Assembly: GCA_947626095.1 (NCBI GenBank) | Contig: CANQQV010000007.1 | Span: 18,464-82,463, forward strand | DNA: 64,000 bases | Direction: 5' to 3' | Origin: an uncultured Bacilli bacterium | GTDB lineage: Bacteria; Bacillota_I; Bacilli_A; RF39; UBA660 | In this document: piece after piece, positions 1-64,000 of the stretch | How the letters are laid out: each line of letters opens with the position of its first letter | Numbering within the stretch: the first letter of the stretch is position 1 | Notes under the pieces: model-generated | The model's database searches: none | Seen by the model: the letters and a program-made list of their open reading frames with translations, nothing else | What the model was told of the DNA's origin: nothing | Made by a program: the position numbers and the translations under genes

Positions 1-986
1 ACTGATAAAATACCACCTTTAGTTTCAGTAGGAGCATTTATTGTATTTGAAGCAAATATATAAGGACTTGAATCTTCACCCTTTAAAGTAAAATATTCTT
101 TAATATAATTACTAGCGGCAAATTTTTCTTCCCCAACAGTACTCATCAAGTTAATAGAGTTAAGATTTATTTCCTCTATCTTAGCATCTTCAAATAAACC
201 TAATGCTAAACCTGAAAAGTAGTCAGCTGATGATTTTTCCCAGAAAGGATCCTTATTATTAGGATCATACAAAATATTTAACGCAACGTCATCTAGTAAC
301 TCAGTTGCTTTATCAAAATTACCATCTTTATAGTATTGATAAGGTAAAGTAAGTGGGTTCCAAGCATTACCATTTTGTGGCTCACGAAAGTTTAAAATAA
401 CAACATTATAACCTCTCTGCCTCATATAGTCGCTAGACGCTTTATATAATTCACCTTTAGGGTCAGTTATAACCATACTTTCGCCTTTTTTAATTAAAAG
501 TTCAACCATTGGTTCAACAACCGTTTGTGATTTACCTGAACCAGTAGAACCTATAACCAAATTATGATATTCACCATTATCTACCCATAATCTTTTACCA
601 TCATTAACTAAAGGAATACCAGCAGCTTTTGTTTCTTGAGCTAAAGGTTCTACAATTTCAACGTCTTTATCATTTTTTATTTCTCTATCTTTTGACCATC
701 TTGAATAACCTTTACTTTCCTTTTCACCTATTTCTAAGCCTACACCTTTTTTTCTTTCAAAAACCAAAGAAGAAACACTTGTAAAAATTAAAACTAAAAG
801 TATTAAAAATAAAACTAAAGTCGCTCCTAAGAATTCTGTTAATCCAGGTATTGGATTTAATCCTGAAAAGGCTCCTGTTTCTCCAAAAGAATTTATATTA
901 GCTGTCGCAATTGCACAAAGATATAACAAAAATCCCGCAAAAATCGCAAACATTATCAAATCTTTACTTGAAATACGAAATTTCAT
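1..986 (-). CDS. virD4: Type IV coupling protein, VirD4/TraG family (3' end runs off the window; not in the ORF track)
   Basis: Manual translation from ATG 986: MKFRISSKDL..., two N-terminal TM segments, GYSRW motif, Walker A HNLVIGSTGSGKS, ITDPKGEL, AWNPL, DPFWEKS. Confidence 0.9.
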   Translation of the reverse strand, partial: MKFRISSKDLIMFAIFAGFLLYLCAIATANINSFGETGAFSGLNPIPGLTEFLGATLVLFLILLVLIFTSVSSLVFERKKGVGLEIGEKESKGYSRWSKDREIKNDKDVEIVEPLAQETKAAGIPLVNDGKRLWVDNGEYHNLVIGSTGSGKSQTVVEPMVELLIKKGESMVITDPKGELYKASSDYMRQRGYNVVILNFREPQNGNAWNPLTLPYQYYKDGNFDKATELLDDVALNILYDPNNKDPFWEKSSADYFSGLALGLFEDAKIEEINLNSINLMSTVGEEKFAASNYIKEYFTLKGEDSSPYIFASNTINAPTETKGGILS

Positions 987-1032
987 GAGTCTTCCACCCC
1001 AAATCTATTAATATTATACTACATATCAAGTT

Positions 1033-1059
1033 AAAAATAAAAGGCTTTATTGACCTTTT
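1033..1059 (-). terminator. Probable weak intrinsic terminator after the lipoprotein gene
   Basis: Minus strand AAAGG-TCAATAAAG-CCTTT followed by a T-rich tract. Confidence 0.4.
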
Positions 1060-1067
1060 ACTTATTA

Positions 1068-1844
1068 TTATTTTTTTGTAATTTTTGTAATAATTAAAAC
1101 AAATATAAAGAACAATCCTAAAGCTCCAATAGCTATTAAAATAGGATTCTGATTAGCTATTTTACTAACCTCAGATTCGTTCTTCTTATCCTTCTTAGTA
1201 ACAGTTATTCCACCACTTTCACTACCCGATGGATTACTAGGATTACTAGGTTCAGTACTTTCTCCCTTACTTATATCATAAAGAATATAAATACTCTTCT
1301 TACTACTAGGAGTAAATACCCAAGTATATACATTATCCTTAACTGAATCAGCATTATTCTCTTTAACTGGATATTCTGACTTAATATTAATCTTTACTTC
1401 CGTCAAATTAGGATGATCTTTAAACAATAAAATTCCTGCATTATCAGTTGATAAAGATATTGTCTTTTCATTAGTATCTTTAATAATTGATGGTGAAGAA
1501 AATGCCTTCTTTACACTACTAGCTTTATTATAATTACCTAAACCATAATTATATTTATAATATAAAATATATCCGTTACTTAACTCCGTACTAGATTTTT
1601 CATAATATTCTATTCCTGGTTCTTTTTGATCAGGCATCGTATCAACTATTTCTACATCAGCACATGCTGGCATAAAATTTCTAAAAGCCAATCCCATTTG
1701 TTCTTTATTATAATAATTATCTTGCAAAGCTGTAATAGATACATTTTCTTCTATACTATCTTCTTTAACTACTATATTAACATTAGCACTACATCCACAC
1801 AGTAAAACCATCAAACAACTTAATATAACTAACTTAATTTTCAT
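1068..1844 (-). CDS. Lipoprotein with C-terminal TM anchor (LppM-like), T4SS-associated
   Basis: Lipobox LLCGC, beta-rich body ending in NADSVKDNVYTW, Pro/Ser linker, C-terminal hydrophobic helix plus KK; 4-nt overlap with the upstream gene. Confidence 0.6.
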   Translation of the reverse strand: MKIKLVILSCLMVLLCGCSANVNIVVKEDSIEENVSITALQDNYYNKEQMGLAFRNFMPACADVEIVDTMPDQKEPGIEYYEKSSTELSNGYILYYKYNYGLGNYNKASSVKKAFSSPSIIKDTNEKTISLSTDNAGILLFKDHPNLTEVKINIKSEYPVKENNADSVKDNVYTWVFTPSSKKSIYILYDISKGESTEPSNPSNPSGSESGGITVTKKDKKNESEVSKIANQNPILIAIGALGLFFIFVLIITKITKK

Positions 1845-4306
1845 GTTCCTTCACTCCTTTGATGAGTACTATACCATCCATCCATTTTAATACCCCAATA
1901 TCCTGAACTATTAAATGGTCTTCTTGTAAATAATACTCCAGCCGCATTACCACTAGCTTCAGCACAAATATAATTACCAGTTGATTCTTCAATACCAACT
2001 ACTAATACAATATGCCCACTCGATTCTAATAAATCTCCTGGTTCCAAAATCGCACTATTTGTTAAAGAAACTTTTTGTACACCTGACATATTTTGGAATC
2101 CACCAGCTAACATTTGTGCAATATTAAAGCCACCATTCTTAATCGCCCATGGTACAAAACCAGAACAATCTAAACCACAATAATTATAAGATTGATTATT
2201 AGCATAAGTATGACATTGCGTACTACCCCAATAACCTAAAGCACCAATTACAACACCATCAGCGTGTCCACCACCCCAATAATAAGGCACTTTAACATTA
2301 TAATTATTACCTAATTCTGCAATTAACGTAACTGCCGCTGCAACTACTCCAGCTCTAGTTCCAAATCCAGCTTTTTCAACATTCTTTTCTATTAAACCAT
2401 TAAAAGCTTCCAAACTAGTACCTTGCTTTTCTAAGAATGAATCTAATGGTTCATGTAAAATAGTATGACCATCCGAAGATAATACATAATCCCCATAATC
2501 AATAATTCCACTTGAACAAGTAGCACCAGATATTGAACCACCACCATAATGAATACTTAATATTTCATCATAAGTATGTCCTTCAGCTTCTAATCTACTC
2601 CATTCTTGTTGATCAGTATTAATATAATCTGTATGTACTACATTTCCACTATCATCGACTAATACTTTTCCTTTAACTTCTTCAGCAACAGCCAAAACTT
2701 CCTCTTTAGTTGCTTCATCCAAAGCCCTTTTCCAAATAGTTCCACTATTTATTTCTGGTGAATAAAGTGAAATAGCCCCTCTATCATAACGATAAATATC
2801 TTTATCATAATCCCAATAAACTTGATCAGCTTCACAAGCACGCATCCTTATTTTACCAGTATTTTGATTATAACCATAAAAACAATCATCAGGATTACTT
2901 GGACACATTGAAGAATTTCTTGTTAAAGCAAAATTCCTTGCTGCTACTATCTCTGTTTTAAAATACTCAGGTTTATCCCTAGAATAACCTACTTCAGCTA
3001 AAGCAACACCAACAACATATTTTTCAAAATCAACAGTTTCTAAAACAGTATAATTACTTGCTTTAGCATCACAATTAACTAACTCGACTTGTATTCCCTC
3101 TAAATTAACTGTTCCAGTTGTTAAAACACCATTTAAAGAATAATTACATTTACCATTACTTTTACCATTACCATCTAATTCATCAGATAAAGTAGTAATT
3201 ATTAATATTAAAAAGAATAAAATTACAATAGCTAAAATAATTGCAACATGTGGATGAGTCTTTAAAAAATTAATTATCGCTTTTTTCGCAGTACCTAACG
3301 CCTTATTAAAAGCATTATTACCAGACTTTCCACTACGTCCATTACTATTATCCGAAACATCTCCCTCTGTTCCAGCTTTACCACTCAATAAATTCTTTAA
3401 ACCACTTTTAAGTCTAGCTCCAATAGAAGGAGTAACTTCTTCATTAATGCTACCACTAGAACTCTTTGCATTACTTTGATTATTACTATTTTCTCCTTCA
3501 CGTACTCTTCTTGAATGTTCTAAATTTTGACGAAATCTATCTGGCTTTTCTCCCTCCTGCGCCTCTGGCTTTCTTCGTAGATTTCGATAATTATTAGCCG
3601 TTTGGCCATTATTTTGACTATTATTTTGTTCATCTACTTTATCTTTATCTAGCTTATTAGGTGCTTCAGGATTCTTCTCACTATCACCAGGTTTTACATC
3701 TTTATTATCACCATTTTTATCATCTTTATTTTGTTCATCTTTTTCAGGCTTATTACCGCCATTTTTATCATCTTTACTATCTTGATCTTCTAAATCATTT
3801 TTTCTTGGTAATCCACCACTACCATTTCCCTCAGTATTTTCAGGTACACTCGGATTATTTCCCTGATAACCACTATTTCTTCGAATAGGTTGATCACTAG
3901 AATTATCAACCGGTCTCGGTTCACTTGGTGGCATAGAACTACCATAATCCTTACCAACATCAGGGGCACCTTCTCGTGGATTTGCCTTTTTAACTGGTGT
4001 TGTTGGACGTTCTTCCTTACCACCTGAATCTTTATTCAATCCCATATCTTTTTTTGGTAAACTAGAAGCTTTTTGGACATTATTAGCACCAGTATCATTC
4101 ATCATTGCATTAGGATTATATCCCTTAGCCATTGCTTTATCTAAATCTTTACTTGCATCAGCAAGATCACTACTAGCTTTTTTTAAATTTTGTGCATGTT
4201 CTAAATTATCTCTATTTAAATCTTTTAAACTAGCTTCAACAGCACTATCCTTATCAGGCTCTAAATCAATCTTTACTTTAAATTCATTATCAGAATCTTG
4301 TGCCAT
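1841..4306 (-). CDS. Membrane-anchored peptidoglycan hydrolase (VirB1 role): disordered N-terminus, TM, SpoIID/LytB-like domain, NlpC/P60 domain
   Basis: FEKYVVGVALAEVG, IVAARNFAL, DQVY and TYDEILSIHY are SpoIID-like; PYYWGG, GLDCSGFV, PGDLL and GHIVLV are NlpC/P60. ATG 4306 follows an RBS-like GGAAGTGG (ORF track starts at 4321). Confidence 0.8.
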   Translation of the reverse strand: MAQDSDNEFKVKIDLEPDKDSAVEASLKDLNRDNLEHAQNLKKASSDLADASKDLDKAMAKGYNPNAMMNDTGANNVQKASSLPKKDMGLNKDSGGKEERPTTPVKKANPREGAPDVGKDYGSSMPPSEPRPVDNSSDQPIRRNSGYQGNNPSVPENTEGNGSGGLPRKNDLEDQDSKDDKNGGNKPEKDEQNKDDKNGDNKDVKPGDSEKNPEAPNKLDKDKVDEQNNSQNNGQTANNYRNLRRKPEAQEGEKPDRFRQNLEHSRRVREGENSNNQSNAKSSSGSINEEVTPSIGARLKSGLKNLLSGKAGTEGDVSDNSNGRSGKSGNNAFNKALGTAKKAIINFLKTHPHVAIILAIVILFFLILIITTLSDELDGNGKSNGKCNYSLNGVLTTGTVNLEGIQVELVNCDAKASNYTVLETVDFEKYVVGVALAEVGYSRDKPEYFKTEIVAARNFALTRNSSMCPSNPDDCFYGYNQNTGKIRMRACEADQVYWDYDKDIYRYDRGAISLYSPEINSGTIWKRALDEATKEEVLAVAEEVKGKVLVDDSGNVVHTDYINTDQQEWSRLEAEGHTYDEILSIHYGGGSISGATCSSGIIDYGDYVLSSDGHTILHEPLDSFLEKQGTSLEAFNGLIEKNVEKAGFGTRAGVVAAAVTLIAELGNNYNVKVPYYWGGGHADGVVIGALGYWGSTQCHTYANNQSYNYCGLDCSGFVPWAIKNGGFNIAQMLAGGFQNMSGVQKVSLTNSAILEPGDLLESSGHIVLVVGIEESTGNYICAEASGNAAGVLFTRRPFNSSGYWGIKMDGWYSTHQRSEGT

Positions 4307-4353
4307 AATTACCACTTCCACACTAAATAAAGTATATCATAAAAGCCCAAAAG

Positions 4354-4376
4354 AAAAAAGCCGATAAACGGCTTAT
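4354..4376 (-). terminator. Intrinsic terminator after virB4
   Basis: AAGCCG-TTTAT-CGGCTT followed by TTTT on the minus strand. Confidence 0.6.
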
Positions 4377-4379
4377 TTA

Positions 4380-6164
4380 CTATAATCCACCACCTGCACC
4401 AAAAGAATCTAATTCCTCTTGTGTACATAGGACTCTAACTCTCATACGTCGACTACCACAAATGAATAAAGCTTCACCTTGGTTATAATATTTAATACTA
4501 TCCATTTCACTTTCATTTAAGTCAATTAATAAACCTAAATCTTCAACCGCTTGTTTCTTTAAGTTCATTACTAAATAATACGAAGCATTATCAAATATTG
4601 CTTTACCATGAACAATTAAGTTTGGTGCCGCAAAATCAGTAGGTTGTTGTGTAATCAAAATAGTACCAGTATTATACTTACGAGCACGTCTTTGCATTTG
4701 GGCTAAGAACTCAGCACCTAATTCATTTCTCGTTGATAATAAAACGTGAGCTTCATCAACACATAAAACAGTTGTTGTTTCTTTATCAAGACATAATCCC
4801 CAAGCATACTTCAAAATATTAAAGAACAATGCATTTCTAATATTTTCATCACTATTCATTAATTCTTTAATATTAAAAACAATTATATCACTATTGATAT
4901 TTAAAGTTGTATGACCACAGAAATAATATCTTAATTCCTTCGTTAATGGACGAACTTTTAATTCAAGTCTTTCCATAACATCTCTTTCACGTGTCTTATC
5001 AGGCATTGAAAGTAAACGACCTTTAATTGTTGCATAAACATCATCAAATGTTGGAAAATCTTCTGATTTCAACGTTGCAAAATTAGTATCAAAGTCTATT
5101 TTATAACGTTTATATGTATCTTGAACTACTTCACTAAACATTGTTAAAACATCTTCTTCAATACTTGGTGAATAATACTTCATAAACGCTTTTAATGATT
5201 GTAAAGCTCTAGTTAAAACAGTATAACCTAAACCCTGGTCTAACTCATCTTGATCAGCATCTGGTACAACTTCAAGTGGATTTATCATACCATAATCTCC
5301 ACCTTTACCTAAATCAAGGTAACTACCATTTACATTACGACACATTTCTTCAAGTTCACCCTCAGGGTCAACACAAATTACTTTATATCCGTTTCTAATA
5401 TGACTTCTAATTAATAACTTAGCCGCAGTTGATTTACCACTACCAGAAGTACCTAAAATAATCATATTAGCATTATTTCTATTATGTTCTTTTTTTATTT
5501 TAAATAAGAATTGATTAAATAAGATAACACCACCAGAAAAATCAACACCCATTAAAGTTGAATCTCCTGGATCCTTAATACTATCAAAAACAAAAGGATA
5601 CATTGCAGCTATTGTAATAGAAGGTATTGGTGTTCCAATTCTATTTTCAATATCTTGTTTAGGGAATATTGGAATAATTGACTTAAGAACCTTCTCTTGT
5701 TCAAACATAAGAGGAATAGCCTTCATACCTAAAGCATCAACATAACTACGTACTTGCATTTTCTTCATTTCAAGTTCTTCTTCACTATCAGCTGTAATCA
5801 TAATATGTAATTGAAAATCAAAAATTCTTGCTTGTGTTGCTGCTAGCATTGAAATAAATCCTTCTAATGACTCATAATCTTGTCTAATTCTCTCTTGAAT
5901 AGTTTGATCTCTCTCAGATTGATAACGCATCTTCAAATCAGCTATCTCTTTATTAAGCATACTTTGTAAAGTTGAGAATTCAATTGGAATATGTTTAGCT
6001 ACCAACTTAACTCCAGATATATAAGTTAAATCAGATAAATATCCAGGATTAATAAACTTAGGATAACTAATAACAGTCATTATTGTCGCATTCTTACCAC
6101 TTATGATAAATTCCATTGGTTTAAATTGTAGCCCTTTAGGAGCTACTTCACTTTTTATATTCAT
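4380..6164 (-). CDS. virB4: VirB4-family T4SS ATPase (short, 594 aa)
   Basis: NANMIILGTSGSGKS Walker A, VDPEGE, INPLE, VDEAH Walker B, RRARKY, ITQQ, GEALF. Confidence 0.92.
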   Translation of the reverse strand: MNIKSEVAPKGLQFKPMEFIISGKNATIMTVISYPKFINPGYLSDLTYISGVKLVAKHIPIEFSTLQSMLNKEIADLKMRYQSERDQTIQERIRQDYESLEGFISMLAATQARIFDFQLHIMITADSEEELEMKKMQVRSYVDALGMKAIPLMFEQEKVLKSIIPIFPKQDIENRIGTPIPSITIAAMYPFVFDSIKDPGDSTLMGVDFSGGVILFNQFLFKIKKEHNRNNANMIILGTSGSGKSTAAKLLIRSHIRNGYKVICVDPEGELEEMCRNVNGSYLDLGKGGDYGMINPLEVVPDADQDELDQGLGYTVLTRALQSLKAFMKYYSPSIEEDVLTMFSEVVQDTYKRYKIDFDTNFATLKSEDFPTFDDVYATIKGRLLSMPDKTRERDVMERLELKVRPLTKELRYYFCGHTTLNINSDIIVFNIKELMNSDENIRNALFFNILKYAWGLCLDKETTTVLCVDEAHVLLSTRNELGAEFLAQMQRRARKYNTGTILITQQPTDFAAPNLIVHGKAIFDNASYYLVMNLKKQAVEDLGLLIDLNESEMDSIKYYNQGEALFICGSRRMRVRVLCTQEELDSFGAGGGL

Positions 6165-6739
6165 TGTGTTCTCACCGTCCCAAAAGTCGTTGTCATACCA
6201 CCATTTAAGAAATTATCTAAGATCATTCTTAAATCGGCATTTGAAACTTGAGTTGAATTAATGGAAGCATTAGCAAGTCCCGCAATTAAATTACGAATAC
6301 GTTTTTGAATAATTTCCATCCTTTTTTCTTTAAATAATATAAAATACTCAGTATCTACAACATTATATTCCGCCCCCATAAAGGCATTAGCTTTATTAAT
6401 ATCTTGGATAATAAGTTTTCTAATAGTTCCATCCCCACATTTTTGATATAAAAGTTGTAACTGTGATAAATACAAATTAATATCAACTGGACGATCTGCT
6501 ACTACTAACCAAAACTCATAATCAATCATATTATAAAAGTTTTGTAAATTGAAGATAACGTTTTCTCTTTCACCAGCATCCAAAATAAAGATATTTTTAG
6601 GTGCTACTTTAATTCCAGTAACATAATAACCATTATCTAACTGAATCATTCCATTCATTATATTCTTAATAGGAACCCAGTCTTCAGAATATTTACTAGA
6701 ACCATCACTACTTGAATTGCTGTTTACTTGTTCTATCAT
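6161..6739 (-). CDS. VirB4-associated small protein (TraC/PrgI-extension-like)
   Basis: Lies between prgI and virB4 and overlaps both. IKNIMNGMIQLDNG, ERENVIFNLQNFYNMIDY and RPVDINLYL resemble the soluble protein preceding short VirB4s. Start chosen by AAGGT spacing. Confidence 0.6.
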   Translation of the reverse strand: MIEQVNSNSSSDGSSKYSEDWVPIKNIMNGMIQLDNGYYVTGIKVAPKNIFILDAGERENVIFNLQNFYNMIDYEFWLVVADRPVDINLYLSQLQLLYQKCGDGTIRKLIIQDINKANAFMGAEYNVVDTEYFILFKEKRMEIIQKRIRNLIAGLANASINSTQVSNADLRMILDNFLNGGMTTTFGTVRTQ

Positions 6740-7046
6740 CGCCATACCTTGCACACCAACCTCTCCAATAATATTTTTTTCTTCCAGTATAAAATCTATA
6801 TATATTACCCAATAATGTCATAACATTATGATAATTAGGTACCGGAGCAACCAAAAAGGATGCAAATAAGGCAGGTGCTAATAATGCAAACATAACACCT
6901 GTACTATTAGATTCTATTAATAATAGTAATAAAACTGTTATTCCAACTCCTGTTAAAAAGATTGCCAAATCAACAGGAGTGAAAAAACTAAGTATTAATT
7001 GTGACTTTTTTGAGTTAGCTGGAATCAAGAAATTATTTCCATTCAT
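6708..7046 (-). CDS. PrgI/VirB3-like membrane protein
   Basis: 112 aa, FLIP N-terminal motif, two TM helices, basic/aromatic RKKYYW tail; position upstream of virB4. Confidence 0.7.
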   Translation of the reverse strand: MNGNNFLIPANSKKSQLILSFFTPVDLAIFLTGVGITVLLLLLIESNSTGVMFALLAPALFASFLVAPVPNYHNVMTLLGNIYRFYTGRKKYYWRGWCARYGDDRTSKQQFK

Positions 7047-7067
7047 ATATCACACATTCCCTTCATT

Positions 7068-9896
7068 CTATGATTTTTTACTTTCCTTTTGCGCTCTTTC
7101 ACGACTCTTAGCATTACGATATGTATCAGAATCTCTGAAATTCTGTTCAGCAGTTTCTGCAGTAGTTTTCATCTTAGAAGCTCTAGATTCTGCTTTTTGT
7201 CCAGGAACAGTAGATCTCGAACTATCAACCTCAGTACCACTACTTGCTACATAGCTTCGGAAATCCTCTGCTGAAATATTAGAACGTTCGACTGTAGCTC
7301 CATTTTTAACAGTATATTTAACATCATCACCACTTGCATCAACCTCTACTGTACGACCGTTCTTTAATTCCAAAGTAAATCTTCCTACGCCTTTGTTCAT
7401 TGTTGTAAAGTCTACAACACCACTAATAGCATTTGCTCCAAAGTTTTCAGTTATATAATCACCAAGTGATTGTTGACCATTAAATAATACATCACGATAA
7501 GTATCTAAATCTTGTTGATGAGTTTCAAAGAACGCTTTTAAAGCTCTTGAAGTATCATTATCTATTCCAGATGAAGCTTCAACCAATTTTCTTGCAACAG
7601 CTTCCTTCTTAGCCGCTTTAAGATCATCATCAGCTTTTTTACGATCTGCTAATAATTCTTCTTGGGCTTTTGCATATTCAGCTGATCTAACATCTACAGA
7701 ATAATCAGTACGTTTAAATGTTGATTGACCTAAATCTTTCATTTTACTAGAAATTAATGTTTCTCTTCTTCTTGCATAATCAGCATCACTTTCACCAGCT
7801 AATCTAGCTAAAGCACCAGCAGCTGTAAGATCATTAGTAGCCTTTTCACGTAAAGCATTAGAATAAGCATAATCTGCTATATCTGTTCTTGCTAAGTCAT
7901 CTATACGACGTTGTGCCTTATTAACATATTCATCTTTACCAACAATAGTATTTTCAAGTTGTGATTTAAGACCTGCCAAATCTTGGAAAAGCTTAACTTG
8001 TTTATCCATTTTAGACGTATCAATTGTACCAGTCGCCCAAACTGTAGCTTTCTTATAAGCATTGTTTACAGCTGTACCAAGAGCTGTAGAAGAATCCATT
8101 CTAACACGAGCATCAGTTAAAGCATTAGCAGCTGCTTCTAATGCCGCATCAGCTGCAACTTTTTGTGCTTGCGTAGCAGAAGGATCATGTGCTAATCTAT
8201 TAACTTCTTCTTGTGCAGCTTCATAAGCAGCTCTCGCTCTATTATAAGCCGTTACATCAGAAGCATGTTGTTCTTTACGTTCATCTCTATCTACACCACG
8301 TTGGAAAGCTGCTTCATTAGCTGTACCTGCAACTCTTGTAGCTTCAGCATGGGTATTTGCCATCTTATGACCTTCACCAGGTCCAAATTGTTGCCAAGAA
8401 CTACGTGCCATTGCTGAAGCACCTCCAGCAAACGCAGAACCCAATCTTTTAAATGCTCCTTGACCTTTATCTTTACCTTTATTCCAGTTTTGAACAGCAG
8501 TTTGTAAACCAGATCTTGCAACTGCTTCAGCTGCAAATCCTCCACCTTTTGCAAATTTCTCACCAATACCAAGTTTCATATCACCTTTCTTTATTCCTAA
8601 AGAACTAGTAATAAAATCTGGTGCACTTCTTGCAAAAGCAACTAAACCTAAAATAAGTAAAGCTAAAGCTAACATCGTTTCAATTCCTGATAAATTTTGA
8701 TTGCCCCATAAAGCATCAACTGACGAGAACATCTCCGTTAAATGACAAATTATATAAACGACAATATAAACTACTGAAATTCTAACAAAAACCTCCATAA
8801 AAGTCGAAACAACCGATTTTAAATACTGACTAAAATTTGATTTAAATGAAGGTAATACCTGCATAATGAGCGGCACTGGCGCAATAATCTGATAATAAGC
8901 TAACTTAGCTGCTCTAATACCCATATCAATACTAAATGATATAAAAGCATATAAAGTAAAAGCACCAGCTATAGTTGATAAACCAAATAAATAAGTTATA
9001 TCCCCATCATCAACATAGTTATCGAGGAATACTGTAAATACCCCAAATGATCCCCCACCAGCAGCATACGCATAAGCTTCAGATAAAGTTATCGAATCAC
9101 CATTAGTAATATTACTAACTTTTGAGGCAGTCATACCATCTACAACACTTGTAATACATGAATAAATAGCGGCTGCACCTAATAAAACACTAGCAATTTG
9201 TCCAATAACTGGTACACCATTAACAGCAACAGCCCCAGCTGCTAAACCAGCACAAGCACCTAAATAAGCCGCACTACTTAAGAAATAATCCTTAGGATCA
9301 GCCTCTATTTCATCAGCCGTCTTACCACTATCCTCAGATGGAAAGAAAAATGCTTGCCATAAACTAACCGCAGTAACACCGCCACCTATATGTTTAATTT
9401 GTTCATCAACATTAACATTTTGTTCAATCGGAATCGATGAATCACCAACATCAACACTCGACTGTCCCATGTTAATTTCCAAATCACTATTACCTCTAAA
9501 AAAGATTTTCGCTAAAACATCATGTTCCAAGAATAAACTTTGTCCTTGATACATAACATTAAAAATAACAGGAGCTAAAGCTAACCCAACAACAGCTATA
9601 ACAATTCTCTTAACTATTTGAGGACCAAGCTCATTTTTCATTGATTGATCAGGATCAATAATCGCTCTTAATATGGCATAAGCCAAAACAAAAAGCATTA
9701 CAACCCCAACAATGGCATAAACCTTATTAGCTATATCAGTATAAGCATCAGAAGATAATAATCTTGCTCCAGAAATAGCCATAAATATCCTAAAAACAGG
9801 AGCTATATTACCATAAATAACCATTGAATCTAAAAGTAAAATAATACCTACAAATCCACTAGTAAGAACAGATGTTAATTTAAATAAAACATGCAT
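7068..9896 (-). CDS. VirB6/TrbL-like polytopic membrane protein with long C-terminal helical extension
   Basis: Multiple TM segments, SIDMGIRAAKLAYYQIIAPVP motif, about 500-aa Ala/Lys-rich tail; RBS GAGGTG before ATG 9896. Confidence 0.75.
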   Translation of the reverse strand: MHVLFKLTSVLTSGFVGIILLLDSMVIYGNIAPVFRIFMAISGARLLSSDAYTDIANKVYAIVGVVMLFVLAYAILRAIIDPDQSMKNELGPQIVKRIVIAVVGLALAPVIFNVMYQGQSLFLEHDVLAKIFFRGNSDLEINMGQSSVDVGDSSIPIEQNVNVDEQIKHIGGGVTAVSLWQAFFFPSEDSGKTADEIEADPKDYFLSSAAYLGACAGLAAGAVAVNGVPVIGQIASVLLGAAAIYSCITSVVDGMTASKVSNITNGDSITLSEAYAYAAGGGSFGVFTVFLDNYVDDGDITYLFGLSTIAGAFTLYAFISFSIDMGIRAAKLAYYQIIAPVPLIMQVLPSFKSNFSQYLKSVVSTFMEVFVRISVVYIVVYIICHLTEMFSSVDALWGNQNLSGIETMLALALLILGLVAFARSAPDFITSSLGIKKGDMKLGIGEKFAKGGGFAAEAVARSGLQTAVQNWNKGKDKGQGAFKRLGSAFAGGASAMARSSWQQFGPGEGHKMANTHAEATRVAGTANEAAFQRGVDRDERKEQHASDVTAYNRARAAYEAAQEEVNRLAHDPSATQAQKVAADAALEAAANALTDARVRMDSSTALGTAVNNAYKKATVWATGTIDTSKMDKQVKLFQDLAGLKSQLENTIVGKDEYVNKAQRRIDDLARTDIADYAYSNALREKATNDLTAAGALARLAGESDADYARRRETLISSKMKDLGQSTFKRTDYSVDVRSAEYAKAQEELLADRKKADDDLKAAKKEAVARKLVEASSGIDNDTSRALKAFFETHQQDLDTYRDVLFNGQQSLGDYITENFGANAISGVVDFTTMNKGVGRFTLELKNGRTVEVDASGDDVKYTVKNGATVERSNISAEDFRSYVASSGTEVDSSRSTVPGQKAESRASKMKTTAETAEQNFRDSDTYRNAKSRERAQKESKKS

Positions 9897-9907
9897 TAAA
9901 ATCACCT

Positions 9908-10297
9908 CTAACTAATACCACACGTACCATACCAACCTAATAGACCAAACAAGAAGTTTATTAAATCAGGAATAAAGAAAAGGATTATCGCATAAACAAT
10001 TCTCTTACCTGTCATCTTAGCCGCTTTAGCTAAAGCTTCTTTATCTTGACTAGCCGTTGCCTTTACAAAATCAGCAATAGACATTGCTAAACACAATAAT
10101 GGTGCAGCATATTTAAACACATTAAACATTTGTTGCAAAAAATCAATTACTTCTTTATCAAAAACGCCACCACAATCATCACTATCAGCCAAACTATAAG
10201 TAACTTCATAAGAATTATCTAGTGCTTTTACCTCACTAGTAACTAAAAATAATCCCCCAATTAATACTAAAATAATCAAAAATAATTTTCTATGCAT
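9908..10297 (-). CDS. VirB2/TrbC-like conjugative pilin with signal peptide
   Basis: Signal peptide (VKA|L), two hydrophobic helices separated by DFVKATASQDKEALAKA; RBS GAGGTG. Confidence 0.65.
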   Translation of the reverse strand: MHRKLFLIILVLIGGLFLVTSEVKALDNSYEVTYSLADSDDCGGVFDKEVIDFLQQMFNVFKYAAPLLCLAMSIADFVKATASQDKEALAKAAKMTGKRIVYAIILFFIPDLINFLFGLLGWYGTCGIS

Positions 10298-10330
10298 AGA
10301 AAACACCTCATATCATAGAAATTATACCAT

Positions 10331-10362
10331 AAAAAAAATGATATTAAAACAAATATCACTTT
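10331..10362 (-). terminator. Intrinsic terminator after the first VirB2-like pilin
   Basis: AGTGATATT-TGTTTT-AATATCATT followed by a T run. Confidence 0.5.
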
Positions 10363-10382
10363 ATTTATACTATTTTTGTTAA

Positions 10383-10703
10383 TTAGCAATTTCCTGAATT
10401 CTTAACACAACTAGCACATACATCATAGTCGCCACCTGCTGAATCTACTAAACTAAATACTAGTCCAACTAATGTTGGTACAAACCAAATAGCGATACCA
10501 GCAACAGCTCTCATAGCTAATTGTTTCATTGCTTTTTTAATTTCATCATCTTTAGAAGCAACAACTGCTTTACCTAAATCTATACAACCAAATATTATAA
10601 TTAATAGTGGAATAACAATTTTAAATACTCCTAATATTTTTCCTACAACAACCCAAATATCTTTTGTTTGAGCACAAAAATTAACAGCTGCTAATATATC
10701 CAT
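10383..10703 (-). CDS. VirB2/TrbC-like pilin paralogue
   Basis: Two hydrophobic helices flanking DLGKAVVASKDDEIKKA, Cys-rich C-terminus; AAGGAG RBS before ATG 10703. Confidence 0.65.
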   Translation of the reverse strand: MDILAAVNFCAQTKDIWVVVGKILGVFKIVIPLLIIIFGCIDLGKAVVASKDDEIKKAMKQLAMRAVAGIAIWFVPTLVGLVFSLVDSAGGDYDVCASCVKNSGNC

Positions 10704-10731
10704 ATAAAACATCTCCTTCATTTCTAATATA

Positions 10732-10760
10732 ATTGTATTTAAATTTACAAAATATGTCAA
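10732..10760 (-). promoter_or_regulatory. sigmaA-type promoter for the VirB2-like pilin
   Basis: TTGACA (10760-10755), 17 nt, TACAAT (10737-10732). Confidence 0.65.
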
Positions 10761-10769
10761 GTTTTTCTT

Positions 10770-11855
10770 TTATTCTTTGACAATTCCAAATAACCTTGCT
10801 GACTTATTTCCTTCACTAGCAGGTCTATTTTTATCAAATCCCAATTTATTCAAAAGTTCATCTAAAACACGATGTTTATCCTTTTTATCATCTAAAGGAC
10901 AAATATTATGGAAAACACTACATCTAGCTTCTGCTTCAAAATCTCTAATATCATTAGAATCCAACAAGCTCTTATTTAAGATAACCTTTGTTCCTTTAAT
11001 CTTATCTAAGATATTACGATCTCTTCTTACCATTTTATTTAACATCAAAGTTGATGGTTCAATTAAATATAGCATTTCCGTACAATTTGCAGCTTCAGCA
11101 CTATCATTAACATCAATCAATATAACATTATAATTATTTACTGGATTCTTAATAATTGAACTTAAATCCTTACTACTAACACTCTTTAGTTCAGGATCAT
11201 TAAAAAATAAGAAATCATTTTTATCCAATTCTAAACCCAACACTGAATAATTTTCTGATAATTGTTTTTTCAACATATAAATTAAAGTCGTAGCTCCAGC
11301 ATGATCAGTTAAATCTTTAATTCCAATAATTCTTGTTCCACCAATACTTGGCATTGCAATAGAAGAATTAATAAATGATCTTTCATTAGCTGCCCCTCTA
11401 CTACCATTAAATCCACCACCCATCATTCCTCCTTGCGGAGCTTGATTAGGCATTCCTCCACCATTATTACCAATAATATGGAATTGAGCTACATCTTTAT
11501 ACGTATTTGGATTATCAATCAAATACGTTATAGCATCAATATTTCTTGTAAAGTTATAAATTCCCATTGATACCAACTCAGAAAGGTATTGTGGTGAATT
11601 TACAACTGGTGAATCATCTAATAGTAAAATAATCTTTGACATATCCATACCAAAAGAAAGTCTTTGAATCTGTGATATGTCTTGATATCCTGCTATAGCT
11701 GTAATATCCAATATCATTTTATTAAAGAAAAAGTTATCAAATTGTGCTACTAAATCATCAACTTGAAATTCACCATCAATAGTCTTAATCAAATCTATTT
11801 TATTACTTAAACTTGATAACATTGCTGAATATTTATTAGCAACTATAACATTCAT
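10770..11855 (-). CDS. CpaE/TadZ-like pilus localisation protein (receiver-like N-domain plus degenerate ParA/MinD fold)
   Basis: RIIGIKDLTDHAGATTL (Walker A lacking Lys), YNVILID, YLIEPS, VILNK; Gly/Met-rich linker; Tad context. Confidence 0.6.
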   Translation of the reverse strand: MNVIVANKYSAMLSSLSNKIDLIKTIDGEFQVDDLVAQFDNFFFNKMILDITAIAGYQDISQIQRLSFGMDMSKIILLLDDSPVVNSPQYLSELVSMGIYNFTRNIDAITYLIDNPNTYKDVAQFHIIGNNGGGMPNQAPQGGMMGGGFNGSRGAANERSFINSSIAMPSIGGTRIIGIKDLTDHAGATTLIYMLKKQLSENYSVLGLELDKNDFLFFNDPELKSVSSKDLSSIIKNPVNNYNVILIDVNDSAEAANCTEMLYLIEPSTLMLNKMVRRDRNILDKIKGTKVILNKSLLDSNDIRDFEAEARCSVFHNICPLDDKKDKHRVLDELLNKLGFDKNRPASEGNKSARLFGIVKE

Positions 11856-11883
11856 TGTATGTCAACTCCCTTTATTCTAAAAA

Positions 11884-12480
11884 TCAACTAACATAATCTT
11901 CTGCTGTTATGCCTTCCCCTTCATCTTGAGGGTCATATATTTCATCAGAAGTTCCATCTACTTTTACTGATAAGAATTCCTCTAAAACAGGAACTTCAAA
12001 TTTATAAAATAATCTAACTTTATAATACACTGCCTTATATCTGCCTGTTTGAGTATTGGCATTATACTTTGCAAAACAATAATAATATTTTTTACTAGAA
12101 TCAGCAGGTTCAAATTCAGAAGCAGGACCACTTCCACTACGAAGTTCAGAAACTCCATACCAATTACCTGAAATATCTCCTGCAGTATGAGGACAATAAC
12201 CCATAGCGTCATAATTATTTCCCATTAAATAAAGATTAATAGTTTCAATAGTATTAACATTTATCTTAATTGCTGAACCATTTATTAATGATGTACCATC
12301 ATGAGTTCCTGGACTTACAGATTTTGTAACTCCTTTATGCTTTTCAATAATCGTTAAAACTTCATTTTTTATTTTAAAAGACTTTGAGTAATTAATATTA
12401 ATAATGATATAAGCTGAAAATAAAGCAATAAAAACTACTATTAAACCTAAAAGCCAAATATTTACAATTCCATTTTTCAT
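11884..12480 (-). CDS. Pseudopilin-like protein (TadE/F role)
   Basis: N-terminal hydrophobic helix, NYSKSFKIKNEVLTIIE and C-terminal YYKVRLFYKF...VDGTS shared with the neighbouring paralogue. Confidence 0.55.
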   Translation of the reverse strand: MKNGIVNIWLLGLIVVFIALFSAYIIININYSKSFKIKNEVLTIIEKHKGVTKSVSPGTHDGTSLINGSAIKINVNTIETINLYLMGNNYDAMGYCPHTAGDISGNWYGVSELRSGSGPASEFEPADSSKKYYYCFAKYNANTQTGRYKAVYYKVRLFYKFEVPVLEEFLSVKVDGTSDEIYDPQDEGEGITAEDYVS

Positions 12481-13026
12481 CTAACTACCACCATAACATC
12501 TATCATTGATTTCATCGAAATCATTTACTAAATAAATAATTGAAGTTTCTCCTGAAATATTTATTTTAAACATACTTCTTAAGATTGGCCAATCCAATCT
12601 AAAGAAAACAACCGCCCCATAATACGCAGATTCAGGATGCCCTACTGGTCCAGTCGTATAAATAACTGGGTCTTCGTCACCAGTACTTGAACTACGAGAC
12701 GTAATCATATACTTAGTAATACAATAATTAGCATCACCAGACCATCTAGGTTGTGGTGTTATATCACTTAATTTAAAATGAGCCCAACAATTACCATCTT
12801 CAGGACATTTACCGACTGAAGAATAACCAATACCTTTTAAATATTCATTAATTTTAGTAATCGAATCATTATTAATTCCGTGTGCTCTTTCAATTGTAAT
12901 TAATATTTCATCTTTAATTTTATAACATCTTGAATAATTCGTTGAAACACTAACAAAAGTTGTAAATAACGCTAAAAAAGATATTACTAAAACAAAAATC
13001 CATGTTCCTCCTATAGCTTCTTTCAA
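12481..13026 (-). CDS. Pseudopilin-like protein (TadE/F role)
   Basis: TTG start; MKEAIGG plus hydrophobic helix; NYSRCYKIKDEILITIE and YYGAVVFFRL...ISGETS. Confidence 0.55.
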   Translation of the reverse strand: MKEAIGGTWIFVLVISFLALFTTFVSVSTNYSRCYKIKDEILITIERAHGINNDSITKINEYLKGIGYSSVGKCPEDGNCWAHFKLSDITPQPRWSGDANYCITKYMITSRSSSTGDEDPVIYTTGPVGHPESAYYGAVVFFRLDWPILRSMFKINISGETSIIYLVNDFDEINDRCYGGS

Positions 13027-13035
13027 TGTTTACAC

Positions 13036-13272
13036 CTACCCTCTAAATGGGCACATAAAGACTTCGTCAGACCCATCATTTGGATTTTTACAATATGCCA
13101 TTAAAGTATTTGGATCATATCCATTATCGCACATTGCATTAGCGCAAGTTGCTCTATCTTGCATACCATCTTTAATTATAGGCCAAATAAACATAAAGAA
13201 AAAAGCCGTAAGCAAAGCAACGGCTGAAACGACAATTACAGAACCAGTTAATTCACCTGTAGCTTCTTTCAT
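13036..13272 (-). CDS. Small Flp-like pilin
   Basis: 78 aa, MKEATGEL plus hydrophobic helix ending in WP, 4 Cys; RBS GAGGTG. Confidence 0.6.
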   Translation of the reverse strand: MKEATGELTGSVIVVSAVALLTAFFFMFIWPIIKDGMQDRATCANAMCDNGYDPNTLMAYCKNPNDGSDEVFMCPFRG

Positions 13273-13301
13273 TTCTAATCACCTCAATAATAATTCAAAA
13301 A

Positions 13302-13574
13302 CTAATTTGTTCCTGAGCAATGTTTTGAATAACTACGATTATTATATGTAGCATTACAAGTAAAGTTTTGGCAATTAACACTAGTACCATTCATAGCACC
13401 AGTAGTAATATTTCCATCATAATTACCATCAGCATCAATATTTGAACATGCAGTTTGCATTGCAATATTCGCTTGAATTTGTGGCATAATAAATACTGTA
13501 AATAATGCTGCAATCGCCGCAATTGCAACAACTGTAATAACTGTCATGTTTAGTTCACCTGTAGCTTCTTTCAT
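13302..13574 (-). CDS. Small Flp-like pilin (probable major pilin)
   Basis: 90 aa, MKEATGEL plus hydrophobic helix ending in MP, 4 Cys; first gene behind its own promoter. Confidence 0.6.
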   Translation of the reverse strand: MKEATGELNMTVITVVAIAAIAALFTVFIMPQIQANIAMQTACSNIDADGNYDGNITTGAMNGTSVNCQNFTCNATYNNRSYSKHCSGTN

Positions 13575-13611
13575 TTATAAAATCATCCTCTCTCTTATTA
13601 TTACTAAAAAT

Positions 13612-13640
13612 AGTATATCATTTATATTTTTATTATTCAA
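13612..13640 (-). promoter_or_regulatory. sigmaA-type promoter for the pilin cluster
   Basis: TTGAAT, 17 nt, TATACT with extended TG. Confidence 0.55.
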
Positions 13641-13680
13641 TACTTTTTACAAAAGTATACGAAAAAAAAGGACTTAGTTT

Positions 13681-16600
13681 TTAATTATTATTATCACTAA
13701 CTAAGTCTTTTCTAACATAGATTTTATATGAGTTTTCTTTTTCATAAAACAGCTCATAATCTTTAAAATTATCATACGTAAACAATCGATCATATGATAT
13801 GACAAATAAATGTGTAAAATTATAAGCTTTTACAAACTCTGCTATATCACCATTGCCCACTTGAATAGCAATATAATCACCAAAAATATCTCTACCACCA
13901 TTCATAGTTAAATAAAATACTTCTGCTCTAGTATCCATAAAAGATTTAATACCACGCCACTCTAAGTATCCACCAATATCATAATTTGTATATATCTTTA
14001 TATCTTTAGGATCATATACCTCTAATAGTTTATCAACACCTTCTTTTAAATATGATTCCTTTTGACTATTCATTATTGTTTTACCAAAATGAATACTTAC
14101 AACCCCTAATAAGACATAAAATAAAATTAAAGTTATTCGATATACATTTTTCTTAGGAATTAAACTTATTTCATCTAGACAATTATTCCTAAATATATTT
14201 TTAAAAAAGTAACAAAAAGGATAAGTAACAAACATTACAAAAAAAGGAAAACTTTTTACAGCCATAAAAGATAAAATAATACAGCCAAATAACATACATA
14301 AATAACTAATCTTTACTTCTTTCTTTTTATTATAATTAACCATAAATATAATAAAATATATAAACAATACACCAATAGTATATAAACCAGGAAATTCCAA
14401 TATTCTCATTGGTCTCATTTCACCAATTATTTCAGCTCCTTGACCACCGTATGAATTAATAAAATAACATATTGCATCTAATCCATAAGGATTAACAAAA
14501 CCAGCTAGAAAAATAAACAGACAAATTATGATTAACCACCTAAAATCATAAACATTTTTCTTTTTTAAAATAACTTCTTCAAAAAATCCCTCAGCAATAA
14601 AAGGTAGCATAAAAATAAATATAAACCACCATAAAGCAGCATTAAGATTTATTAGCAAAACAGATATAATTGGTAAGAAAAATAACACTTTATAGTTACC
14701 CTTTTTCATGAATATTTCCATAATATACACATCTAATGCTAACAATATATAGGTAAAAACTTGTGGTCTAGTAGTTATAAAATAGTTATTTAACAATAAT
14801 AAATTTATTATCAAACTTATTATTCCTGATAAAACATAATTATTATCGCTTACCAACATACAAATCTTATAAATAATAAATAATAGTAAATAATTAATTA
14901 ATATTAAAACTATAAAAACCCAAACAATTCCTGCTTTATTATACAAAGTATAAAATCCTACAGAAAATAACCATTGTTGCATTACAAAAGGTAAATCTTC
15001 ATGCATTGTAAATGGTTCAATCGTCGGAAACCCATGTTCTAAAACATACCTTCCATGATTTAATAAAAACCATGAATCATTATCTAAAGTCCACTTACTA
15101 AAACACCACCACAATAATGGTACAGAAATCATAAATATTAATAAAAACCACTTACTTATTTTTATCTTACTAATTTTATTTTTTAATTTACTAACAATAT
15201 TTTTTAACTTATTATTTTTTTCATCCTTTTCCTCATGATATTCTTTTTCCGTATTTACATTCCAAATATCATCTTTAGTTGTTTCATCACCTAAAATACA
15301 ATCAACAGCTTTCATACCAGTCATCATTGAATGATCCATATTATTATAACGGTGTTGACCATTACGACCAATACAATATAAATTATCACATTTATTAATA
15401 TAACTAATAACTTTATCTATTTCACTATAACTATCAAAATATGCTGGATAAGCTTTCTTGACCTTTTCACGATGAGAATCTAAAACATCATCACGATCTA
15501 TAATCCCCATTTTTACAAGCTCATCTATTGCAAAGTTCTTACACTCTTCAACACTCATATTCCAAAATTCATCATTTTCATTACAGAAATATTCTAAGCC
15601 AACCCAAACTGTATCTTTAGGTTTCTTAACCATATAAGGACTCCAATTATTAAATATTTGAATTCTTCCCAACTTAACATCTGGTTCTTGAACATATATC
15701 CAACAATCAGGCACTATATTATTTAATGTTTTTATCTTTGTTTCATTTTTTAAATTAAGTTTTTTTACCAACAACCCTACTGTAACAAAATCACGATAAG
15801 GTAAATTATCAGCAATATTATAAACTTTCTTAGGAACATTATTCATATTACAAACTAAGTCTTTTAATGGCATACTAGAAATAAAAATATCGCCTTTAAC
15901 AATTACTTCTTTTCCATCAACTAAACAAGAAATTGACTTAATTTTATTTTTATCATTATTTATCTTTACAACTTGGTGATTTTTTAAAATAGTCCCACCC
16001 ATTTTTTCAACTTCTTCGGCAACTTTTTCCCATAATTCACCTGGACCATATTTCGGATATATATATTCTTCTATTAAAGATGTTTCCTTATCTTTATTTT
16101 TTTTCTTAAATAATTTTAAAATTGAATCTTTTAAAACAGCAAAGATCGAAAGTCCTTTAACTCTTTGAGCTCCCCAATCTGCTGATATATTTTTGGGATG
16201 TCTTCCCCATAGTTTTTCCGTATAACCTTCAAAAAAAGTTGAATATAATTTTTTACCGAAACGATTAATATAAAAGTTTTCTAAATTATCTTCTTTTTTC
16301 TTAATAACAATACTTTTTAAATAACTAAATCCACTTTGAATTGTTCTTACAAGTCCTAAATTCTTAAAAGTTTGCAATTTCATACTAACGGGATAATCAA
16401 AGAACTTTTTTAAGTAATAAATACGTGAAACACGATTTCTAACTAAAAAAACATTATCTTCTTTTTCTGGATCCGGTCCACCATCTGATAAACTTTTTTC
16501 TCTTTTTAACATTTTATCATCAAAAGATGGCTTTCCTTGAATAGGCATTATACTTTGCCAAAAATCATTAACACGTTTTTCTTTAGAAAAAAATCTATGT

Positions 16601-16770
16601 CCACCAATATCCATTCTATTGCCTTTATAATTAACAGTTTTAGAAATTCCACCAATTGAGTTACTCTCTTCTAAAATCGTAACATTATAACCTTTACTTC
16701 TTTTTAATAATTCATAAGCTGCCGTAAGTCCAGCTGGACCTGCACCAATAATAATTGCTTTTTTCTTCAT
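13681..16770 (-). CDS. Fusion of NAD(P)/FAD-dependent oxidoreductase (UDP-galactopyranose-mutase/HemY-like) and GT-C-type polytopic glycosyltransferase
   Basis: [41 protein letters not shown]; then about 10 TM segments with [31 protein letters not shown] and FMDTRAE. RBS AGGGGG before ATG 16770. Confidence 0.75.
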
Positions 16771-16824
16771 TAAAATCCCCCTAAGAAAGATATCCATATA
16801 TCATATATAGATATATTATAACAT

Positions 16825-16852
16825 AAAAAAAAGATATTTAGAAATATCTTTA
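16825..16852 (-). terminator. Intrinsic terminator after tadC
   Basis: AAGATATTT/AAATATCTT inverted repeat followed by a T run on the minus strand. Confidence 0.5.
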
Positions 16853-16867
16853 TTTATTAAAACATTA

Positions 16868-17656
16868 TTATGAACCAATCATGTTCATAACCGCAATTAG
16901 TAGTAGAATCATAACACCGATACCAGTACATACTAACATACTCATTGTTTTATTTTCCATTTTATCCAAACGCTCTTTATATCGCGTCTCACGAGCTTTT
17001 TGTTGTAAGTTTGAAATAGTCTTTGAGAAAGTAATTAATTGTTCTTGTTTCCTCTCTTGACGACCTAAACTTAAACGATATAACAAACGCATCATACGCA
17101 TTGAATCACGAACTGGATACATCTGCGCAAATTCCATATATGGTGTAACAGTTGCATCACCGGCATTAATCTTATTAATCATATCGATTAAACCTTCTCT
17201 AAATATCTCCGGTGCGTCATTAATTGATTTACCTAAAGCAACTGGAACAGTATAGTGTTGAATTAAAATTTCTAGACCTTTTAAGTAATAAGGTAACATT
17301 GAATCTATTTGTAATAAGTGGGCTTTATAAAAACTCTTTAAATTCAAATAATCCAATTTAAACATTCCATACCCACCAACAACAGCTAAAACAACTTTAA
17401 CAGCTGTTAAATTAGATATCATAATAAATATCAATAATATTATAACTATTAAACCATTCTTTATTCTCTTTTGGAATAAAACATCAGAATCAAGACCTTC
17501 ACCATATTTAGCTCTAACTAAGAAATCATAATCTTCTTCTTTTAGCTTCATAAAGATATCTTGATTATCTTGAATAAATTTATTAGGTTTAATATAACCA
17601 TTAACAGTTAAAACAATAAAAGCAACTAATCCAATAACAATAACTTCAAAATACAT
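16868..17656 (-). CDS. tadC: TadC-like pilus platform protein
   Basis: N-terminal TMs, MLPYYLKGLEIL (T2SSF-like), C-terminal TM; follows tadA-tadB. Confidence 0.7.
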   Translation of the reverse strand: MYFEVIVIGLVAFIVLTVNGYIKPNKFIQDNQDIFMKLKEEDYDFLVRAKYGEGLDSDVLFQKRIKNGLIVIILLIFIMISNLTAVKVVLAVVGGYGMFKLDYLNLKSFYKAHLLQIDSMLPYYLKGLEILIQHYTVPVALGKSINDAPEIFREGLIDMINKINAGDATVTPYMEFAQMYPVRDSMRMMRLLYRLSLGRQERKQEQLITFSKTISNLQQKARETRYKERLDKMENKTMSMLVCTGIGVMILLLIAVMNMIGS

Positions 17657-17658
17657 AA

Positions 17659-18552
17659 CTACTCAACCCCCACATCTTCGTTATAATATTTTTCCCCTGT
17701 TACTAAGAAATAACAATTGATAATTATTATTGCATGTAATATTAATTGAACATACCAGTTTTCTAACATTGCTAAATATTCAGATCTACCAAATAATAGC
17801 TGCATAACTAAAACCAGTAAGAATAAAGCCATACCAAATGTTAAGAACTTTTTATGGAATGTTTGTCTATCCATTCTATCACGATAAACACCTTCAACCA
17901 AAGCATCTATATCCATTGACATTAATTCTAGTGCTTCACCAGAATCTCTTGCACCTTCTTTAGTAATCTGCAAGAATAATTGGTGCATATTTTTAACCAT
18001 ATAATACGGATAAGCATTGTTAAAGAAGTCAATTGATTGATCAATCGTACCATTATCATAAGACATTTGAATCATTCTTTTAACATCCCTTAATACAGGA
18101 TCTTGTAAAATACCAGAATCTCTAACACCTTCTAAAGCTTTAACAAAACTCTGAGTTGTATTAAATTCCATAATAACGTTTGTCGTATAAACTTGAACTT
18201 GTTCAAATAAATATTCACTATATAATCTTTGTGTCCTTAAATAATTTAAATAAGGAACAAAACATATCGCAATTATTGTATAAACAACTGTTACAGGAAT
18301 ACTATAGAAATATAAGAAAGTTATACCTGCAGCTGCTCCACCCATAAGAAGAACTTGCGTAGCATACTGCCTAGGTGTATATTCATATCCTAATTCTTTA
18401 GTTTTCTCTTTAACCTCACGATAACTATAAGGCGCATATGTATTATAAACATTAGATACAGTATCAGCAAAAAATTTATAAACATTATCACCAGTATTAA
18501 AACGATATGCTAAAACGAAAACTGCTATAACTAACCATATAACTAATTCCAT
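17659..18552 (-). CDS. tadB: TadB-like pilus platform protein
   Basis: TM pattern, SFVKALE, QITKEG, two C-terminal TMs; directly after tadA. Confidence 0.7.
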   Translation of the reverse strand: MELVIWLVIAVFVLAYRFNTGDNVYKFFADTVSNVYNTYAPYSYREVKEKTKELGYEYTPRQYATQVLLMGGAAAGITFLYFYSIPVTVVYTIIAICFVPYLNYLRTQRLYSEYLFEQVQVYTTNVIMEFNTTQSFVKALEGVRDSGILQDPVLRDVKRMIQMSYDNGTIDQSIDFFNNAYPYYMVKNMHQLFLQITKEGARDSGEALELMSMDIDALVEGVYRDRMDRQTFHKKFLTFGMALFLLVLVMQLLFGRSEYLAMLENWYVQLILHAIIIINCYFLVTGEKYYNEDVGVE

Positions 18553-18567
18553 AATATCACCTTCTTT

Positions 18568-20133
18568 TTATAAAACATCGCTAGTTGGTGTTGAAGCAAC
18601 ATTTTGTCCAACACTATTTGGCATCACAGCTGTCGGAAAAATATTTGGTTGAGGGCTTGGTGCTACACTCGTTGCTGGTGTAGCAGGTGCAGCTGGCGTA
18701 ACAGGACTAGTTGTAACAGCCGAAACAGGAGCTGATACTGAAGCCTGAAATGGAACCACAGCAGCTGGTGCTACATTTTGCGTTTGAGGCACAGCTGGTG
18801 CTGGAACAGGTTGTGAAGATGCAGCTACACTAGGCTGAGGCACAGCAGATACTGGCACAGTTGGGATAGGTTGCTCTTCTAAAACCTCTTGGCTGTTAAC
18901 AACTTGAGAGTTATTAACAGCAGGAGTAGTTCCACCATTTTGCGCTTCCCCATTCGTTGAATCACCCTCATTAAGAGCATCAATCAAAGTATTCTTAGTT
19001 TCCTTATTTGCTAAATTATCATCTTTACTGTCTCTTAAATTAGATAAATCTTCCTTAGATTCAGCATCCCCTAAACCAAAAATATCATCATTTTCAAAAT
19101 AAACATTACCAATAGCTAAATAATCAATTAGCTTCTTAGTAGGATTATGTAAAGTAACTTTACCATCCAATGTTTTAGAATATAAAATATTAGACTTTGG
19201 CTTATTAGTTTCGTCATCAACATAAAATTCACATATCTCCATAATTTCACGTTGGAAACGATCTAAAGCCTTAGAATAATAACCTTTAACATATATACCA
19301 ATTTGAATATATCTATGAATTGAAGATAGATATTGTTCAATATCTTGGCTACCTTCAAGTAACGCATACATACGCATTGGTATACTTGATGCCTTATCGG
19401 CATGAATTGTTGAAATAATATGGTGTCCAGAAGAAATAGAGTTACGAACTGCCATAACTGCTTCAGCTGAACGAACCTCGGCAAGTAATATCCATATTGG
19501 GTTCTGTCTCATGCAGGCTACTAAGGCATCAGTATAAGATGCTATATTATTAGTCTTCATGGCCACAATATCACGATGAGGGAAAATTTTATCTAAGTGA
19601 AGTTCCAAAGTATCCTCAATAGATATAATTTTTTCATCTTCTTTTGTATTACTAGCTAAATATTTAACAAGTTCTGTTTTACCAGAACCAGTTTCTCCTG
19701 CAATCATTATATTGCAATGACCCCAAACACATTTTATTAAAAAATCATGCATTTGATCAGTAATATATTGTTCGTTAATTAATTTTTCTTTATTTAAACG
19801 AATCTTAGCAGGAGTTTTACGTATCAAGCACGCGATTCCATTTGTAGCAATGGAATCGTGGACAAAGTTCATACGTAATTCAGCACTTTCAGAGTCAAGA
19901 AATGGATGAGCCATATTGAAAGTTCTACCCATAACATTTGCACATTGAAAGGCTAATTTTTCCATAAACGGATTATTTATATCAGGTCTTTCAACTTGAT
20001 AAACACCTTTAGACAATGTCTTTAACCAAACTTGGCCACCATTACTATATGAAATATCGGTAATATCATCATCCTCTAAAAACTCAGATAATGGGCCAAA
20101 ATCCATCTGGGAGAAAACATTCTTCTCATCCAT
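18568..20133 (-). CDS. tadA: TadA/CpaF (VirB11-family) pilus assembly ATPase with Pro/Ala-rich tail
   Basis: FGPL, DDDITDI, IRK, AGETGSGKT, SIEDTLEL, RQNP, LAEVR, SGH...STIHA. Confidence 0.92.
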   Translation of the reverse strand: MDEKNVFSQMDFGPLSEFLEDDDITDISYSNGGQVWLKTLSKGVYQVERPDINNPFMEKLAFQCANVMGRTFNMAHPFLDSESAELRMNFVHDSIATNGIACLIRKTPAKIRLNKEKLINEQYITDQMHDFLIKCVWGHCNIMIAGETGSGKTELVKYLASNTKEDEKIISIEDTLELHLDKIFPHRDIVAMKTNNIASYTDALVACMRQNPIWILLAEVRSAEAVMAVRNSISSGHHIISTIHADKASSIPMRMYALLEGSQDIEQYLSSIHRYIQIGIYVKGYYSKALDRFQREIMEICEFYVDDETNKPKSNILYSKTLDGKVTLHNPTKKLIDYLAIGNVYFENDDIFGLGDAESKEDLSNLRDSKDDNLANKETKNTLIDALNEGDSTNGEAQNGGTTPAVNNSQVVNSQEVLEEQPIPTVPVSAVPQPSVAASSQPVPAPAVPQTQNVAPAAVVPFQASVSAPVSAVTTSPVTPAAPATPATSVAPSPQPNIFPTAVMPNSVGQNVASTPTSDVL

Positions 20134-20164
20134 AAAAACACCCTCTTTTTATTTTTTATATTAA

Positions 20165-20968
20165 TTAACACAATGTTAAATCAGTACACTCATCAGCAAT
20201 AATGTGAGTTTGATTTATAATAAGTGATCTTAATTCTTCATTAGATAATTTTGTTGCATTAGCACTAGTTGCATAAGTAGTATTACGTGCAATTGGTTCA
20301 ATGACAATGCCCAATTTTTCTGCCTTCTTAAGTAGTAAGAATATTTCTTCAGGAACAGCAAAGAATAAATAGTCAGCATTACCAGGGTTATCTTTATCAG
20401 CAAAAACATTATTACCTTTTGCATCCTTAACCGCTAAAACTTCAATTGAAGCATATAATCTACCATATACTATCTTATTTTCATCTTCTTCAACAGTAGA
20501 AGATAAATATAAGTCTATCTTATTTTCTGGCATTATTGAATTTGCCATAATAGTACTACTATTAACCTTTAATTGATAAACTGTATATCCATCTTGAATA
20601 TCAGAGAACATTGAATCAGGCATATCCTCTTCATTCATTAACTGTTCATCATAGAAGAAACTATTTCTAGCTATCTTTCCATCATAAGCAACAACTTTAC
20701 CAATAATAGCATCAGGTTGAGTTACAATATTATCCATATTTGCAATAACATCTTTTGGTAAATCAGCATACCCTATATCATCAGCTGTAATTTTCTTACG
20801 AGCAACTAAAGTATTTTTACAAAAAGGAACTCTTGTAGGTTGAATAGATTGAGTTACTCTCCAACTATATCCTAAATATAAAACAACTAAACCAATTAAC
20901 ACACCTAATATTGTAATTGTATTTTTATTACTTAAAAACTTTTTAAAAGGTACAAGTAAATTTCCCAT
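20165..20968 (-). CDS. cpaB: CpaB/RcpC family protein (SAF domain)
   Basis: N-terminal TM, KITADDI...IIGK SAF-like segment, NSIMPENKIDLY, IEVLAV, LFFAVPEE. Confidence 0.75.
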   Translation of the reverse strand: MGNLLVPFKKFLSNKNTITILGVLIGLVVLYLGYSWRVTQSIQPTRVPFCKNTLVARKKITADDIGYADLPKDVIANMDNIVTQPDAIIGKVVAYDGKIARNSFFYDEQLMNEEDMPDSMFSDIQDGYTVYQLKVNSSTIMANSIMPENKIDLYLSSTVEEDENKIVYGRLYASIEVLAVKDAKGNNVFADKDNPGNADYLFFAVPEEIFLLLKKAEKLGIVIEPIARNTTYATSANATKLSNEELRSLIINQTHIIADECTDLTLC

Positions 20969-20991
20969 TCTTATTCCTCCTTATTTACATC

Positions 20992-21501
20992 CTATGGATA
21001 ATAATCACAATAACTATTATTCATCTTATCAGATACACAATTTAAACCGTCATCATCACAGTCCAAATTTGCTGAATCAAATTCAACGATCAAATCTATT
21101 GAATTAACAACATCTAAATCAGTCATAGCATGTTCTCCTGCCGTTTCCTCAGTATCACGACCAATTATAAAACCAGCAGTTGTTGTTGATATTTTGACAC
21201 TTACTTTAGGAGGAGATTCATATAAATCATAAAATTGAATATTATAACTATCAGTTACTGAAACAGTTTCAGCGAATCTTCTTAGGAAGTTTTCAACGAA
21301 AACTTCCTTTAAGATTCTAACTTGTCCAGTTTGTGAATAATATCTATAATCAATTGCATCATACAATGCACTATTTGCTACTTCTTTCAATTGATAATAA
21401 TCTTGAGTATTAGATGTCGTAGCATCATTTGTTAACATCATAACTGATGCTATAAAGATACCAAGAATTATAAACCAATAGCCCCAGTAGGATTCTTTCA
21501 T
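20992..21501 (-). CDS. DUF5411-like pseudopilin (TadG/E role)
   Basis: MKESYWGYWF plus TM; DYYQLKEV...YDAID, FVENFLRRFAE, ESPPKVSV. Confidence 0.6.
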   Translation of the reverse strand: MKESYWGYWFIILGIFIASVMMLTNDATTSNTQDYYQLKEVANSALYDAIDYRYYSQTGQVRILKEVFVENFLRRFAETVSVTDSYNIQFYDLYESPPKVSVKISTTTAGFIIGRDTEETAGEHAMTDLDVVNSIDLIVEFDSANLDCDDDGLNCVSDKMNNSYCDYYP

Positions 21502-21517
21502 ATGTTCTCACTCCTTT

Positions 21518-24500
21518 CTATTTAAATGCCAATCTATAATATTGTGTACTTTCAACAGGTTCCCATATGTTCTTAGCGGTTCCTGTTTCAATATAATCTA
21601 TCCAACGACAGTTACCTGAAGCAATTTTGTTCTTCAATTCTTCCTTAGCAGAATCTGAATTAGAAGAAACTATTTCACAAACATTATTTTCACTTCTCAT
21701 ATTACTTAAATTATTTGTTCCAGCAGAAGCACCTGTTGAACTAAATAAGTCATTAAAGTTCTCTAAGAAATTACTTCCATAATGACCAAAGTTAGCAATG
21801 TAATTGTTCATATCATCTTCTTGATCACTAGTTGCAAACCAAGAACAACTTGAAGGATCATCACAAGAACCTAATGGTTGAATAGAAGCACGACCATAAA
21901 TAGTCAAGTTATCGAAATTAACTTCATAACCATATCTATCATTATAATCTCTTATAGCAGCTAAAGTTGTAGGTCTAAGTTCAAATGAATACTCTGGAGT
22001 AGTACCACCATCATTCAAATAAACTTTTTCACCTTGTTCTTCAATTTCCTTCAAGGCAACTTCACCTTTATTAGTAATTAACTTATTACCGCCATAATAG
22101 AATACACCCCTATTAGTCCAGTTATTTCCAAGTTCTCTATCTGTAGGACTATTCAAGTCAGATAACGCTACAGTAGTTGTATATAGTCCAAGTGTACCTC
22201 TAGCTTTATCATACTCAGTTTCCCTATTGAAATCATAATCAAATCCAACAGAACTTGCAAACTCTTGCGCAGTTGTCTCAGTTTCAGAAGTATAAGTAAC
22301 AATTGGATCACCACAACATAAGCAAATATCTTCAACTACCTCATAGAAACACGTTCGTTTATTTTGTGGAATCAATGCCTCTGCATCACCCATGACTCGA
22401 CCGAGCTGTCCATCACTATAACTACCAATTTGTGTAAACTGATAAGTATATCTATATAAGTTTCGTGCCGTAGTCATACTTACTGGGAAGATATTTAAAT
22501 TACCTTCAATATCTCTATCATCACCAGTCATCGTACCACTGAATACCGACCAACCTTTTTTAGCCTTATCGGAGCGATCAGTATAACTAGGTCCGCCTTC
22601 ACGTTTAGCAGCATTATCCCATGCATCCTCTAAATCATCACCATGTTCACGCGTATCATTTGGTCCAGTATACCAAATACCTTTATTTCGATAGAAACTA
22701 CTATTAGTAATCGAAGCTTTAATATAATGAGCTTTAAAATAAGAAACATTAAAGCTATAACATTTTCCACCTTCCCATCGTGGAACACGCTCAGAAATTT
22801 GGAAAGTATAAGCATCACCATTCTTATTATATCCAGTTCCAGTACCAGCAATTTCTCGACCAATAGAACATAAAGTTATAAGTTTAGTTACTACATGTTC
22901 TGAACCAGCATTATTTTTGATAGAAAGTGGCTTATTATCTTTATAAAATTCAGTACCTTCACCATACTTTTTGATTAAATCATCATCCATCCAAGGTCCA
23001 TCTTCAGGGTCATAATAAGCAAATTCAAGATAGTTTCTTGCCAGTTTAACTGGTGTATCAGGTGTTTCTTCACAAGCTTCTTCACCAACCGCCAGTTCAC
23101 AAGGATCTGTAAATCCAACATAAGCATCTACCATCTTATTTGTACTCTTATTAAATCCTTCAGTAATACCCTCTTTTAAGAAGAATTTATCATTTAACTG
23201 ATCATATTGAATTAAAATATTATCATCTTGCAATATAGTCATATAAAGTTTTTCATCATAATCATAAGAAACAAAAGGTTCAAACATTGTTAAGATTTGC
23301 ATGAATGTCTTTGTACCAGTAAATGATGATTTATCAGTACTAGCTGGATTATTCGCTTTACCATTAGCATCATCGGTAGCATTATTTAATTCAAAGTGTT
23401 GACAATTCCAGAATTGTTCATACTTATTATTAATTATGTTCGCCGCACTAGTCATCTTCTGATAAGCAGGGCTCATTATAGCTTCACTTGCTGCTTTCAT
23501 TTTATCAGAAAGATTCGTAAATGCAGTTTGCTTATTGGTATCAGTATTACCAAGATAACATCCATCAGCAGAAGTTGTTGGATTTTCCCCAGCTGTTTGA
23601 CCATCATAACCAGCAGAAGTAGGTTTTGATGTAAATGTACAAGCAGTTCCAGATACCTTATCTTGCGAATAATCAGGTTTAGTAGGCGTTTTAACTGGAT
23701 CGGAAGTAACATTATCAGTTACAGTGTAATTATTGTATGATCCTTGTCTTTCATCTCCATCACCTTGGAACTTCATATTCAATGATAATTCATAATGGCC
23801 ATATCGAGTTGTATCGTTATTATCAGATCTTATATTTTGAAGCGTACATTCCCAGTCACTATCTTCAGATTCATCTTCCTCTGTATCTTCATCATCTTCA
23901 ACTTCATTATAAGTCCATTGTAAACATCCTGAATCAGGAACAAACACTAATTTATCAGATGTATAATCTTGATCATCTATATCCGTATAAGCATGCGAAG
24001 CATTACTATATGTATTATAGTTATTAACCATTATTTTAGACTGTTCAACCAAATCTCTCATAAATAAGTCATAATCAAGATACGTAGTATAACATGTACG
24101 ACCACCTTGAATAAATAAATTATTATTAGCATTTTGGAAGAATTTACCAGCTAAAACAGCATTTTTACCAACGAAGTTACCAAATGCTTCCATTGTAATT
24201 ACCCAGTCTTCACGACATGATACTTGACAATATTCATTACCTTGATAAGATGCAACCATTATCGAATTACCACGATCATCTTCTTTTTGATATACTGAAA
24301 GATCTCTCTCTGCATCTACATCAGCTGCATAATTATCTTTAACATTAACAACACAAGTACCTATTGCTTCCGTGTACTTCTCCTCTGTACCAGTATAATA
24401 AGCACCTTCCTTTACCTCATATAAATCAGGTGAGCCAGCATAATCAGCTCTATAGCTACATACACTAGACATTGTTGAAACAGAGCAATCTCCATTACAA

Positions 24501-27370
24501 ACGTTTTTCATAACATATTGATATGAAACCTCGTCTAAAACATTACTACAGCATCCAGATGCTTTAAACAATGATTTATTGAATGATGATGGGCAATGAT
24601 CTTCATCAGTACATTGTGTATAATCTAAACTTTCAAGTTTAGAACATATTGAAGGTCCACCATCTATATTAAAGTAAATAAATGTTGAATCACTATTTAA
24701 ATCAAAGACAAGCATTCTTTGCTTAGAAGCACTACCAGCATATGGATTTCCTATACGTATACTTGAATAGTCAATACCACCTTCATACTTAATTTCTAAA
24801 GCATATTGTTCTTCTTCTTGTCTATTTTTAGGTAATGTAACAGCTTTAGCATCAGTAACTTCTATTTTTACTTCATAATCATATACTTCTTGTAATGGAT
24901 CGGTTGTAGATTTATCGGTATTTTTTTCCATCTTAACTAAAGTACCTTTAACTCCTTGAACAACACCAGTATCATCGTCAGGATGTGGAAGATATTGATA
25001 ATTAGAAGTATTACCCATAGTTAATCGTGTATTGACAGGCAATGTCATAGTTCCTTTGTAAACAATCGTATAACTATTTCCATCATCACCAAAAGTTATA
25101 TCTTTACTATCAATTGTTCTTTGGAAGGCACCACCTTCTTCAAATTTATAATTTTTGTATTTAATAAACATTTCAATTAAATAAGTACGAGCCTGTGGAC
25201 TTTCAGTAACACCAAATGCATCAACAGCTGAAGTTATAGCGCTTTTAAATTCACTATTGTCTTCAAGCATATTGCCATTAGCATCTTGGTAAGCAGGATT
25301 TTCATAAATTTCCTTTAGTTTTTGGGCTAATTCTTCATAAGATAGATAGTGTTCATAATAAGCTTGATCACTATATTCTGTAACACCACTATATCCATTT
25401 ATTAAAACAACAGTACGAATAGCAACGTGTGCTGCTAATCTAACTGGATCAGTAACAGTGTCAAAATCAGCCTTACTAGAATGCTTATTAATATAGTCAA
25501 TAATTACACCAATCATTTTACCTAAGTCAGAATCTTGATTAACATGTTCAGTTATATCATATTTATCGTCAGAAGGCCCCACACGACCAGGATCCATACA
25601 TAAAGCAAAATACTTAATGCTTTCATTATCAACACATCTAGCAATATAGTTATTACTATTTAAGTCATCATTAATTCCAGTTCTAACAGTATGACCTTCT
25701 GAATCTGTTTGTGCTTTTATTTTAACTACATCACACATTTTATGTTCAAAGTCATTCAAGGCATAAGAGTTGTTTTCACCAGAAACGATATTTGCATCAA
25801 CATCAATTACAAATGAACCGTCACCAGCTTCAGAATTAACTCCAATATCTCGTACTTCAAATTTATAAACAAGATTTCTGGTTTCACCATCTTCTTGAAC
25901 TGTAACATTAACATCAATATATTCACCAGAACCAGTAGGTGAATTACCAGCAACAAAACATTGGTTATTTATGAAACTAGCATCTAAGTTAGTAGCCGTT
26001 CCACTCTTAGCACAACCAACCATTCCTGGAACAGATAAGTAAGTATGCTGACCAACATAAACTGATTTATATCTATCTCTTTCTCTTACAGTTCTTTTAT
26101 ATTGTGCTGCATAATACGCACCTTCAGTCACCGAGACTGGTCTACCTGGTTCAAGAAGCTCTCCAGAACCATTTTTTAACCAACCAAGGAATTCAGTATC
26201 TTGACCAAGTACAGTACTATTGTTTACAACATTTGGTAAAGTAAATGTACTTCCTGTACCTCTACAGAAATATTCACCATTATCAGTTTGCGTACATTGA
26301 CTTGTATCAGATAATTCAAAAGGTGTATTAATATTTGTTAATCTAACACCATCAGAATATACATAACAAGCTACATATATACCACTATCAGGTGCAACAG
26401 AAGCGCCAGGAGCAACAACCGTTTTTCCACCTTCTGCACATTCACCTACATGCTGATAAGCAGGATCGTTTCTATTTCTTCCATCAGGAACCTTTGTCCA
26501 ACCTCTAAATTCTATAGGTAAAGGTGAAGAATTCGGAGAACAGCTAGGTAACGTAACATTTCCACTTGTTACACTTACATAATAGTTGTGAGTACTACCA
26601 AACGATACAGCTCGCCAATTCGAATCAAAACTACAAGTACCATAACCACCTGGATAAGCATTAACACCACCTGTATAACTTATTTGAAAATCTAATGTTA
26701 CTGATTTTTCATCAATACCATCAGCAGTAAATACAGCTTGAGTTTGAGCCGTAAAATTTTGGCCTTGATTTAATGCTGCATCTGTAGGTGTGACAACACA
26801 AACAGTATCACCAGGGCACCCACTCCAATCAACATATCTTTCACTATTAGAATCTTTAGTTAAAGACTTAATTCTTACATTTCTTACATTAAATCTAACT
26901 GCTATTAAATTAGCAATATTTTGACTAGGTTTATTGACCACTTCACCATTTATACTACCATTAAGTGGTACAGTTATTCTAGTAGGATCATTTGGTTCAT
27001 AATGATAATGATAAGTACGATGACTACCTTCATGTTCATAAGCAGGATTAGTTCTTTCACCACTCCAAGAACATGTTACATAATCATCAATAACAACTCC
27101 AGAAGGCTCAATAAGATTCCTAATTACAAAAGCATAATACGATTCTCCACCAACCGTATAATTTTCTCTTTGTATTACTAATGCCTTCAATCGTCCATCC
27201 GGAACTAAATCTGGATCTGGAACACATTCAAGGTCTATATATCTTTCAGAGCTTAATTTTACACCACTGCCATTAAATGAAAAATCATCTGTGGCCATAG
27301 CTGGACCAATAGCTACTACAAAAGAAATTATTATAAATAGGATATATTTTCTAATATTACTAATCTTCAT
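21518..27370 (-). CDS. Giant secreted Cys-rich adhesin-like protein (1950 aa)
   Basis: Signal peptide (AMA|T), two InlB B-repeat-like segments (TLP...FxGW), TED-like FALCMDPG, many Cys, no C-terminal anchor. Confidence 0.65.
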   Translation of the reverse strand: MKISNIRKYILFIIISFVVAIGPAMATDDFSFNGSGVKLSSERYIDLECVPDPDLVPDGRLKALVIQRENYTVGGESYYAFVIRNLIEPSGVVIDDYVTCSWSGERTNPAYEHEGSHRTYHYHYEPNDPTRITVPLNGSINGEVVNKPSQNIANLIAVRFNVRNVRIKSLTKDSNSERYVDWSGCPGDTVCVVTPTDAALNQGQNFTAQTQAVFTADGIDEKSVTLDFQISYTGGVNAYPGGYGTCSFDSNWRAVSFGSTHNYYVSVTSGNVTLPSCSPNSSPLPIEFRGWTKVPDGRNRNDPAYQHVGECAEGGKTVVAPGASVAPDSGIYVACYVYSDGVRLTNINTPFELSDTSQCTQTDNGEYFCRGTGSTFTLPNVVNNSTVLGQDTEFLGWLKNGSGELLEPGRPVSVTEGAYYAAQYKRTVRERDRYKSVYVGQHTYLSVPGMVGCAKSGTATNLDASFINNQCFVAGNSPTGSGEYIDVNVTVQEDGETRNLVYKFEVRDIGVNSEAGDGSFVIDVDANIVSGENNSYALNDFEHKMCDVVKIKAQTDSEGHTVRTGINDDLNSNNYIARCVDNESIKYFALCMDPGRVGPSDDKYDITEHVNQDSDLGKMIGVIIDYINKHSSKADFDTVTDPVRLAAHVAIRTVVLINGYSGVTEYSDQAYYEHYLSYEELAQKLKEIYENPAYQDANGNMLEDNSEFKSAITSAVDAFGVTESPQARTYLIEMFIKYKNYKFEEGGAFQRTIDSKDITFGDDGNSYTIVYKGTMTLPVNTRLTMGNTSNYQYLPHPDDDTGVVQGVKGTLVKMEKNTDKSTTDPLQEVYDYEVKIEVTDAKAVTLPKNRQEEEQYALEIKYEGGIDYSSIRIGNPYAGSASKQRMLVFDLNSDSTFIYFNIDGGPSICSKLESLDYTQCTDEDHCPSSFNKSLFKASGCCSNVLDEVSYQYVMKNVCNGDCSVSTMSSVCSYRADYAGSPDLYEVKEGAYYTGTEEKYTEAIGTCVVNVKDNYAADVDAERDLSVYQKEDDRGNSIMVASYQGNEYCQVSCREDWVITMEAFGNFVGKNAVLAGKFFQNANNNLFIQGGRTCYTTYLDYDLFMRDLVEQSKIMVNNYNTYSNASHAYTDIDDQDYTSDKLVFVPDSGCLQWTYNEVEDDEDTEEDESEDSDWECTLQNIRSDNNDTTRYGHYELSLNMKFQGDGDERQGSYNNYTVTDNVTSDPVKTPTKPDYSQDKVSGTACTFTSKPTSAGYDGQTAGENPTTSADGCYLGNTDTNKQTAFTNLSDKMKAASEAIMSPAYQKMTSAANIINNKYEQFWNCQHFELNNATDDANGKANNPASTDKSSFTGTKTFMQILTMFEPFVSYDYDEKLYMTILQDDNILIQYDQLNDKFFLKEGITEGFNKSTNKMVDAYVGFTDPCELAVGEEACEETPDTPVKLARNYLEFAYYDPEDGPWMDDDLIKKYGEGTEFYKDNKPLSIKNNAGSEHVVTKLITLCSIGREIAGTGTGYNKNGDAYTFQISERVPRWEGGKCYSFNVSYFKAHYIKASITNSSFYRNKGIWYTGPNDTREHGDDLEDAWDNAAKREGGPSYTDRSDKAKKGWSVFSGTMTGDDRDIEGNLNIFPVSMTTARNLYRYTYQFTQIGSYSDGQLGRVMGDAEALIPQNKRTCFYEVVEDICLCCGDPIVTYTSETETTAQEFASSVGFDYDFNRETEYDKARGTLGLYTTTVALSDLNSPTDRELGNNWTNRGVFYYGGNKLITNKGEVALKEIEEQGEKVYLNDGGTTPEYSFELRPTTLAAIRDYNDRYGYEVNFDNLTIYGRASIQPLGSCDDPSSCSWFATSDQEDDMNNYIANFGHYGSNFLENFNDLFSSTGASAGTNNLSNMRSENNVCEIVSSNSDSAKEELKNKIASGNCRWIDYIETGTAKNIWEPVESTQYYRLAFK

Positions 27371-28116
27371 TATAAAACACTCTTCTTTCTTTTAACTATT
27401 ATCACAGTTATAACAACCCCGATTGCTACTATAATACCAACAATCAAAAATCTATATTTAGATATACTACTAACTACTTTATTAACGTTGTTCTCGGTTT
27501 TATTTTTGTTAGCTTCATCAATATTTCCATTAGCTAGTTGCTCTTTATAATCATTTATCCTATCATATACCGTTGCACTATCTATTGAATAACTTGTATA
27601 TTGCGTACATAGATAATAATCAGGAACATCCGAACATATATCCAATTCAGAATATATATTAAATTTAGGAACTGTTAACTTCGTTGTCCTTAACGTCCTA
27701 CCAGCACATGCTCCATACAATGAATATATTTCAAACTGATAATCTACATTAGCATTTAAAGCCTCTTGCTTTAATGAAATTATTCCATCTTGATTAACAT
27801 GTGTAGGGCCAAATACTTGAGGGTTTCCGCTTATTCCTTTACCCTGAGGAATAACTCTAACAGCCATCCTATCATTGATATTAAATATTTGGAGATATAC
27901 ATAATGTTTTTTCAAACTTGCGGCTCCAATTTCTGGATCCTCATCAACAGTAACTACTTCATCTCCCGTTACGTAAGTTACCTTAACGTTCGCTGCTTCA
28001 CTTCTTAATTCACTTAGAAGTGTACTAGCACAAACGCCATCTTCCTCTGCTTGTACTTTAACTGTGACAAATAAAGCACATGCAGTCATTAATACAATTA
28101 AAAATTTTTTCATCAT
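27370..28116 (-). CDS. Secreted protein with C-terminal TM anchor; first gene of the Tad operon
   Basis: Signal peptide (VQA|E), Cys motifs, C-terminal TM plus KRKK; TAATG coupling with the next gene. Confidence 0.7.
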   Translation of the reverse strand: MMKKFLIVLMTACALFVTVKVQAEEDGVCASTLLSELRSEAANVKVTYVTGDEVVTVDEDPEIGAASLKKHYVYLQIFNINDRMAVRVIPQGKGISGNPQVFGPTHVNQDGIISLKQEALNANVDYQFEIYSLYGACAGRTLRTTKLTVPKFNIYSELDICSDVPDYYLCTQYTSYSIDSATVYDRINDYKEQLANGNIDEANKNKTENNVNKVVSSISKYRFLIVGIIVAIGVVITVIIVKRKKSVL

Positions 28117-28225
28117 AAAGCACCAACCTTATTTTCTAAATATAATTTTACCATTAACAATTTAAAATAACAATATTAAATTGAAGAATAATGATGATTA
28201 TGATATATTATTAATGGTGATTTTA

Positions 28226-28678
28226 ATGAAGAAAAAAGTTTTAAAAATAGCAGGATTCCTTATAGTAATAGGAGCTATTATAGGTATTCTATATGCTAGT
28301 ATTGTTTTAAAAGGTCAAGAAAATGATTTAGATAAACATTTAGTTGAATTAACCTTCAGTGAAGTTCAAGAAAAAATTAATAATAAGGAATCATTTATTC
28401 TTTTATTTTCCAAGACCGATTGCTCACATTGTGCAGCATTCAAGCCTCCATTTAAACAGGTTTTAGCTAAATATGATATAACTGCCTATGAATTAAAAGT
28501 TGATTTACTATCAAAAGATGAGAAAAAAGAATTATCAACTATTGCTAACTTTTCTGGTACTCCTACTACAATCTTTATTGTTGATGGCGAAGAAAAAAGT
28601 ACTTCAACTCGTTTAATTGGCGAATCAAACGAAGAAAAGATAGAATCAAGATTAAGAGCATTAGGATACATTAAATAA
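28226..28678 (+). CDS. Membrane-anchored thioredoxin-fold thiol-disulfide oxidoreductase
   Basis: N-terminal TM, CSHC, GTPT cis-Pro loop; RBS GGTGA before ATG 28226. Confidence 0.8.
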   Translation: MKKKVLKIAGFLIVIGAIIGILYASIVLKGQENDLDKHLVELTFSEVQEKINNKESFILLFSKTDCSHCAAFKPPFKQVLAKYDITAYELKVDLLSKDEKKELSTIANFSGTPTTIFIVDGEEKSTSTRLIGESNEEKIESRLRALGYIK

Positions 28679-28698
28679 AAGAATAAAAGGTGATTAAT

Positions 28699-29397
28699 AT
28701 GAAAAAGTTACAAATTAATCCAAAAGAACTACTAAAAAGTATAGGCATCTTATGTCTATACTTTTTATTGCAGTTTATTTTGACAATTATCTACTATTTA
28801 CTTACTGAATTAAAGATTTTACCTTTTTCCGAAAGTATTGGTAACTTCTTTATTTACATCTTCCTTGCTTCAATTATCTCTCTTACATATATCAAAACTT
28901 TAATTAAAGATTTTAAAGACTTTAAAAAGAATTATAAAACCATTTTAAAAATATCATTTAATTATTGGTTAAAAGGCCTATTTATTTCATATATTGGTAG
29001 CTTATTAATTATGATGTTTAAACTCGAAGAAGTAAATAATCAAACAGCTGTCATCTCTATTCTTAAAGAAAACTTCTTCTTAACTTCTTTTATGACTATC
29101 ATTCTTGCTCCTTTAACTGAAGAATTATTCTTTAGAAGAGGTTTAAGAAAATTTACCGAAAACAAACATCTTTATGCCTTTACTTCTGGTTTACTATTCG
29201 GTGGTATTCATATAATTTCTTCTATTAATGGTTTTAGTGACCTACCAATGTTACTTTATTTAATTCCTTATAGTTCATTAGGTGTAGCCTTTGGTTATGC
29301 TTATTATAAAACCGATAACATCTATGGCTCAATGACGATACATGCTATCCATAATGCTATAAGTATTATTCTTATGATCTTAGGAGGTAATTTATGA
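28699..29397 (+). CDS. CPBP (CAAX/Abi) intramembrane glutamic protease
   Basis: APLTEELFFRR, FGGIH, HAIHN. Confidence 0.88.
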   Translation: MKKLQINPKELLKSIGILCLYFLLQFILTIIYYLLTELKILPFSESIGNFFIYIFLASIISLTYIKTLIKDFKDFKKNYKTILKISFNYWLKGLFISYIGSLLIMMFKLEEVNNQTAVISILKENFFLTSFMTIILAPLTEELFFRRGLRKFTENKHLYAFTSGLLFGGIHIISSINGFSDLPMLLYLIPYSSLGVAFGYAYYKTDNIYGSMTIHAIHNAISIILMILGGNL

Positions 29398-30365
29398 GTG
29401 AAGATAAAGATAAACGTATGAGTAGATACGAAAAAAAAGATCAAGATAAAATCAAAGAAATTGAAACAACGAAAAAGGAAGAACAAGAAACACCTGAAGA
29501 AGAACATCACAAACTACTCGATTCTAAACCCAAAAAAGTATTCTTTGCTATTATCTTATTCCTTATTATTATATGCATTTATGCTTCTACTTTTGGTGTT
29601 TCAATAATTGATGTTAAAGAATCTAAAGTCGAATCTAATCTATTACCTGATTCATTTCATGGTCTAAAGATTGTTCATTTTTCTGATTTACACTACGGTA
29701 CTAGTATTAATAAAAAACAATTAGATCGTGTTATCAAAAAAATAAACCAAATAAATCCTGATATTATCTTCTTTACTGGTGATCTAGTTGATAAAAATAT
29801 CGTTATTACTGATACTATTAAACAAGAAATAATAACTTCCTTAAACCAATTAAATAAAGACACTTATAAATACGCTATATATGGTAATGAAGACGATAAT
29901 ACCTATAAAGAAATAATTGAATCAACTAATTTTACGCTTTTAGATAACGAATCAACCTTATTATATTATAAAGATATAACACCAATAATGATAACTGGCT
30001 TTAATTCTAATACTAAACCCGATTATACAATCTTAACTAATAATATTGATGACGTTGATACCTCATCATTATATAAAGTAGTCTTAATCCACGAACCAGA
30101 TACCATCGATAACTTCACCGATTATAATCCTAACCTTGTCTTATCTGGTCATTCCTTAGGTGGTTTAATCAATCTACCATTAATCAAATCATTATTTCTA
30201 CCAGCTAATGGAAAAAAATATTATAAAGACTATTATAATATCAACGACATTGATTTCTATATATCTAATGGCTTAGGAACAACTGGTATTAAAGCTCGTT
30301 TAAATAATCATCCATCTATTAATTTCTATCGCTTATATAAAACAGAAGAAGTACTAAATTCATAG
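29394..30365 (+). CDS. Membrane-anchored metallophosphoesterase (YkuE-like)
   Basis: SDLH, GDLVD, GNED, HEPD, SGHS, SNGLG. Confidence 0.82.
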   Translation: MSEDKDKRMSRYEKKDQDKIKEIETTKKEEQETPEEEHHKLLDSKPKKVFFAIILFLIIICIYASTFGVSIIDVKESKVESNLLPDSFHGLKIVHFSDLHYGTSINKKQLDRVIKKINQINPDIIFFTGDLVDKNIVITDTIKQEIITSLNQLNKDTYKYAIYGNEDDNTYKEIIESTNFTLLDNESTLLYYKDITPIMITGFNSNTKPDYTILTNNIDDVDTSSLYKVVLIHEPDTIDNFTDYNPNLVLSGHSLGGLINLPLIKSLFLPANGKKYYKDYYNINDIDFYISNGLGTTGIKARLNNHPSINFYRLYKTEEVLNS

Positions 30366-30375
30366 TACTTCTTTT
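30347..30375 (+). terminator. Terminator between convergent genes
   Basis: AGAAGTACTA/TAGTACTTCT inverted repeat followed by TTT. Confidence 0.55.
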
Positions 30376-30805
30376 ATAAACATTCAACGTAAGTATCAGT
30401 TAAACATCTAAGACAACAAACACAGCCTAAATCCATTGTAAATACTGAATTAGTTGCCACAAATGGATATATACTTGTTGGATCAGGATTATCTTGTAAT
30501 ACTCTAAATGTACAACAATTTCCTTCAATCTTTTCTACTCTAAAGACATTAGAACAAGTTGTTCCTCCATCACAAGTAGCTGTTGAATCTTTAGTAACTG
30601 GCATACTCCAAGGTACACTATTACTTCCACAAGTATATATCATAACTGGTCTTGTATTACAAACTAAGCAAGATGGCCCACCACCTAACATTGGTCGATC
30701 GCAAGAATCTAAACAACTATCAACACAAGCATTTTGTTGTAAGACAAGAATAACACTTAATATTTCGGCTAAACAATTACTTTCACTATTACCATTATTA
30801 CACAT
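30374..30805 (-). CDS. CotY/CotZ family spore coat protein
   Basis: CLAEILSVILVLQ, NTRPVMIY, VFRVEKIEGNCCTFRVL, DLGCVCCLRCL. Confidence 0.8.
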   Translation of the reverse strand: MCNNGNSESNCLAEILSVILVLQQNACVDSCLDSCDRPMLGGGPSCLVCNTRPVMIYTCGSNSVPWSMPVTKDSTATCDGGTTCSNVFRVEKIEGNCCTFRVLQDNPDPTSIYPFVATNSVFTMDLGCVCCLRCLTDTYVECL

Positions 30806-30834
30806 ATATCTCACCCTTTCATATATCTCACTAT

Positions 30835-30861
30835 TAATTTATGTTTGTTTTAAAAAATAGT
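30835..30861 (-). promoter_or_regulatory. Putative sigmaK promoter
   Basis: AC, 16 nt, CATAAATTA matches the B. subtilis sigK consensus AC-N16/17-CATANNNTA; upstream of a cotY/Z-like gene. Confidence 0.5.
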
Positions 30862-30927
30862 GCTAATTTGTAAATACTTTTATTTTTTAAAAAGATATAG
30901 TATAATAAACTAACAGGTGATAAAAAA

Positions 30928-31245
30928 ATGGAATGGATACAATATGTCATAATATTAATAGCATTAATAATTATAACCTTAGTTATTATTAAATTGAAAA
31001 GTAAAGACTTTTCTTCAGAAGTAAATAAATTAATTAAATATTTAGGTGGTAAAGATAATATTATCAATGCTGAATGCAATATGTCACGTTTTAAAGTTAT
31101 CTTAAAAGATACTTCGATAGTTGATAAAGATTCTATTCAAAAACTAGGTGCTAAAGGTATCGTTGAAATCGATAATCAATTAAAGATTATCTTTGGTCGT
31201 GACGCCAAGCAACTAAAAGAATATATTAAAGACATTATAAAATAA
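30928..31245 (+). CDS. Stand-alone membrane-anchored PTS EIIB-like domain
   Basis: LGGKDNI, SRFKVILKD, LGAKGIV, IIFG; N-terminal TM. Confidence 0.75.
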   Translation: MEWIQYVIILIALIIITLVIIKLKSKDFSSEVNKLIKYLGGKDNIINAECNMSRFKVILKDTSIVDKDSIQKLGAKGIVEIDNQLKIIFGRDAKQLKEYIKDIIK

Positions 31246-31254
31246 CCAATATGG

Positions 31255-31530
31255 TTATTTTTTTATTTCATAATCTATAATATCTTTAAAATAGATCTTT
31301 TCATTCCTTATATTAACAAAATAGTCATCCTTACATAAAACTAACTTTTCATCTTTCTTTCCATCTTTAGTATCGATAATTACATGTAATCTATTAACAT
31401 AACCTCTATTATCAAATTCTTTCTTTAACTCACTAATATCTTTAGCTTTTCTTTCATTATAAACATACTCCGTATTATTCTTTATTTCTTTATCAATCTT
31501 ATTAGCATAAACACTAGGTAATTTCATCAT
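31255..31530 (-). CDS. Hypothetical protein
   Basis: AGGAGGA RBS before ATG 31530; MMKLPSVYANKI...IYFKDIIDY. Confidence 0.65.
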   Translation of the reverse strand: MMKLPSVYANKIDKEIKNNTEYVYNERKAKDISELKKEFDNRGYVNRLHVIIDTKDGKKDEKLVLCKDDYFVNIRNEKIYFKDIIDYEIKK

Positions 31531-31549
31531 ATTCCTCCTAACTAAGTAT

Positions 31550-32611
31550 ATGTATAAAACTAATATTTTTGCCAAATATATTAATATGAAAGCAATATTA
31601 AATAATAAATATTTCATCTTAATTCCGTTACTTATTTTAAATACTATCAGTCTTATCTACTTATTTAAAACTCCCTATTTTACTAAACAACTTATATTTA
31701 TTCTTTTAAGTATTTCCCTTTTATTAATTAGTAGTAAACTAAACTATAAATTCATTAACAAATATAGTAAGTTCCTCTACTTACTTAGTATATTCCTTCT
31801 TATCCTTGTTCTTATTGTTGGTGAAGAAACTAAAGGTGCTAAAGCATGGCTTCATCTATCCAATATCTCTATTCAACCAAGTGAAATAGCTAAACTTACT
31901 CTAACCATCTATACTGCCTATTTAATTAATAAACATAAAAGTCTAATCTATCTTTTAATAATTACTTTAATCCCCTCTATTTTAACCTTCTTAGAACCTG
32001 ATACAGGCGCAATAATCATTTACCTTATTATTTTCCTATCATCCCTTAAATACTTTAAAATAAGTAAAAAAATCCTTATTTTCGCTTCTACCTTTATCCT
32101 ACTATTTCTCCTATCACATATCTCTTTATATTTTATCAACAAAGATCTTTTAATTAATATATATGGACCTAACTTACTATATCGTATTGATCGTCTTATA
32201 TCTTTCCAAAATCACGATAATATTCAATATACTAACTCCCTAATCTCTATCGGAGCTCACAAATTACTATATATTCCTGAAAACCATAATGACTTTATCT
32301 TCGCTGCTATCATCAGTAAATACAATATCCTTTCATTCAGTATTATCTTAATATCTTATTTCTTTATCTTCTACTACTATTTAACTAATTTAACTAAAAA
32401 AAATAATGTATCTAACATTATTAACTTTATAATTTTAAATACATTATTATTTCAAGTCTTTTATAATATCTTCATGAATTTGTCTTTATTACCAATTATT
32501 GGTATACCATTACCATTTCTAAGTTATGGTGGTTCCTACTTAGTAACTTTATATATTTTAATCGGTTTATCTATTAATTTAAACATTAATCCTAATAGAA
32601 GAATGGATTAG
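31550..32611 (+). CDS. FtsW/RodA/SpoVE (SEDS) family protein
   Basis: GAKAW, IQPSEIAK, LEPDTG, IPENHNDFIF, GIPLPFLSYGGS; true start may be 31586. Confidence 0.88.
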   Translation: MYKTNIFAKYINMKAILNNKYFILIPLLILNTISLIYLFKTPYFTKQLIFILLSISLLLISSKLNYKFINKYSKFLYLLSIFLLILVLIVGEETKGAKAWLHLSNISIQPSEIAKLTLTIYTAYLINKHKSLIYLLIITLIPSILTFLEPDTGAIIIYLIIFLSSLKYFKISKKILIFASTFILLFLLSHISLYFINKDLLINIYGPNLLYRIDRLISFQNHDNIQYTNSLISIGAHKLLYIPENHNDFIFAAIISKYNILSFSIILISYFFIFYYYLTNLTKKNNVSNIINFIILNTLLFQVFYNIFMNLSLLPIIGIPLPFLSYGGSYLVTLYILIGLSINLNINPNRRMD

Positions 32612-32786
32612 GACCATATCCTGGACCAGGTCCATAATAAGGACGATAAGGGTAAGGACCAGGTGTCGCTATAATTGGACGAGGACGACTTACTCCAACT
32701 GCCGCTCCACCTACTAAAGCTCCTGTAATAAATGGTAAAACAAACCCACCATAACGTCCATCACGTATATAAGTATTATAATACAT
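32592..32786 (-). CDS. Small Gly/Pro/Tyr-rich spore-coat-like protein
   Basis: R-YGG-FVLPFITGALVGG followed by a PGPYPY-rich tail; AAGGAG RBS. Confidence 0.6.
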   Translation of the reverse strand: MYYNTYIRDGRYGGFVLPFITGALVGGAAVGVSRPRPIIATPGPYPYRPYYGPGPGYGPNPFFY

Positions 32787-32832
32787 ATAAAAACTCCTTT
32801 CATTTTATTTTATGATAAGGAGTTTTTATATG
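32784..32832. repeat. Perfect 16-bp inverted repeat covering the RBS and ATG of the 64-aa gene
   Basis: CATATAAAAACTCCTT (32784-32799) / AAGGAGTTTTTATATG (32817-32832). Confidence 0.85.
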
Positions 32833-33708
32833 TTATTTTCTTCTTAACTTTTTCATATAAGAACCTTGTGGAGCAAAAGGAATACTAAATGTTAACATAT
32901 CATATTGTTGACTTAATTTATAAAGTTCATCTTGTAAATATACCCCTTTTTCTGTTGCACTTAAATTAGCCGCCAATTTTTTCATAAATACCGGTTCATG
33001 AATACCTAACATTTGAAAAATATCTTCAATTGTTATTATTTTTCCATCTATTGGGCTTCTTGTTCCTACTAAAGTCAAATCAATATTAAATACAACTAAA
33101 AACATTAGTATAGCCAAACTAGTTTTATCAAGTTCACTCGTAAAATGACCAAAGCTATCATTATATTTTGGAACATCTATATATCTACTTTGATCTCCCA
33201 AAGATGTTGAAACAGAAATTGACTTATCTTTTTTGCCAAACTGCATTCCATCATAATCAATAAATCTTAACGTTCCATTCGGTAAAACAATAATATTATC
33301 ACAAGTACATAAATCTGGTATAACTATTCCTACTTTATTAGCTTTCATAACAATATCTTCTATCTTTTTATACAATTCATAATAATGATGTAAATCACTT
33401 CTCTCTTTTAAAGTAAAAGTATCATCATAATTATTTAAATCACTGCCAATAACTCTCTCCATTGTATAACCAACACATTCTTTTTGAAAATAAACAGCTG
33501 ATATCGGTCTAACTATTTCACTTACCGTTTCCGCTCTTATATCTAGTATTTTTCTTTCATATGATGTACCTGCTAATTTACAAGCTTGTAAAACTAAAGG
33601 TGCAGCTACTTTTAAAACTCTACCATCTTCTAAAGTATATATTTTAGAGCAATCCCCACTATGAATTAAACTTTCAGGTTTAAAACTATTTAATTGCATT
33701 TTCTGCAT
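32833..33708 (-). CDS. Orphan protein-kinase-like protein
   Basis: GDCSKIY, VLKV, GYTME, VIPDL...NIIV, FIDYDG; purine-rich RBS before ATG 33708. Confidence 0.65.
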   Translation of the reverse strand: MQKMQLNSFKPESLIHSGDCSKIYTLEDGRVLKVAAPLVLQACKLAGTSYERKILDIRAETVSEIVRPISAVYFQKECVGYTMERVIGSDLNNYDDTFTLKERSDLHHYYELYKKIEDIVMKANKVGIVIPDLCTCDNIIVLPNGTLRFIDYDGMQFGKKDKSISVSTSLGDQSRYIDVPKYNDSFGHFTSELDKTSLAILMFLVVFNIDLTLVGTRSPIDGKIITIEDIFQMLGIHEPVFMKKLAANLSATEKGVYLQDELYKLSQQYDMLTFSIPFAPQGSYMKKLRRK

Positions 33709-33742
33709 CTCAATTCCCCCTTTTAACAAGAGCTTATTCTAT

Positions 33743-33776
33743 AAAAAATAGAGTAGCTTGTCAACCTACTCTATTT
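33743..33776 (-). terminator. Terminator after tyrS
   Basis: AAATAGAGTAG/CTACTCTATTT inverted repeat plus T run. Confidence 0.6.
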
Positions 33777-35006
33777 AAAAATTCCTAAGAATTGTTTTTT
33801 CTTACCTTTTCTAATTACTAAGACTTTTCCCTCTATTGCCATGTCTTTTGTAATAATCATATTTTCATCAGTCATTTTTTCATTATTAATAGAAATAGCA
33901 TTACTACTAAGCATTTCTCTAGCTTCTCTTCTTGAAGAACATATTTCGTTATCTACTAATAAATCAAGTAGTTTAACTTCTCCATTTAAATTAATAGAAG
34001 GTACCATCTTCATTCCTAACATTATATCTTTAGCACTTAAACCATTTACATCCCCACTAAATAACGCTTGACTAATTTTCTCAGCTTTTTCATATTCTTC
34101 TTCGCCATGTAAATCAGTAATAATTGCTTTAGCTAAGGCCTTCTGTGCAATTCTCTTTTCTGGGCATTCTAAATGTTGTTTTTCTATTTCCATTATTTCA
34201 TCAGGAGTTAAGAAAGTTAACATCTTTAAATATGTAATAATCATTGAATCTTCAAGTCCAATACAATATTGATACAATTCATAACTAGAAGTTTTATTTT
34301 TATCTAACCATAAAGCATTACCTTCTGTCTTACCAAACTTCTTACCTTGTGAATCAGTAACTAAAGGCATTACCATACCATAAGCTTCTTTATCGAGCTT
34401 TTTACGAATTAATTCAATACCAGAAGTAATATTTCCCCATTGGTCAGAACCAGCTACTTGTAAAGTACAATCTCTATTTTCAAATAAATATAAGAAATCT
34501 AAAGCTTGTAATATCATATAACTAAATTCAGCATATGTAATACCCGATTCTAATCTACTTTTTACTTTATCCTTAGCAAGCATATAACCTATATTAAAGA
34601 ACTTACCATAATCTCTTAAGAAATCTAAAACATTAATATCCTTTGTCCAATCATAATTATTAACTACTTCAAAGCCAAAAATATCTTCCGCTTGTTTCTT
34701 TAAACCTTTAATATTATGTTCTACCTCTTCTTTTGTAATCATTGGTCTTTCAGCATTAGGTTTAGGATCTCCTATTAAACCAGTTGCTCCACCAACTAAT
34801 AATATTGGATGGTGTCCATGTTGTGCTAATCTTTTACTAATCAAAAATGATGAATAATGACCAATATGCATTGAATCAGCAGTTGGATCTGTTCCAATAT
34901 AGAAAGTCATCCCACCTTTATTCAACTTATCAATTAGATCTGGACTACTAATATCCTGAACTAATCCACGCCATTTTAACTCATCATATAAAGTCATTTG
35001 TTCCAT
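33771..35006 (-). CDS. tyrS: Tyrosine--tRNA ligase
   Basis: YIGTDPTADSMHIGH, GGATGLIGDP, GSDQWGNI, KFGKT, S4 domain; RBS before ATG 35006. Confidence 0.97.
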   Translation of the reverse strand: MEQMTLYDELKWRGLVQDISSPDLIDKLNKGGMTFYIGTDPTADSMHIGHYSSFLISKRLAQHGHHPILLVGGATGLIGDPKPNAERPMITKEEVEHNIKGLKKQAEDIFGFEVVNNYDWTKDINVLDFLRDYGKFFNIGYMLAKDKVKSRLESGITYAEFSYMILQALDFLYLFENRDCTLQVAGSDQWGNITSGIELIRKKLDKEAYGMVMPLVTDSQGKKFGKTEGNALWLDKNKTSSYELYQYCIGLEDSMIITYLKMLTFLTPDEIMEIEKQHLECPEKRIAQKALAKAIITDLHGEEEYEKAEKISQALFSGDVNGLSAKDIMLGMKMVPSINLNGEVKLLDLLVDNEICSSRREAREMLSSNAISINNEKMTDENMIITKDMAIEGKVLVIRKGKKKQFLGIFK

Positions 35007-35021
35007 ATTATCCCTCTTTCT

Positions 35022-35154
35022 AAAAATAAAAAAGTTCATAAATCTAAGGACGCTATAGCGCGGTACCACCTTAGTTTATGAACTTTATCATACACTTTAT
35101 CTCTTAACGCGAGTTACGTTTTAGCTCCAGAGTCGTAAATTCCTTCATCGCTAA
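35022..35154 (-). ncRNA. T-box leader of tyrS (atypical, very short)
   Basis: AAGG-TGGTACC-GCG...CGT-CCTT antiterminator; GA motif GCGATGA/TGGAGC; TAC specifier at 35137-35135. Confidence 0.8.
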
Positions 35155-35163
35155 TTAATCTAA

Positions 35164-35191
35164 ATTATAACATTTAATTTTTATTTGTCAA
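35164..35191 (-). promoter_or_regulatory. sigmaA promoter of tyrS
   Basis: TTGACA, 16 nt, TATAAT with extended TG; the -35 lies in the last codons of the upstream gene. Confidence 0.75.
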
Positions 35192-37151
35192 ATATGCCAC
35201 TTATCTTTTCGCCAATGCCTCTAAAGAAAGCACCTATTACTGCGAAATTAAAGTAAATTCGATAACCTAATAATCTTAAGATTAAATAGATTAAGATTAA
35301 GACTATAATAATTATAATAATTATAATTAACCAAGTATTTTTACCTTTTTCTACTCCGTCAATAGAGATAGAATAAGTAACTGTATCACTTTCATCTGCT
35401 GAAGTACAAGTCAATTTAATAATTGAACCAGAAGTTAAATCACTATTACCTTCTGTAACACAACGTGCATTCTCATCTATTTGTGTATACTGAATATCTA
35501 ATTCCGTATCTCCTTTATGTAATTTAATTCCATAATCATACTTACCAGTCTCAAATCCTATATCATCATAATCTTTAATAGTTAATGATGCTAAACCAGC
35601 TTCTGATCCTAATTCTTTTTTATCTTGTCTTGTAACATTAAGAACATACAATCTTGTAAAATCTGTACAATCTTTACTAGAAACTGTTACTTTTACTTCT
35701 CTAACAACTCCTACTTCTAAGCTTTCAGCACCTTCAACAACAACTGTATCTCCTTCTTCGTTAACATAAGCATTAACGATTAAATCTTGTACTTCATTAG
35801 GAACTTGAACATCATAAGTAAATACTTTAGAATCAAAATTTGTAATTTGATCTATTTCTATACCCTGTCTATCTGTCGCTAAATCAATTCCTTTTAATAA
35901 AGCTAATGAATCAATATCTGTTGTACATTTTGTTGGTGTATCTTCTCTAATTACTGTTATATTATAAACATTTGTCGAACCTTTTTGATTAACAACTTTA
36001 ACATATATTTGATTAGTTCCCAATTGTAAATTATAAGTTTGTGGGCCATAGCCATTAGCAAAGCTTGAAGTATTATCCGTAAGTGTCGCCCCAACTGTAA
36101 TTTGTTCAACATTATTAGCTACATTAACTGTGTAATTTGTTATATTACTTGCAAAAGCTGGAGTTAATGTTCCTTTATCAACAGTTAAATTAGATAAAGT
36201 ATTAACATTACTTCGATTATCAGCTCTTGTTACTACAATCTTGTAAGTTACAGTTTTATTAGCTGAATTCTTAACTTTAACTGATATTGTATTAGAACCA
36301 TATTTAAGATTTACTGTTCTTGGTCCATAACCCGAAACAAATGAACTACCACTTTTTGCTGAGGCATCTACTCTAATAGAAGCAACATCAGCTCCAACTG
36401 ATACCTTGTAAGATTTAGTTCCACTCTTAAATGATGGTGATAAAGAACCGCTACTAACTGATAATTTAGTTAATGAAGGAGCTGCAACAGTTGTTCCGCC
36501 ACCGGAGCTACCGCCACCGCCGCTTCCGTTATCAGAACTCTTAACACAAGTACCTGAATAAACTTGCTTACAATATCTTTTATTAAATGTTCCTGTACCT
36601 ACTTGTGTAGACTTACAAGTATCCGTAGTTGGTTTGCCGCCATTATCAGCTTGAATCTTATATCCACTTTTACATTCGGCAAAATTATTATTAGCATTAA
36701 TATTAGCTTTTGATGGTGTTACAACCCTTGTTCCCCCAGACATACTAACTGTTGCACATCTTTCAACGGAAAACTTAGAAGTTAAACCAACTTGTAAACC
36801 ATCAGTACAAGATGTTGTTACTTTGTAACTAGTATAGTAATAACCACCTGTCAATGTATTAAAAACCCAGAAATGATATGTTCCGTTTTTTAAACTTATC
36901 TGTGCTCTATTGGTATATTTTACAGCCATACCAGTTTTTAACACATTAATTGCTGAATTTCTATCTTTTTTTGTATTGTAATAAAACGTTAAACTCTTAT
37001 CTGTATATTTTCCAGAATAAGTAATTGTTACAACATCCCCACTAGCTGAAGCACTGATACTATCTGCTTTTACTATTCCAAGGGGAATAACAAATAATAT
37101 AAATATATATACTAGAAAACGTAATTTTATTTTATTAATAGTTCTACCCAT
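35181..37151 (-). CDS. Surface protein with four cadherin-like beta-sandwich repeats
   Basis: Signal peptide, Cys-rich N-domain, Gly/Ser linker, repeats L..L.V..G.L.P.F....Y.V.V...Y.I.V.R, C-terminal TM. Confidence 0.8.
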   Translation of the reverse strand: MGRTINKIKLRFLVYIFILFVIPLGIVKADSISASASGDVVTITYSGKYTDKSLTFYYNTKKDRNSAINVLKTGMAVKYTNRAQISLKNGTYHFWVFNTLTGGYYYTSYKVTTSCTDGLQVGLTSKFSVERCATVSMSGGTRVVTPSKANINANNNFAECKSGYKIQADNGGKPTTDTCKSTQVGTGTFNKRYCKQVYSGTCVKSSDNGSGGGGSSGGGTTVAAPSLTKLSVSSGSLSPSFKSGTKSYKVSVGADVASIRVDASAKSGSSFVSGYGPRTVNLKYGSNTISVKVKNSANKTVTYKIVVTRADNRSNVNTLSNLTVDKGTLTPAFASNITNYTVNVANNVEQITVGATLTDNTSSFANGYGPQTYNLQLGTNQIYVKVVNQKGSTNVYNITVIREDTPTKCTTDIDSLALLKGIDLATDRQGIEIDQITNFDSKVFTYDVQVPNEVQDLIVNAYVNEEGDTVVVEGAESLEVGVVREVKVTVSSKDCTDFTRLYVLNVTRQDKKELGSEAGLASLTIKDYDDIGFETGKYDYGIKLHKGDTELDIQYTQIDENARCVTEGNSDLTSGSIIKLTCTSADESDTVTYSISIDGVEKGKNTWLIIIIIIIIVLILIYLILRLLGYRIYFNFAVIGAFFRGIGEKISGIFDK

Positions 37152-37256
37152 ACTAATCTATCCTATCTATTATTAATAATAACATTTTACCATTTATTTA
37201 TCAAGAATATAAATATAAAATCGTCAATTAATAGAAAAAAGATAACAAGTATCCTT

Positions 37257-38210
37257 TTATGCTTTAGCAAATTCTAAATTGATATCAAAATTAGTAGCTT
37301 TCTTTTCTAACAAAGAATCCTTATCGCCACTTTCAAACCATATATATACTCTTACTTTAGTAATCCCCTGTTGAATCATAAATAGACTTTGTTTATTCCT
37401 AAATTCCTTCTTTGTTACAATATCTGAACTAATATTAGAAAAATTATTACTACTTTTTCGATCAATTATCTTAATTTTATTAAATTCACTATTTATTCCA
37501 CGATAAGATATTACTTTATCTTCTATATCTTCCCCGTAAACATCTTCTGTAATCTTTTTAGCTTCCTTAGTATGAACATCACTATTAGGTTCCCAAATAA
37601 CCGCCTTTATTCCAGCAGCTAAACCCTGAATATCCTTCTTATCTGTACTACTAGTAGTTCCTTCTACCACAAAACCAATTCTAATCGCATTTTCTAAACC
37701 ATTATCTTTCTTTTGCTTAACATACGAATTTTCCGTTAAAGCAATAGATTCTGGTTCTGAAGCTTCAAAAAACACATCAAACGCCATATAATAACTATCT
37801 TTACATTCTTTAGCAAAACATCTATTATCTTTCTGTTTTTCACTACTTACATAATATTCTTTACCATCTTTTTCTAATATTTCATAATACATATCTAATC
37901 GACCATCACTAATGCCTCCACTAGTTGAAACACGTGATAAGACATCTGGTAATTGATTCCTACTTTTATAAATATCTGTTGTAACATTAAAACTATCTTT
38001 ATTTAATTTTGTACCATAATTAATCCCATCTGCTGATATCTTTAAATCATCTATAACACCAACACTTAAATCAATACTACTACTCATTCCTTTTATCTTT
38101 TTAACACATACAACACTTAAAACTACAAGTAATACTGCTATTAATACTAAACCGATGACTATTAATATTTTCAATGTTTTTTTTCTCGTTTTTCTTAAAT
38201 TTTTTTTCAA
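37257..38210 (-). CDS. Membrane-anchored extracellular hypothetical protein
   Basis: TTG start with AGGTG RBS, basic N-terminus plus TM, ISADGINY, AFDVFF, IWEPNSDVH, GITKVRVYIW. Confidence 0.65.
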   Translation of the reverse strand: MKKNLRKTRKKTLKILIVIGLVLIAVLLVVLSVVCVKKIKGMSSSIDLSVGVIDDLKISADGINYGTKLNKDSFNVTTDIYKSRNQLPDVLSRVSTSGGISDGRLDMYYEILEKDGKEYYVSSEKQKDNRCFAKECKDSYYMAFDVFFEASEPESIALTENSYVKQKKDNGLENAIRIGFVVEGTTSSTDKKDIQGLAAGIKAVIWEPNSDVHTKEAKKITEDVYGEDIEDKVISYRGINSEFNKIKIIDRKSSNNFSNISSDIVTKKEFRNKQSLFMIQQGITKVRVYIWFESGDKDSLLEKKATNFDINLEFAKA

Positions 38211-38303
38211 GATATCACCTTCTTACCTTATACTTATAAGTATAATGCATTTAACTAAATATTTTCAACTATCTATTTTTTAGTATTAAAGAAAAAAAGG
38301 TAA

Positions 38304-40427
38304 TTATTCATTACCTTTTATATAAAATTCACCCTTATCATTAACATCTACTAAAACTTTTGAATTTTCTTTTATCGTTCCATCAATTAATTTCATGGCT
38401 AACAACGTTTCTAAATTATCGGAAACATATCTCTTAATAGGACGTGCTCCAAAATTTTCATCATAAGCATTATTAATAACATACTCTGAAGCATCATCAG
38501 TTAAAGAAATAATAATTCCTTTATCTTTTAATCTTGCATTAATATCATTAATAATCTTATCTAATATCTTATAAACCACATCTTTACTTAAAGTCTTAAA
38601 GTAAACAATATCATCTATTCTATTTAAAAATTCTGGTTTAAATGTTTTATGTAAATCTTTTTCAATTAATTCTTCCTTATTAGGTAAGTTCTCTAGGATA
38701 TATTCACTACCTAAGTTACTTGTCATAATAATAATGGTATTTTTAAAATCAACTGTTCTTCCTTGACTATCAGTTATTCTACCATCATCTAATATTTGTA
38801 ATAATAAATTAAAGACATCAGGATGTGCTTTTTCTATTTCATCAAATAAAACTATCGAATAAGGATTTCTTCTTACTGCTTCTGTAAGTTGTCCACCTTC
38901 GTCATAACCTATATAACCAGGCGCAGCACCTATTAATCTTGAAACATTAAAACTTTCCATATATTCTGACATATCAATTCTTATCATATGTCTTTCATCA
39001 TCAAATAACTCATAAGCTAAAGTTCTCGCTACTTCTGTCTTACCAACACCCGTTGGACCTAAAAATAAGAATGAACCAATTGGACGATTAGGATCTTTAA
39101 TTCCGGCACGACTACGAATAATCGCATTAGATACTTTCTTTAAAACTTCATCTTGCCCAATTACTCTTTTTTTCATACTTTCTTCTAGTTTAAGTAATTT
39201 TTCTTTTTCTCCTTCAACTAGTTTAGAAACCGGAACATTCGTCCATTTAGAAACTATCTGCGCAATATCTTCTTCCGTAACTGTATCACTTATTAAAACA
39301 TTTTTATTATTCTTTTGTAAATCTTCTAGCTCACGTTCTAATCTCGGAATATCTCCATGACGTAATCTTGCTGCCGTATCCAAATCATAATTATTTTCGG
39401 CTTCTTTCAAACGATGTCTTAAACTTTCCAAAGTTTTCTTTGTCTCACTTATCTTATTATTAACTTCTTTTTCACTATTAAAATCTTCTTTTAACTTAGT
39501 CTCTTGTAATTTAAGATTATAAAGTTCATCATCTATTTCTTGTAATCTCTTCTTACTTTGTTCATCTTTTTCTTTCTTTAAAGATTGCCTTTCGATTTCT
39601 AGTAGCATAATCTTTCTTGTTAACTTATCTAAACTAACTGGTACACTATCCATTTCAACTTTAATAGTCGCACAAGCTTCATCGATTAAATCGATTGCTT
39701 TATCAGGTAAATAACGATCCGTAATATAACGATCAGATAAAGTCGCTGCGGCAATTAAAGCATGGTCTTTAATATTAACCCCATGATGAACTTCAAATCT
39801 TTCTTTTAAACCACGTAAAATAGCTATTGTATCAATAACACTTGGAGCTTTAACAATAATCTTTTGAAATCTTCTTTCTAGTGCTCCATCTTTTTCAATA
39901 AACTTACGATATTCATTTAATGTAGTCGCTCCAATACACTTAATCTCCCCACGGGCAAGCATTGGTTTAAGCATATTAGCTACATTCATTGTTCCTTCGC
40001 CTGAATCACCAACTATCATATGTATTTCATCAATAAACATAATGATACTTCCATCAGAATCTTTAATTTTATTTAAAACAGCTTTTAATCTCTCTTCAAA
40101 TTCACCACGGTATTTAGCACCTGCTACTAAAGCTGCTAAATCAAGTCCCCATATTGTTTTATTCTTTAAACCATCAGGTACATCACCATTAACAATACGT
40201 AGTGCTAAACCTTCTACGATGGCTGTCTTACCTACTCCAGGTTCCCCAATTAATACTGGATTATTCTTTGTTTTACGTGATAATATTCGCGTAATACTCC
40301 TTATTTCTTCATCTCTGCCAATAACCGGATCTATTTTATTTTCTTTAGCTGCCACCGTAATATCACGGCCATACTTAGCTAAAACATCCTCTTCTTCTTG
40401 TTGTGGCATATTATATCCATAATTCAT
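38304..40427 (-). CDS. clpB: ClpB chaperone lacking the N-terminal domain
   Basis: [18 protein letters not shown], long coiled-coil middle domain, [20 protein letters not shown]. Confidence 0.92.
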
Positions 40428-40451
40428 GATAATCCCTCCATATCAACCACC

Positions 40452-40492
40452 ATTATACTCTAAAATTAGCACTTGTCAATATAGAGTGCTAA
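40452..40492 (-). promoter_or_regulatory. CIRCE (HrcA operator) overlapping the clpB sigmaA promoter
   Basis: TTAGCACTC-N9-AAGTGCTAA at 40492-40466 (one mismatch); TTGACA 40479-40474, 16 nt, TATAAT 40457-40452. Confidence 0.88.
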
Positions 40493-40510
40493 TTTTTATA
40501 GATAAAAAAA

Positions 40511-41227
40511 CTATTTCAAAGTATACTTCAAAATAGCTTCTTCTACTTCTTTAGGATGCGTAGCTCCTATATTGTGTTTACCACCTTTAATAAGATCTAT
40601 ATTATCTTTATAATCTTTACCTAAGTAATCTATTACTTTATGCGGATTAACTTGTTCATCTTCATCCCCATAGATAATTACAAAATCTTTTTTTGGCAAT
40701 TCTTTTACTTCTTCTTCTAAATCTTCTCTAACAATCGATTGATATGACTTACGTAAAAACTTTGTCCCATAAACCATTTCATTAGTTTTTAAAATATGAA
40801 TTACATAAAAATCTCTCAAGCAATTTCGTATACCCTGTAAAGCTTGTGGTGTTTTAATAAAACTTTTACTCTTCTTTGTTGTTCTAATGATAGCTGGTGA
40901 TACTAAAATAAGTTTTTGGGAAGCGTTAAACTTTGTCTTATATCTAATCGCTACACTTCCGCCAAAACTATAACCTAAGATATAATCTATATCTAAATTA
41001 TTATCTATTATATATTTATTAATATAATCAGCATAGTCATTTAAATCCCAACCTTTATCTGGTTCAGCCTCCCCACAAAATCCTGGTAAATTTAACTTAT
41101 ATACGTTATAGTTTTTCTCTAATCTTTTAACTAATTCTTCTCTATTGTGCCATGCATCAGTTTCTTTAGTTTGCGAAGTATAATTTTGATAATTCCAACC
41201 ATGAATTAATAAAATAGATTTTTTCAT
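40511..41227 (-). CDS. Alpha/beta hydrolase
   Basis: LIHGW, LPGF, GYSFGG nucleophile elbow, GDEDEQV, GGKH. Confidence 0.85.
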   Translation of the reverse strand: MKKSILLIHGWNYQNYTSQTKETDAWHNREELVKRLEKNYNVYKLNLPGFCGEAEPDKGWDLNDYADYINKYIIDNNLDIDYILGYSFGGSVAIRYKTKFNASQKLILVSPAIIRTTKKSKSFIKTPQALQGIRNCLRDFYVIHILKTNEMVYGTKFLRKSYQSIVREDLEEEVKELPKKDFVIIYGDEDEQVNPHKVIDYLGKDYKDNIDLIKGGKHNIGATHPKEVEEAILKYTLK

Positions 41228-41229
41228 AA

Positions 41230-42645
41230 CTAATCCCCCTTATAAGGAATAATTCGATAAGTATCATTTTCTAAACTTAGTAAATTTTCTTCTTCTACTT
41301 TATCATAATCTCTAAAATAACCACTATAATGATAGAAAATTATTCCTTTATAATTATTCATAAAATTATGATTTTTAACAACGACAACATTCTTATAATC
41401 TTTTAATATTTTCAAATATTCTATATCATCAAACAAATAAACTTTATCAAAATTTGGAAATAATTCTGGTACCTTTTCAAAACGATCTGTATTTTCTGCT
41501 GAACCAAATTTTCTAATTACTAATATCTTCTTTTTATATTTATTCTTACTTAATTGTTTTAATCTTTCATAAGTAGTTACATCCCCATCAAAGAATACTT
41601 GTTTACCAAAAATATTTACTTTATTTATTCTATTCTCTACTGGTACATAACTATTTAAAGCCTCTACTATATTTTTCTTATTAACTCCTAAATACTTCCC
41701 TACTTTATAAGCTAAAGCATATTGTAAAAGTGATAAGTCTGTAAGTAAATAAGGTTTTATATAATGACCTTCAATCATAAAGCCATCATCTTTATAAGAT
41801 ACATTCGTATTAAACGTTAATAACTCCTCTAAATTAGAAGTAAATAACTTCTTATCATCATAATAGATATCTTTATCTCTTAAACTGATTCTTTTAATAT
41901 ATTTATCTTTAATATTATAAAAACCTACTTTAGCATTTCTAAATATCTCTGCTTTATTTATGGCTAAATCCTCTATTGTATCCATTCCATCTTTATGTAA
42001 ATGTGATGAATCTAATTGTAAAAAGCAAGCCACATCTGGTTTAAGTAATGTACTTAATACTTTAACATGATCTTTAAAATAAATTGAATTTTCTAATACC
42101 ACATACTCAGTATCCCTTTTAAGTAGATTTATAATATGTGCTTTAAGTAAAATTGGTGTAATTCTTTTATGATATATACGCTCTACTTTATATTTTTTTG
42201 CTAAAACTTTTTCTATTAAACCAACACTAGTGGTTTTACCTACACTACCTGTAACTGCTACGACCTTTGGTTTTACTTCCCTTAATACATGTTCATACAA
42301 TTTATCTATTTCTTCTAATATATTATCTACTACTAAGTAATTATATTTTTCATTATCAAATAACGATAACATATCTTTTTCAATAACATATGTATATTCG
42401 GGATGTTTCTCCATTATCTCTTTTATCTTTGGGCGATAATCAACGTAATTAGGCACCCAACCATCTTCAATATCATATTGGGTAAAATAAATTGGGAAAA
42501 ACAAGATATTTTTAGCTTCTTTTTCATATTGCTCATCTAAATAAACAATTCTTAAATAATCAAAAACAATATCTTTATCGTTAAGATGTTCATCAATAAT
42601 ACTACATATTTTCTTTAATTCATATAATGAATACTTATTGGTCAT
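41230..42645 (-). CDS. Divergent Mur ligase family protein (MurF-like)
   Basis: VVAVTGSVGKTTS, VVLE, KPDV, NKAEIF, PVENR. Confidence 0.7.
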   Translation of the reverse strand: MTNKYSLYELKKICSIIDEHLNDKDIVFDYLRIVYLDEQYEKEAKNILFFPIYFTQYDIEDGWVPNYVDYRPKIKEIMEKHPEYTYVIEKDMLSLFDNEKYNYLVVDNILEEIDKLYEHVLREVKPKVVAVTGSVGKTTSVGLIEKVLAKKYKVERIYHKRITPILLKAHIINLLKRDTEYVVLENSIYFKDHVKVLSTLLKPDVACFLQLDSSHLHKDGMDTIEDLAINKAEIFRNAKVGFYNIKDKYIKRISLRDKDIYYDDKKLFTSNLEELLTFNTNVSYKDDGFMIEGHYIKPYLLTDLSLLQYALAYKVGKYLGVNKKNIVEALNSYVPVENRINKVNIFGKQVFFDGDVTTYERLKQLSKNKYKKKILVIRKFGSAENTDRFEKVPELFPNFDKVYLFDDIEYLKILKDYKNVVVVKNHNFMNNYKGIIFYHYSGYFRDYDKVEEENLLSLENDTYRIIPYKGD

Positions 42646-42677
42646 TAAACCATCTCTTTCATTAATATTATTATAAC

Positions 42678-42713
42678 AAAAAAGTAGATTTAATTCCTTT
42701 AAATCTACTTTTT
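42678..42713 (-). terminator. Terminator after leuS
   Basis: AAAAAGTAGATTTA/TAAATCTACTTTTT inverted repeat. Confidence 0.65.
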
Positions 42714-42718
42714 ACTTT

Positions 42719-45139
42719 CTACTTAACGACAATATTAACTATTTTACCTTTAACAACTATTACTTTAACAACTTCTTTACCTTCCATAAACTTAATTACA
42801 TTAGGTTCAGCCATTGCTTTAGCTTTAACACTTTCTTCATCTTCATCAACACTAATTGTAATAGAAGCTCTTAATTTACCATTTACTTGAACGCCAATTG
42901 TTCTTTCATTATCTACCGTTTTAGCTTCATCATAAGTTGGCCACTTACTATTACATATAGGTTCATAACCAATTTGTTCATTTAGTTCTTCTGTAACATG
43001 TGGTGCTAAAGGATTTAATAATGTTAATAAGACATGATAATCTTCTTTCGTGATACTTTCTTTATCATCATAAGCATTAGCTAAAATCATTAAAGTTGAA
43101 ACAACCGTATTATAAGCCATATGGGTTAAATCATATTCAACCTTTTTAATACTCTTATGAATTAAACTTTCTAAGTCTTTAGAATATTCTTTACCATCTA
43201 CTACTTTATCTTTTAATCTAACTACTTTATCAATAAAACGTTTACATCCTCTTAATGAATCAGTACTCCATGGAGCATCTTGTTCATAATCACCCATAAA
43301 CATTTCATAAACTCTTAAAGTATCGGCCCCATATTCTTTAACAATATCATCAGGATTTATAACATTGCCTTTTGACTTACTCATCTTTTCATTATTAGAA
43401 CCTAATACCATACCATGACTAACTCTTGTCCATATCATTTCTTTATTAGGTACTAAGCCAATATTGTATAAGAATTGGACCCAGAATCTTGCATATAATA
43501 AGTGTCTTGCAGTATGTTCCATCCCACCATTATACCAATCTACTCTATTCCAATACTTCATGGCATCCATTGAAGCAAATTCTTTATCATTATGCGCATC
43601 CATAAATCTTAAGAAGTACCAACTAGATCCTGCCCAGTTAGGCATTGTATCTGTTTCTCTTCTCGCTTTACCACCACAACAAGGACAAGTGGTATTAACC
43701 CAATCAGTTATATTAGCTAATGGACTTTCTCCATCTTCAGTTGGTTCATACTCTGCTACATCTGGTAATAACAATGGTAAATCTTTTTCATCCATTGGTT
43801 GCCATCCACATTTTTCACAATATATCATTGGAATTGGTTCACCCCAGAATCTTTGTCTAGAGAAGATCCAATCACGCATCTTGTAATTATTTACAACACG
43901 TCCAATACCTTTTTCTTCTAACATCTTCGTTAAAGCTTCTTTAGCTTCTTTAACTGTTAAACCACTATATTCTTCAGAATTAACTAATCTGGCCTCTGGA
44001 TTTTCTAAATAATCATATTTTTCATAAGCTTTTTCTTCTAAGTTACCACCCGTAATAACTTCTACTATTTCTAGGTTATGAACTTTAGCATATTCATAAT
44101 CTCTTTGATCATGAGCTGGAACAGCCATAACTGCTCCTGTTCCATAATCACCTAAGACAAAGTCACCTAAGAAAATAGGAACTTCTTTACCAGTAACTGG
44201 ATTAATTGCTTTAATACCTTTAACTTCAACACCAGTCTTACCTTTATTTAATTCTGTACGATCCATATTAGATTTCTTACTAGTTTCTTCTATATAAGCT
44301 AATACTTCATCTTTATTTTCTACTCTTGGCATTAATTCTTTAATTAATTTACCATCTGGTGCAATAACAAAGAATGTAATACCATAAATCGTTTCAATAC
44401 AAGTTGTAAATATTGAAAATTTACCACCACCAACGATATCGACATCTACTTCAACACCAGTTGATTTACCAATCCAATTTATTTGGCCTAATTTAACTTT
44501 TTCAGCAAAATTTGTATCATCTAAGCCCTTTAATAAGTCTTCAGCATAATCACTCATTCTTAACATCCATTGCGCTTTTTCTTTTTGAATAACTGGACTA
44601 CCACAACGTTCACAAACACCACCAGCTGCATCTTCATTAGACAATACTGATTTACAAGTAGGACACCAGTTTACTGGAATTGTATCTTTATAAGCCATTC
44701 CATGTTTATAAAATTGTAAAAATTGCCACTGTGTCCATTTATAATACTCTGGATCAGTTGTTGAAAACTCTCTACTCCAATCAAAAGAAAAACCGATACT
44801 CTTCATTTGATTCTTAAAAGTTACAATATTTTCTTTAACTGCTTCTTTAGGATGAATATGATTTTTAATCGCATATTGTTCAGCCGGTGCGCCAAATGCA
44901 TCCCATCCCATTGGATATAAAACATTTAATCCTTGCATTCTTTTCATTCTGGCAATCGCATCTTGGGCCGTATAACTTCTAACATGTCCAACATGTAAAC
45001 CAGATCCACTTGGATAAGGAAACTCTACTAAGATATAGTATGGTTTCTTACTCTTATCCCCATTTTTAGCTTCAAAAGTATGATTATCATCCCAATACTT
45101 TTGCCACTTTTTTTCTATTTCTGTAAAATTATATTCCAT
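42719..45139 (-). CDS. leuS: Leucine--tRNA ligase
   Basis: FPYPSGSGLHVGH, GTGAVMAVPAHDQRD, SRQRFWGEPIP, KMSKS; ORF track start is 45148. Confidence 0.97.
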   Translation of the reverse strand: MEYNFTEIEKKWQKYWDDNHTFEAKNGDKSKKPYYILVEFPYPSGSGLHVGHVRSYTAQDAIARMKRMQGLNVLYPMGWDAFGAPAEQYAIKNHIHPKEAVKENIVTFKNQMKSIGFSFDWSREFSTTDPEYYKWTQWQFLQFYKHGMAYKDTIPVNWCPTCKSVLSNEDAAGGVCERCGSPVIQKEKAQWMLRMSDYAEDLLKGLDDTNFAEKVKLGQINWIGKSTGVEVDVDIVGGGKFSIFTTCIETIYGITFFVIAPDGKLIKELMPRVENKDEVLAYIEETSKKSNMDRTELNKGKTGVEVKGIKAINPVTGKEVPIFLGDFVLGDYGTGAVMAVPAHDQRDYEYAKVHNLEIVEVITGGNLEEKAYEKYDYLENPEARLVNSEEYSGLTVKEAKEALTKMLEEKGIGRVVNNYKMRDWIFSRQRFWGEPIPMIYCEKCGWQPMDEKDLPLLLPDVAEYEPTEDGESPLANITDWVNTTCPCCGGKARRETDTMPNWAGSSWYFLRFMDAHNDKEFASMDAMKYWNRVDWYNGGMEHTARHLLYARFWVQFLYNIGLVPNKEMIWTRVSHGMVLGSNNEKMSKSKGNVINPDDIVKEYGADTLRVYEMFMGDYEQDAPWSTDSLRGCKRFIDKVVRLKDKVVDGKEYSKDLESLIHKSIKKVEYDLTHMAYNTVVSTLMILANAYDDKESITKEDYHVLLTLLNPLAPHVTEELNEQIGYEPICNSKWPTYDEAKTVDNERTIGVQVNGKLRASITISVDEDEESVKAKAMAEPNVIKFMEGKEVVKVIVVKGKIVNIVVK

Positions 45140-45153
45140 TTTATTCACTCTTT

Positions 45154-46008
45154 CTAATTATGTTCTTTTAACCATTCTAAGATTACTTTAGTTGCTTCTT
45201 TTCTCTTTAAGCCATTAACCAGCTCTGAATTAACTAAAATACCATCTTTAACAATTACTCTATCTTGCATTGCATATTCATAAGTCTTATGATGTAATTC
45301 ATCTTTTATTTCTTTTAAAACGGTATCTTTATCTACCCATTCAACACTAAATACTTCATCTTCATCTAAATTCTGTTTATCTTTTTTACTATTTACTAAT
45401 TTAAATAAGAAACCAGTACATTCGATATTAAAGTATTTATCTTTATTAAAAGCATAATAATGATGATTTATTTTAGGCACTTCTTTTAAGAGTTTTAACT
45501 TACTATAACCTGTTTCTTCTTTTACTTCTCTTAAAGCACAATCTAATGGACTTTCTCCTTCTTTAATTGTTCCACCAATAAATAAACGTCCACCTTTTTC
45601 ATGCCAATTAATTGTGAGGTATTTATCATTATCTTCATCATAAACTATTGCTACTATTGAATTTTTCTTAAATTCATTATCGTGAGGTTTACCAGTTACT
45701 TCTTCTATTACTTGTTTTATTTCTATCTTATGCTTAACAGCATATTCATAATCTTCTTCATTATGTAAAGGTACTCCTCCTTTAGCTTCTTCTATCTTGC
45801 TATCTATATATATGGGAACCTTACAATCATTTATCGGATTAATTGCGTATAACTTCGTAAATCCCTCTTTAACTTTCGTCTCTAAATCTTTATTAGATCT
45901 AAGTAAAATATAACTAACACCATATAAAGTATCTACTTCTTTAACTGGTATTTCTAATACTTTATCACTATTTTCTACTTTAAATTTAACTACTTTACTT
46001 TTTGTCAT
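45154..46008 (-). CDS. Free-standing degenerate LeuRS CP1 editing-domain homologue with an inserted NUDIX hydrolase domain
   Basis: CP1-like DTLYGVSY, YAINPINDCKVPIY, VPLHNEEDYEYA, GILVNS...NGL...EA; Nudix box GGTIKEGESPLDCALREVKEETGY. Confidence 0.78.
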   Translation of the reverse strand: MTKSKVVKFKVENSDKVLEIPVKEVDTLYGVSYILLRSNKDLETKVKEGFTKLYAINPINDCKVPIYIDSKIEEAKGGVPLHNEEDYEYAVKHKIEIKQVIEEVTGKPHDNEFKKNSIVAIVYDEDNDKYLTINWHEKGGRLFIGGTIKEGESPLDCALREVKEETGYSKLKLLKEVPKINHHYYAFNKDKYFNIECTGFLFKLVNSKKDKQNLDEDEVFSVEWVDKDTVLKEIKDELHHKTYEYAMQDRVIVKDGILVNSELVNGLKRKEATKVILEWLKEHN

Positions 46009-46363
46009 TTTCTTTACCCCATTTTTTATTTAGATATTTACCATATCCAAAATACATACTAAAGATTAAAATTAAAATAATAACAAACGCAATTAATAAT
46101 TTAATGCCAATAAACCAACTATCTGGTAATAAACCAATTACTGTTATTGTAAAAGCTATAATAAAAGCATTAATAATAGCAATTGTATTTAACAACTTAC
46201 GATAATTCATTTTCTTTTTATCTAAATTAAATTTTTTCGTTATAATTACTAACTCAGATATCTTTGTATACTTTTCTTTCTTGAGCATATCATCGAAAAT
46301 AAAGTAATAAACAAAGTATACAACCATAAAGACGATTAAAAAGAAGACTAAATCAAACATCAT
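45995..46363 (-). CDS. Small 3-TM membrane protein, first gene of the leuS operon
   Basis: Three hydrophobic helices; RBS GAGGT; overlaps the next gene. Confidence 0.7.
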   Translation of the reverse strand: MMFDLVFFLIVFMVVYFVYYFIFDDMLKKEKYTKISELVIITKKFNLDKKKMNYRKLLNTIAIINAFIIAFTITVIGLLPDSWFIGIKLLIAFVIILILIFSMYFGYGKYLNKKWGKENDKK

Positions 46364-46379
46364 AAAACCTCACTTTCCA

Positions 46380-46574
46380 AAATAAAAGACATCTTCGTAT
46401 AAGGACGAAAATGTCGTGGTACCACCTTAATTTCTGATATAAATCAGCTTTAAATTGATAACGGAATTACCCTCAAAGCTCCAAAAGCAAGTTCAGATAT
46501 CTATCATCCTAATTTTCACCATCCATTAGGTCTCTATAATGAATTAATATCCTACTACTCTTTCTTCATCACTT
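46380..46574 (-). ncRNA. Canonical Leu T-box riboswitch
   Basis: 99-nt stem I with GA motif, AGAGA bulge, GGTGAAA loop, GAA-CTT-G specifier (Leu, 46491-46489); AAGGTGGTACCACG T-box; terminator GACATTTTCGT/ACGAAGATGTC plus T run. Confidence 0.92.
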
Positions 46575-46625
46575 AAAATATATTAAATGTATTATAAAAT
46601 ATCTTTATTTTTAAATCAAGAACAA

Positions 46626-47126
46626 TTAATGACTCATTGTTGGTGCTGAATCATCATAATCAATTCCAAGTTTATTTGCATACACTGATAATTCATATGA
46701 AACATATGCATCATCATAATAACCGATATTTTTTAAATAAGTAAAGTATGCAGCAGCTGCTTGCATCTTTCTTAAATCACATGTATCTTTATCTATTTTA
46801 CCAGCTTTAAGCTCTTCTGTTGCTTCAGCTACTCTTCTATCGAACATACTCATATGAAGTCCATTAGTTAATATATGATGAATTCCAATTATTGTCCCTG
46901 ATATCGGTCCATGTTTTTGAATTGCAAATCTCATTTTATTCTTAATATTTTCTGTATATGTAGCATAAGCATCTACAGGTCCCTGTGTTGGTGAGTGAAC
47001 ACTACCTCCAGCAGGAGCTGCAAACGGATTAACTACATGGCCATTAACCATTATTTTACCAGAACGGCTTACTGGCATTCCACCCATCATACCTCTTCTA
47101 GGTCCTCTTGGTCCTCTTGGTGGCAT
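46626..47126 (-). CDS. Hypothetical protein with Pro/Arg/Gly-rich N-terminus
   Basis: AAGGGG RBS; PPRGPRGPRRG start; helical C-terminal half. Confidence 0.65.
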   Translation of the reverse strand: MPPRGPRGPRRGMMGGMPVSRSGKIMVNGHVVNPFAAPAGGSVHSPTQGPVDAYATYTENIKNKMRFAIQKHGPISGTIIGIHHILTNGLHMSMFDRRVAEATEELKAGKIDKDTCDLRKMQAAAAYFTYLKNIGYYDDAYVSYELSVYANKLGIDYDDSAPTMSH

Positions 47127-47164
47127 AAAATCATCCCCTTACTACCGCTATTATAAACACAAAA

Positions 47165-49645
47165 CTAAATTTGTGCAACATACTCTAATAATTTCATAAA
47201 CATATTAACGAATTTCTTATCCAAACCTACTTTATGTAAGTTTCTTATTTCTACACGTTTTCGATCAATACTCATATTAGAGAAGACTATTTTACCAATT
47301 TGTTCTTTTAATATTGTCTTAATTTGTAAATCAGAAATAATTGAATCAATATCTTCATTAATTAATCTAACTGCATCTATTTCAATATCTTTACCTTTAC
47401 AATTAATTGTTAATTGTTTAGTCGTTGGAACATCATTAACTTCAACAATAAAATCAGTATCTTCAATATAACAATCTCTATCTACTTTTTCATTATCTAT
47501 ATATACAATAACATCATTAGCTTCTCTTGTATTTCTAAATCTAATACGATAATTTCTCTTAGCTGGTACAATACCTGTCTTACCTTCTACTGGTCTAATA
47601 ATCATTGTATAGTTATTAGCCATATAGTTATAATCAACTCTTGTAAGTAAGTAATAACCTTCTTTATATAAGTTACTAAATCCATCATCTTCATATAAAT
47701 TATACTGATTACTCTTACCAGGGAAAACATGTATTTCCATTGTCTTAGGACTATTAGTAACATTCATGTTATTTTCTAAATCAGCCATACATATTATTGA
47801 ACCATCCCTCGCAAACACTGGATAATCTTCATCTTTATAGAATAAAATATATCTTTTATTACCTAAATATTTCTTACCTGTCTTAAAATCATACCATGTT
47901 CCTTTAGGTAAGAATATTCTTTCAACTGATCTATTCATAACTTCATCTTTAGGCTTTGTAATTGGTGCTACAAATAATTCAGATCCATAATAATATTCAT
48001 TTTGATAATCTAATTCATCATATATTTCTGGATATTGATAATATACTGGCTGAACTAATGGTAAACCAACTTTGTGATATTTATAAGCTTCTGAATATAA
48101 ATAAGGTATTAATTTATGTCTCATTTGACAATATAATCTAACAATATTTAAAGTCTTAACATCCCATTTCCATGGTTCTCTTTTATAATATCTTCCATAC
48201 TTCGCACTAAATCTAAATATTGGACTAAAAGTTCCATATTGAACATATCTTATATATAATTCTGAATCTTCAATACCATCTTTATATCCGCCAACATCAT
48301 GACTCCACCATGATAAACCTAAATTAGAAGATGTACTATTATAATATGGTAATAACTTTAACGTATTCCAACTAACTAACGTTTCACCACTATAATGGAC
48401 AGGATATAAATGAGGTGCATATGTATTAGCTCTACTAAGTATTAAAGGTCTAACTCCTTCCATCTTATTAAAATCAGTAAAATGATAATAGTTTAAAGCA
48501 TCATTCGCTGCTTTATCTTTTAAATTACGATAATTAATCCAAAAGAAGTCAACCCCTATTTTATATAACGGATCAATAAGATTACTTAAATAAGCACTCA
48601 TTAATTCTTTATCAAAGGCATTAAACGGAATAGCTTGTTTATCACCAACACCTACTACTTTAGCTATTTCGTCAAACTTTGGTTCATGTGGATGAATACC
48701 TTCACTAGGATCTAAACTAAGTCCTACTCTAACTCCACGATCATGCATATACTTAACAAATTCCGTTGGCTTATAAAATAACTCACGATTAAAAGTAAAA
48801 CCAGAATTAAATCTCGCCAAATTATTTTTATCTTTTAAATGCCAATTATCACCAAGTAACAAAATACTCATTGGAATCTTATTACGATTGAAATCCATTA
48901 ATAACTTTTGCACATCTTCAAAGTTATACATTTCATTCTTATTCCACCAAATGCCTAAAGCATATCTTGGTATTAAAGGAGGCATTCCCGTTAAAGTAAA
49001 ATAATTATGTAAACAATTACCAAAATCTTTATTATACATAAAGACATATACATCAATACGTTTCTTATCATTAAATATTAAAGAACCATCTTCACCGATT
49101 ATATTTGAAGCTGAATCATCAATTGAAACAAATCCATCAGATGAATATAATCCTTTTGCTTTAGCTACTAACATATCTTCTACTTTTCTTTTAATATGCT
49201 TAAAGTCTTGAACTTCACTTTCTCCTAAGAAAGGATCGTTTGTTCTATCAATATTAGCTACAATTCCTTTATAATTACGTGCTTCTGGATGACCATAATA
49301 CCATTCTTTATTATTAGCATCTAAAAGTTTAATGCTTAAAATACTATCTGGTGAATATTTATTACCAGCAAAAGACTTCTCTTTTTCATAACGTAAATTA
49401 AAATACTTAGTCGTTATATCTAATATTCTCTCATTTTGATCTACTTTCATTTGCGGAATCGAAAAATTTCTAAACTTCGCAAATTCTGTTGGCCGATCTT
49501 CAAAGTATCCTTCTTCACTAAATTCTAATCTAACTAATAAATCACTTAAAACAGTAATACGATAAAATTGTCCTTTAAATACACTTTGTGGTTTACTTAT
49601 TGCGTTTTGATAATCAGGTTTAAAATGTTCTCCAAAATTAGCCAT
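47165..49645 (-). CDS. Glycoside hydrolase family 31-like protein (catalytic residues substituted)
   Basis: LTGMPPLIPRYALGIWW, WWSHDVGG, ELYIRYVQYGTFSPIFR, RHKLIPYLY, LYEDDG; GGAGG RBS before ATG 49645. Confidence 0.85.
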   Translation of the reverse strand: MANFGEHFKPDYQNAISKPQSVFKGQFYRITVLSDLLVRLEFSEEGYFEDRPTEFAKFRNFSIPQMKVDQNERILDITTKYFNLRYEKEKSFAGNKYSPDSILSIKLLDANNKEWYYGHPEARNYKGIVANIDRTNDPFLGESEVQDFKHIKRKVEDMLVAKAKGLYSSDGFVSIDDSASNIIGEDGSLIFNDKKRIDVYVFMYNKDFGNCLHNYFTLTGMPPLIPRYALGIWWNKNEMYNFEDVQKLLMDFNRNKIPMSILLLGDNWHLKDKNNLARFNSGFTFNRELFYKPTEFVKYMHDRGVRVGLSLDPSEGIHPHEPKFDEIAKVVGVGDKQAIPFNAFDKELMSAYLSNLIDPLYKIGVDFFWINYRNLKDKAANDALNYYHFTDFNKMEGVRPLILSRANTYAPHLYPVHYSGETLVSWNTLKLLPYYNSTSSNLGLSWWSHDVGGYKDGIEDSELYIRYVQYGTFSPIFRFSAKYGRYYKREPWKWDVKTLNIVRLYCQMRHKLIPYLYSEAYKYHKVGLPLVQPVYYQYPEIYDELDYQNEYYYGSELFVAPITKPKDEVMNRSVERIFLPKGTWYDFKTGKKYLGNKRYILFYKDEDYPVFARDGSIICMADLENNMNVTNSPKTMEIHVFPGKSNQYNLYEDDGFSNLYKEGYYLLTRVDYNYMANNYTMIIRPVEGKTGIVPAKRNYRIRFRNTREANDVIVYIDNEKVDRDCYIEDTDFIVEVNDVPTTKQLTINCKGKDIEIDAVRLINEDIDSIISDLQIKTILKEQIGKIVFSNMSIDRKRVEIRNLHKVGLDKKFVNMFMKLLEYVAQI

Positions 49646-49745
49646 CTTTAACGCCTCCATTTTATTCTAATCACTATCATTATATCAAAAATAATAATTT
49701 ATTACATCAAAAAACATTATGTTATAATACTACTTGGTGAAAACA

Positions 49746-50675
49746 ATGTTTAAATATACTTTAGATAACAAAAGATATCATACTTTAAACTATTACTATA
49801 AAACTAAATATGGTAAAAAGACTTTTAAAGTATCCCTAAATGGTAATTTTTCTTGCCCTAACAAAACCAATGGCCCTGGTTGTATTTTCTGTTCTCCACT
49901 AGGATCAGGTGATTTCGCTGGTGATAAAGAAAAAGACTTAGTAACCCAATTTAACGAAATCAAAGAAATAATGGAACGTAAATGGCCGAATAGTTATTAT
50001 ATCGGTTATTTCCAAGCTAATACTAATACTTACGCTCCCGTTAATATCTTAAAAGAAAAATATGAAACTATTCTTTCTTTACCTAATGTTATTGGTTTAA
50101 ACATTGCCACTCGTAGTGATGCCATCACTAAAGAATGTTATGACTACTTAAGTGAACTTAATCAAAAAACTGATTTAACTATTGAACTAGGTTTACAATC
50201 GATTAAATCATCTACTTTAAAGTTTATTAATCGTGGCCACGATTTAAATAACTTTACTAACTGTGTTAAAGAATTACAAAAACGCAACATTAAAGTTGTA
50301 GTTCATATTATTAATGGACTTCCTTATGAAACAAAAGAAGATATGTTAGCTACCGTTCGTTATCTAAACGACTTACACATTGATGGGATTAAAATTCATA
50401 TGTTACATATTATCAAAAATACTCCCTTAGCTACTTACTATCAAAACCATCCCTTCCATATCTTAACTAAAGAAGAATATATTGATATCGTTATCAATCA
50501 ATTAGAACTTTTAAATCCCAAGATTGTTATCCATCGCTTAACTGGTGATCCTAAAAAAGAAGATTTAATCGAACCAACTTGGTTATTAAAAAAATTCTGT
50601 GTTCTAAATGATATCGATAAAGAAATGAAAAAAAGAGATACTTATCAAGGTGCCAAACTAAAAGGTAATAACTAA
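49746..50675 (+). CDS. Radical SAM protein, TIGR01212/YhcC family
   Basis: FSCPN...GCIFC, YFQANTNTY, ELGLQS, INRGH, GIKIHMLH, IHRLTGD. Confidence 0.9.
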   Translation: MFKYTLDNKRYHTLNYYYKTKYGKKTFKVSLNGNFSCPNKTNGPGCIFCSPLGSGDFAGDKEKDLVTQFNEIKEIMERKWPNSYYIGYFQANTNTYAPVNILKEKYETILSLPNVIGLNIATRSDAITKECYDYLSELNQKTDLTIELGLQSIKSSTLKFINRGHDLNNFTNCVKELQKRNIKVVVHIINGLPYETKEDMLATVRYLNDLHIDGIKIHMLHIIKNTPLATYYQNHPFHILTKEEYIDIVINQLELLNPKIVIHRLTGDPKKEDLIEPTWLLKKFCVLNDIDKEMKKRDTYQGAKLKGNN

Positions 50676-51634
50676 TTGTTATTACCTTTTCTCTTTAATC
50701 TATATGTAATCGTATTCTCTGATACTTGAATTGGTTGAAAACCTAACTCAGTAGCAACCTCTCTTGCTTCAATGACATCTTTCTTTACTACAACAAATAA
50801 CTCAGCTAATGATACTATTTCCATAAACTTAGCTAATGCCTCTACTGCATAACCTTGACCCTGATAATTTCTATATATCTTATATTCGATAAAACCATTA
50901 AATTTCAAAGATATATAACCAATCTCAGCATTATCATCTCTTAAATTTATCGTATAACCAATTGAAGCAAAATCCGGAGTATCTTGTTTCTTTAAATAAA
51001 GACGTTCTGTCTTTAAACAATTATCATACCCTTCTTCATCAAATTGTTCTAACTTCTTCATAGTTGAATCTTTTAAATCAAACCCTAACATCTTATCCCC
51101 TGCTAAGACATCAGCATAATCATCATCTTTAGTAAGTTCAACTAAAGCTTTACAATATATTTTTAACTTACTTAAATGTTCACTATCAAAATGAAATCTT
51201 AACTCTTGTTGAATATTTATATAATCTAATAAATCGGTCTTAAATTGTTTACTACGTGCATGACAATCACAAGCCATTTCTAATAAATCTAAATCTGACA
51301 TATCGTTAGAATTATCATAATATTCTGGATGATGAGAATTTCTACTCCAATGTAATCTGATTGCTTCTGTTTGTTCCTTACTTAAAACATGACTAATATT
51401 TTGCATAGTATCAATATCATCGACAATACTCGCTAAAGACATAAACTCTTCCGTATTCTGAATTTTAGAAATATCATGTACAGAACAACGGCCAATCAGT
51501 CTTATTGCATCAACACTTCTATTACGATGAATAAGATATCTAGCTAAATACTGTCCACTACGCATTACACAAGCTCTATGTATCAAAGCATCATTCATTT
51601 CTTTAGATAATTTTTCTGTATCAATCGTTCTCAT
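50672..51634 (-). CDS. DUF5662-like (HD-type) domain fused to a GNAT-like domain
   Basis: HDISK, HWSRNSHHPEYY, LLEMACD; then TERLYLK, IGYI, YQGQGYAVEAL, LGF. Confidence 0.6.
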   Translation of the reverse strand: MRTIDTEKLSKEMNDALIHRACVMRSGQYLARYLIHRNRSVDAIRLIGRCSVHDISKIQNTEEFMSLASIVDDIDTMQNISHVLSKEQTEAIRLHWSRNSHHPEYYDNSNDMSDLDLLEMACDCHARSKQFKTDLLDYINIQQELRFHFDSEHLSKLKIYCKALVELTKDDDYADVLAGDKMLGFDLKDSTMKKLEQFDEEGYDNCLKTERLYLKKQDTPDFASIGYTINLRDDNAEIGYISLKFNGFIEYKIYRNYQGQGYAVEALAKFMEIVSLAELFVVVKKDVIEAREVATELGFQPIQVSENTITYRLKRKGNNN

Positions 51635-51693
51635 AATGACCTCCTACACATTTAAAACGTATTATACACTAAAATTTCTAAAAGGACAAAAAA

Positions 51694-52617
51694 TTATCTC
51701 ATTAAGAGATAATAACAATAAACTAAATACATAATAATCATACTTATTCCTTCCTTACGACTAATCTTTAAATCTTTAAAATAAAAATAAATAAACATCG
51801 TACAAACAATTAATATAACTATATCTATTAAAGACGCTAAACTAATTAATATTGGTCTTATCATACTACTTATCCCTAAGATAAATAAAATATTAAAGAT
51901 ATTACTACCTATTACATTACCAACTGCTATTTCATTTTCTCCCTTTATTAAAGCCACTAACGAAGTACATAACTCTGGTAACGAAGTCCCAATTGCTACT
52001 ACTGTTAAACCAATCACTCTTTCACTTACCCCAAAACTTCTAGCTATCTCCATCGCCATTTTAACTGTTAAATGTCCCCCAAATATTACTAAAGCTAATC
52101 CACCCAATGTAAATACTAAATCCATTACCGAAAACTCTTTCTTTACTATTTCTCTACTATTAACTCCTTTTATTAACTTATATAGATAAATAAATAAAAC
52201 TACTAAAAGTATTCCCCCACTTATTCTACTAATTAGTAATATCCCTTTACTTATATAATTAACCATTATTAAACCAAATAACAAAATACCACATAATAAC
52301 GACATTACATAATCTTTAGCAATAACTTCTCTCTTTACTAAAACATCTTTAAATAACGCTGTAACCCCTAATACTACTAATAAATTAAATATATTACTCC
52401 CAATTATATTAGATACTGATAAATCACTAGAATTGTGAATAATGGCCATAATACTAACAGCTGCCTCCGGTGCTGACGTTCCAAAAGCTACTAACGTTAA
52501 ACCAATAATCATCGTTGGTATTTTAAAAAAAGTAGCTATATTACTACTACCTTCTACAAAAAAATCTGCTCCCTTAATTAGTAAAATAAAACCAATAATT
52601 AATAAAAGATAACTCAT
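51694..52617 (-). CDS. Ca2+/Na+ antiporter (YrbG family)
   Basis: Two alpha repeats GTSAPE...GSNIFN and GTSLPE...GSNIFN. Confidence 0.9.
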   Translation of the reverse strand: MSYLLLIIGFILLIKGADFFVEGSSNIATFFKIPTMIIGLTLVAFGTSAPEAAVSIMAIIHNSSDLSVSNIIGSNIFNLLVVLGVTALFKDVLVKREVIAKDYVMSLLCGILLFGLIMVNYISKGILLISRISGGILLVVLFIYLYKLIKGVNSREIVKKEFSVMDLVFTLGGLALVIFGGHLTVKMAMEIARSFGVSERVIGLTVVAIGTSLPELCTSLVALIKGENEIAVGNVIGSNIFNILFILGISSMIRPILISLASLIDIVILIVCTMFIYFYFKDLKISRKEGISMIIMYLVYCYYLLMR

Positions 52618-52663
52618 AAGTTCACCCATATAACTATATGTTTTAACTAATCAAAAAAGACAG

Positions 52664-53017
52664 CTACTCGCCATCTTTTTCATGTATCTTATCAATTAAT
52701 TTTTCTATCTTATCACCATAAGCTACTGAATTATCATAAACAAATCTAAGTTCTGGTGTATGTCTTATTTCAATACGATTAGCTATCTTTGTTCTTAAAT
52801 AACCAGCTGTTTCATCATTCAATTCTTTTTCTAACTTTTTATGATCCATTTCTAGCATTGAAGTAAAATATACTCTTGCTAAACCTAAATCATTAGTTAC
52901 CACAACTCCAGTTATATTAATCGCCTTTAAAATTGAATCATGAGCTTCTAAAGCACAGATATTACTAAGTTCTTGAGCTATTTGTGAACCTATTCTTTTT
53001 AATTTAATTTGATTCAT
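52664..53017 (-). CDS. rbfA: Ribosome-binding factor A
   Basis: ITGVVVTNDLGLARVY, RHTPELRFVYDNS; follows infB. Confidence 0.93.
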   Translation of the reverse strand: MNQIKLKRIGSQIAQELSNICALEAHDSILKAINITGVVVTNDLGLARVYFTSMLEMDHKKLEKELNDETAGYLRTKIANRIEIRHTPELRFVYDNSVAYGDKIEKLIDKIHEKDGE

Positions 53018-55128
53018 CTTTTAACCTCAACAACTTCATATATTTCTATCGTATCACCGACTTTAATATCTGAATAATTATCTAACGTAATACCACATTC
53101 ATATCCTTTTTTAACTTCTTTAACTTGATCTTTTTCTCTTTGTAAACTAGCTATCTTCGTATCTGTAACAACTATACCATCACGAATAAGTCTTGCATTA
53201 GCTCCACTTTTTACAATACCATCAATTACATAAGAACCAGCTATATTACCAACTTTAGAGAATTTAAATATCTTTCTAATTTCGACATTACCTAATATCT
53301 TCTCTTCAAATTCTGGATCAAGCATACCTTTCATTGCTGCTTCCATTTCTTCAACTAATTTATAAATTATTGTATAAAGTCTTATATCAACACCATACTC
53401 TTTAGCTATTTCTTTTGTACTATTAGAAGGACTAACACAGAATCCTAAGATAATCGCATTTGAAGCTTGGGCTAAAACAACATCACTTTCCGTAATTGTT
53501 CCAATACCACTTCTAATTACTTTAACTTTAACTCCATCAACATCAATCTTCTCTAAAGCATTACGAACTGCTTCTTCAGAACCTCTAACATCGGTTTTTA
53601 ATACAACATTAATCTCTTTAGTATCTGAATCAATTGAAGCAAATAAATTATCTAAAGATAATGTTTGTTTTTGGAATTTTTGTTCACGTAATTGAATACT
53701 ACGTTTTTCGGCTACATCTTTAGCTTGACTTTCGGTTTCAAAAGCCATAAATTTATCTCCGGCTGATGGATTAGCAGACAAACCAGTAATTTCAACTGGC
53801 ATAGCTGGTCCAGCTTCAACAATTGAATTACCTAGATCATCTTTCATTGTTCTTACCTTACCATAAGTAGTACCAACAACAATTGGATCACCAATACGTA
53901 AAGTACCATTTTGAATTAATAATGATGCAACACCACCAATATTCTTATCCATCTTCGATTCAATTACTGTACCTAACGCATAACGATTCGGATTAGCTTT
54001 TAATTCTTGCATTTCAGCTATTGCCAAAATTGTTTCTAATAATAAATCTATACCTTGACCACTCTTAGCTGAGATATCAACAAATGGAACATTGCCACCC
54101 CATTCTTCTGGTGTAATACTATGTTCCGCCATCTCTGTTCTAATACGATCAGGTTTAGCATCTGGTTTATCTATCTTATTAACCGCTACAACAATTGGTA
54201 CATTAGCTGCTAAAGCATGATCTATTGCTTCTTCCGTTTGTGGCATTACACCATCATCAGCTGCTACTATTATAATAACAATATCTGTAATACTAGCTCC
54301 ACGTGCTCTCATCTCTGTAAAAGCCGCATGCCCTGGTGTATCAATAAACGTTATCTTATGACCATCATGTTCAACTTGGTAAGCACCAATTGCTTGTGTA
54401 ATACCACCATACTCTGAATCAACAATTTTACTCTTTCTAATTGTATCAAGTAAAGTTGTTTTACCATGGTCAACATGTCCCATAATTGTAACCACAGGAG
54501 GTCTTGTAACTAAGTCTTCTTCTCTATCATTAGCTTCAAACTCTTCAAAGTTAGCGACATCTTGTGTTTCTTCTTTCTTTAATGTCTTATTATAATCTAA
54601 GACTAAAACACTAGCTGTTTCATAATCAATTGGATTATTTAGGCTTAACATTAAACCAAGTCCCATAATCTTCTTAATTAAATCGGTTCCACTAACCTCT
54701 AAAGCATTAGCTAAATCACTAACTGACATATTCTCTTTATATAAAATAACATTTTCTTCAGCTGCATTACTCATTAATTTTTCTTTATGTTTATACATCT
54801 CTTTACGTTTAGACATATATTCATCTTGTGAACTTTGTAATTGACTCTTCTTCTTTAGTTTTTGCTTTTTATCTCCCGCTTTAAAGTTCTTATCTAAGTT
54901 ATTAGCTTCAACTAAATCTTCTACTACTTCATCAATTGCATCTTCATCTTCATAATCAGTTTCTACATCCGTACTAATTAAATTAATCGTATTATCAAGA
55001 ATAATAATGTCATCTTCTGATAACTCATCATCACCATTCTTAACATTAATTCCTAACTCACTACATTTCTTTAATATTTCTGCTACTGAATGATTAGTAT
55101 CTAATGCATATTCTTTAACACTCATCAT
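53014..55128 (-). CDS. infB: Translation initiation factor IF-2
   Basis: [34 protein letters not shown]. Confidence 0.97.
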
Positions 55129-55150
55129 AATAACTCACCTCTATCTTTAT

Positions 55151-55408
55151 TTATTCTTCTACAATCTTTTCCATTTCCTCATATACTACATCTGGAATCT
55201 TTACTTCTAAAATACGTTCTAACGCCTTTGTCTCACGCGCTTTCTTAATTACTTCTTTATCTTTCTTTAAGTAAGCTCCACGACCATTAGCTTTCCCTGT
55301 TAAATCAACAGATACATTACCTTCTTTATCACGTACTACTCTAAGCAAATCTTTCTTTAAAGTCTTTTCCTTCGTAATAACACAAGTTCTTTCTGGTATC
55401 TTCTTCAT
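55151..55408 (-). CDS. ylxR: YlxR/RnpM RNA-binding protein
   Basis: IPERTCV, LLRVVR, GKANGRGAY. Confidence 0.9.
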   Translation of the reverse strand: MKKIPERTCVITKEKTLKKDLLRVVRDKEGNVSVDLTGKANGRGAYLKKDKEVIKKARETKALERILEVKIPDVVYEEMEKIVEE

Positions 55409-55425
55409 GAGTCTAACCTCACTTC

Positions 55426-56577
55426 TTAATTATTTCCTTCTTCATTAACTTGATTTAAAGTCTTAACTTCAATTTTATATTTAGTTAATTTAGAAGCTAA
55501 TTTAATATTTGTTCCTTTTTTACCTATTGCTAAAGATAAATTATCATCATTAACAATTGCTAAAGCTTCTTTCTTCATTGGATCAGTAATCGTAACTATT
55601 GCATCTTTAGCAGGACTTAAAGCATTCTTAATATATTCTGCTGGATCAGCACTATATAATACGATATCAACCTTTTCACCATTAAGTTCTTTTAAGATTG
55701 AACCAATTCTTGAACCTCTTTCTCCAATACAAGCTCCTATAGCATCGATCTTTTCATTCGTTGATTCAACTGCTACTTTACTTCTAATACCAGCTTCTCT
55801 AGCTACCGCATGTAATATAATTGTTCCATCAGCTAATTCTGGTATTTCCGATTCAAATAATCTTTTAACAAAGCCATAATGTTTTCTTGAAAGTAAGATA
55901 AGTGGTCCCTTCGTATTAGCTTCTACTTTCGTAACATAAACTCTAATATTAGAACCCATCTTAACTTCTTCACCAGGTATCATCTCTGACTTAGGTAAAA
56001 TACCTCTTGTACGACCTAATTCAACATAATAATTACGAATATCTTCCATTGCTAAAGTACCAACTAACATCTCATCTTGTTTATCTGCAAATTCCGAAAT
56101 AATTGCTTCTTTTTCTGCTTCTCTTATCTTTTGCATAATAACTTGTTTAGCTGTTCCTGCTGCAACACGGCCAAAGTCTTTAGGTGTAACTTCTTTTTCA
56201 ATCGTTTCCCCAACTTCTATATTAGGTACTATTTCTCTTGCATCTTCAAGTAGTATTTGTGCGTCAATATTAATCTCTGGTGGTACATCTACTTCATTAC
56301 CTTCTTCATCGATAATTGTATCTCCTTCATCAATTTCTGGTACTACAACATAATAAGACATAACTTTAATTTCTCCAGTTGTACGATTAATATCAACTCT
56401 AACATTAGTCTTAGAACCAAAATTCTTCTTATAAGCTGTTGCTAATGCAAGTTCCATCGCATCAAATACTACATCTTCTGAAATACCTTTTTCGGCTACT
56501 ATACCTTTAACTGCTTTAATAAATGCGACAGGATCCATATGGCCACTTTCTTCTACAACGTCTTTCTTTCTTGCCAT
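55426..56577 (-). CDS. nusA: Transcription termination factor NusA
   Basis: FGRVAAGTAKQV, AREAGIRSKVAV, GACIG, LSLAIGKKG. Confidence 0.96.
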   Translation of the reverse strand: MARKKDVVEESGHMDPVAFIKAVKGIVAEKGISEDVVFDAMELALATAYKKNFGSKTNVRVDINRTTGEIKVMSYYVVVPEIDEGDTIIDEEGNEVDVPPEINIDAQILLEDAREIVPNIEVGETIEKEVTPKDFGRVAAGTAKQVIMQKIREAEKEAIISEFADKQDEMLVGTLAMEDIRNYYVELGRTRGILPKSEMIPGEEVKMGSNIRVYVTKVEANTKGPLILLSRKHYGFVKRLFESEIPELADGTIILHAVAREAGIRSKVAVESTNEKIDAIGACIGERGSRIGSILKELNGEKVDIVLYSADPAEYIKNALSPAKDAIVTITDPMKKEALAIVNDDNLSLAIGKKGTNIKLASKLTKYKIEVKTLNQVNEEGNN

Positions 56578-56578
56578 T

Positions 56579-56836
56579 TTAAACACTTCCTTTTTCTTTA
56601 CTTGTAATATCTAAGATATATGAATCATCAATTAAATCTAACTTATCAATAATTGGATTTATAACATTAGTAGCTTCCACAATCGTATCTAAGTCTAAAC
56701 CATTTACTTTATCTAACTCAATACGTAAGAAGTTATAATTACCTTCTGTTTCATAAACCACACTATCAACAATAATATTCATTTCCTTCATCGGCTCTGT
56801 AATAGCCTTCCTTATTTCTTCTAATATTTTATTCAT
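56579..56836 (-). CDS. rimP: RimP N-terminal domain only (85 aa)
   Basis: FLRIELDKVNGLDLD...LD...YILDITS; first gene of the nusA operon; ends where SSPG normally begins the linker. Confidence 0.75.
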   Translation of the reverse strand: MNKILEEIRKAITEPMKEMNIIVDSVVYETEGNYNFLRIELDKVNGLDLDTIVEATNVINPIIDKLDLIDDSYILDITSKEKGSV

Positions 56837-56855
56837 GATTCACCTCTTTAAACTA

Positions 56856-56884
56856 ATAATAAAAGTGGGATATTACGCCCACTT
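56856..56884 (-). terminator. rimP leader attenuator hairpin
   Basis: AAGTGGG-CGTAATAT-CCCACTT plus TTATT, just downstream of TGtTATAAT at about 56900; resembles the NusA-dependent rimP(ylxS) leader terminator of Bacillota. Confidence 0.65.
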
Positions 56885-56991
56885 AAATCTGATACCTAAA
56901 TTATAACATAATTTTCTAATTATGCAAGATTTTAATTGAGACTTTAAGCTTTTTGTAGTATATTAACTATATAAGGTAAGGAAGAGCTGCT

Positions 56992-58017
56992 ATGAAAAAA
57001 AGTCAAAATATAATTATTGCGATATTATTTATTATTTGTATTACTCTAAGTATCTCATCTATTTCCATGAGTGCTAACATTAAGGAAAGTAATACTTCTA
57101 ATAAAAACCATAATTCTTTAAACATTGATCCAACATCAAACACTTTTCCTTTTGATGTTTCTGACTTCTCTGGTAAAGAAATAAATACGATTGATATCGC
57201 TGCTAAAAAATATCAAAATAATACAATTAGTATTACTAATAGTGATTTTAAAATAAGTAATGAACTATCTAATGAAATATATAATTTAATTAATAGCTAT
57301 GGTGCTAGTGCTGCCTTTTACATTGTTAGTTTAGATGATGGTATGACCATTGGTTATAACGTCGATCGTAAATTTGAAACCGCTAGTTCTATCAAAGCCC
57401 CATATGCTCTTTACTTATATCATGAAATAGCTAAAGGAAATGTTGATGTTACCGAAAAGTTAGTTTATCAACCACGATATTATAATCCTGGTACTGGTGT
57501 TGTTAAAAGAAGTTCTTTTGGTACTGAATATACAGTTAATGATTTAATATATTACTCTTTATATGAATCAGATAATATTGCTTATGAAATGCTTCATGGT
57601 CACTTTGGTGTTAAAGGTTTCAATGCCATGTTAAAAAATCTTGGTACTAAAGAATTATATTTAACAGCTAGTAATCCATGGGGTTATACTTCATGTCGTA
57701 GCGCTGCTCTTATTTGGCAAGATATCTATAATTTTTCTATTACTGATAGTGAAGGTATTGAACTATTAAATATCTTATCAACTGGTAAATACAATTATTA
57801 TAAAGAAGTAATGCCTGATATCGAAAGTGCTAGTAAAACTGGCTTTGCTAAAAAAGATGTTGTTGAAACTGGTATTGTCTTTGATAATCACCCATATATT
57901 GCTATTGCTATGGCTAACAAAGGTGGTCGTATTGGCGCCTACACTGAAGTAATTAGATTAATATCTTGTATGAATAAAGTAATGAATGAATATAACACTT
58001 ACTTAGAAAACAAATAG
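56992..58017 (+). CDS. Secreted serine hydrolase, class A beta-lactamase-like/PBP fold
   Basis: ASSIK (SxxK), SDN, KTG; N-terminal signal/TM. Confidence 0.8.
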   Translation: MKKSQNIIIAILFIICITLSISSISMSANIKESNTSNKNHNSLNIDPTSNTFPFDVSDFSGKEINTIDIAAKKYQNNTISITNSDFKISNELSNEIYNLINSYGASAAFYIVSLDDGMTIGYNVDRKFETASSIKAPYALYLYHEIAKGNVDVTEKLVYQPRYYNPGTGVVKRSSFGTEYTVNDLIYYSLYESDNIAYEMLHGHFGVKGFNAMLKNLGTKELYLTASNPWGYTSCRSAALIWQDIYNFSITDSEGIELLNILSTGKYNYYKEVMPDIESASKTGFAKKDVVETGIVFDNHPYIAIAMANKGGRIGAYTEVIRLISCMNKVMNEYNTYLENK

Positions 58018-58031
58018 AGAATGAAAATTCT

Positions 58032-58544
58032 CTATTTTATATACCCATTTTGCACTATCTTTGTTTCATTAACTACCATAAAAGCTTTTGCATCAATATC
58101 TTTTATTATTTTTTTTAACTTACTTAAATTACGACTATTTAAAGTAATAAACAAAATATTAGCTTCTTCCTCTTTATACGTATTAACTGTTTCAACTACC
58201 GAAACCCCAAACCCTTCACTTCTTATCTTATCAATACTATCCTTACTTGTCTCCATCGTCATTACTTCGACACTTATCAAACTATTAATTAAAGTATTTG
58301 AAATAAATGTCCCTATAATCGTCCCTGTTGCATACCCCGCTGAATAAGCTATAACTATCCATATACTATTAATATCAGAATTAAGTGCTTCCTTAACTAC
58401 TAAAAACCAAATAAAAACCTCAAAAAAACCTATTAGTCCTGCTAATAGTGTTTTTCCTCTTACCGAATAATTAGTTCTTATTGTTCCTAATGTTACATCA
58501 GCTATTCTGGCCATAAATATTTTCAGGCATAAAGTAAATAACAT
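58032..58544 (-). CDS. DUF5698/DUF2179 (YebE-like) membrane protein
   Basis: DVTLGTIR, GFFEVFIW, AYSAGYATGT, IDAKAF. Confidence 0.8.
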   Translation of the reverse strand: MLFTLCLKIFMARIADVTLGTIRTNYSVRGKTLLAGLIGFFEVFIWFLVVKEALNSDINSIWIVIAYSAGYATGTIIGTFISNTLINSLISVEVMTMETSKDSIDKIRSEGFGVSVVETVNTYKEEEANILFITLNSRNLSKLKKIIKDIDAKAFMVVNETKIVQNGYIK

Positions 58545-58807
58545 TAAGCTCCTCCTTTAAACACCATTATTAATATTATTGCCACAACTATAATAATTAT
58601 AAGTACTAATACCTTTCCTAATTTCTTATCTTTATCTTCATTAGACATACTTTTATACATTGCTGTATCTTTATTACGATACATATTCCATCTTGGATCT
58701 AAGACACTATTCATTTCTTTTTGTTGTGATATTGGAATCATTCTTCCACACTCAGGACATACACCACCTTTAGTTGGTAATGCTGCTCCACAATACTTAC
58801 AATTCAT
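58544..58807 (-). CDS. Zinc-ribbon membrane protein
   Basis: CKYCG...CPECG plus C-terminal TM. Confidence 0.7.
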   Translation of the reverse strand: MNCKYCGAALPTKGGVCPECGRMIPISQQKEMNSVLDPRWNMYRNKDTAMYKSMSNEDKDKKLGKVLVLIIIIVVAIILIMVFKGGA

Positions 58808-58852
58808 ATTATCACCTATTTATATTTTAACATAAAAAAAGATTAGAATAAA

Positions 58853-59377
58853 CTAATCTTCACCATACTCTTCAATAAAATTCTTACTTTTATGTGGCTC
58901 TTCACGTAACAAATCATTATAATCTTGTTGTCTTAAAGCTTCATATACCATAATTGCTACTGTATTAGATAAGTTTAATGCTCTTACTTTATCTGTCATT
59001 GGCATTCTCATACATCTATCAATATGTGGTTTTAATATTTCTCTAGGAATACCTGTTGACTCTTTGCCAAAAACAAAATAAATATTCTTACTACTATCAC
59101 TATAATCAAATGAAGTATGAGGTTTATGTCCATACCTTGTTAAAAAATAAAACTCCCCTTTATCTTTATTCTTATCCATAAAATCTTCCCAGTTTTCATA
59201 AACTGTATAATGACAATTATCTATATAATTAACTCCACTTCTTCTAATATACTTTTCATCTAAAGAAAAACCTAATGGTTTAATTAAATGTAAATACGTA
59301 TTCGTAGCTACACAAGTTCTCATTATATTTCCTGTATTACCTGGTATTTCTGGTTCAAACAAAACAACATTTAACAT
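58853..59377 (-). CDS. trmL: tRNA (cytidine/uridine-34-2'-O)-methyltransferase
   Basis: PEIPGNTGNI, PLGF, FGKESTG, RALNLSN, YEALRQ; GGAGGT RBS. Confidence 0.93.
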   Translation of the reverse strand: MLNVVLFEPEIPGNTGNIMRTCVATNTYLHLIKPLGFSLDEKYIRRSGVNYIDNCHYTVYENWEDFMDKNKDKGEFYFLTRYGHKPHTSFDYSDSSKNIYFVFGKESTGIPREILKPHIDRCMRMPMTDKVRALNLSNTVAIMVYEALRQQDYNDLLREEPHKSKNFIEEYGED

Positions 59378-59392
59378 AAATACCTCCAAATA

Positions 59393-59414
59393 AATAAGAC
59401 CATCAGGTCTTATT
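59393..59414 (-). terminator. Hairpin, probable terminator
   Basis: AATAAGACC/GGTCTTATT inverted repeat. Confidence 0.45.
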
Positions 59415-59964
59415 CTTTTTCTATCTTATTACGATCTAAGATTTGTTCAAAATCCCAACGACTCATAATATTATTATCCATTCGATTAATAATGTCAACT
59501 AATTTACCATCTTTACAATAAAGAATAGTTGGTAAAGTCGTTACTTCCTTACCATTCATATCTAAAACATCTGATAAAGTATCATTTATCTTCTTAACAT
59601 AATCATCTTCATCTTTTATATCTGTAACATTTAAATAATACATTTTATCATTTATAGCATAATCATTAATAACATCTTTAATATCTTTTTCCATATTATA
59701 TACATCTTCTGAATTAGTATAACTAATATAGATAAAATAATCACTAAATGGTTCAGCAAATACTGAACTAACTTCCTCTAAACTTAATTCATTAGAAATT
59801 ACTTTTTCATTAACTAAATATGAAGAAGATAACCTATCCTCTTTAACTACTTTATACCATGCAAAAGCATACCAAGCTAATAAAATTACTACGACAACTA
59901 TAACTCCAGCTAGAACATAATTTTTAATTGGGACAAAACGTTCATTCTTTTTAACATTAGTCAT
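59410..59964 (-). CDS. Membrane-anchored thioredoxin-like fold protein without CxxC
   Basis: TM, FIYISYT, MYYLNVT, LPTILYCKDGKLVD. Confidence 0.55.
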   Translation of the reverse strand: MTNVKKNERFVPIKNYVLAGVIVVVVILLAWYAFAWYKVVKEDRLSSSYLVNEKVISNELSLEEVSSVFAEPFSDYFIYISYTNSEDVYNMEKDIKDVINDYAINDKMYYLNVTDIKDEDDYVKKINDTLSDVLDMNGKEVTTLPTILYCKDGKLVDIINRMDNNIMSRWDFEQILDRNKIEKE

Positions 59965-60096
59965 AGCATCATATCCTTTCTCTAATATTATTTTAACATA
60001 TATTTATTTTTTATGCAAAGCAAGTTTACCATCATATAGGTAATTTTACTACAAACATTACTTAAGTATACATACTATATCATAGGAGGAATAAAA

Positions 60097-60498
60097 ATGT
60101 TTTTTGATGATATATTATTTGACACTAATGTAAAGATGATGAATACCCCTAATTTATTTAACGAAAAAGAAGGTTTAATGTACGGTAACATGTTTAGAAA
60201 TGAATACGATCAATATAAAAATTATCATGTTACTAAGATAAATGCTTTAACTGATAAAGAAGAACTATTACTAAAAATATATGAATATGACTTTGCTTTA
60301 AATGATTTATCTTTATACTTAGATTTACACCCTGATAATGACTATGTTTACAATCAATTTAGAAAATACACTGAAGAATCTAAAAAATGTATAGATTTAT
60401 ATGAAAAGAAATATGGCCCTTTAGAATTATGTGATAGTAACTACACTAGTTATATGTGGGAAAAAGGTCCATGGCCATTTGAAGGAGGTAACATCTAA
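60097..60498 (+). CDS. cotJB: Spore coat protein CotJB with fused CotJA-like N-terminus
   Basis: EGLMYGNMFRNEY (CotJA-like); DLSLYLDLHP, YEKKYGPL, W..GPWPFE. Confidence 0.85.
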   Translation: MFFDDILFDTNVKMMNTPNLFNEKEGLMYGNMFRNEYDQYKNYHVTKINALTDKEELLLKIYEYDFALNDLSLYLDLHPDNDYVYNQFRKYTEESKKCIDLYEKKYGPLELCDSNYTSYMWEKGPWPFEGGNI

Positions 60499-61067
60499 TG
60501 TATAAATATTTAAAAAAATTAAATTACCCAATTAATATTAAGAAAAAAGATTTACGAATGGCTCGTTATATTAGAACTCAACTTGGTGGTCCAGCTGGCG
60601 AACTAGGTGCAGCCCTTCGTTACTTTAGCCAAAAATTTTCTATGCCTGATGACAAAGGTAAAGCTCTACTTAATGATATTGCTTGTGAAGAACTAGGTCA
60701 TTGCGAAATGATTGGTACTATCTTTAAGCAATTAATTAAAGATGCTACCCCAGAAGAATTAGAAGCAGCTAATCTAGGTGATTATTTTACTGATCATGGT
60801 CGTGGCGTCTACCCAACTGATGCTTCTGGTAACCCATTTAGTGCCCTAACTTTTAATTCAACCGGTGATGTTTTAGCTGATATATCTGAAGATATGGCAG
60901 CTGAAGAAAAAGCCCGTGCAACCTACGAAAACCTAATTGATTTGGCGACAGATGAAGATTTAATTGGTCCATTACTATTTCTTCGTCAAAGAGAAATCGT
61001 CCACTTTAATCGTTTCAAAGAATTATATGATTACTATAAAACTAATATGACAAAAGACCCTAGATAA
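60498..61067 (+). CDS. cotJC: Manganese catalase family spore coat protein
   Basis: QLGGPAGEL.AALRY, EELGHCEM, EDMAAEEKAR, RQREIVHF. Confidence 0.92.
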   Translation: MYKYLKKLNYPINIKKKDLRMARYIRTQLGGPAGELGAALRYFSQKFSMPDDKGKALLNDIACEELGHCEMIGTIFKQLIKDATPEELEAANLGDYFTDHGRGVYPTDASGNPFSALTFNSTGDVLADISEDMAAEEKARATYENLIDLATDEDLIGPLLFLRQREIVHFNRFKELYDYYKTNMTKDPR

Positions 61068-61081
61068 CTAGAGTCTTTTTT
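61052..61081. terminator. Bidirectional terminator between convergent genes
   Basis: AAAAGAC..CTAG/CTAG..GTCTTTT imperfect inverted repeat with A/T flanks. Confidence 0.5.
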
Positions 61082-62814
61082 CCTTTCATCTCTCTTTTAA
61101 TATCAGTAAGTTCCTTATCTCCTAATAACGAACCACTAACTAAACATTCTATAATTCGCTCTTCATCTTCATTAACTGCTTCAAAATTACGTAAAAACTT
61201 TGGCCTAGATATTAAAGCATCACCAATAGTATATACATCGTTTCCTACAAAATACTTACTATCAAATTCTTTAACAGTTCTACTTTTTAATACTTTACTT
61301 ATCTTACTACCTTTAATACTACTTACGCTAAACCAACTATCACAATCATCTAATTCTGTCGAATCAATAAAACTCCTATCTTCCATCGCTATTTCTTTAC
61401 GTAATAACTTACTACTAGTTTCAAACTCTTCCCCTATCTCACGATAAATCATAATTCTTTTAATCGTTTCAATTGGTTTTTTCGTTTCACATATACTAAT
61501 AAATAAATATAATGGTATTCTATTTTCTAACAATAAATCATATATTTCTAGATAATTAAAATGACATAGTAAATAGATATAATTATTCTTTGTCAAATTA
61601 TAATGCGCCAAAATACTTAATCTATTCTTAATTTTTACTGAAGATTCTAATAATATTCTATCATCATAAAACATACTATCAAAATCCATAATATGCTTCA
61701 ATATCTCATAATTAACTAATAATTCATTATACTTACTACCAAGTAAATCTATATTATTTACCAAAGTCTCTTTACTTAAAGCATTAGAACTTATTAAAAA
61801 CTGTATTCTATCTATTTTATCTTTATTCAAACTAACTAATATATTACCACATTCAAAGAATATTCTACTTAAAGACAATCCTATCTTTCTTAAATAATCA
61901 ATAATATATACTATATCTTCTTTTTTCATTAATTCATCTAATAATCTCTTATTTAAAGAATTAATATCAATCCCATTATCATACAAATAACTAATTAAAG
62001 GATTACTATTAACTATTCCCTCTTTACTAGCTATTTCCTCATTTATTCCTTTTTCTCTTTTATCTAAATTACTAAAAACTATATTATATACTTCTTCTAA
62101 TAATTCTGGTTCTAAAAAGCGATGCCATCCTTCTGGCATTTCATCTAACTCTAAAAGTGATAAGTCATCTACCTTAGCTTTTGCTTCATTAGTATATTTA
62201 ATCTTATCTATAGCAATAATTTTTCTTTCTTGTAACTTACTATCCGCTTCTTTTAAAGCTTTAACAGCAACTTCTATCATTTCTTTAATTTTACTTTTAT
62301 TATATATTTGTCTTATTGCATTTCGCTTACTAACAACATTATTACCAAAGTTAGCTTTTAAGATATCCCTTTTTAACTTTAAGAAATCAATCATTACCAA
62401 ACAAGCAGTTTTCAAATTATAATTAATTAATAAAGGGTTTAGATTAAGTTTAGTCATACATTCATAAGCTTTATTATCAATTACCTTACCTTCGTTATCT
62501 AAAGAATTAAATAATTCTACTAACAATTTTCCATCCGTATTAAAACTCCAACTATTAATACTATCCTTATTTTCTAACACCATTTCATAAGTTTCATCAA
62601 AAGATAAATAAATACTATTAGTTAAATAAAAATAAGTTAAAAATATTTTGTAATTTTCTATTTGAATTAAATCGGTTTTATTAACACCATTTGCTTTTTT
62701 AGCTATTTCATCAACATAAGGTCTAATTTGATCTTCGCCCTCTTCTAATAAAACTAATTTTAACTCAACTAATTCATTTTCAATTATTGAACTAATTCTA
62801 CTTAAATCACTCAT
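61060..62814 (-). CDS. Hypothetical helical protein
   Basis: Long ORF, AGGTGA RBS, start overlaps the upstream stop; C-terminal ISRPKFLRN motif. Confidence 0.7.
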   Translation of the reverse strand: MSDLSRISSIIENELVELKLVLLEEGEDQIRPYVDEIAKKANGVNKTDLIQIENYKIFLTYFYLTNSIYLSFDETYEMVLENKDSINSWSFNTDGKLLVELFNSLDNEGKVIDNKAYECMTKLNLNPLLINYNLKTACLVMIDFLKLKRDILKANFGNNVVSKRNAIRQIYNKSKIKEMIEVAVKALKEADSKLQERKIIAIDKIKYTNEAKAKVDDLSLLELDEMPEGWHRFLEPELLEEVYNIVFSNLDKREKGINEEIASKEGIVNSNPLISYLYDNGIDINSLNKRLLDELMKKEDIVYIIDYLRKIGLSLSRIFFECGNILVSLNKDKIDRIQFLISSNALSKETLVNNIDLLGSKYNELLVNYEILKHIMDFDSMFYDDRILLESSVKIKNRLSILAHYNLTKNNYIYLLCHFNYLEIYDLLLENRIPLYLFISICETKKPIETIKRIMIYREIGEEFETSSKLLRKEIAMEDRSFIDSTELDDCDSWFSVSSIKGSKISKVLKSRTVKEFDSKYFVGNDVYTIGDALISRPKFLRNFEAVNEDEERIIECLVSGSLLGDKELTDIKREMKGKKTLVI

Positions 62815-63823
62815 TCTTATCACCTAACCTTTTAGTAATAACCATATTAGCTTCTAGATAAGTATATATCTGTCCAACTAATTCAGCTTGTTCTATATAA
62901 AAATCAGGATTATTTAGATTATTAACTATATAGTCAAAAGCACTATAATATCTATTATGAGCATCATCATAATAACCACTTATTCTTGTACTTTTTTGTT
63001 TATCTTTAAAGAATAACGAAGCAATAAAGACATAATTATTCTTAACAAAGAATAATATTCTTAACCCATTTGGATTACAATATTCATATAAGTTTTCTTT
63101 AGCTTCTCTTATTGCTTTTATATCCTTTGTTTTTAAAAAATAACCTTCTACTATTTTATCAAAAGCTGTCTTTATTTCTTTACTTCTTTCTCCATATGTT
63201 CTAATATCCTCTAAAAGATAAGAACTTCTCTTAGAAGGTAATATAATAATATTACTATTCTCTACTTCTTTACTTTCTAAAACTTCTTCTTTCTTAGAGA
63301 AATCTTTTAAATGTTCTAATATTTCTTTATAAACACTCAATTCACTCTGTAAACTACTAATATCAGCCGTATAATCTCCCAAAACAGTATCTTTAATAAT
63401 TGCTTCATAAAGTTTTATTTCTTTTAAAAAGTATATTTTTAATCTAACAATATCATCTTTACTTAAAGTTTCTAAATAAGTATCTAACTCCGTATCAAAA
63501 TTACAATAAGTAATATATTCTACCAAATTACTAAAATCCCTATTTTCTCTTTTTCTAACTACTTCTTCATTATTTTCTTCTACTTCAATATCTGTATGTT
63601 CTCTAACTAAAGGTCTAACACCATTAATTTTATCTTCTAATTGTTTTAAATAATCTCTTTGTCTTTCAATTACTATTTTATTACTATAGTATATAAATCT
63701 ATAACATTCTATTATTTCACTTGAAGTAGGATCTTCTATACGCTCATATATAAAATCTAAAGGATTAGAAATATAATAATTAATACTTTCCATCTCTTGT
63801 TCAAACTTATCAATTCTATCCAT
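62807..63823 (-). CDS. Hypothetical protein with C-terminal RelE/ParE-like domain
   Basis: Acidic coiled-coil N-terminus; IKAI...NLYEY...GLRILFF...VFIASLFFKDKQK. Confidence 0.55.
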   Translation of the reverse strand: MDRIDKFEQEMESINYYISNPLDFIYERIEDPTSSEIIECYRFIYYSNKIVIERQRDYLKQLEDKINGVRPLVREHTDIEVEENNEEVVRKRENRDFSNLVEYITYCNFDTELDTYLETLSKDDIVRLKIYFLKEIKLYEAIIKDTVLGDYTADISSLQSELSVYKEILEHLKDFSKKEEVLESKEVENSNIIILPSKRSSYLLEDIRTYGERSKEIKTAFDKIVEGYFLKTKDIKAIREAKENLYEYCNPNGLRILFFVKNNYVFIASLFFKDKQKSTRISGYYDDAHNRYYSAFDYIVNNLNNPDFYIEQAELVGQIYTYLEANMVITKRLGDKNE

Positions 63824-63957
63824 AGTAATCGCCCTTTTTTAATTATTACTATTATACTAATCTATCTTTTCTTGTCAATTTTATTAAAATATTCAAGAAA
63901 AAAAAGGAAATAAGCTTCGAGTAGCGAATAATTATAGTGAAAGGAGGTATATACCTT

Positions 63958-64000
63958 ATGGAAATAGAAAACCCATTTGTTCCTTTAACTTATGATAAAT
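63958..64000 (+). CDS. 5' end of a gene cut by the window edge, possibly an Rpn/PD-(D/E)XK nuclease
   Basis: AAGGAGGT RBS, MEIENPFVPLTYDK; PLTxD resembles the Rpn-family N-terminus, but only 14 codons are visible. Confidence 0.35.
   Translation, partial: MEIENPFVPLTYDK

Follow-up and report, generated by a model that had tools for sequence, protein, structure and literature searches.

Why should a bacterium with a complete leucyl-tRNA synthetase (LeuRS) also carry, directly upstream of the leuS gene, a second gene that resembles only the editing domain of that enzyme, interrupted by a NUDIX domain? The question is raised by a minus-strand open reading frame (45154..46008, 284 aa plus stop) within the window, i.e., the whole stretch of 64,000 nucleotides from an uncultured Bacilli bacterium that was analysed here. 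The initial annotation described this gene, hereafter FS1, as a free-standing copy of the CP1 editing domain with an inserted NUDIX domain, and it proposed that the product is either a trans-acting quality-control or nucleotide-sanitising partner of LeuRS or a relic of a displaced NUDIX-containing LeuRS. The observation as a whole is confirmed. The interpretation is supported in part: a refined form of the relic option is borne out, and the trans-editing option is not.

A CP1-NUDIX gene in the leuS operon

The operon runs on the minus strand in the order T-box, small membrane-like ORF, FS1 and leuS. The leader (46398..46578) matches the full Rfam T-box model RF00230 with 101.8 bits and its specifier, GAA-CUU-G, corresponds to a Leu codon (CUU), which bears out the assignment of FS1 to a Leu T-box operon; a terminator scan places the terminator-like stem of the T-box at 46388-46415. 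The first gene of the operon, between the T-box and FS1, is the membrane-like ORF (122 aa, 45995..46363), which the initial annotation did not mention and which matches no Pfam family above the cut-off; its 3' end overlaps the start of FS1 by 14 nt. FS1 in turn ends a few bases upstream of leuS, as had been claimed: 14 nt separate its stop from the ATG at 45139, or 5 nt if the GTG at 45148 chosen by the ORF caller is used. A comparison of filled, empty and scarred sites at the nucleotide level revealed that a junction of about 21 nt, AGAAATGGGGAAAGAAAG-ATG, is duplicated, with one copy before FS1 (46009-46029) and the other in the spacer before leuS (45140..45160), the latter resembling the 3' end of the membrane ORF. 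The layout of T-box, membrane ORF and leuS is common to loci with NUDIX-bearing LeuRS, with NUDIX-less LeuRS and with FS1; the T-box leader was found at the equivalent position in eight of the ten related loci scanned, and the membrane ORF is conserved immediately before leuS whichever LeuRS type a genome has. A promoter-like site before leuS (45156-45128, minus strand) was set aside, as the region holds 27 such sites against 34.9 expected by chance. Judging from the gene layout, FS1 is probably transcribed together with leuS under the Leu T-box.

The leuS gene itself (42719..45139, 806 aa from the ATG) encodes a complete LeuRS (TIGR00396, 931.8 bits; PF13603, 186 bits) that has its own NUDIX-less CP1 with intact editing motifs. 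Because this LeuRS is complete, FS1 was rejected as one part of a split LeuRS, and a search of the genome for a second leuS found none besides it. FS1 has no synthetase body, i.e., neither the catalytic Rossmann body nor the anticodon-binding domain; against TIGR00396 it scores only 47.6 bits (cut-off 548.4), the best stretch being confined to profile positions 289-371.

What FS1 does contain is a CP1 fold split by a NUDIX domain. The LeuRS editing domain profile PF13603 matches in three stretches on both sides of the NUDIX domain (E 5.8e-20, 72 bits vs. a cut-off of 25), so that the CP1 similarity is significant, and PF00293 matches residues 117-240 (E 4.8e-16, 59.4 bits vs. a cut-off of 21.1). 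Colinearity with the CP1 region of the adjacent LeuRS, for which the initial annotation had quoted four pairs of motifs, is also upheld: all four pairs were found, and BLASTP aligned two colinear stretches, AINP...EYA (21/52 identities, E 8e-8, LeuRS residues 314-365) and LVNS...L.E (12/25 identities, E 0.035, LeuRS residues 388-412). In alignments, both ends of FS1 fall exactly at the canonical boundaries of the CP1 domain, and the protein can be divided into an N-terminal CP1 part (residues 1-105, 45694..46008), the NUDIX domain (residues 106-245, 45274..45693) and a C-terminal CP1 part with the pattern LVNS...GL...EA...WL (residues 246-284, 45157..45273). The Nudix box, GTIKEGESPLDCALREVKEETGY (residues 146-168, 45505-45573), is intact as claimed: it fits GX5EX7REUXEEXGU in the form G-x5-E-x7-R-E-V-x-E-E-x-G-Y. 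In the AF2 model (pLDDT 79), the CP1 part was matched by VIA to bacterial LeuRS editing domains, namely 8poq (Z 13.6, rmsd 2.9 over 129 residues), 4k47 (Z 12.9, 138 residues), 1h3n (Z 12.5, 132 residues) and 2ajg (Z 12.4, 132 residues), with alignments spanning model residues 2-284, and the NUDIX part was matched to 2azw by VIA (Z 16.3 over 140 residues) and to 2b0v by Foldseek (E 1e-7). In sequence homology, fold and boundaries, FS1 corresponds to the CP1 editing domain found in bacterial LeuRSs; it differs in being free-standing and interrupted by a NUDIX domain. Likewise, it shares box and fold with stand-alone NUDIX hydrolases (2azw; RppH, 4s2x; the Ap4A/Ap6A hydrolases 3i7u and 1vc8; Rv2985, 9cxx), from which it differs in that its NUDIX domain is inserted within another fold.

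Loss of the editing motifs

Free-standing homologues of editing domains are familiar from class II synthetases: AlaX, YbaK/ProXp and ThrRS-ed have kept the residues required for catalysis and act in trans to deacylate tRNA. FS1 is similar in being an editing domain encoded as a separate gene, and it would be possible to regard it as an analogue of AlaX/YbaK that clears mischarged tRNA(Leu). It does have the homology and the fold of a CP1 editing domain. Moreover, when the numbering of Thermus thermophilus LeuRS, read from one alignment, is transferred to FS1 through further alignments, equivalents of T252 (T27), H343 (H82) and D347 (D86) are present. However, the other two threonines of the Thr-rich motif are replaced (T247 by V22 and T248 by K23), the GTG loop (G333-T334-G335) is deleted, leaving a gap of five residues, and a CP1 segment of approximately 45 residues is also missing. 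The statement that the catalytic Asp is kept and the Thr-rich and GTG motifs are lost therefore applies to the Asp and the GTG loop, and less strictly to the Thr-rich motif, in which the third Thr persists.

The same difference separates free-standing from embedded modules in general. In 116 modules embedded in LeuRSs, the Nudix box, the Thr-rich motif and the Asp are present in all and the GTG motif in 115. The 13 FS1 homologues all have the Nudix box and the Asp, and none has the Thr-rich or the GTG motif, while among 15 other free-standing representatives the Nudix box is found in 12, the Thr-rich motif in none, the GTG motif in two and the Asp in nine, six having lost it. Since the neighbouring LeuRS, in addition, has a complete CP1 with all motifs, a role of FS1 in trans-editing is extremely improbable: the protein is stand-alone, but its active-site motifs are gone. 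Unlike AlaX, YbaK/ProXp and ThrRS-ed, FS1 derives from a class I editing domain (CP1), no longer has the catalytic motifs and carries a hydrolase domain of unrelated kind. LeuRS is known to tolerate fission at the CP1 region or its loss, as in the split alpha/beta LeuRS of Aquifex aeolicus and the CP1-less LeuRS of Mycoplasma mobile (3ziu, a chain of 637 aa). In those cases, however, the pieces form one synthetase or editing has been lost, whereas here a complete LeuRS is accompanied by an additional CP1 that, by its motifs, is dead for editing. To our knowledge, no natural stand-alone CP1 homologue has been described so far.

Embedded relatives and the origin of FS1

Counterparts of FS1 are found inside LeuRSs. 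Of 1805 longer proteins that match FS1, the best 120 are mostly LeuRSs of about 936 aa with PF00293; they are 48-63% identical to FS1 (most of them 49-57%), and most cover 96-100% of the query. Identity to the embedded CP1-NUDIX module itself amounts to 50-66%. These LeuRSs of uncultured gut Bacilli (for example P0041, 937 aa) carry the NUDIX domain at the same point as FS1, QV[IL]EEVTG..., within a surface loop close to the C terminus of the CP1 editing domain. They also share the operon context of T-box, membrane ORF and leuS; they differ from FS1 in being complete synthetases with the editing motifs intact, FS1 having no synthetase body. Some of them have been entered in databases under the title 'leucine--tRNA ligase' or that of 'class I tRNA ligase family protein'. 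No description of a NUDIX domain inserted in LeuRS was found in the literature searched (full text). Within the family to which the window belongs, NUDIX-in-CP1 LeuRSs of approximately 940 aa occur in about 42 of 200 other genomes sampled: 39 gave strong matches (E <= 1.2e-63, frames of 782-962 aa), in one more the match is truncated where the contig ends, and the remaining two have a second NUDIX type. The module was not detected at E <= 1e-20 in 265 genomes from 29 other families of the class. As the NUDIX domain is absent from about four fifths of the LeuRSs of the family, it is accessory.

Comparison of LeuRS bodies with their CP1 regions suggests how such modules move. The window LeuRS and the NUDIX-LeuRSs P0047, P0075 and P0113 are 82-83% identical in the body and only 46-47% identical in the CP1 region; with the LeuRS of genome G220 the pattern is reversed (body 50%, CP1 70%). 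From these sequences, it appears that recombination has moved CP1 cassettes, both NUDIX-bearing and NUDIX-less, from one LeuRS body to another.

The trees were obtained by quick searches with midpoint roots, and their support values are SH-aLRT only. In the tree of NUDIX columns, FS1 forms a single branch (SH-aLRT 93) nested among embedded NUDIX copies. FS2, another free-standing lineage, is placed with the second type of embedded NUDIX (99), and the CP1 elements missing from it are those that FS1 lacks. Free-standing CP1-NUDIX proteins thus appear, from their placement in the tree, to have arisen at least twice. Diverse free-standing relatives are found on contigs of up to 1.1 Mb, and the lineages are as little as 28-35% identical to one another. 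They do not share the location of FS1: the FS2 gene lies between genes for a 2-hydroxyacid dehydrogenase and a 5'-3' exonuclease, with no T-box and not beside leuS, and the free-standing locus L202 is likewise not beside leuS. L202 was recovered in a search for related loci with P0381, together with two NUDIX-LeuRS loci; the same search with P0288 returned LeuRS loci only.

With a probability of roughly 0.65, we regard FS1 as what is left of a displaced NUDIX-LeuRS allele, namely its CP1-NUDIX module, retained for its Nudix hydrolase and not for trans-editing. In the lineage of the window, a LeuRS whose CP1 lacks NUDIX would have taken over, with a second, NUDIX-type copy of leuS probably lying in tandem behind the same start junction; this copy would then have been whittled down to the CP1-NUDIX module, with both ends at domain boundaries. 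The CP1 elements needed to bind the aminoacyl-A76 end and to hydrolyse it would have been lost, so that, judging by its motifs, FS1 presumably does not deacylate tRNA; the CP1 part would survive only as the fold that holds the NUDIX domain, and selection would retain the product as a Nudix pyrophosphohydrolase. The layout further suggests that FS1 owes its place in the leuS transcript, under the Leu T-box, to its descent from leuS. The notion of a relic of a displaced NUDIX-LeuRS agrees with this insofar as FS1 is a module of a widespread NUDIX-LeuRS type, lies behind an ancestral leuS start context with a duplicated junction, and has related LeuRS bodies that carry either this module or a NUDIX-less CP1.

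The timing can be read in two ways. Searches at E <= 1e-10 detected no FS1 in five type-A genomes of the genus whose LeuRSs are 85-91% identical to that of the window. In four of them (G214, G217, G209 and G222) the junction is clean, and the more parsimonious course would therefore be that FS1 was acquired later, when the NUDIX-less LeuRS was already in place, and is not an in-place relic. Recombination between the two copies of the junction could equally well have removed FS1 cleanly. In the fifth genome (G225), a deletion scar retains approximately 42 nt of the 5' end and 17 nt of the 3' end of FS1, and the gene is thus dispensable in at least one lineage.

Selection on FS1 and its possible functions

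The scar in G225 and the failure to detect FS1 in these five close relatives would also suit a protein without any function of its own, i.e., a fragment left by the replacement of a NUDIX-type leuS, open by chance or owing to its recent origin and heading for loss. Such decay would account for the missing editing motifs and CP1 segment, and it finds some support in rates of evolution. Between G000 and G208 the FS1 protein is 57-60% identical and LeuRS 93%, and the CP1 parts come close to neutral evolution along the branch leading to G208 (dN/dS 0.5-0.9). Among close relatives (G000, G205 and G210), NG86 estimates of dN/dS, which are crude in so AT-rich a genome, are 0.17-0.18 for the whole gene, compared with 0.03-0.05 for leuS, so that constraint on FS1 is much weaker than on leuS; by part, they are 0.10-0.12 for the NUDIX domain, 0.15-0.18 for the N-terminal CP1 part and 0.5-0.6 for the C-terminal CP1 part, the least constrained. 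Nonetheless, these values for the NUDIX domain and the N-terminal part indicate constraint, and all 13 homologues (276-296 aa, 57-100% identity) have intact frames with an unaltered Nudix box, although up to 43% of residues differ and stop codons arise easily in a very AT-rich genome. The dS of FS1 is of similar order to that of leuS (approximately 0.74 vs. 0.71 against G208; 0.36-0.76 vs. 0.26-0.43 among closer pairs), and the agreement against G208 implies that the gene has persisted since those species split. Ends that fall exactly at the CP1 boundaries, and independent free-standing lineages with the same reduced architecture conserved on many contigs, are likewise hard to reconcile with a chance fragment. 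A decaying relic is therefore rather doubtful, and the word relic would apply to FS1 in the sense of its descent, not of a dead gene. Neutral evolution of the CP1 part combined with absence from relatives, which the initial annotation had named as the pattern that would speak against its view, is seen only in part, namely in the CP1 values against G208 and in the five genomes.

The reading of FS1 as a retained Nudix hydrolase also has to be weighed against a trans-acting partnership with LeuRS or tRNA(Leu), in which the CP1 fold would dock and bring the NUDIX site to a by-product or an RNA end, as it would do in cis in NUDIX-LeuRS. The CP1 fold is kept in all free-standing lineages, even in those that are only 28-35% identical, none has been seen with NUDIX alone, and nine CP1 positions (D26, G30, P58, P65, I66, P80, H82, D86 and Y87) are invariant across FS1 and FS2. 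The probable co-transcription with leuS and the position of NUDIX inside an otherwise intact CP1 in 116 of 116 LeuRSs would also suggest a link to LeuRS function. However, the conserved positions may determine only the fold, it is the loops known for holding the 3' end of the tRNA that have been lost, FS2 and L202 do not lie beside leuS, and most LeuRSs of the family manage with no NUDIX domain, which makes such a partnership quite improbable. A broader proposal is that CP1-NUDIX is an autonomous leucine-decoding module that acts in cis within LeuRS or in trans. With its free-standing forms, a class I editing domain would for the first time have natural homologues that stand alone, in which the editing fold has become a docking platform that places a Nudix pyrophosphohydrolase at LeuRS or tRNA(Leu), where it would destroy a nucleotide by-product or an RNA-linked nucleotide (e.g., Ap4A, or an Np4A or NAD cap); repeated fission and shuffling of CP1 cassettes would reflect selection on the module itself. 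This, too, we consider unlikely.

If FS1 is a retained Nudix hydrolase, a nucleotide-sanitising role is plausible, and our best guess, a tentative one, is a substrate of the dinucleoside-polyphosphate or nucleotide-cap type, such as Ap4A. A Tyr is present at +16/+17 after the Nudix box in all 13 FS1 homologues; this feature is said to have been proposed by Dunn et al. in 1999 as a marker for ApnA hydrolases. In addition, ApnA, DIPP and decapping enzymes make up six of the top nine VIA rows, with Z values tied with those of other subfamilies; in general, the matches of FS1 in Foldseek and VIA were to generic NUDIX proteins, tied across subfamilies. All hits of FS1 to the NUDIX subfamilies of NCBIfam were far below the cut-offs (best 31.5 bits vs. 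103), so that neither profiles nor structural matches placed it in a NUDIX subfamily. A search of the ESM Atlas with residues 106-250 gave only clusters of 'NUDIX domain-containing protein' (0.93-0.94), and three of five ESM Atlas stretches led to stand-alone NUDIX proteins from the family, of which one shares 36% identity over 85 residues and none reached a curated family. The Ap4A hydrolase of Bacillota is YqeK (TIGR00488), and its distribution is not complementary to that of the module: in the genus, YqeK occurs in four of 27 genomes, none of which has the module, and 14 of the 18 genomes without the module also have no YqeK; in the family sample, YqeK occurs in 15 of 201 genomes, six of which have a NUDIX-LeuRS.

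Taken as a series, the locus and its relatives represent a dated natural experiment, in which the module is found within a LeuRS with intact editing, newly set free, reduced or deleted, in genomes whose LeuRSs are 85-98% identical. Such a series separates the CP1 elements that are needed only for editing from those of the fold, and it presents the CP1 domain as an exchangeable cassette. It also makes the role of a Nudix hydrolase within an aminoacyl-tRNA synthetase open to direct test; for expression and assay, the small free-standing protein should be more tractable than a 940-aa synthetase from an uncultured gut bacterium.

Domain content, catalytic residues and selection

The open frame of 284 codons at 45154-46008 on the minus strand encodes a free-standing protein (FS1) in which Pfam identifies the LeuRS editing domain, CP1 (PF13603, E 5.8e-20, in three stretches), and a NUDIX domain (PF00293, residues 117-240, E 4.8e-16). 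In a BLASTP comparison with the neighbouring LeuRS, residues 55-101 align with LeuRS 314-365 (40% identity, E 8e-8) and residues 258-282 with LeuRS 388-412; because of these two stretches, CP1-like sequence is seen to flank NUDIX on both sides and to be colinear with CP1, as the initial annotation had proposed. The solved structures that match the protein best are isolated LeuRS editing domains (4k47_A, E 3.4e-8), and in an AlphaFold model (pLDDT 79, pTM 0.60) residues 2-284 resemble LeuRS editing domains (Z 12.4-13.6, 129-138 residues aligned) and residues 101-250 resemble NUDIX hydrolases (Z up to 16.3).

The Nudix box is complete, in agreement with the first reading. When T. thermophilus LeuRS numbering is transferred via chained alignments, T247 and T248 are replaced (V22 and K23), T252, H343 and D347 are retained (T27, H82 and D86), the GTG loop has been lost, and CP1 is short of a segment of approx. 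45 residues from between its 'APEH' and 'KTGV' positions. In LeuRSs, these residues and the GTG loop serve to bind and hydrolyse the aminoacyl-A76 end. The claim that the catalytic Asp is kept and the Thr-rich and GTG motifs are lost thus holds for D86 and the GTG loop and requires correction for the Thr-rich motif, the loss of which is partial, since T27 remains.

A comparison with modules embedded in complete LeuRSs that carry NUDIX within CP1 (NUDIX-LeuRSs) is informative. Among 116 such modules, taken from LeuRSs longer than 900 aa, the Nudix box, the Thr-rich motif and the Asp are present in all and GTG in 115, whereas all 13 close free-standing homologues (57-100% identical, 276-296 aa) have the Nudix box and the Asp and none has the Thr-rich or GTG motif. 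The editing site is thus preserved only in domains that form part of a synthetase, whereas the Nudix site persists in both settings. This argues against tRNA deacylation by the window's protein, and the suggested trans-acting quality-control partner is not supported as an editing factor, given the absence of both motifs from all 13 homologues.

Nei-Gojobori dN/dS values, a crude measure for so AT-rich a genome, are 0.17-0.18 for the whole gene among the window's genome (G000) and two relatives in the genus, G205 and G210, and 0.40-0.47 against the more distant G208. The corresponding values are 0.10-0.12 and 0.25-0.27 for the NUDIX part, 0.15-0.18 and 0.5-0.8 for the N-terminal CP1 part, 0.5-0.6 and 0.83-0.90 for the C-terminal CP1 part (39 codons), and 0.03-0.05 and 0.07-0.08 for leuS. 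The gene is under purifying selection, which is strongest on NUDIX and far weaker than on leuS; against G208, both CP1 parts approach neutrality. As dS against G208 is about equal in both genes (about 0.74 in the CP1-NUDIX gene vs. 0.71 in leuS), the two have diverged together.

The leuS operon and its junctions

Placement of the gene in a leucine T-box operon just upstream of leuS is confirmed by the T-box, its specifier and the gene order. On the minus strand, a T-box leader (46398-46578, 101.8 bits; specifier GAA-CUU-G, a leucine codon) with a terminator stem (46388-46415) is followed by a membrane-like ORF of 122 aa (45995-46363), which the CP1-NUDIX gene overlaps by 14 nt, and the leuS ATG lies 14 nt downstream of the latter. 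leuS (42719-45139, minus strand) encodes a complete LeuRS (TIGR00396, 931.8 bits), the only one found in this 1.6-Mb genome, the own CP1 of which (186 bits) has the Thr-rich, GTG and Asp motifs. The T-box/membrane ORF/leuS layout recurs in all kinds of loci, whether LeuRS is with or without NUDIX or accompanied by FS1. The membrane-like ORF (approx. 120 aa, MF.L.FF...KYLNKKWGK), for which no Pfam family was matched, is conserved across the genus and beyond (the window; loci L089-L100, L112, L203 and L204), sits between the leucine T-box and leuS and overlaps the start of the next gene. Two further minus-strand ORFs show genus synteny with the operon, namely one of 166 aa at 46626-47126 with a Gly/Pro/Arg-rich N-terminus (MPPRGPRGPRRG...) and no Pfam family, and one of 831 aa upstream at 47165-49660, a homologue of which was also found in L203 and L204.

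Among 27 genomes of the genus, four carry the FS1 gene between the membrane ORF and leuS, i.e., G000, G205 (88% identity), G210 (77%) and G208 (60%), and five have a NUDIX-LeuRS instead of the free-standing gene. In NUDIX-LeuRS loci, the membrane ORF passes directly into the leuS start through a junction of approx. 21 nt (AGAAATGGGGAAAGAAAG-ATG), and the same direct junction occurs in G214, G217, G209 and G222, the LeuRSs of which are 85-90% identical to the window's. In FS1 loci the junction is doubled, with one copy before the FS1 ATG and a second, diverged copy before the leuS ATG. Of the FS1 gene, G225 (locus L096; LeuRS 91% identical) retains, between the membrane ORF and leuS, 42 nt from the 5' end and 17 nt from the 3' end, with approx. 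770 nt between them deleted and approx. 15 nt in their place (75/82 and 46/48 identities with G208); therefore, the gene was once present there and was then destroyed.

With the window's LeuRS as query, no LeuRS was found in six other genomes of the genus (G202, G211, G212, G213, G219 and G224), where only weakly similar class-I sequences were matched (best E 1e-17 to 1e-23). Four of these are 89-92% complete, G211 73% and G212 85%; the gene could be missing from the assemblies, or the first search may have overlooked it.

Source of the CP1-NUDIX module

A search among longer proteins with the window's protein gave 1805 matches, the best 120 of which are mostly LeuRSs of approx. 936 aa carrying PF00293, 48-63% (mostly 49-57%) identical to the query and in most cases covering 96-100% of it. 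Strong matches (E <= 1.2e-63; frames of 782-962 aa) occur in 39 of 200 other genomes of the family; together with one genome in which the match runs off a contig end and two with a more distant NUDIX type, NUDIX-LeuRS is present in about 42 of the 200. The remaining family genomes mostly match only residues ~45-102, in LeuRS frames of ~800 aa, and at E <= 1e-20 no NUDIX-LeuRS was found in 265 genomes from 29 other families of the class. The insertion point (QV[IL]EEVTG...) is the same in embedded modules and in the window's protein, and the embedded CP1 is full. In related genomes NUDIX-LeuRSs measure approx. 935-965 aa (P0041-P0160; L089-L094; L203, L204), and their NUDIX domains fall into two distant types, both of which occur in tandem in P0138 (1105 aa). 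CP1-NUDIX pieces were also seen in short ORFs, i.e., P0028 (320 aa, 39-kb contig; joined to a Clp D2-small domain), P0029 (198 aa, 29-kb contig) and P0025 (161 aa, 86-kb contig), which may be broken NUDIX-leuS genes, frameshifts or assembly chimeras.

Trees from quick searches place the window's LeuRS, with CP1 columns omitted, in a well-supported clade with three NUDIX-bearing LeuRSs (P0047, P0075 and P0113) and NUDIX-less LeuRSs, and, for NUDIX columns, unite the FS1 genes as a single branch (SH-aLRT 93) that arises from within the embedded copies. Identities of the LeuRS body and the CP1 region are discordant: 82-83% vs. 46-47% between the window and P0047, P0075 or P0113; 50% vs. 70% between the window and G220; 86% vs. 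49% between G216 and G220; and 49% vs. 72% between G216 and P0047. Between G201 and G204, where NUDIX is a simple indel, they are 92% and 87%. Thus, CP1 has been swapped as a cassette, with gain or loss of NUDIX inside it. In the window's leuS the CP1 region compared occupies about 43900-44490, and the switch falls at the conserved NWIGKS boundary.

The simplest account would be that two leuS alleles once stood in tandem behind duplicated junctions, that the allele with the NUDIX-less CP1 remained the synthetase, and that the other was reduced to its CP1-NUDIX module. The module may date from the replacement itself, in which case recombination between the junction repeats would later have caused clean losses; parsimony favours its later capture in a lineage already holding a NUDIX-less LeuRS. 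The initial idea of a relic of a displaced NUDIX-LeuRS finds support as regards descent, given the nested tree, with the refinement that a gene still under selection is no dead remnant. From these sequence comparisons, the window's gene, restricted to one clade and under selection yet dispensable, appears to be what remains of a NUDIX-type LeuRS.

Putative activity and other free-standing lineages

The evidence supports a Nudix pyrophosphohydrolase in which the CP1 part would serve as a scaffold. For the substrate class, NCBIfam matches all fell far below the cut-offs, and ESM Atlas and the family's stand-alone NUDIX relatives added nothing. Structural neighbours of the NUDIX part are tied across subfamilies, with ApnA, diphosphoinositol and decapping enzymes in six of the top nine rows. 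A Tyr at +16/+17 after the Nudix box, presumably a marker of ApnA hydrolases, is found in 13/13 close free-standing homologues. The Ap4A idea gained no support from the Ap4A hydrolase YqeK, which lacks a complementary distribution in the genus and family genome samples.

A second free-standing lineage (FS2; 285-304 aa, both Pfam domains, 28-32% identical to the window's protein) occurs in G218 and G223 of the genus, both of which also encode a NUDIX-LeuRS at another locus, and in G108 of the family. Its genes (L093:1435-2346, plus strand; L095:1444-2355, plus strand; L115:1618-2472, minus strand) do not adjoin leuS; in L093, where no T-box was found, the gene is flanked by genes for a 2-hydroxyacid dehydrogenase and a 5'-3' exonuclease. 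FS2 NUDIX groups with the second embedded type (support 99), and despite this different grouping FS2 is without the same CP1 segment and GTG loop as FS1.

In a profile search of 1.84 billion representatives, 144 proteins reached E <= 1e-30, many of them long LeuRSs. Of 20 short proteins examined, 13 are compact and free-standing (270-312 aa, Met start), P0286 and P0288 are also free-standing and have the CP1 segment at full length, and the remainder are fragments or unclear. Long contigs carry P0294 (875 kb; named only 'NUDIX domain-containing protein'), P0399 (1.1 Mb; 'MutT') and P0381 (24 contigs, up to 326 kb). In these 15 free-standing representatives, the Nudix box is present in 12, the Thr-rich motif in none, GTG in two and the Asp in nine. 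In P0288 (cluster of 12 members, 10 of exactly 347 aa; contigs up to 22 kb), the genome of which is not among the species representatives searched, a vestige of the LeuRS N-terminus (…EFPYPSG) is fused directly to a full CP1 with Thr-rich-like and GTG motifs, the Nudix box has degenerated (RG in place of RE), and Asn stands in place of the conserved Asp. By its sequence it has the appearance expected of an intermediate in the proposed reduction, and it also looks like another fission product that decayed differently.

All free-standing lineages seen retain the CP1 fold, even where identity is only about 30%, which leaves room for a putative docking role. In the openly accessible literature searched by full text, nothing on NUDIX in LeuRS or on free-standing CP1 appeared among the papers listed, and database names of NUDIX-LeuRSs and free-standing proteins are generic. 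All genomes are metagenome bins, the window's being 91% complete with 7.9% contamination. Within this context, the window's gene is more interesting than it is alone. It appears to be one of several independent cases in which CP1-NUDIX became a separate, editing-dead Nudix protein.
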